From: Oligoflexus sp.
GTDB taxonomy: Bacteria; Bdellovibrionota_B; Oligoflexia; Oligoflexales; Oligoflexaceae
DNA length: 26,988 bases
Direction of reading: 5' to 3'
NCBI GenBank assembly: GCA_041736305.1
Contig: JBGSTX010000211.1
Location: 1-26,988 of the forward strand
The notes beneath the pieces are model-generated. The model saw only the letters and a list, made by a program, of their open reading frames with translations, was not told the DNA's origin and did no database searches. Of the stretch, positions 1 to 26,988 are shown one piece after another. The position numbers were made by a program, and so were the translations under genes. Numbering within the stretch: the stretch's first letter is position 1; every line of letters begins with the position of its first letter.

Positions 1-53
1 CTTTTAAGAACTGCAATATCATTCAAGCATTTGATGGGTATATGTATGCTTAA
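1..53 (+). CDS. iscB: C-terminal tip of a probable RNA-guided endonuclease IscB (gene begins before the window)
   Basis: Frame from nt 3 reads FKNCNIIQAFDGYMYA*, with TAA at 51-53. This resembles the IscB/RRXRR-HNH C-terminus pattern (K.C..IQ..DGY.Y) as I recall it. An IS200/IS605-type end hairpin follows directly. Only 16 codons are visible. Confidence 0.7.
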   Translation, partial: FKNCNIIQAFDGYMYA

Positions 54-134
54 GATTATCTCCGATCTGGGAGCAAGATGGCTCCCTATTCCTCCACGCC
101 CTAAAGGACGTGGTTTCCAAGGGAGCAAGAACTG
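54..134 (+). mobile_element. IS200/IS605-family element end downstream of iscB (subterminal hairpin), followed by candidate TAM ATGAA at 135-139
   Basis: ATTCCTCCACGCCCTAAAGGACGTGGTTTCC at 88-118 has the TTCCTCC..CCCTAAAGG..GGTTTCC form typical of these ends. It is enclosed by the stem GCTCCCT(81-87)/AGGGAGC(120-126). GGGAGCAAGA occurs twice (69-78, 121-130). Confidence 0.7.
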
Positions 135-419
135 ATGAAAAAATTTTGCTTCGTAGAGCAAAAATATACTTTTGTTTCGAATTTTGAAACTGACCTACAG
201 TCTGTATTTAAATTTACCAAAAGCATTTTGAAACGGATCTTTTTGCACATCGCACGCACTGCCTTTTAATATACGCGTACAGGATCTGTGAAGGGTGTTG
301 TAAGTCTATCATTTATGAGTGAATGACAACGCCGATCGCGAAGTCCTTGGTGTGGGTAGTCTTCCGCTTTGCGAGCATCACCCTTGCGGGCTATCTGAGC
401 AAAAGCCATCCTAGAAGGC

Positions 420-2108
420 TTAATGAAGTTCGAGATTGCGGACTTCAGTCTGGGGAGGTAAGCCCGCGAAGGGATTCACCCGGTAGGTGACTTTTTCAGA
501 AATCGTTTCAATTAGGTTTTGCATGTTAACGGGTTTAGTTAGGTAACCGTCACATCCCGCTGCACCACAGCGTTCCAATTCTCCATGCATAGCGTGGGCT
601 GTCAGCGCAACGATGGAGCGGGAGTAGCCACCTTTTCGAAGTGCGACAGTTGCTTGATAGCCGTCGAGCTTCGGCATTTGAATATCCATGAGAATAACGT
701 CATAGTCCAGCGCTAGACCCATTCTTACGGCTTCCTCGCCATCAGAGGCCGCATCCACCTTAGCGCCCACTCTCGTAAGATAACGACTAATCAGCAACTG
801 ATTGTCGGGCGCATCGTCAGCAAGAAGTATGTGCAATCCATCCAGTCGCAAGGGTTTTGTCAGTGTCTGAATGTGGTATCTGGGCTCGCCTCGAGCAAGC
901 ACAATACCCGCACCAATCGTAATTTCAAACGTACTCCCCAGTCCTGGAACGCTACTTACCAATTGAATATTGCCGCCCAGCATGCGTGCCAGGCGTCGCG
1001 ACAAATCAAGTCCCAGACCGGTCCCCCCAAAATTACGAGTGTTGGAAGCATCGACTTGAGTAAAAGGCTGAAACAGCATCGCGCCTTCTTCTGGCGTCAT
1101 TCCCTTTCCGCTGTCTTCGACTAGGACACGGAATTTTTGCTCAGCTTGATCCATAATAAGTGTGACATTGACAGCACCCTTGGAGGTGAACTTTATGGCA
1201 TTGCCGATGATATTGTTCAGAATCTGGGTCAGTCGTACGGGGTCTGTTACAATAGTTTCCGGTAAAGGTTTTGCAGACCTAATGGAAAACTCAATATTTT
1301 TATTGTTGGCCACAGTGCGCATGTTGCTCACAACATCGGCAATAAGCTCGGGTAGATTAGTGTCTGATTGTCGGACTTCGAACTTTCCGGCTTCGATTTT
1401 GGAGAGATCGAGTATGTCGTCAATGAGTCGAGTTAAGATGCCACCATTTCGTTTGATGAGGCCCTGATATTCAAGGCGCGAATGGGCCGATTGATCAGAC
1501 AGGCACATTAATTCCGAGCATCCCATAATCGCATTAAGTGGTGTTCTGATTTCGTGGCTCATCGAAGCTAGGAAAAGGGTTTTCGCTTGAATGGCAGTTT
1601 CTAGCTGGACATTGAGGTTCTGCGCAATCTCGGTGAGGCGATGTTGCGCCATCGACGAAACGAGGAGCGATTGATTCATTTCTGTGACTTGATTTTGAAA
1701 ATTTACATTTTCCGTAACGTCCGTGATCTGAACCATAAATTCATGTGGCTTCGTACCACTCAAGCCCAGAGCCCAGGCCGAAAAATTCAAATATTTCGGA
1801 GGGGAACTGTCCAGTTCGTGTTTTTGCTCCAGCAAGGTCCCGGCTTTGTTCGTACCATAAATCTCATTTAGGAACGACTGAAGTATGCGGCTTTTCGGAA
1901 GGCCTACGGCATCTGAAAAGGAAAGTCCGACTAACTCTTGGGTCGACTTCAAGACGAGCTTGGAAAAGCTCCCATTTGCATAAATGACTTTTTGCGTCGC
2001 TCCATCAATGGCTGCGAAAGGAAGGGGTGAATTTGCGGAAAGATATTCCCGCATAGAAGTCAAACTGTACTTTTCATCCGCTGAGTAAGAGTCAAAATCA
2101 GAGATCAT
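420..2108 (-). CDS. Hybrid sensor histidine kinase (PAS-like, coiled linker, HisKA, HATPase_c, receiver), cytoplasmic
   Basis: H-box FLASMSHEIRTPLN, N-box NIIGNAIKFT, G1 VEDSGKGM, F-box LFQPFTQ, G2 GGTGLGL. Receiver motifs ILLADD, ILMDIQMPKLDG and LTKP. No transmembrane segment is evident. Confidence 0.95.
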   Translation of the reverse strand: MISDFDSYSADEKYSLTSMREYLSANSPLPFAAIDGATQKVIYANGSFSKLVLKSTQELVGLSFSDAVGLPKSRILQSFLNEIYGTNKAGTLLEQKHELDSSPPKYLNFSAWALGLSGTKPHEFMVQITDVTENVNFQNQVTEMNQSLLVSSMAQHRLTEIAQNLNVQLETAIQAKTLFLASMSHEIRTPLNAIMGCSELMCLSDQSAHSRLEYQGLIKRNGGILTRLIDDILDLSKIEAGKFEVRQSDTNLPELIADVVSNMRTVANNKNIEFSIRSAKPLPETIVTDPVRLTQILNNIIGNAIKFTSKGAVNVTLIMDQAEQKFRVLVEDSGKGMTPEEGAMLFQPFTQVDASNTRNFGGTGLGLDLSRRLARMLGGNIQLVSSVPGLGSTFEITIGAGIVLARGEPRYHIQTLTKPLRLDGLHILLADDAPDNQLLISRYLTRVGAKVDAASDGEEAVRMGLALDYDVILMDIQMPKLDGYQATVALRKGGYSRSIVALTAHAMHGELERCGAAGCDGYLTKPVNMQNLIETISEKVTYRVNPFAGLPPQTEVRNLELH

Positions 2109-2129
2109 AACTCACCCTACTCTGTTTTT

Positions 2130-3617
2130 TCAATTATCTAAGTCTTTCAGTTCGGAATCAGTCGCTGGGATCCCTGAGGTTAGACCGCTAAAACCTTTAA
2201 GTCGCTTGCCAACTTCGATACCTTTTTCCGTTATCTCATATTCGCGGAGCTCGGTGCTGTGCCGACTTGCTCGCATTTTGATAACGGTCATTAGCTTGCG
2301 CATTTCTCCATTGATCGAAACATAGCGAAAGCGAATAAGGTCGTCGGCCAAAAACGAGATGGCATAGGAGGTCAAAGAAAATTCCTTGAAATTTTCCTGC
2401 ACTTCGACTGTACTCACAATGGTTACCCCCAATCGTGTCAGCGCCGCTATCATGCGATAAAGTGATTCGCGAAAATCTCGCCGAAATCCCGGAGCAAGTG
2501 CCATTTCAAGGCCGGCTAAGGAATCGATAACGAGACGTTTCGCCCCGATACTTTTCACGGCATGAATGATTTCATGAACCGTTTCATCGACGGAAAGATC
2601 CAAGGGTCGAAGGTATAGAATTCTGATAAGTCCTTTTTCGACCGGACCCGCAAAATCCATTCCGAGACTTTCCGCACGCTTGATGTAGGACTTAGGCCGT
2701 TCCTCAAAGATAGCGGCAACGGCTGGCTCACCTAATCGCAAACCTTCGGCAATAAAGTTTGATCCAAAAAGGGATTTGCCCGAGCCCGATGGCCCCGCGA
2801 TGATTACGCTATCACCCGTCGGTATACCGCCGCCAAGCATCGCATCCAATTCAGCAATACCCGTTCGGAGGCGCTCGCTGCCAAAATTCACTTCATTTTC
2901 TATATTTAACCCATAGGTGCGAGGGAAGGTCTCGAGCCCCGCATCGGTGATGCGAAAAGTATGGAGTCCAGGAACTGAGGCCTGTCCACGTAACTTAACA
3001 ATCTGCAATTTGCGAATAATCGAATTTCGCTCTACCTTTTGTGACAGCCAGAAAAGTCCATCGGCGACAGTAAATATCGGATTGTCGCGCACTTCCTTTT
3101 CACTGTATTGGCCAATGAGGAACGTCGTTGCTTCCCAGGTCGTAAGCTGGTGGGCCAATTGCTGTATAAATCCTTGCATTTCCATTTCGCTTGTCGGTAT
3201 TTGACTTTTGCGGGACATGGCGCGGAAGGAATCGACCACAACGATGCCGGGATTGAGAGCTTCGACCTCCTTGACGATCTCCTCCAAAGCTCCATTTAAG
3301 TCTTTGCCAAGGATAACCTGGCTCAAATTGATGAAGTGAATCGAATTAGTGATTTTATCGACGTCAAAAAAACTATACTGCTGTTGGTAGAGCAGCATTT
3401 TAACGGCTGGTTCGCCCATTACCGTGAAGAAGATGGCAGGTCTTTCAGGCGTGGCATTGGCAAACATAATTTGATGTGCAAGAGTTGTTTTCCCGCCACC
3501 GGGTGTGCCAGCAATGATATTGAATGAGAATTCTGGCAGTCCTCCCCCCAGAATTTCATCAAGCCCGGCCACGCCGGTGGGCAGTTTCCGTATCATTACC
3601 TTTTTATGATCGTTCAT
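2130..3617 (-). CDS. KaiC-like double RecA-domain ATPase
   Basis: Two domains with TGVAGLDEILGGG and TGIAELDAMLGGG. Walker A GTPGGGKT and GPSGSGKS, Walker B VVVDS and LVIDS, Arg fingers KLRG and KMRA. Confidence 0.93.
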   Translation of the reverse strand: MNDHKKVMIRKLPTGVAGLDEILGGGLPEFSFNIIAGTPGGGKTTLAHQIMFANATPERPAIFFTVMGEPAVKMLLYQQQYSFFDVDKITNSIHFINLSQVILGKDLNGALEEIVKEVEALNPGIVVVDSFRAMSRKSQIPTSEMEMQGFIQQLAHQLTTWEATTFLIGQYSEKEVRDNPIFTVADGLFWLSQKVERNSIIRKLQIVKLRGQASVPGLHTFRITDAGLETFPRTYGLNIENEVNFGSERLRTGIAELDAMLGGGIPTGDSVIIAGPSGSGKSLFGSNFIAEGLRLGEPAVAAIFEERPKSYIKRAESLGMDFAGPVEKGLIRILYLRPLDLSVDETVHEIIHAVKSIGAKRLVIDSLAGLEMALAPGFRRDFRESLYRMIAALTRLGVTIVSTVEVQENFKEFSLTSYAISFLADDLIRFRYVSINGEMRKLMTVIKMRASRHSTELREYEITEKGIEVGKRLKGFSGLTSGIPATDSELKDLDN

Positions 3618-4051
3618 CCTATATCCCTACTCGGCACGTTAGCTTTTTCAAAGGGTACGTTTGGCCATACATCGCGCAGTAAATTTACGGTTAGTGTTTC
3701 GCCAATGAATGTCACCAGCAAACCTAGGAACTGGGTTAGAAGAATATCTCCTGCGCTTTCTTCAAGTAATAAATGGCTATTTGCAGCGTGCGCGACGTTG
3801 AGTTCGAGGGCTCCATCACTTCGTATCTGTATCATTTCAAGCGACTTTGCCTTCGTTTTGCCCATCATCAAGGACCGCCTGAGGAGGGAATTATAGCCGC
3901 TAATGCCAGCAAGCTTTGAAAGAATCTTTTGCAGTTTTCCGAATATTGTAATCACATCGGCAAAAGGTTGCGAACCCACGCTCCCGTTGGCGCTTTCGTA
4001 TGCTATTAATTGCTGTCCAATATTTTTGATGACGACTGAAGTTAAGCTCAT
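3614..4051 (-). CDS. Small hypothetical protein (145 aa) translationally coupled to the KaiC-like gene
   Basis: Start moved to the ATG at 4051, which has a GGGAG SD upstream. The stop overlaps the kaiC-like start (ATGA at 3614-3617). Helical C-terminal motif LLVTFIGETLTVNLLRDVWP. Confidence 0.8.
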   Translation of the reverse strand: MSLTSVVIKNIGQQLIAYESANGSVGSQPFADVITIFGKLQKILSKLAGISGYNSLLRRSLMMGKTKAKSLEMIQIRSDGALELNVAHAANSHLLLEESAGDILLTQFLGLLVTFIGETLTVNLLRDVWPNVPFEKANVPSRDIG

Positions 4052-4698
4052 CGATCGCAGCACTCCCGGTCCCGAACTTTTGTACTCGCCGATATCAAAT
4101 CTGAACTGGCAAACTATTAAATTATGCCCCTTCCCACTTTTGCAACTAAGGAAGGGCATGATGCAACCGGCGCGTCAGCAATAATGCATCATTATCACGA
4201 GAAGGATTTAAATACACCTCTGTATTAGATAAACTAATGATCAAACAGAATAGTCCGGAAATTCATGAATTATCCGAGCGAATAAAACTGTGCCAAGTTA
4301 TTTAGATGCTGACTTTTCGAATATTACCCAGCTGCGTTATTCGTGACTCGGCGGGAGAATCCATCATTTAGTGATTACTCCAACGTTTGATCTGACAGTT
4401 ACCCCGTTTGACATCCCAGAAACCTGACTGTCATTTTAAGTTTAGTTCAGCATCTTTTCGCTCACGATTTTGATTCCATCAAGGAACGTTGCAAGTGGAA
4501 TCCTGCCAAGACACATTTTGCCTTGATGAGTCCGCATGGTAATGAGATGATCCCGCAGGCTTCCTAAGATAGGATTTCGTCAACTACCCGCCTGTAAGGT
4601 ACTTTCGCCACGAATAGAATTTCAGTGCACTCAAGCGAAAAGAAAAGGCCAGTTTAACTAAAGGCTGTCTCAATAATATCTTAAAAGTATAAGCAGAC

Positions 4699-5280
4699 AT
4701 GCTAGGGCAACAAGAGCTCGGCATCGAAAGTCTGGCAAACTATGGCAGCCCGCTCGACCAGCACCCCGTGGACGCCGGTCGTCTCCGTCAGGTGATTGAA
4801 AAAGTTACGCGGAACGCCGGCTGGAGCCAGCGTAAGAACCTTAAAGGGCGGGCCCTTGGTCTGGCGGCGCATCGCAGTTTTCTCAGCTACGTCGGAGTCG
4901 TGGCCAGCGTGACGAAAGGCAGCACCGGCTTTCTGGTGGATGAGGTTTGGATCGTGCTAGACGCGGGTCGAGTGATCAATCCGGATAGATGCCGCGCGCA
5001 GATGGAAGGTTCCATTATTAATGGCATGAATCACGTGCTTTATGGTGGCATTACTCATCAAAAGGGGGCCGTCGAGCAGTCCAACTTTGATGGTATTCGC
5101 CTCGTGCGTATGGGCGAGCATCCTCGCCGCATCCATGTGGAGATCCTCAGCTCAACTCTGGCACCAGGCGGAGTCGGCGAACCCGGAGTGCCTCCGGTCG
5201 GTCCTGCGATTGCCAACGCTTTCTTCGCACTCACGGGCAAGCGCGTCCGCGAGTTTCCCATCTTGCCTCATCTCGCCTAG
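4699..5280 (+). pseudogene. C-terminal fragment (~190 aa of ~730) of a xanthine dehydrogenase/IorB-family molybdopterin-binding subunit
   Basis: RALGLAAHRSFLSYV, DAGRVINPD..RAQMEGS and GGVGEPGVPPVGPAIANA align with the last quarter of the full-length paralog at 21709-23862. There is no homologous 5' part and no clear SD. Confidence 0.85.
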
Positions 5281-5306
5281 AAAGAGCCCAGGTGATTCTC
5301 GACGAT

Positions 5307-5334
5307 AGAGCCGCATCTGCGGCTCTTCTCTTCC
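5307..5334 (+). terminator. Probable intrinsic terminator after the iorB-like fragment
   Basis: Hairpin AGAGCCGC-ATCT-GCGGCTCT (5307-5326) followed by a pyrimidine tract. Confidence 0.5.
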
Positions 5335-5536
5335 TCAACAAGAATAATCGATCAATTCAAGGTTTTCAAAAAATGTTCGAGGCGCTTGAAGCGCAAGTCA
5401 GATGAATTTCAATTCTTACATGATCTTACCAGTCAGAGAAAATTAATAAAAATATCACAGCAAGTTTCGCAGCTCTTTTTGAAGGTGGTGCTAGCTTCGC
5501 TCGCAGGTATCACACTTCTCTCGAAAGGAGAAAACT

Positions 5537-6082
5537 ATGAAGACACATGGATTGTGCCATCTTGTTGGTCTGCTTTGCTTGTCGACCGTATCCTCTGCCA
5601 AAGCCGCAAGTGAGATGAAAACTCCTGGAATCGTCGAGGCCCCAGTACAAGGCTCGACAATGTCGCTGACCCTTGAACAATTACCTACTTTAGTTCGTCA
5701 TGCGGCAGAGCTAGCGTTTAGAGGCTATAGCGAAGGCTATACCATCACACGTGCACAGGTTGATATGGACGATATCGAAGCAGTATACGAAGTCCAAGCT
5801 AAGAGCAGTGACGGACGTTTCCTAGAAGCTGACGTCTCATCAGATGGCAAGATCATGGAGCTCGAAGTCGAGATTACTCGCGAAGAAGTTCCCGCTGAAG
5901 TCGCTAAAGCCCTTAGCACCTTTGCACCTGGATTTGCTCTGTCTACTGAAGGTCCCGCCTATGAAAAAAGCTTTCGGCCCAGCGCCAATGGCCTTCTAGA
6001 GATCTGGTACGAGTTCAGCGGCACCAACTTCGATGTTGAGATCAATAGCAATGGTACATCCGTTTTGATAGAGCCAGCATAA
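5537..6082 (+). CDS. Secreted protein, PepSY-like/BLIP-like repeat fold
   Basis: AAGGAG SD and a signal peptide. The repeated motif L(EQ)LP..V / EEVPAEV and the strands YEVQ...EADVSSDGKI are typical of PepSY-like domains. Confidence 0.65.
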   Translation: MKTHGLCHLVGLLCLSTVSSAKAASEMKTPGIVEAPVQGSTMSLTLEQLPTLVRHAAELAFRGYSEGYTITRAQVDMDDIEAVYEVQAKSSDGRFLEADVSSDGKIMELEVEITREEVPAEVAKALSTFAPGFALSTEGPAYEKSFRPSANGLLEIWYEFSGTNFDVEINSNGTSVLIEPA

Positions 6083-6152
6083 ATTGCAAAACTCTATTTT
6101 TTGAAATAAAGCGACATGAAGGCATGAGTTGAGTATCTCTTCCAGACAAAGG

Positions 6153-6186
6153 ACTTCTTGGAAGAAAGACGATTCTTCCAAGAAGT
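6153..6186. repeat. Perfect 14-bp inverted repeat with 6-nt loop
   Basis: ACTTCTTGGAAGAA-AGACGA-TTCTTCCAAGAAGT, about 70 nt after the stop at 6082. There is no good U-tract. Confidence 0.85.
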
Positions 6187-6529
6187 GAATTTGACATGTG
6201 AATATGAAGCTATGAAAAAAGAAAGTTTCGTCGGTTCCCGTCTTTTGCTTCGGATGACGAACTCCTCAAATCGAAGCTACTGCTTCAGTGGCTGCCATAA
6301 GACGTGAGATATAAAGCCACCGGCTGCTTTTGGAGGCTAGCGTTAAAGGCATGCTGATGGCGGGCTCCTTAGAAATACACCAGAAAAACCTCCAAAGGTA
6401 CGCTCAATCCAAGAATCATGGGTGAAGCTTGGTTCTTGCAAAAAGAAAGTGATTCTCTCAAAATCACATGGGTCGTGCCATATTGCTGCGACATTCTGAT
6501 CTCAATGCATTGGTACAAGTGGAGTCCAA

Positions 6530-7126
6530 TTGGAAGCGTTTTCACCAGCAGCTCAACGTAACAAAGAACCCATTTTCCAGGTTCTAAGTCCTTTCTTACC
6601 GGCAGACGCTAGAGTCTTGGAGATCGCCAGTGGAACTGGCCAGCATGCGCATCACTTCTGCTTAAATAGGCCGGATATTAGCTGGCAGCCGAGCGATCCT
6701 GATCCAACGAGTATTGACAGCATCGAAAGCTATCGTGCTGCCTCACGAGGAACTGGGCTTAAGGAGCCAGCTCGCTGGTCGGTTCTTGACCCACTACCGG
6801 CTATCCTCGATAGCCGCTACGACGTCGTCGTGAATATAAACATGATTCACATCTCGCCTTGGGAGGCCTGCCTGGCCCTTCTAGAGCACTGCAAAATATG
6901 GCTGGCCACAGGTGGTATTTTGTATCTTTACGGTCCTTATTTTATAAGTGGCCACCCGACTGCGCCTTCAAATTTTGATTTTCATCGCTCCTTGCAAGCT
7001 CGTGATCCAGCTTGGGGGCTACGGGAGCTTGATTTGGTGAAGGCTGAAGCGGAGGCTAGGGGTTTGCGCTGGATCAAGACCTTGGACATGCCGGCCAACA
7101 ATTTTTCTGTGCTTTTCTCACGCTAA
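6530..7126 (+). CDS. DUF938-family SAM-dependent methyltransferase (METTL26-like)
   Basis: SPAAQRNKEPI, VLEIASGTGQH, WQPSD, NMIHISPW, YGPY, SNFDF..SL and MPANN motifs. TTG start with a GGAG SD. Confidence 0.93.
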   Translation: MEAFSPAAQRNKEPIFQVLSPFLPADARVLEIASGTGQHAHHFCLNRPDISWQPSDPDPTSIDSIESYRAASRGTGLKEPARWSVLDPLPAILDSRYDVVVNINMIHISPWEACLALLEHCKIWLATGGILYLYGPYFISGHPTAPSNFDFHRSLQARDPAWGLRELDLVKAEAEARGLRWIKTLDMPANNFSVLFSR

Positions 7127-7236
7127 AATCTGTGTAGCACTACTCAATATGCGCCTATATATGCTTATTTGGCGTGTTTCTTTTAAAAATTTAATCCTTT
7201 CCTTTCATTACCTTACATTTATGTCATCTGCATAAC

Positions 7237-7288
7237 TGTTTTTATCTACAAAAACATATGTGCACATATGTTTCTGTAGATAAAAACA
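7237..7288. repeat. 52-bp loopless palindrome with one mismatch
   Basis: TGTTTTTATCTACAAAAACATATGTG|CACATATGTTTCTGTAGATAAAAACA, centre between 7262 and 7263. Confidence 0.95.
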
Positions 7289-7343
7289 CATATCCACATA
7301 CAATTTTGCCACAATCTTTTGCTCCCACAAATAACCTTCTATA

Positions 7344-7727
7344 ATGATTACAGAATCATCCCAAATAGAAAGAGCCAATCGGTAAATAATCAGTGAAGCT
7401 CGCAGCCTGCCATTTAAACTCTATTTTTACTCGTCTCTCAAGCACGGCACTCTTTATGCCTTATTTTGAAAGGCCAGAGAGGGATTGGAAAATCCACCGC
7501 GATTTACCAGTACCTGGCCGAGCGGATAGACGAAGGTCAAAAACGTTCTATTTGCCAGCTGATGCTGCAACAATCCGAGATATATCAATCATCGATATAG
7601 TCGAACACCTAACGACCTCAGAACCCAAGTACTGGCCATAGACGAAATAAAAAAGCGCAAGAATTTTGCGGAAGAATTAAAATCAATTCGTGATCTAGTC
7701 TCCCAAAACCAGGATGAGGACCACTGC
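7344..7727 (+). pseudogene. Degraded N-terminal remnant of an AAA_14 (DUF4143-associated) ATPase
   Basis: Stitched across frames: MITESSQIERANR*IISEARSLPFKLYFY (stop at 7383), LILKGQRGIGKSTAIYQYL (Walker A at 7472-7498), TFYLPAD..IIDIVEH, then VLAIDEIKKRKNFAEELKSIRD (Walker B at 7629-7649). One stop and about three frameshifts, truncated at the kinase fragment. Confidence 0.8.
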
Positions 7728-8369
7728 CTAGGATTGGCTGACAAGGGACTCGTCGAGCAGAAGTTCGGGATGTCGATTCCACCAGTCCTCAGAATCTTCG
7801 GCCGTCCATCTGATGATGCCTTGCGACTGTATCTGCGAAAACACTTGCATCACTTCTCGCATCGAATTCGGCCTATCCTCGGGATTGCGGGCAACACAAC
7901 GCATAATGAGCTGCGTTAGTTCTGGAGGACAGTCGGGGCAAACCTTTTCCAGTGGCAAGTGTTCACTGGACAGAACCTCGTTGATCAAAGCTAACTCGGT
8001 CGCCGCGCTGAAGAGATTGCGTCCTGAACACATCTTGTAGGCTGTCGCACCGAGGGCGTAGATGTCGATCTTAACGTTGCTCATCTGCGATGGATCTCGA
8101 AAACGTTCTGGAGCCGTGTAAAGAGGAGTTCCCCGCAAAACCCTCGTTTTCATATTATCGTCAGCTTCCTCCACATCTTTGACCATCCCAAAATCTACGA
8201 CTTTTACGAAATCTGTTTCGCTGCTTAGCTTGGAAACCATAATGTACTGTGGTTTGATATCGCGATGGATCAGTCCATTGTCGTGCGCGTCGGCTAAGGA
8301 TCGGCAGGTTTGCATAATGAGATGCAAGATTCTTCCGAAAGGCAGACGCCCTTCCGTATGTAAGAGGCG
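7728..8369 (-). pseudogene. Hanks-type Ser/Thr kinase, C-lobe fragment
   Basis: HRDIKPQY, VKVVDFG, GTPLYTAPE, DIYALG and RC..NPEDRP. Homology extends upstream of the ORF-track start to LLHTEGRLP (~8369). The Gly loop and VAIK Lys are absent. Confidence 0.85.
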
Positions 8370-8459
8370 ACAAATTCTTATATAACAGTTACTTAGGGAA
8401 TTCCTTAAAATCTTTCGCGCGATTCTTCCGATGAGAAAATCACAGGGGGAGGGCCGGAT

Positions 8460-8930
8460 ATGGCTATTATGAAGAGTATAATTTTGACACTTTTAGTCAG
8501 CTCTATCGCGCTAACTTTCGGTGCCTGTAAAGACTCGGAAACGAGCGAAGATGAGATCGCAGGCACAGTTGAAGGTGCGGAGCAGAGCAATGAAAATGAG
8601 AAGCCTGCGGAGGCAGTCAGTGCATCAACTCCTTCCCCGCCGAAGAAAAGCTCAGTGCAGCTCACCTGTGGGCAACGTGGCATCCCTAGCTGGGAATCTG
8701 CTATAGGCAATCTGGTAAACGCCCGTTGCGAAAAATGTCACAGTCAGAAGCTTGCCTATATGGGTATTCTACTGATGAACTACAAAGATCTTGTAGATAA
8801 TCAGGAAAAGTCGCGCCGCCGGATTCAGAGCAATAGCCTGACTGAACCTCTCGATCCCGTTGAGCAACAGTTTTTCATGGACTTTTTTAAGGCAGGTCTG
8901 CCAGAAAAAGAAACTGACTGCAAAGATTAA
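8460..8930 (+). CDS. Lipoprotein with a single c-type heme motif
   Basis: GGAGG SD, lipobox-like FGAC, low-complexity S/E/P linker, CEKCH. Confidence 0.75.
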   Translation: MAIMKSIILTLLVSSIALTFGACKDSETSEDEIAGTVEGAEQSNENEKPAEAVSASTPSPPKKSSVQLTCGQRGIPSWESAIGNLVNARCEKCHSQKLAYMGILLMNYKDLVDNQEKSRRRIQSNSLTEPLDPVEQQFFMDFFKAGLPEKETDCKD

Positions 8931-9188
8931 TGGCGGTAGCGGAAGCTCCAACGGCCAGTTCTACCTGAAGGCTGATCCTTATTACTTGCGAATGTAAGAT
9001 CGTCGAGTGACGAGATGGATCAGATTGAGTTGGTCCCACCACATATTATTATGGTTTACAAGATGAGTCATTTACGCTAATTGACGAAGCCACTGAGGTG
9101 CTGCAGGACTCCTTGTGCCCTGGAGGGGCCACATGTCGAGCCTTCAAGCAATTCACAGCAGTATTATTGATGGAAAAATGGATAGGCC

Positions 9189-9907
9189 ATGATTAAGTTT
9201 GCCGTGCTATTTATCATTTTAAGCCTTGCTCTAAGGTCATATGCCGAAGAAAAAGTACTGATCACCGTTACGGGCGACGCAAGAAATTTCCGGGTATGCG
9301 ATCCTCGCCATCCCAAGGGAGGAATGGTACCGGAGTTGGTCACGACGATCATCGAGAAGATGGGTTACAGGAACCAGACCCGCTTCTTACCTTGGAAACG
9401 AGCTGCTACTGAAGCTCGAGTCAAGACCAACTTTGCGCTCTTCCCCGCTTCCAAAAATCTTGCCAATATCAACGATTATTTGCTTGTTCCTCTGCCTCTC
9501 TATGAGTTGAAATTGCTTGCGATCGTTCCTAAGGACTCAAAGCTCAAGGAAATCAAGCGCAGCGATGCCAAGAACCTAACAACCTGTGAACTCGCTGGGG
9601 CGGTGACTCTAAAAAAACTTGGCCTCAACGTCATCGAAGTTAGCAACCAGATCAGTGCATCAAGCTCTTTCAAACAGGGCGTCTTGATTTTATGATGGTC
9701 ACCGATGCGATCATCCGGGATGTACCAAAGGAGGACCTCCCGCATCGCGTTGTTCAAGATGACCTAGGCTATCGTCCGCAGGGCTTTTTTCTCATCAATA
9801 AGGCCTACCCTGAGGCTGAAAAACTTTACGAGAGCTTTACTAACGCCTTCGAAGCACTTGAAGAAAATGGAAGCTTGGAAAAAATCCGGGCCAGTTACCT
9901 TCCATAA
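9189..9907 (+). pseudogene. Frameshifted family-3-like periplasmic solute-binding protein
   Basis: Signal peptide, GMVPELV..I, FLPWKRA and C-terminal FTNAFEALEENGSLEKIRASY. The second frame opens at 9644 as PDQCIKLFQTGRLDFMMV. One extra C at 9647-9648 joins both ORFs. Confidence 0.8.
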
Positions 9908-9947
9908 TAGACAGCGGAACATTTCTGCCAGACAAAACACCCAATAT

Positions 9948-9969
9948 GGCGTATTTTCATACGCCTTTT
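9948..9969 (+). terminator. Intrinsic terminator
   Basis: GGCGTAT-TTTC-ATACGCC followed by TTTT. Confidence 0.55.
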
Positions 9970-10067
9970 AAAAGCGCGGCATTTATGTAATATCTGCCAG
10001 CAGATGCTTGTCCAACAAGCCTTTGACTGAAAAATTTGAGCAGAAATTTAGAGTACATTGGATAAAT

Positions 10068-13000
10068 ATGTCAATTCATCGGCGCATTCGGCCACTTCTG
10101 AAGCATTTCCAAGTGTCCCACTTAACCGCTATCGCTATTGTGGCATTGATGACCGCCTGTCAGCGCATCAGTAATGACTATGAGAGCACAATGATGCTCT
10201 GCGGTAAGCCAGCCTCTGGCTTGAATTTTGGAAATAGTAACGCCTACCGTCCCGTAAACCTTAAAAGCTCACTTATCTCAAAGCCCGATCTCAAAGCTTA
10301 TTGGGTCACTTACGATGGTACGCGAACGACTTTAGATTTCAGCTCAAAAGGCTGTGTCTACGTCCCCAAAGTTAATGAGGGTTCTCTTGGCTTCATTGAT
10401 CAGGCTGAGGGCCTCTTTGCGGTGAGCCATCAAAAAGCAGATCAGTCTTTAGCCACAGTTCAAGATACCGTCATGGAGCAGTTCCCTCAGCTGACAGCTA
10501 AGCTAAGTTGTAGCGGTCAAGATATTTGGACTAACGAGCCCTTCGTCGATCTCACCTGGGAAATTACTCAGGCAGGAAAGCAATTGACCCTGGCCGATTT
10601 GCGGAATTACTGGCCCCTGCTTCAGCTTCGCTTTCAATCAAGAAACCAAGCTGGAGCTCTCGATCAGGAATTAACGCTCACTCACCAAGCTGCCCTCAAT
10701 CTACAGCAGATAAGCGAGAACGATCCTAAATTTGGGCTGCAAATTCACGTCGCTCAGGAGCAGGACTCGTCCATCGAGCTTCAATTCCAGGACCTGCTCG
10801 ATCGCAAGCAGCTTATCGAAGGCGGCGCAGCCTGCAAAGTGCACCACAGTTTGAAAAGTCCAGTTTTAAATTCTTTTGTCATCAATGAGAAAGCTCTTCG
10901 GATCTTTCGGGGCCAAACAGTTCACCTAGAAGCGCCCGAAGGTGCTCAACTCTATATGCAGGTAGAACCTCTGCACGTCGAATCTAAAGTAGCTAAATGG
11001 GAATTTCTCAGTGCAGCCAAACAAGAGACAGAACTTAAAAAATTTAGAAACGGCCGCATGCCGATTTTCTGGCAGGAAGGCAGCTACCTTCTACGGGCTT
11101 TTACACTCAGCAGGGAAGGAAATCGCTCACCCATCTGGGAAAGAGTGGTCCAAGTCAATGAGTCGAATATGGTTGAGAAGAAAATCACTGCCCATCATTG
11201 GGTCCTGACTCAAGTTAGCCCAAGTAGTAAGGCCGGTCTGCTTAAGGTGAGCCGAGAGTCTGGACGCCCTACTATTTCAATCTATGATTTGGCAGCCGCA
11301 GGAGAAATTACAGCAGAAATTTGGCAGCCAAACGTCATGCCAGCTAGCCTGGGTCTCTTCGAAAGCGGTTTTGGGATCAACCGGCAAATCGTCGAAGGCC
11401 GCTTTGGAATCGGAGCTTCGAATCGTCAGCAGTTTTGCTTAAGCCGAGGCAGCAACCCCAGCGACGCCTATCGTGAACCTTTTCAATCGCGGATCTTTTG
11501 TTGGGAAAGACAGGAAGATAGAAGTTTCAAAGTAATATTAGATCAAGACGCCCCCTTCTGGAATGACGACGAACTTACGGCAGCCAATTTTTTTGGTGAC
11601 GAAAAGCCTGAAATTCTAGCTCATTCGTCGCAAGATGGTATTTTCCGCGTTTTCTCGCTGATTCCTTCGGCACCGATGCAAGTGAACTTTAAGCAAGAAA
11701 TTTCTTACTCAATGGAGCAAAATCGAGGAATCCAAGGTTCGCAGATCGATGCTGTCGAAGAAACTCCGCAAAAAACTTATCTTTACTGGATTGATCGTTC
11801 CAATGGCTATGGCGTTGTTTCAAGTCTAACCAATAATCCTGGGGCCTCTAACAATGGCCAGCTGCAGATGACTTATCGCAGCCCTAGCGAAATCAATCTC
11901 AGCCTCGATCAATGGGGCGTGACAAGCCCAGACGAAACCCGACTGCCAACGACCTACGCTCGTTGGCGTCAGCGCTTGCAGGTGCTCCCTGCCTGGACTG
12001 AAAAACACTTTTCACTCGTCTTTCATGACGGCGCCTTGAATCGTCGCTGGGCTACAGGACAACGAACTCTAGATAATCCTAACGCCCCCCTCATCAATAG
12101 CATCCGGTGGAACGGGCTTCCCTCGTCTACCACTGATTTCTGCTATTTCTATCCCCGTAGCGACGGCGCGCAGCCTACAACTCTAGACGACCCTTGGATG
12201 GACTGCCTAGCCTTCGGCACCGATGCGCACTTGCGCGATAAGGCTCAAATTTTTCGCTATAATAGAGATAAGAAAATATGGTCTCAAACGGCAGACATCG
12301 ATCTTTCACCACCTGAGGTTGGCCAATTCAAACCTTTCGAAAATCCACGAGCGGTACAAGAAATCGTCATAATTCCTAGCCTGCAGCCTTATGTGGCTAG
12401 CTCCGAAGATTTGAATTGGGCTGTTCTGCCTTTGGAAGGCAGCGAAGTTCTGCCGCTTTGGGAGCAGCTGAATAGCGAACAAAAGGAGAAACTGCGTCAA
12501 GGGCAAGGACAGCTCGAACTCTGGGGCAACGACCAACGCTTTGCCGCCTGGCTATGGTCAGGAGCCCTGGGTAAACCGATCGCTAGAGAGCTCAGGTTTG
12601 CCGGTCCTATTTCAGCCAGCGCTGATCTGGGTCGCAACTTAGGCCTCGTCGACTTGAGAGCGGACGGTCGCCCCCATCTCGTACAGCCTTTTGAAGAAGG
12701 GTTTGCCAGTCTCGACATCAGCGAACCAGATTCCAAGTGGCTTAAGCACTTAGGTGTTTCTGCGCCGAATTTCGTTCAAGATAATCCCCTCGGATGGAAC
12801 GGACGCAGTATCAGTCTATTGAGTGGCCGGGTTCTTCCCGACCTTGAGGGAGGAGTCTTCTGTTATGTGGCGCGAGCTTCTCAGAGCCTAGGTAAAGCTG
12901 GCCAAATCTCTTGCTATGGTTATCAGAAGCTAAGGGAGACGAAAATTGCGAAGATATTCGAAGGGGATTTCCCCGTCGAAGGTCAAGAGCAAGTAAGTGC

Positions 13001-13937
13001 GATTAAGATCGAAGGAACTGACGAGACGGCAATAGCTGTATTCAATCCCCATACGAACAAAATTACTGTGCACACTTTGCAGCTCGCACAGTCAACGCCC
13101 CTGCGTGTTTACAAAGCCAAGCTAGTACCCTGGGTTTCGGTGACTAAGGACGAAGCCAATCAAGATAAAATCGAGTCTAGTGACGCCTTCACTGTGATGG
13201 ACGACCCAGTTAGAAATACTCTACATTTAGGTACCTATTCGGATTTGGAAGAAGGGATTTTGCATTTTTCCACTCAACTGCAGCTGGGGCAGGGCGAAAG
13301 CCGTTGGGCTGTGACAACTACTGTTACCGGTGAAACGGTGGGTGGCAAATTGAAAAAGGCCGAGCTTGAAGAGCTAAGCATTTCACTCAACCCTCAGGAT
13401 TTAAGCTTAGACCTCTTCAATTATCACCGCCCCGATCTATTTAATTCTCAACGGCTCGACTGGCCTAAAGTCTACGATTCTAGAACCGTCATCAGCCCGA
13501 ATAAATCCAAGGGTTTTTACACCAACACAGGTGTAACTAAATTCGATGAGAAGGGAGTGGGTTACTGCATAGCAATGGGCAACCTCACTGATGGCGCAGT
13601 AAATGCTTATTACCATCCAGCTTGCGCCTTTTTTGCCGTCCAGACCGAGACTTTCTTCGCAGGACTCTTCAATACCTTAACTGGTATTACCGAAGATTAT
13701 GTCACTCAACCCGATCGCTTGGACACTCACTGGACCTTTCCTTTCTGGAGAAATCAGTCCAATAATCCAGAGCACAAAGCCGGCTTGATGACGAATCTCT
13801 ACGCTTTGCGCATCCCAAAAAATCTTAGTGATGACGGATGGGAAGTGCAAGCGTCGGCAGTCGTAGATATGCCTTTGAGCTTCTACGGACAGACTTGGAA
13901 TAAGCATCGCCAATTTTCATTGCGCCTAGAACCCTGA
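10068..13937 (+). CDS. Giant hypothetical lipoprotein (~1289 aa), beta-rich, with Ig-like and FG-GAP/VCBS-like motifs
   Basis: The ATG at 10068 gives a basic N-region, a hydrophobic stretch and the lipobox LMTAC. Motifs EGSYLLRAFTLSREGNRS, ANFFGDEKPEIL and VDLRADGRPHLV. The start is uncertain (ORF track gives 10008). Confidence 0.75.
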   Translation: MSIHRRIRPLLKHFQVSHLTAIAIVALMTACQRISNDYESTMMLCGKPASGLNFGNSNAYRPVNLKSSLISKPDLKAYWVTYDGTRTTLDFSSKGCVYVPKVNEGSLGFIDQAEGLFAVSHQKADQSLATVQDTVMEQFPQLTAKLSCSGQDIWTNEPFVDLTWEITQAGKQLTLADLRNYWPLLQLRFQSRNQAGALDQELTLTHQAALNLQQISENDPKFGLQIHVAQEQDSSIELQFQDLLDRKQLIEGGAACKVHHSLKSPVLNSFVINEKALRIFRGQTVHLEAPEGAQLYMQVEPLHVESKVAKWEFLSAAKQETELKKFRNGRMPIFWQEGSYLLRAFTLSREGNRSPIWERVVQVNESNMVEKKITAHHWVLTQVSPSSKAGLLKVSRESGRPTISIYDLAAAGEITAEIWQPNVMPASLGLFESGFGINRQIVEGRFGIGASNRQQFCLSRGSNPSDAYREPFQSRIFCWERQEDRSFKVILDQDAPFWNDDELTAANFFGDEKPEILAHSSQDGIFRVFSLIPSAPMQVNFKQEISYSMEQNRGIQGSQIDAVEETPQKTYLYWIDRSNGYGVVSSLTNNPGASNNGQLQMTYRSPSEINLSLDQWGVTSPDETRLPTTYARWRQRLQVLPAWTEKHFSLVFHDGALNRRWATGQRTLDNPNAPLINSIRWNGLPSSTTDFCYFYPRSDGAQPTTLDDPWMDCLAFGTDAHLRDKAQIFRYNRDKKIWSQTADIDLSPPEVGQFKPFENPRAVQEIVIIPSLQPYVASSEDLNWAVLPLEGSEVLPLWEQLNSEQKEKLRQGQGQLELWGNDQRFAAWLWSGALGKPIARELRFAGPISASADLGRNLGLVDLRADGRPHLVQPFEEGFASLDISEPDSKWLKHLGVSAPNFVQDNPLGWNGRSISLLSGRVLPDLEGGVFCYVARASQSLGKAGQISCYGYQKLRETKIAKIFEGDFPVEGQEQVSAIKIEGTDETAIAVFNPHTNKITVHTLQLAQSTPLRVYKAKLVPWVSVTKDEANQDKIESSDAFTVMDDPVRNTLHLGTYSDLEEGILHFSTQLQLGQGESRWAVTTTVTGETVGGKLKKAELEELSISLNPQDLSLDLFNYHRPDLFNSQRLDWPKVYDSRTVISPNKSKGFYTNTGVTKFDEKGVGYCIAMGNLTDGAVNAYYHPACAFFAVQTETFFAGLFNTLTGITEDYVTQPDRLDTHWTFPFWRNQSNNPEHKAGLMTNLYALRIPKNLSDDGWEVQASAVVDMPLSFYGQTWNKHRQFSLRLEP

Positions 13938-13978
13938 TGGACTCAGTGCATGTTTCGCTTCAGATTAAGGATAAGTAT

Positions 13979-14758
13979 ATGAGTTTTAAAAAAGGACTTT
14001 TCTGGATAGGTCTCATGATATCCACGCTGACTTGCAGCATGTCCGTCGCCAATGCCCAGATCTTCAATATGCAGAACGTCCTGCGAGGCAAGGTTCCTGA
14101 GGGTTTCTCTCTCCAGGCCGAAACTTCCTGGGAGAAGAAAAGCGGCAACAGCGAGGTGGATCGTTTTCTGGGTCAAGCCTCACCCAGCTGGCGTGAAGGG
14201 CCCCACCTCTGGCTTGCTGTTGCTCGAAGGGAGTACGGAGAGCAGGGCGGGAAACAATCTCTCGATAATTCTTTCTATCACCTCCGCTATCGTTATAGCT
14301 TCGACGAGGCCCTCAGCCTAGAAACCTTTCTGCAGCAGGACAGCGACCGATTCCGGCGACGTGCATCCCGTCAGGTCTATGGACTTGGGCCATATGTGAA
14401 GCTGTTGGACAGCGAGAGCGTGAGCTTAGCTTTGAGCATTGCACCTATGTACGAGAGGGAGTCAATCAGTGAAGCGGAAGGCTACAAGGAAGAGCGCACC
14501 AAGACTCGCGTTTCGTCGATGCTTTACATAGATTGGAAGTGGCAGCCTCATGTGCTGCTATCTAATGTTTTTTACGTGCAACCCAAGATCGACCGTTGGA
14601 GCGACCGACGCGTGCTGAACGAGGCGGCGCTGCAGGTGAGTCTCGCCGAGCAGGTGAGCCTTAAAACTGCCTATTCTTTAACCTACGATGCCTTACCACC
14701 GGCCGGTGTAAAAAGAACTGATACCAGCGTAAAACAAGCCTTGGTCCTCAATTTTTGA
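13979..14758 (+). CDS. DUF481-family outer-membrane beta-barrel protein
   Basis: AAGGA SD before ATG 13979 and a signal peptide. Motifs SGNS, HLRYRY, GLGPY and YVQP..D.RVLNE, amphipathic strands, C-terminal Phe (LVLNF). Confidence 0.8.
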   Translation: MSFKKGLFWIGLMISTLTCSMSVANAQIFNMQNVLRGKVPEGFSLQAETSWEKKSGNSEVDRFLGQASPSWREGPHLWLAVARREYGEQGGKQSLDNSFYHLRYRYSFDEALSLETFLQQDSDRFRRRASRQVYGLGPYVKLLDSESVSLALSIAPMYERESISEAEGYKEERTKTRVSSMLYIDWKWQPHVLLSNVFYVQPKIDRWSDRRVLNEAALQVSLAEQVSLKTAYSLTYDALPPAGVKRTDTSVKQALVLNF

Positions 14759-14798
14759 AAACTTGAGAACAGTATGGAGCAAATTTTATGCACTCGTA

Positions 14799-14827
14799 TT
14801 GCTTTTTGCGAAAAGCAAGGATAGGCT
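14799..14827 (+). promoter_or_regulatory. Candidate sigma70 promoter for the rsgA leader, overlapping an 8-bp inverted repeat
   Basis: TTGCTT(14799-14804), 17 bp, TAGGCT(14822-14827). TTGCTTTT-TGCG-AAAAGCAA at 14799-14818 could instead be the upstream gene's terminator. Confidence 0.4.
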
Positions 14828-14868
14828 AGGGTCTTCTGCCAATAAATCTCTCGATAAGGAGTATGTAT

Positions 14869-14907
14869 ATGGATGTCATCACCTTCAAAATGGGAAAGCC
14901 CAGCTGA
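14869..14907 (+). CDS. Putative leader peptide MDVITFKMGKPS* upstream of rsgA
   Basis: Strong SD TAAGGAG (14855-14861) 7 nt before the ATG. Embedded in alternative helices (see findings). Confidence 0.6.
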   Translation: MDVITFKMGKPS

Positions 14908-15008
14908 ATCGGTATCCATAGCGGACCTCCAGATGAACTGCCTTTCCCATATTTAAAAAAATTCTAGGAAATTTTTTACGTCTCAATCCTTTGGGAAGGG
15001 TTATTACA

Positions 15009-16067
15009 TTGAATTTATCTAAAATTCTAGGCTTTGATGCCTCGTTTTATGCTGCTTCATTATCAACTTTGCCTGCTGATGCCGTACTTGCGCGCGTGAT
15101 TGAACAACAAAAAGGCCTTTTTAAGGTCGCCGGCGAAGTCGGGGAGTGGTGGGCTGAGCCGAGTGGTCGCCTTCTTTATGAAGCGCAGGGAGCCGAAGAC
15201 CTGCCCGTGATTGGTGACTGGGTTCAGGTTACTGCTGGAAGCCCCCATGATCGCCTGCAGATTCTAGCTGTGCTACCCCGCAAGACTTTGATTGCGCGTC
15301 GCGCGATCGCTAAGGATAATGAAGCTCAACTTCTGGCTGCGAATGTCGATCACATCTTCGTCGTAAGCTCTCTCAATCACGATTTGAACGCTAAACGCCT
15401 CGACCGCTACCGGGCTTTGGTTCGGCAGTCCGGAGCGACCGGGACTCTGCTTCTAACGAAGGCGGATCTCATCGCTGAGGATGAAATTGTGAAACTAGTG
15501 GACAGCGTAGTGCACAGTTTCCCAGTGCTCGTGGTCAGTGGTATCTCAAACCAAGGCCTAGCTGCTTTGCGTGAAAAAATGCTGCCCGCTTCCACCTCGG
15601 TATTCATCGGTTCGTCAGGAGTTGGCAAATCCACGCTTCTCAATGCTTTACTGGGTGAAGAGAGACAGGACACTGCTGACATTCGAGAAAGCGACAGTCG
15701 CGGACGTCACACGACTAGCAGCCGCAGTCTGATCGCTCTGCCTTCCGGAGCCTTCCTCATCGACACGCCTGGAATACGCGAAATCGGTCTTTGGAACCTA
15801 GATGAAGATACTCTCCAAGAGAGCTTCAGCGAACTAGGGGGCTTTGAGGGCCGTTGTCGTTATCGTGACTGCCAGCACGAAGGCGAACCCGATTGTGCTG
15901 TTCGAGCCGCCGTGGAGGCGGGACAGCTTGACTCTGAAAGGTTAAAAAGCTTTCGCAAACTGCGTAAGGAACAAGCCTTTCTTGAAAGGCGAGATGATAA
16001 GAAAAAAATGTCGGAAGAAAAAAGTCGTTGGAAAGCGATTAACAAGGCTCATCGTCGGGACAAGTAG
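15009..16067 (+). CDS. rsgA: Ribosome small subunit-dependent GTPase A
   Basis: OB fold (PVIGDWV), AANVD, LTKADL, GSSGVGKST, RGRHTT, IDTPGIRE and the zinc finger CRYRDCQHEGEPDC. TTG 15009 is preferred as start because SD GGGAAGGG lies at 14993-15000. Confidence 0.96.
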   Translation: MNLSKILGFDASFYAASLSTLPADAVLARVIEQQKGLFKVAGEVGEWWAEPSGRLLYEAQGAEDLPVIGDWVQVTAGSPHDRLQILAVLPRKTLIARRAIAKDNEAQLLAANVDHIFVVSSLNHDLNAKRLDRYRALVRQSGATGTLLLTKADLIAEDEIVKLVDSVVHSFPVLVVSGISNQGLAALREKMLPASTSVFIGSSGVGKSTLLNALLGEERQDTADIRESDSRGRHTTSSRSLIALPSGAFLIDTPGIREIGLWNLDEDTLQESFSELGGFEGRCRYRDCQHEGEPDCAVRAAVEAGQLDSERLKSFRKLRKEQAFLERRDDKKKMSEEKSRWKAINKAHRRDK

Positions 16068-16124
16068 CCAAGTCTCGGATCTCGCTTAAATCCTAAATCT
16101 AGCGATGAGGATCTTACTCGCTGC

Positions 16125-16160
16125 GAAAAAAGCTGCCCATGGAGGGCAGCTTATCCTCTC
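16125..16160. terminator. Terminator-like hairpin after rsgA
   Basis: AAGCTGCCC-ATGGA-GGGCAGCTT (16130-16152) with an A-tract on the left and pyrimidines on the right. Confidence 0.6.
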
Positions 16161-16256
16161 TTCTTACTGGGGCTTAACCCCTAGAAGACCGCCCCGATAA
16201 GTTTCGTCTTCCTTTTTCCCGATGCTCTGAATGGGAATATTGGAGGAAGACCAGAT

Positions 16257-17117
16257 ATGAAAACTATTACTCAAGGTATCGTTTGCAAGACTCTCCTAGT
16301 CTCGCTCCCACTACTCACCGCTTGCGGTGAAACCGTGAATTATGAAACCCAGGAAGAGGCCCGAGCTATGCTAGATTCCCCATCCTCAGCGACTCAAGCT
16401 GGAACAGGGGACTTAGAGAGCGATGGAGTGGATCCTAATAGAGACGTTTCTCAAAGTACTTCATCGACAACAAAGCGCACTCTGCCAGAAAATCTTAGTC
16501 CTGAAGAAGCCCTGGCTCTTTGCAGCAACACAGAACAGCAGACCCTGAAAGAAAAGATAGTCTTCCCGGAGCTAGCTGCAGGTCGCACCTGTGCCTTCGG
16601 TTCGGGCGATAACCTTACGCGAAAAGATCTCTTCTTTCGCGCCCAGCTGCGCCAGGAGCACAGCGTACAGCTTCCGGAGGGAGCCGTCTTCTGCGGCTTT
16701 ACCTTGAGCCACCAAGCGGCGGCTATGCGCTACGACGATGAGATGTTCTTTCTGCTTAACGACCGCATTCTCCTGTCCACTAAGAATTATAGCGATTACT
16801 TTCCTGCCACCGGGATGTTTAGTAGCTATGCCTGGCCCTCACTGCGTGACAAGCCCTACAACCCCTCGGATACCAGTCGCGGGCTCTACTGCATGGGAGG
16901 TGCCGAAGGCCTCAGCCAGTGTCAGCTCCCGCCGACCGAAACCAGCGGGCAAATTCAACTGAAGTTCAGCCCGGAAATGACGCTAGCCCTTGCTAGTCGC
17001 CTCGCTTCTGAGAAAACCCTCAGCTTTAGCTGGATCACAACCGGAGATAATGACGACTCGGACTGCCGCCACAGCGAAATTTCCTTTAACATGGATGTGC
17101 ACTACATTCTCCCTTGA
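16257..17117 (+). CDS. Hypothetical Cys-containing lipoprotein
   Basis: GGAGG SD, lipobox LLTAC, S/T-rich linker, beta-rich domain with six Cys and an acidic TGDNDDSDC motif. Confidence 0.8.
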   Translation: MKTITQGIVCKTLLVSLPLLTACGETVNYETQEEARAMLDSPSSATQAGTGDLESDGVDPNRDVSQSTSSTTKRTLPENLSPEEALALCSNTEQQTLKEKIVFPELAAGRTCAFGSGDNLTRKDLFFRAQLRQEHSVQLPEGAVFCGFTLSHQAAAMRYDDEMFFLLNDRILLSTKNYSDYFPATGMFSSYAWPSLRDKPYNPSDTSRGLYCMGGAEGLSQCQLPPTETSGQIQLKFSPEMTLALASRLASEKTLSFSWITTGDNDDSDCRHSEISFNMDVHYILP

Positions 17118-17143
17118 TCTGATCGTCTGGAGGAAGTCTAGCT

Positions 17144-18259
17144 ATGAGCATCCTAAGCCCAGCCAACCGGGTCGAGACCCGGTCGGCTTTTTTCCGTCCT
17201 GCCACACTTGTCGTTTGCCTAGGCCTCGGACTACTGTGCCTACCGGCGAAAGTTGCGCTAGCTGACGAAGATATCGATCTTTTTCTGGGAGCTTCCGGAG
17301 GCTATACCCATATCGATCCCGATCAAGGAGAAGGCACGAGCAAGAACGGCTATCATCTGCTCGCAATGGCCTTCGCCACCTATAGTACTGGCGAATGGAT
17401 TGCTCAGCTGGGAGGCGGCTTCTTCTATAATCGCGTTTACAGCGATGGTGAAAAAGACTTTGACGGCACCGCACCTGATCTAGTCAAAAAACAGGTGAAG
17501 CTCAGAATCGAGACGCGGTCCGGAGCCGCTGAGATAGGTCTCCGCCACCAGTTGGGCTTGGGTCTGGCGGCGGGCCTTTTAGTTCGTAGCTTTTTTGGTT
17601 CCTCTCTGTCCTTCAGCCAGGATAAGGATAGCAAGGCAAGTAAGTTCTTCGTTGGACCTCATTTGAGTTTTCGCTCGGGCTTATTTCCTAATTGGCTCGA
17701 CCAGAGTGAAATTTACCTGGGCACCGACCTCAACGTCAGCAACAAGCGGGTTTATCTCTTAAGCGCTGGCTTTGCCATTGGCACAAGATTCAGCAGGAGC
17801 CCCATTGAAGCTCCCGCTAAAGCTGTGGTCGAAGAGCGCTATGAAGAAATATTGGCAGACAAGGTGATCAACTTTCCAAGCGCCAGCTCTGAGTTGAAAG
17901 GGCCCGCACTTGAGTTTCTAAAAGACCTCGGAACCTATTTGAAGGCACATCCGGAGCTTTGGCAAAGAATAGATATCGAAGGACACACCGACAAGAAAGG
18001 TAAGCTAGCCTACAATATGCAGCTCTCACAGGATCGAGCCAGAACAGTAAAGCGGATACTCGAAGAGGCTGGGGCCCCTAGCAAGCAGATTACAGCCCAG
18101 GGATTTGGACCCACGCGGCCGCTGATTAACGCTGAAACGCCTGAAGCTCTGGCTGCCAATCGACGCGTAGTGATGGCCTTCGCTGTATCGGGGCGAGATC
18201 AACGGAATCAGCTAAGCCTTACTATCAAAGAGCTGCGAAAAAAACACTTTAACGAATAA
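17144..18259 (+). CDS. OmpA-family protein (N-terminal beta-barrel plus OmpA C-terminal peptidoglycan-binding domain)
   Basis: GGAGG SD and a signal peptide. Motifs INFPSASSEL, IEGHTD, NMQLSQDRA, GFGPTRP and NRRV. Confidence 0.9.
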   Translation: MSILSPANRVETRSAFFRPATLVVCLGLGLLCLPAKVALADEDIDLFLGASGGYTHIDPDQGEGTSKNGYHLLAMAFATYSTGEWIAQLGGGFFYNRVYSDGEKDFDGTAPDLVKKQVKLRIETRSGAAEIGLRHQLGLGLAAGLLVRSFFGSSLSFSQDKDSKASKFFVGPHLSFRSGLFPNWLDQSEIYLGTDLNVSNKRVYLLSAGFAIGTRFSRSPIEAPAKAVVEERYEEILADKVINFPSASSELKGPALEFLKDLGTYLKAHPELWQRIDIEGHTDKKGKLAYNMQLSQDRARTVKRILEEAGAPSKQITAQGFGPTRPLINAETPEALAANRRVVMAFAVSGRDQRNQLSLTIKELRKKHFNE

Positions 18260-18968
18260 TCGATACAATTTCCGCATCAAGATCGCCCGCTCCTGTATAC
18301 ACAGGAGTGGCATTTTCAATGTTAGACACAGCTGCGTCGAGCTCGAACTTAGAACTTACCGAGATTAGCTCTCCCGATTGAGGGTCGGTAAAGATCAGCT
18401 CCTTAGCGACAAGGTATTGACCTCCGACATATTCCACTTCTTGGGGGCCATACCGAGGATCATTGAAAACAGGCCAGCCATGGATGGCTCCATGCCGGCG
18501 AATCTGGTGTTTCCGCCCTGTCAGCAAGTTGATTTTTAGAATTGCGGTTCCGTCCGCCACGGTCAACACTTCCCACTCTGATTCACAAGGAATGCGCTTC
18601 CCCCAGTAGCCCCTAGGGTCTTTGCGGTTTTCGGCGCGATTGGTTAAAGGCCAACGCCAGAGTCCACTTGCACCGACTTCAGGCGGATTTTTGAGGACCT
18701 GAACACACGCTAGGTAGGTCTTACGAACCAATCTTTTTTCAAAGCTCTGTTGCAGACTTCTTGCGCTTTTGAGATTTTTCGCAAAGAGCACCAAACCGCA
18801 AGTTCCACTATCAAGTCGATTAATAAGGAAAGCTTTATCAGTTTCCGGATATTTTTCTTTGACGAAGCTTATCAGATCTTGGCCTTGCTTATTGTGGACA
18901 GAGACGCCGGGAGGCTTGTCTAAGACCAACCAGTCTTCGTTTTCCCTGATAAGTTCAATTTCTCGCAT
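18249..18968 (-). CDS. RluA-family RNA pseudouridine synthase
   Basis: DKPPG, catalytic NRLDSGTCG, KTYLA, TGRKHQIR.H and D..YG. Start moved to ATG 18968 (AGGAG SD). Overlaps the OmpA gene's 3' end by 11 nt, convergently. Confidence 0.93.
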   Translation of the reverse strand: MREIELIRENEDWLVLDKPPGVSVHNKQGQDLISFVKEKYPETDKAFLINRLDSGTCGLVLFAKNLKSARSLQQSFEKRLVRKTYLACVQVLKNPPEVGASGLWRWPLTNRAENRKDPRGYWGKRIPCESEWEVLTVADGTAILKINLLTGRKHQIRRHGAIHGWPVFNDPRYGPQEVEYVGGQYLVAKELIFTDPQSGELISVSSKFELDAAVSNIENATPVYTGAGDLDAEIVSIIR

Positions 18969-19234
18969 TTTCTCACTCCTCAGAAGAGGAGCATACAGCC
19001 ATTTCGGCTTTTCAAGTCCTCTTACTCTTTGGGGGAAGTTTTGCATCACGCAGAAAAATCCGTCAATTGGAGTAAATGACATGATACTCTACGCTCCGAA
19101 TCTTTACGCCAGGTCTGACAAAAACTTGAGTGAAGAGAACGAAAATATTAGTTTACCGGCGCGAGTTCTCTCAATTATAAGTTTCTTAGAACAGTTCCCC
19201 TAGCTTCTTCCTCTTTTTGCCCAAGGAGCCCATC

Positions 19235-19621
19235 ATGCTTCGTTCTCTTCTATACGCCAGTGCGTGGAGTCTTGTTTGTAATTCCTCGTTTGCGCTTTCC
19301 ATGCCGAAGGCTCCTTCAGTTTTAATTAGCTGCTCGGTCTCGAATCAGTTCGGGGCAAGTGTCGAAGAAGGCGGGGAGGCTGAGTCAAGTACTAACTTGG
19401 AGCAGAACAATGCTGTTTCGGGACGTAGCGAAATATACGAGTACTCGGGGTATAAAAAGGACCTTCCCAAGAACCTTTTTGAAATTTCAATTCTTGATAA
19501 GAGAAGCGGCAAGAGCGCACGCGCTGAGTCGGAAATAGGGAAAGGTCAACGTCTCGTCATTCATCTGGATGGTCTAGCGGAACCCATCACAACTTTGACC
19601 TTAAAGTGCGAAGGTGCTTAA
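19235..19621 (+). CDS. Small secreted hypothetical protein
   Basis: AAGGAG SD before ATG 19235, signal peptide ending SFA, two Cys in the mature chain near its ends. Confidence 0.7.
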   Translation: MLRSLLYASAWSLVCNSSFALSMPKAPSVLISCSVSNQFGASVEEGGEAESSTNLEQNNAVSGRSEIYEYSGYKKDLPKNLFEISILDKRSGKSARAESEIGKGQRLVIHLDGLAEPITTLTLKCEGA

Positions 19622-19641
19622 TAGGCCAGCTCAGCTTCTGT

Positions 19642-19794
19642 CAGTCGAGTGTCAGCTAGCGTTCGAAAGCTCCTATAGCTGAGATTGAAATCCAAACTAG
19701 CGAGGCTAAACATGCCTAACTGGCACCTAAAAGGTTGAATTCCCGAAGCTCGCTAACAAAGCTGCCGCGAACGCTAGAAATGAACTCGGGATTG
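19642..19794. ncRNA. Candidate structured RNA (long interrupted hairpin, strand unknown)
   Basis: Nested pairings CGAGT.TCA/TGAACTCG, CTAGCGTTCG/CGAACGCTAG and TAGCGAG/CTCGCTA, plus two apical hairpins. No family assignment can be made by eye. Confidence 0.4.
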
Positions 19795-19898
19795 TAAAAG
19801 AAGATGCAAAACTTCACTAAAATATTGCTCCACTTACCTATGATCGTCATAGTCCCAACAAGGCCTGCATCCAGCAGCGTCTGTGCTTGGAGGCTTTC

Positions 19899-21059
19899 AT
19901 GGGAAGATCAAATGCTCTCGCAAAACAGCCCGAATCAACTAACACAACGCTACCTCCGGATAAGCTCTCAACGCAAAAGACGCGCATGCAGGAATTTGGC
20001 AAGGAGCTGGAAGCCATCTATCAGCGCGTCGAGGCCCAACTTGGTGCCGAAGATCTCGAGCACATCACCCGTGTTAGGAAAATTTCGCGCATTTCAGAGA
20101 TCACCGGACGAACTCTGATTCATTTTAGTCTGGATCCGCTGACATTCAGTGGGGGCGTCTTTGCCCTATGGGTTCATAAGCAGCTTGAAACTACTGAAAT
20201 AGGTCATATGGCTCTGCATGGCGCTTATGAAAAGATAAGTGACGATAAAGCCCTACAGGCCAAATCCTTCCGCTGGATATTTCCCGTCGATGAAGAGTCC
20301 TGGCGAGTCGGACATAACGCCAAGCACCATGCCTTCACGAATGTTGCAGGCAAAGATCCCGATATACATTTCGGTTTCATTCGTTTGACTCCCGAGACCC
20401 CTCATCGGTGGATCAACTACTTTCAATTGCCGGCGACCCTCTTTTTCATTCTGCCAAACTTTGGTGCTGCAATAAATACCCACGTCACTGGCTTACTTGA
20501 TCTTTATCTCGGCAATGGGCTCGACAGTGAATTCGATTTCATTGAAGACAAGTCCTGGAAGTCCATCGTCAAGGTCCACAAAAAAGCTTTTCGCAAGTGG
20601 GTCCCTTACTACGCTGAGAACTACATTTTTTATCCTGCCTTAGCCGGCCCTTTCTTTTGGAAGGTGATGGCGGGGAATTATCTCGCGGACAAGATGCGGG
20701 ATGTTTACACCGGACTTACCGTACTCTGCGGGCATGTGGGAGCCGATGTTCAGAGTTTTCCTGAGGGCAGCAAGGCGCGGAACCGCGGCGAGTGGTATGC
20801 GATGCAAGTCGAAGGGGCGAATAGTTTCGAGATGAGCGAACCGCTTTCAATTCTCTGCGGCGCCCTCAATCTGCAGATCGAGCATCACCTCTTCCCCAAG
20901 TTACCGCCCAACAGGTTGCGTGAAATTAGCGGCGAAGTAAAAGCTTGCTGTGAACGCTATGGAGTTAACTATAAGACAGAGAGCTGGTTCAAGACTGCGA
21001 AGAAAGTCTTTACCCAGATCGCCAAACTCAGTCTGCCTGAAACTCAAAAGAGTTCCTGA
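19899..21059 (+). CDS. Membrane fatty acid (acyl-CoA) desaturase, DesA3-like
   Basis: His boxes EIGHMALHG, HNAKHH and QIEHHLFP, plus GKDPDI and LPPNRL. ATG 19899 follows a GGAGG SD. Confidence 0.92.
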   Translation: MGRSNALAKQPESTNTTLPPDKLSTQKTRMQEFGKELEAIYQRVEAQLGAEDLEHITRVRKISRISEITGRTLIHFSLDPLTFSGGVFALWVHKQLETTEIGHMALHGAYEKISDDKALQAKSFRWIFPVDEESWRVGHNAKHHAFTNVAGKDPDIHFGFIRLTPETPHRWINYFQLPATLFFILPNFGAAINTHVTGLLDLYLGNGLDSEFDFIEDKSWKSIVKVHKKAFRKWVPYYAENYIFYPALAGPFFWKVMAGNYLADKMRDVYTGLTVLCGHVGADVQSFPEGSKARNRGEWYAMQVEGANSFEMSEPLSILCGALNLQIEHHLFPKLPPNRLREISGEVKACCERYGVNYKTESWFKTAKKVFTQIAKLSLPETQKSS

Positions 21060-21152
21060 GGCAGTAGTTTTTTTAAAGCCACGAACTAAAAACATGCTTA
21101 GAATTCGACTTAGAAAAGCCTAGCTTCAAGTTAATAAAGACGGAGCAAAAAT

Positions 21153-21701
21153 ATGCAAAAGCCTTTCAAAGTCGTTTTACTGAGCCTCAGCCTCAGCGCT
21201 CCCCTGATAGCGGCTCCCGACAAAGAAAAGTCTCTGGCTGCTTTTCAAGAGAGTCTGGCTGTTTTTAAGCATCCGCGCTGCCTCAATTGCCATCCTTCAG
21301 GCGATCGACCTACTCAGACTATGGCTATGATTCCCCATGCAATGAACATCCAGCGAGGCCCCGACGATCACGGGGCAATTGGTCAACGCTGTGACACCTG
21401 TCACCGTGAGGCTAACTATGAGTATTCAGGTGTGCCAGGTGCACCCAAGTGGGCGCTAGCTCCTCGATCAATGGCTTGGCAGGGACTTTCGGATCGCGAG
21501 ATCTGCCTTGCGCTCAAGGATCCGAAGAAAAATCATAATATGAGCTTGGAGCAGTTAGTCGAGCACAATGCAAAAGATCCCTTGGTTGGCTGGGCTTGGA
21601 ATCCCGGAGGAGGGCGCGAACCCGCTCCAGGAACTCAGGAAGAATTCGGTAGAAACGTAGCGGCCTGGGTTGAGAACGGAGCGTTCTGCCCAGATCGCTG
21701 A
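21153..21701 (+). CDS. Secreted di-heme cytochrome c of the family usually annotated 'isoquinoline 1-oxidoreductase subunit'
   Basis: Signal peptide, HPRCLNCHP.GDRP, CDTCH, PGAPKW.LAP..MAW, D.LVGWAWNPG.GREPAP and GA.CP. Confidence 0.85.
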   Translation: MQKPFKVVLLSLSLSAPLIAAPDKEKSLAAFQESLAVFKHPRCLNCHPSGDRPTQTMAMIPHAMNIQRGPDDHGAIGQRCDTCHREANYEYSGVPGAPKWALAPRSMAWQGLSDREICLALKDPKKNHNMSLEQLVEHNAKDPLVGWAWNPGGGREPAPGTQEEFGRNVAAWVENGAFCPDR

Positions 21702-21708
21702 TCTATAG

Positions 21709-23862
21709 TTATACAGTGTAAGACTTCGAACCTATCGGCAGCGAGCGCAAGCGCTGCTTCGTCAGCACGTAATACGCATTCGCAACCGCAGGGGCAATAG
21801 GTGGAACACCTGGTTCCCCGAGTCCGCTTGGAGGGTCTTTGGAAGGCACGAAAGCCACCTTAACCTCCGGCATCTCGTTCATCCGCATAACTGGAAAGTC
21901 GTCATAATTGCCAGTCTTGATTTGCCCTCTTTCGACGATAATCTCCTGGTAAAGGAGCGCAGAGAGACCAAAGACTATTGAACCTTCAATTTGAGTCTTC
22001 GCTACCTCAGGATTCACTACTTGCCCGCAATGGACTGCCGCCCAGACCTTATGTACCTTCGGCAGCTTTCCTTCCATCGACACCTCGGTCACGTAGCCTA
22101 CCACTGAATTAAAAGATTCGTGAATGGCTAGGCCGTAAGCACGATTAGCCTTAGCTTTGAGTCGCGACCAGCCCGACTCCTTCTCCAAGAGCTCGAGTAC
22201 GGCCATGTGTCGAGGGGAGTTTTTCAAGAGGGTTTTGCGCAGCTTCATGGGATCAGTTTGCATCCCTTCGGCCAGTTCATCCATGGCCGATTCCATGGCA
22301 AATGCCGTATGGGTATGCCCCACGGAACGCCACCAAAGAGTGGTAAGCGGGGTCTGCGCTAGAGTTTGGGTACAGCGAAACTGTTTGAGATCATAGTGAG
22401 TCTTCGCCACCCCTTCGACGGCTGCTTCTTCAACTCCATTTTTAATAGAGGACTCGAAGAGAGTGCCTTTGAAGATGCTCTGGCAAACTATCTTATGATC
22501 CCAACCCGCGAGTTCTTTCCCTTTTATTCCGATCTTAACGGAGTGGATCGCCATGGGACGGTAGTAACCAGCCCGCATATCGTCTTCGCGGGTGTAGACC
22601 AGTTGGAGAGGCCTCTTCACCTGCTTAGCGAGTTCTACAGCAACGCGAACATAGTCTGAGTCTTTACTTGCGCGACGGCCAAAGCTTCCCCCAGCATAGG
22701 TTGTATTGACTTTCACTAAAGATGGATCAAGACCAAGGATTTTTGCAGTTACAGTAGCATCAATACCAGGCATCTGGTGCCCCGACCAAATCTCGCATGA
22801 TTTGCCATCGTAGTTCACCGTGATATTTAATGGCTCCATGGAAGCATGGGCTAAAAAAGGTAAAGCGTACTCTAGCTCAAGGGTTTTACTGCTTCCTTTC
22901 ATCGCCTGGTCGACTTCCCCGCGTTTCTCAGCTAGTGCTCCAGGCGAATCGAGTTCCTTGCGAAACTGCTTGACCATGCCCGCAGTACTCAAGTCGGCTT
23001 GATCTGGATTCCAGGTGATTTTAAGGGCATCGCGACCCTTCCTAGCGATATGAGTGTTGGTCGCAAGGACACCCACTTTCTCGCCAAAGCGGACGACGTC
23101 GACCACACCTTTCATGGCACGAGTAGCCTTGTCATCGAGACTAGTAATTTTAGCCCCAACGACCGGCCCGTGAGCGACCATTGCATAGACCATATTGGGG
23201 ATGCGAATATCTAGCCCAAACTGGGCTTTGCCCACAGTCTTTTCGAGAGCATCGACTCGCTTCTTCGACTTACCGATGATCGTAAAGTCTTTACTGTCTT
23301 TGAGTTTGGGTTCAGCAGGCATAGCCTGCTGGGCAGCTTCAGCAGCAAGAGCTCCGTAAGTGAGTTTACCTTTGCTCGGATGAGAGACGACGCCATTGGC
23401 TGCTGTGCAAGAGGCTACTGGAACCCCCCACCGCTGCGCTGCAGCTGAAACCAGCATCTCCCGCATGGCAGCACCGAGAGTGCGATACTGCGTCCAGGAC
23501 GAAGCTAGCGAGGTTGAACCGCCGGTCATCTGAACAGGCATAGCTGTGTGATTATAAACAGGGTTCACAGGCGCTGAAACAGATCTTATTTTGGTCCAAT
23601 CGCAAGCGAGTTCTTCGGCGATCAGTTGGGCCATCGATGTGTTTACACCCTGGCCCATTTCAAGCTTATTGATCGTTATGGTGATGGAGTCATCGGCAGC
23701 AATACTGATGAAGGCGTTAGGCGAAGGGAGTGGCATCTGCTTCGTCTCTGGTGCCTGGGCTAGGAGCTTAGGCATACCGTCGAGTGGTATGTAGAATCCG
23801 ACCGCAAAAACTCCGAGCGTAGCTGCTGAAGCTTTAATAATATCACGTCTGCTCGTCTGCAT
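21709..23862 (-). CDS. iorB: Isoquinoline 1-oxidoreductase beta-like molybdopterin-binding subunit (xanthine dehydrogenase family)
   Basis: Twin-Arg-like SRRDIIK, EMGQG, IAEEL, TGGSTS, GGSFGRR, WWRSVGH, QIEG and GLGEPGVPP. Start at ATG 23862 with a GAGGTG SD. Substrate unknown. Confidence 0.92.
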   Translation of the reverse strand: MQTSRRDIIKASAATLGVFAVGFYIPLDGMPKLLAQAPETKQMPLPSPNAFISIAADDSITITINKLEMGQGVNTSMAQLIAEELACDWTKIRSVSAPVNPVYNHTAMPVQMTGGSTSLASSWTQYRTLGAAMREMLVSAAAQRWGVPVASCTAANGVVSHPSKGKLTYGALAAEAAQQAMPAEPKLKDSKDFTIIGKSKKRVDALEKTVGKAQFGLDIRIPNMVYAMVAHGPVVGAKITSLDDKATRAMKGVVDVVRFGEKVGVLATNTHIARKGRDALKITWNPDQADLSTAGMVKQFRKELDSPGALAEKRGEVDQAMKGSSKTLELEYALPFLAHASMEPLNITVNYDGKSCEIWSGHQMPGIDATVTAKILGLDPSLVKVNTTYAGGSFGRRASKDSDYVRVAVELAKQVKRPLQLVYTREDDMRAGYYRPMAIHSVKIGIKGKELAGWDHKIVCQSIFKGTLFESSIKNGVEEAAVEGVAKTHYDLKQFRCTQTLAQTPLTTLWWRSVGHTHTAFAMESAMDELAEGMQTDPMKLRKTLLKNSPRHMAVLELLEKESGWSRLKAKANRAYGLAIHESFNSVVGYVTEVSMEGKLPKVHKVWAAVHCGQVVNPEVAKTQIEGSIVFGLSALLYQEIIVERGQIKTGNYDDFPVMRMNEMPEVKVAFVPSKDPPSGLGEPGVPPIAPAVANAYYVLTKQRLRSLPIGSKSYTV

Positions 23863-23869
23863 AATCACC

Positions 23870-24322
23870 TCAAACCAGAGAATTGGATGCAAGTTTTATA
23901 GCTTCACGAATTCTTTGATAGGTACCGCAACGACAGATGTTGCCGCTCATGGCCCCATCAATATCAGCATCGCTAGGTTTTTTCTTGGCCCTTAGTAGCG
24001 CGACCGCTGACATCACTTGACCTGTCTGGCAATATCCACACTGGGGGACATGTTTTTCGACCCAGGCATTGATAACCGCTTGACTCGTTGGATCGTTGAG
24101 ACCTTCAATCGTCGTGATTTTCTTGCCTGCCGCGGCGGATAAGGGAAAAGAGCAGGAGCGCACGGGACTTCCATCAACATGCACGGTACAAGCACCGCAG
24201 AGTGCCTTGCCACAACCAAACTTAGTTCCTGTCAAACCCAGCTCGTCGCGAATGATCCACAGAAGAGGGGTATCGGCATCGACTTCTACCTTGCTGACTT
24301 TACCATTGATGTTCAATTCCAT
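23870..24322 (-). CDS. iorA: (2Fe-2S)-binding small subunit, IorA/CoxS family
   Basis: [26 protein letters not shown] and NICRCGTY. Start at ATG 24322 (MELNING). Confidence 0.93.
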
Positions 24323-24569
24323 ATTCGAGCCCTCAGCCTTAGTTTTGATAGAAGCTAACATGCTTGCCGACCTTAACGATAGAGTACGGAAATAGCTTTT
24401 TGGCAGCAGCCTTAAACCATCTACGGCATAATGACTCAAAAGAACCTTTTCGATCCGCATTCTCTTGCGAGAGAAGCTCCTACTTGCTATTTCAGGTACT
24501 GTTCGACAAAGCTCAGGCTTCGCTAGTCTTAAAGACTCCTCAAGAGCTGAACCAGGAAGGTCTGCACCT

Positions 24570-25853
24570 ATGGATATTCTGAACGATAGATCAATTCTCT
24601 ATGCTGCTTCAGGCTTCTTTCTCGTTGCTATTGTCCATACCTTCATGGCGAACAAGATATTACAGTTGGCCCATCGATTTGAGGAGGGTTCCATTGCCGA
24701 AAACCTCTTGCATTTCATGGGAGAGGTTGAGGTCGTTTTTGGCTTTTGGGCTTTTATTTTCATTGCCTATCTTTCCTTTAAACTCGGTACGCCTACAGCG
24801 GTAGACTATGTTAACGGTGTGAATTTCACGGAAGCTGCCTTTGTTTTCGTCATTATGTGTATGGCCTCCACAAAACCTATTATTTATTTTTCTCAGTTGA
24901 CTCTCGAATCGCTGGCTCGCTTGCTGCCGTTTTCGAAGAGTCTGAGCTTCTATCTTGTGGCTCTCAGCGTAGGACCTCTGCTCGGCTCGTTTATCACCGA
25001 ACCGGCTGCCATGACGATTTTAGCTTTGATTTTAAAAGAGCGATTCTACGACCGCTCGCAAAACGTGCGCTTCAAATATGCGAGCCTAGGCCTGCTGTTC
25101 GTCAACGTTTCAATTGGAGGGACGTTAACCCACTTCGCAGCACCGCCGGTGATCATGGTCGCTACACCCTGGGCTTGGGATACTGCGTATATGAGCCAGC
25201 ACTTTGGGTGGAAAGCGGCCATTGCGATTCTCATCGGAACTGCTGTCACCAGCTGGGTATTTCGCAGCGAGTTGAATTCGATCAGCTCTCCGGCAAGCCC
25301 GCAGACAGCCCAAGGCAGAAGGATTCCCTTATGGCTTATCGCCTCGCATTTTATTTTTATGGGTTTCACCGTCCTCTATCACGCCTATGCTAGCTTCTTT
25401 CTCGGTCTCTTCCTCATCTTTCTTGGATGGACCGAGGTGACCAAAGAATATCAGGATCCACTCAAGATTCGCGAAAGCCTTCTCGTCGGCTTTTTTCTCG
25501 GCGGTCTCGTGACTCTAGGGGGTCTTCAGGGCTGGTGGATTTCACCGCTGCTTTCACAACTCTCAGACCTCAATATCTACTTTGGGGCTACAATTTTAAC
25601 CTCGGTTACGGATAATGCAGCTATCACCTATCTAGCGACTCTGGTCCCAGACTTATCGGAAAAAGCCAAGTACGCGGTAGTTGCAGGAGCGGTCACGGGC
25701 GGAGGTCTTACTGTAATCGCCAATGCACCTAATCCTGCCGGCTACGGTATACTTCGCGATTCCTTCGGGGATAACGGAATCAGCCCCCTTGGACTCTTGC
25801 TAGGGGCTCTGCCGTATACAGTCCTTGCCGCCATTGCCTTTCTTTGCCTCTAG
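24570..25853 (+). CDS. Putative Na+/H+ antiporter (DUF1504 / IT superfamily)
   Basis: Many transmembrane helices. Motifs [42 protein letters not shown] and [15 protein letters not shown]. Probable start at ATG 24570. Confidence 0.88.
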
Positions 25854-25936
25854 GTCACCTTGTTTCTTGTTTTATTGACCTAGAGACTGCTCTCCTCTAA
25901 GCTTCTTTGATCAGATCAATTGGCAAAGAGGTCCTT

Positions 25937-26560
25937 ATGATTCAGGCGCGTTCCCTGTTTCTATTGAGCAGTTTAGTTCTAGGCGCTTATATCTCTGAGG
26001 CTCGGGCGGTCGAATGGAGCTTAGAATCCGATCGCAATGGCATCAAAATCTTCAGTAAAAAAGAAGAGAATAGCCCCGTCCTAAGCTTCAAAGGTGAGGG
26101 GATTCTCGATTTCAACTATGATGAAACATATAAAGTGCTCGCTAATCCGGCAGGATACGATAAGTGGATGCCGATGGTGAAGACCTCGCGCGTGATGAAG
26201 GTCACCTCACCTACTGAAAAAGTCGTTTACATACACATAGGCATGCCCTGGCCGGTGAAAGACCGTTTCTTCATTAACCTAGGGGTCGTGAAACAGCTCG
26301 ACAGCGACTCGCACCTCCTTGAAATCAAGTCGATTCCAAGCGAGCATTCTGATCCCGACAAAGTTGAGGGCTGGACGAATTTTTCCTACATGCGGATAAA
26401 GAAGCTCGATGGCGGCAAGCGTACCTTCCTCGAAATCGAACTCAACCAAGACCCGCGGGGCGGCGTCCCAGTATTCATGGTGAACTGGGTGCAATCATCC
26501 TGGCCACGGGATTTCTTTGAAAATATCAAAGCCTATATGAAGAAAAACTCGGGAACTTGA
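25937..26560 (+). CDS. START (lipid-binding, SRPBCC) domain protein with signal peptide
   Basis: W.L..DRNGIKIF, YDKWMP, MPWPVKDR and DPRGGVP..VN. ATG 25937 follows a GAGG SD. Confidence 0.88.
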   Translation: MIQARSLFLLSSLVLGAYISEARAVEWSLESDRNGIKIFSKKEENSPVLSFKGEGILDFNYDETYKVLANPAGYDKWMPMVKTSRVMKVTSPTEKVVYIHIGMPWPVKDRFFINLGVVKQLDSDSHLLEIKSIPSEHSDPDKVEGWTNFSYMRIKKLDGGKRTFLEIELNQDPRGGVPVFMVNWVQSSWPRDFFENIKAYMKKNSGT

Positions 26561-26563
26561 TCC

Positions 26564-26809
26564 TCACTCAGCCGAGGAAGATGAACCGAAGCTTTTCCAA
26601 AGCTTCCACCCAAGCAGCTCAATATCGCCTTGATCAGGAATCGGAGCCAGTAGCAAGCAAATCACGGCGAAAAAAGTCCACAAGAGTGCGCGTGGCCACC
26701 TCGGATGACGGCGACGAATCAAAAAAGTCAGTATCCAGGAAATTCCAAAAGCAGGTATGACATAGAAGAGAGCGAAGAAAAATGGGATGGCCGAGGTCTT
26801 TATCATCAT
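26564..26809 (-). CDS. Small membrane protein with two predicted transmembrane helices
   Basis: GGAGAG SD 7 nt before ATG 26809. Two hydrophobic stretches separated by RRRHPRWPR. Confidence 0.55.
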   Translation of the reverse strand: MMIKTSAIPFFFALFYVIPAFGISWILTFLIRRRHPRWPRALLWTFFAVICLLLAPIPDQGDIELLGWKLWKSFGSSSSAE

Positions 26810-26822
26810 AGATATGCTCTCC

Positions 26823-26861
26823 AAAAAAAAGCCCCTGTGAATAGGTATCACAGGGGCTTTT
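26823..26861 (-). terminator. Strong intrinsic terminator after thioredoxin
   Basis: AAAAGCCCCTGTGA-7 nt-TCACAGGGGCTTTT, with an 8-U tract on the minus strand. Confidence 0.85.
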
Positions 26862-26888
26862 CAGTTTACTGTCAAGAGAGGCAAATCT

Positions 26889-26988
26889 TTAGAGAGCCCG
26901 CTCAATCATTTTCTGGAGATTTTGGGGTGGCTGAGCTCCGACCACCGAGTCCGTAACTTTCCCGCTTTTAAACATAACCAGATAAGGT
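26889..26988 (-). CDS. C-terminal end of thioredoxin (gene begins beyond the window)
   Basis: The minus frame reads PYLVMFKSGKVTDSVVGAQPPQNLQKMIERAL*, matching the thioredoxin cis-Pro/FK.G..V...VGA C-terminus. The CxxC site is not visible. Confidence 0.8.
   Translation of the reverse strand, partial: PYLVMFKSGKVTDSVVGAQPPQNLQKMIERAL

Follow-up and report, generated by a model that had tools for sequence, protein, structure and literature searches.

A probable ribosome-sensing attenuator ahead of an accessory RsgA paralogue in Oligoflexus

Within a 26,988-nucleotide stretch of Oligoflexus sp. DNA (the window), positions 14799-15011 probably form the promoter and leader of an accessory RsgA paralogue, the leader acting as a translational attenuator that senses ribosomes, and it probably switches the paralogue on when ribosomes stick at the start of translation. 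A short upstream open reading frame (uORF) with its own Shine-Dalgarno (SD) sequence lies ahead of the gene on the same strand, the SD of the paralogue is buried in a helix (P3), and in silico this helix excludes another (P2) that uses uORF sequence and whose formation depends on ribosome position. A preliminary description of this DNA had proposed an attenuator in which helices P1 and P3 are the OFF state and P2 the alternative; this core of the interpretation is retained here, but not its identification of the gene; drug-specific arrest of the ermC type is not indicated.

Organization of the leader

The features of the leader, which ends at the paralogue's TTG start (15009), are collected in Table 1. 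Re-reading of the sequence returned the uORF, its SD and helices P1, P2 and P3 at the coordinates first given for them. The uORF reads ATG GAT GTC ATC ACC TTC AAA ATG GGA AAG CCC AGC TGA, and the duplex of its SD with the anti-SD has an energy of -7.7 kcal/mol. Codons 8-10 hold a copy of the SD of the paralogue, whose own ribosome-binding site (RBS), GGGAAGGG with a TTG start, is weak.

Table 1. Features of the leader and of the gene behind it
Feature	Position	Strand	Basis or remark
Candidate -35 hexamer TTGCTT	14799-14804	+	TTG constant in 7/7 genus-level sequences
Candidate -10 hexamer TAGGCT	14822-14827	+	17-nt spacer; T, A and final T constant in 7/7
uORF SD TAAGGAG	14855-14861	+	7 nt ahead of ATG 14869
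P1 5' arm, over uORF start codon	14868-14877	+	pairs with 14911-14920
uORF MDVITFKMGKPS and stop, 12 codons	14869-14907	+	direct sequence reading
Segment 1, SD copy within uORF (AUGGGAAAG), P2 5' arm	14890-14898	+	
Hairpin H, rival of P1	14910-14914 : 14919-14923	+	91.4% paired, 7 sequences
P1 3' arm GGTATCCATA	14911-14920	+	non-coding TCCATA constant in 7/7
CUCC, partner of uORF SD, P1 extension	14927-14930	+	minimum free energy (MFE) fold and genus pair counts
Segment 2, anti-SD GCCUUUCCCAU, common to P2 and P3	14940-14950	+	
AU-rich hairpin linking both P3 arms	14954-14978	+	MFE fold; variable-sequence hairpin at same place in relatives
Segment 3, paralogue SD region UGGGAAGGGU, P3 3' arm	14992-15001	+	
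Accessory RsgA-family GTPase, 352 aa, TTG start	15009-16067	+	Pfam RsgA_GTPase 9e-48

The -10 hexamer would imply a transcription start near 14834. The promoter suggested earlier finds partial backing: its hexamers contain bases constant in all seven genus-level sequences, unlike their flanks, which vary, but each matches the consensus poorly (three of six positions, by hand count) and a consensus promoter scan of the + strand did not report the pair.

The leader has no second copy in the genome, in which a search returned, besides the window, matches of 14-18 nt attributable to chance. Two further short strong-SD ORFs starting M[DN][VI] are present in the genome. An Rfam search, which the preliminary description had proposed, matched no curated cis-regulatory RNA at gathering score anywhere in the window, and gave three hits with E values of at least 0.47 in 14000-15800. 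We found no description of such a leader for rsgA in the literature searched, in keeping with the novelty suspected at the outset.

Mutually exclusive helices and their conservation

P1 has 10 bp, two of them G-U; P2 (14890-14898 : 14942-14950) is a perfect 9-bp helix; and P3 (14941-14949 : 14992-15000) has 9 bp with one G-U, extended by a U15001-G14940 wobble. Because P2 and P3 both use 14942-14949, they are mutually exclusive. The AU-rich hairpin carries an A.A mismatch, so that in the MFE fold it consists of 7 bp, a 1x1 loop and 3 bp; its 3' arm is GAAATTTTT and not, as first given, GAATTTTTT, which is off by one base. Two conserved pairings had not been listed previously. One is hairpin H; the other joins GGAG of the uORF SD (14858-14861) to CUCC, is contained in the MFE fold and is paired in 91.4% of cells among the seven sequences, with one double change.

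The MFE fold of the full-length leader contains P1 and P3, and P2 forms, with opening of the SD, in folds computed without the P1 5' arm or with a ribosome on codons 1-3, as the proposed OFF state and its alternative would have it. When truncated transcripts are folded, P1 appears first, the MFE fold shifts to P2 in transcripts that include the anti-SD segment but stop short of the SD, and P3 appears at full length or when segment 1 is absent. The fold of the whole leader is not significantly stable (MFE -41.9 versus -36.5 ± 4.4 for shuffles, z -1.24, with 18 of 200 shuffles equally stable), and its sub-parts are likewise no stabler than shuffles (z -0.4 to -0.8).

Among the seven genus-level sequences the OFF structure is 94.8% paired, compared with 39-53% when the partners are slid. 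P1 is paired in 94.3% of cells, with six of its ten pairs invariant and no double change; P2 is 93.2% paired, with GGGAAAG constant in 7/7; and P3 is 97% paired, five of its ten pairs changing on one side with pairing kept. No pair of P1, P2 or P3 has changed on both sides within the genus. Two-sided changes are limited to a single pair of the P1 extension and another of hairpin H, the latter a compensatory change from G-C to A-U, and in the window itself hairpin H has one broken pair (G.G). These pairing-change counts do not beat shuffle controls (114/500 and 62/500), and covariation in the genus-level alignment is thin.

The same region bears on a reading in which the uORF governs a terminator instead of the SD. 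A terminator scan of 14759-15008 on the + strand found none, and the sole hairpin trailed by U's has almost exclusively A-U pairs; we regard such transcription attenuation as very unlikely.

Ribosome position and exposure of the SD

Modelling of a ribosome at successive uORF codons, in which it was taken to cover -14 to +15 nt, a choice on which the energies depend, showed a dependence of SD exposure on ribosome position. Opening the RBS of the paralogue is computed to require 11.1 kcal/mol in the ribosome-free window leader, 6.7-7.1 (about 6.9) kcal/mol with the P-site of a ribosome on codons 1-3, and 11-12 kcal/mol from codon 4 onward. In 150 controls with a shuffled uORF body, the free-minus-early contrast (4.31 in the window versus -0.16 ± 1.18) was never reached, and the late-minus-early contrast (4.42 versus -0.16 ± 1.49) was reached twice. 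In this model the dependence exceeds chance.

From these energies the following sequence of events may be proposed. The anti-SD segment would hide the weak RBS through P3, and the SD copy inside the uORF could capture it instead, as P2. In the finished, ribosome-free RNA, P1 with its uORF-SD:CUCC extension would close the uORF start and lock the SD copy in a loop, so that P3 would prevail and the gene would be OFF. A ribosome passing through the uORF would cover the SD copy, with the same outcome. A ribosome halted on codons 1-3 would melt P1 and leave the SD copy free to form P2, thereby exposing the SD, and the GTPase would be made. Since opening is brought about by ribosomes on the first three codons, the signal would be ribosomes arrested at or just after initiation, a state that a translation inhibitor or defective small subunits could bring about. 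We infer, then, that the uORF is translated and that an inducer causes ribosomes to stall there.

In the three closest relatives, free RNA is just 0.5-1.7 kcal/mol more closed than RNA with an early ribosome, and the contrast is mainly between early and late ribosomes. Across 58 leaders, a late ribosome closes the RBS more than an early one by at least 1 kcal/mol in 34, the reverse holding in five; in 24 leaders a ribosome opens the RBS by at least 2 kcal/mol, and in 16 of these the best codon lies within the first 15% of the uORF. The relatives' scan, the leader selection by SD energy and the 58-leader scan all retain a wrong automatic choice of start and uORF for locus L007; locus L002 fell below the SD-energy threshold of leader selection despite its conserved uORF, and L115, with an N in the leader region, was excluded from the energy scans. 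When 56 leaders were examined for pairing of the anti-SD with the uORF region beyond that of shuffled sequence, only 11 passed at p ≤ 0.05, and the mean z was -0.76.

These data also bear on a sensor that works without a stall: translation of the uORF would cover the SD copy and keep the gene off, and when fewer ribosomes arrive, for example when initiation-competent 30S subunits are scarce, P2 formed during transcription would persist and the gene would come on. That the nascent RNA, as long as it lacks the SD, has P2 as its MFE helix, that late ribosomes close the RBS in so many leaders, that the peptide sequence is barely conserved, and that the free RNA of L002-L004 is far more open (7.9-10.3 kcal/mol) than with a late ribosome (10-16.8 kcal/mol) all fit it. 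In the window, however, opening the RBS costs as much in ribosome-free full-length RNA as in the late-ribosome state (11.1 vs 11.2 kcal/mol), and only an early ribosome opens the RBS; moreover, the conserved P1 and uORF-SD pairing would be hard to understand if a leader without ribosomes were ON, and a weak TTG-start RBS would be expected to compete poorly for scarce ribosomes. We therefore consider this alternative unlikely, and prefer induction by ribosomes arrested at the start.

Conservation of the uORF with the paralogue

A short uORF with a strong SD precedes the paralogue in 15 of its 16 orthologues in the order, and in all seven genus-level sequences it is 12 codons long. A strict test (ATG, a 5-mer of AAGGAGGTG 4-10 nt upstream, and 8-35 aa) was positive at 49 of 90 paralogue loci from many phyla, compared with 4/90 antisense, 6/90 inside the gene, 4/87 far upstream, and 197/4000 (4.9%) random windows of the source genome. 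None of 18 canonical rsgA genes of relatives has such a uORF, nor do the canonical copies in five named genomes (0/5, canonical total 0/23), in which three of the five paralogues have one. About 40% of orthologues do without it (for example L031, L068, L066, L069, L051 and L053). On these sequence counts, conservation of the uORF is far beyond chance. Conservation of uORF, promoter and helices is found in the genus, and that of the uORF in most orthologues of the order.

Within the genus, GGGAAAG does not vary, nor do the non-coding TCCATA and the anti-SD, while the peptide changes at nine of 12 positions (hand count). No conserved arrest peptide is evident, since the peptides of the genus share no more than M, D, G9 and K10, and the RNA motif accounts for G9-K10; the poor conservation of the peptide therefore gives no indication of drug-specific nascent-chain arrest of the ermC kind. 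A bias exists at position 3, where V occurs in 14 of 58 leaders against a background of 5.8%. Two other uses of the uORF were considered and rejected. Frameshifting by -1 at the in-frame G GGA AAG is disfavoured, because the -1 frame ends differ between the window and its relatives and the motif's conservation is more simply explained by pairing with the anti-SD. An amino-acid-starvation attenuator was set aside, the uORF having no run of any single codon.

Promoter, leader and gene travel as one behind differing upstream genes. A metagenome scan with a DNA pattern gave five loci, three of which precede the same gene, the other two (L117 and L119) being chance matches; a metagenome scan with the protein gave 212 pattern matches, none of them a relative. 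These observations may be set against the notion of a chance ORF with chance complementarity and no function, which would accord with the non-significant fold stability and with the occurrence of a comparable uORF in 4.9% of random windows. The uORF's conservation in the order and in 49 of 90 orthologues, the joint movement of promoter, leader and gene, and the three metagenome loci all speak against it; we hold chance to be extremely improbable and, in our view, already refuted by the comparative data.

The accessory RsgA paralogue

RsgA is viewed as a housekeeping 30S assembly factor. Sequence and predicted structure place the window protein in the RsgA/YjeQ family of circularly permuted GTPases. 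It scores 177.4 bits with TIGR00157 (cut-off 100), and 204 bits with the E. coli-type equivalog, below the cut-off of 360. Orthologues begin with M/L/V-N-L-x-x-L-G-W, a pattern to which the N-terminal LNLSKILGF of the window protein can be aligned. G4 (K151-x-D153) stands ahead of G1 (G201-T209) and G3 (D252-G255), and C283, C288, H290 and C296 form a zinc finger; these residues are invariant alignment columns, and their assignment to motifs is our own. The predicted structure (pLDDT 78.8) consists of an N-terminal OB fold, a GTPase domain and a zinc-finger domain, and aligns with 30S-bound E. coli RsgA at TM scores of 0.70/0.78 over about 315 columns.

In a tree, the protein falls in a clade apart from canonical RsgA, and its distribution is patchy (16 of 95 genomes of the order). 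A housekeeping-type rsgA without such a leader lies on contig C235. The gene, previously taken for rsgA itself, is a second, accessory paralogue. No conserved operon partner emerged, as downstream genes vary: 54 of 80 loci have a same-strand downstream ORF, including five GNAT, one APH and two methyltransferase genes, which are a hint at most.

Leaders of the same design in other phyla

Leaders of cyanobacterial paralogues are unrelated in sequence and have the same three-segment design. Their SD helix is 88% paired and their uORF:anti-SD helix 86%, with three pairs changed on both sides when counted per helix run; two of the three such changes in the SD-helix run sit in a small inner hairpin. 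Between lineages, the SD copy within the uORF co-varies with both the SD and the anti-SD.

This covariation argues against control of the SD helix by temperature, by a protein (for example the GTPase itself) or by a small RNA, with the uORF incidental or a stabiliser, as does the enrichment of the uORF, more than 10-fold over controls, with its length and SD kept. Conservation of P3 and of the AU-rich bridging hairpin would suit such control, and the orthologues that lack a uORF imply that other controls exist in the family; for a thermometer, the P3 duplex is strong (-18.2 kcal/mol), stronger than known RNA thermometers. Control of this kind is improbable in our estimation, and sensing of ribosomes through the uORF is preferred.

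Implications

Computational evidence suggests three things: a second RsgA, evolving on its own, exists in many bacteria (Bacillota, Cyanobacteria, Acidobacteriota, Actinomycetota and others); this copy usually lies behind its own ribosome-sensing leader; and the design of that leader suits it to react to ribosomes stuck where a reading frame begins. The leader would also be a compact natural example of a switch made of three segments, one of them an SD copy within the uORF, recurring with unrelated sequence across phyla. A testable question is raised as to whether stress or antibiotics induce a pathway of quality control or protection that acts on the small subunit.

Tentatively, and with the balance still tilted against it, the paralogue clade might comprise unrecognised inducible GTPases of 30S-directed rescue or protection, which in eight or more phyla would be turned on through a leader sensing arrest at or just after the start codon. 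If so, it would be the small-subunit counterpart of HflXr, ABC-F and TetM-type factors, and tetracycline-type or other inhibitors of initiation or early elongation would be its natural inducers. To our knowledge, regulation of this kind has been described only for factors of the large subunit or tRNA site (HflXr, ABC-F and TetM), and we know of no resistance function for an RsgA GTPase of this type.

Comparison with known systems

The window protein shares its fold, its circularly permuted GTPase motifs and its zinc finger with E. coli RsgA/YjeQ (PDB 5no2, 7boi and 5uz4). It differs in being only 29-30% identical, in carrying an additional basic helix at its C-terminus (residues about 331-351), and in its separate clade, patchy distribution and own leader.

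Leader-peptide translational attenuators include ermC and ermB, as well as cat-86 and cmlA. As in ermC/ermB, a short leader has its own SD, the target SD is held in a helix, an exclusive leader helix competes, and ribosome position would decide; the likeness claimed earlier thus holds for architecture and exclusive helices, but not for a conserved arrest peptide. Where those systems use four segments, the window leader has three that switch and a further helix that locks the uORF start; it is predicted to open at the first three codons rather than in mid-leader; its ribosome would have to leave the leader segment free and not cover it; its peptide is poorly conserved, so that specific arrest by nascent chain and drug is not indicated; and the gene it would regulate encodes a GTPase of the ribosome, in place of a methyltransferase or an acetyltransferase.

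Ribosome factors controlled by uORFs, mainly through terminators, include hflXr (Listeria), vmlR and lmo0919 (ABC-F). Like these, the Oligoflexus gene would be an accessory paralogue to a ribosome-associated housekeeping factor, with a short uORF ahead of it that responds to ribosome arrest; unlike them, its leader contains no terminator found by our scan and putative control is at the SD.

A further parallel, in favour of the proposed reading, is Streptomyces coelicolor, in which, according to one study, WblC/WhiB7 and tetracycline activate one RsgA/EngC paralogue (SCO6149) but not the other (SCO5211), the gene of that transcription factor itself reportedly carrying a uORF (PMC7157823). Compared by this published regulation, both cases involve a second RsgA paralogue, and in S. 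coelicolor it is this copy, not the housekeeping one, that is described as tetracycline-inducible; SCO6149 is there under the control of a transcription factor, whereas the Oligoflexus paralogue would be controlled by its own leader.

Leader elements and gene context

The strong Shine-Dalgarno (SD) sequence, the upstream open reading frame (uORF) and the helices P1, P2 and P3 of the preliminary description are all present exactly where it had placed them. Its AU hairpin was off by one base in the 3' arm; the true arm is GAAATTTTT, and the hairpin therefore contains an A.A mismatch. The minimum free energy structure of 14840-15030 includes P1, P3 and the AU hairpin, and in it the uORF SD pairs through GGAG with CUCC; its stability is not significantly above that of shuffled sequences (z -1.24; 18/200 as good). 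A consensus scan detected no intrinsic terminator in the leader, and the suggested Rfam scan gave no match there.

Features of the leader and the two RsgA homologues
Feature	Position	Strand	Remarks
uORF SD, TAAGGAG	14855-14861	+	read from sequence
uORF, MDVITFKMGKPS*	14869-14907	+	12 codons; read from sequence
P1 (covers uORF start)	14868-14877 with 14911-14920		10 bp, 2 G-U
P2 (SD copy in uORF : anti-SD)	14890-14898 with 14942-14950		9 bp, perfect
P3 (anti-SD : SD of the gene)	14941-14949 with 14992-15000		9 bp, 1 G-U
Hairpin H	14910-14914 with 14919-14923		P1 competitor
RsgA-family gene	15009-16067	+	TTG start
Second RsgA homologue	C235:25870-26601	-	another contig of the same genome (G000), outside window

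The gene downstream of the leader encodes an RsgA-family GTPase (Pfam RsgA_GTPase, 9e-48; NCBIfam TIGR00157, 177 bits, cut-off 100). It had been named rsgA, but it is a second RsgA and not the housekeeping copy: the genome contains two homologues with 33% identity. The copy on contig C235 is presumably the housekeeping RsgA. Nearly every relative has a copy of its type (37/41 genomes with some match), and orthologues of the window protein (E <= 1e-45) occur in only 16 of the 95 genomes of the order. When one genome per species was scanned, 578 of the first 600 pattern matches proved to be relatives, and the 80 best of these 578, at 38–48% identity, are spread over Bacillota, Cyanobacteria, Acidobacteriota, Actinomycetota, Planctomycetota, Bacteriovoracia and others. 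Five genomes (Niallia, two Calothrix, Paenibacillus and Anoxybacillus) each have exactly two matches above the TIGR00157 cut-off, the canonical copy scoring 254–300 bits and the paralogue 165–194 bits. In a FastTree phylogeny of 117 rows, with groups chosen by similarity, one branch (99% SH-like support) splits 94 paralogues from 23 canonical proteins; what the tree mainly shows is that canonical copies from distant phyla cluster together, not with the paralogue of their own genome.

The window protein retains the permuted G motifs and the zinc finger. Its AlphaFold model (pLDDT 78.8) can be superposed on 30S-bound Escherichia coli RsgA across some 315 columns (TM 0.70/0.78, 29–30% identity), from which it differs in an extra basic C-terminal helix. 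Two close relatives on metagenome contigs (L118 and L121) lack about 14 codons right after the TTG start, including an L-G-F/W motif otherwise conserved at the paralogue N-terminus. Weak starts were assigned automatically to 31 of 58 uORF-bearing paralogue genes (TTG 22, GTG 9), an unusually high share. A GNAT gene lies 3' of the paralogue in 5 of the 54 loci with a downstream same-strand ORF.

Conservation within the genus

We aligned seven leaders, from four genomes and three metagenome contigs; the pattern scan that supplied the contigs returned five loci, two of them chance matches. All seven rows have a uORF of 12 codons with an invariant GGGAAAG; the anti-SD, the SD and the non-coding TCCATA that follows the uORF do not vary either. 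In the peptide, whose conservation (MGK.S) had been suggested for testing, M, D, G9 and K10 alone are constant in the genus. The OFF structure is 94.8% paired, versus 39–53% with the partners slid, P3 being maintained despite five one-sided changes; for P2, whose core does not vary, the paired share is 93.2%. Double changes number zero in P1 and one in the uORF-SD:CUCC extension; hairpin H has one compensatory change, and a G.G weakens it in the window. Covariation is thin at this depth, since shuffle controls were not exceeded. The invariant GGGAAAG (14892-14898) stands in frame as G GGA AAG, a -1 slippery heptamer pattern; -1 frameshifting was rejected because the -1 frame stops at differing places in the window and its relatives, and we ascribe the conservation to RNA pairing for this reason.

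The candidate promoter was not reported by a consensus scan of the + strand, but its key bases (TTG of -35; T, A and final T of -10) and 17-nt spacer are invariant in 7/7 rows. As these bases are kept in relatives with a different upstream gene, promoter, leader and gene move as one unit. In this genome only, a perfect 8-bp hairpin, TTGCTTTT-TGCG-AAAAGCAA (14799-14818), absent from six relatives, overlaps the candidate -35 hexamer and the spacer. Directly upstream of the leader, a 1309-aa ORF without Pfam or NCBIfam match (10008-13937, +) and a DUF481 protein gene (13937-14758, +) are probably one operon, because the second begins where the first stops.

Ribosome position and the state of the leader

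As a measure of accessibility we took the ensemble energy cost of unpairing the ribosome-binding site (-14 to +2 relative to the start); a ribosome was modelled by keeping unpaired the 30 nt that it would cover, from -14 to +15 relative to the P-site codon. The window leader requires 11.1 kcal/mol without a ribosome, 6.7–7.1 kcal/mol with the P-site on codons 0–2, and 11–12 kcal/mol from codon 3 onward, so that the opening of the SD by an early ribosome, as first proposed, is reproduced in computation. In 150 shuffles of the uORF body together with the next 25 nt, the free-minus-early difference was -0.16 +/- 1.18 (4.31 reached by 0/150) and the late-minus-early difference -0.16 +/- 1.49 (4.42 reached by 2/150). 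Folds of truncated RNA agree with these energies: P1 appears as soon as its 3' arm exists and gives way to P2 with synthesis of the anti-SD. P1+P3, the postulated OFF state, is the full-length optimum; without the P1 5' arm the fold has P2 and an open SD, and without the SD copy (segment 1) it has P3.

The mechanism of the preliminary description is the best reading, with the addition of the uORF-SD pairing. Ribosome-free RNA would be locked by P1 and this pairing, with the weak, TTG-start ribosome-binding site hidden by P3. Were a ribosome to stall within the first three codons, it would melt P1 and not cover the SD copy, P2 would capture the anti-SD, and the paralogue would be translated; a ribosome reaching the uORF end would cover the SD copy and restore P3.

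The principal alternative is a pure flux sensor, switched ON when the uORF is empty. This model fits the window less well than the relatives: in the three closest, the early state is just 0.5–1.7 kcal/mol more open than free RNA and 3–8 kcal/mol more open than the late-ribosome state. Over 58 leaders of all lineages, which are not independent and include automatic uORF or start assignments that may be wrong, the late state costs at least 1 kcal/mol more than the early one in 34 (opposite in 5), and the free state at least 1 kcal/mol more than the early one in 22 (opposite in 3). In 24 of the 58, some ribosome position opens the site by at least 2 kcal/mol, and for 16 of these 24 the best codon falls within the uORF's first 15%. 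An orthologue excluded from the energy scans (L115, G074:C198) has in its 5' part an N run flanked by a duplicated stretch, probably an assembly joint.

Leaders in other lineages

A strong-SD short ORF lies 100–320 nt upstream in 10/10 of the first orthologues, and the count for the order, with six further orthologues, is 15/16; L113 has a two-codon ORF only. A strict test (ATG; a 5-mer of AAGGAGGTG 4–10 nt upstream; 8–35 aa) found such a uORF on the sense strand upstream of 49/90 paralogue loci, bearing out its conservation, versus 4/90 in antisense of the same region, 6/90 within the gene, 4/87 far upstream (-1000 to -600), 197/4000 in random 400-nt windows of this genome, and 0/18 and 0/5 before canonical rsgA of relatives and of the five named genomes, respectively. 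An energy-based criterion, which fails to catch L002 despite its uORF, gave 58/94 loci. Six loci (L031, L068, L066, L069, L051 and L053) clearly have no uORF, and the leader is therefore frequent and not universal. In Niallia (L031) a long inverted repeat, approximately 120–60 nt upstream of the paralogue, occupies the interval to a divergent upstream neighbour; this arrangement suggests that some members are controlled in another way, of operator or terminator type.

The anti-SD pairs better with the uORF than with shuffled uORF regions in 11/56 leaders at p <= 0.05 and in 2/56 at p <= 0.01 (mean z -0.76), an enrichment and not a rule. Leaders passing this test have the SD copy within the last third of the uORF, as in the window's genus, Anoxybacillus L032, L043, L052 and cyanobacteria. 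Eight cyanobacterial leaders share CACAGAG (uORF), CUCUGUG (anti-SD) and CACAUUGAGGAA (SD). In their alignment, in which the anti-SD of one row (L047) is out of register, pairing reaches 88% in the SD helix (31–55% when slid) and 86% in the uORF:anti-SD helix (36–66% when slid). Each of the two counts has three two-sided-change pairs, those of the SD-helix count being one in the helix itself and two in a small inner hairpin.

Leader peptides vary between lineages and are conserved at the amino-acid level within cyanobacteria. Six leaders of cyanobacteria and similar organisms (L036, L045, L047, L058, L075 and L098) encode conserved peptides of 30–34 aa (M-T/S-x-L-x-A-V-R-V ... Q-R-T-Q-G-T-E), unlike that of the window's genus, and this lineage may have a true arrest peptide.

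Comparison with known systems

The leader is real and conserved; it probably forms a new family of leader-peptide translational attenuators, a known regulator type, and its gene belongs to a class in which such control is unexpected. We found in the literature no description of leader-peptide or uORF control of rsgA or an RsgA paralogue, in keeping with the earlier statement for rsgA. On the boldest reading, the paralogue would be an inducible GTPase for rescue or protection of the small subunit. The one relevant study found, on Streptomyces coelicolor (PMC7157823), reports a WblC- and tetracycline-dependent pattern for the RsgA/EngC paralogue SCO6149, which SCO5211 does not follow. In ermC the nascent chain is arrested in a drug-specific manner, whereas the peptide of the window leader is poorly conserved, which argues against an ermC-like arrest; for the same reason, a leader that responds generically to ribosomes halted at initiation, or immediately after it, is the favoured reading.
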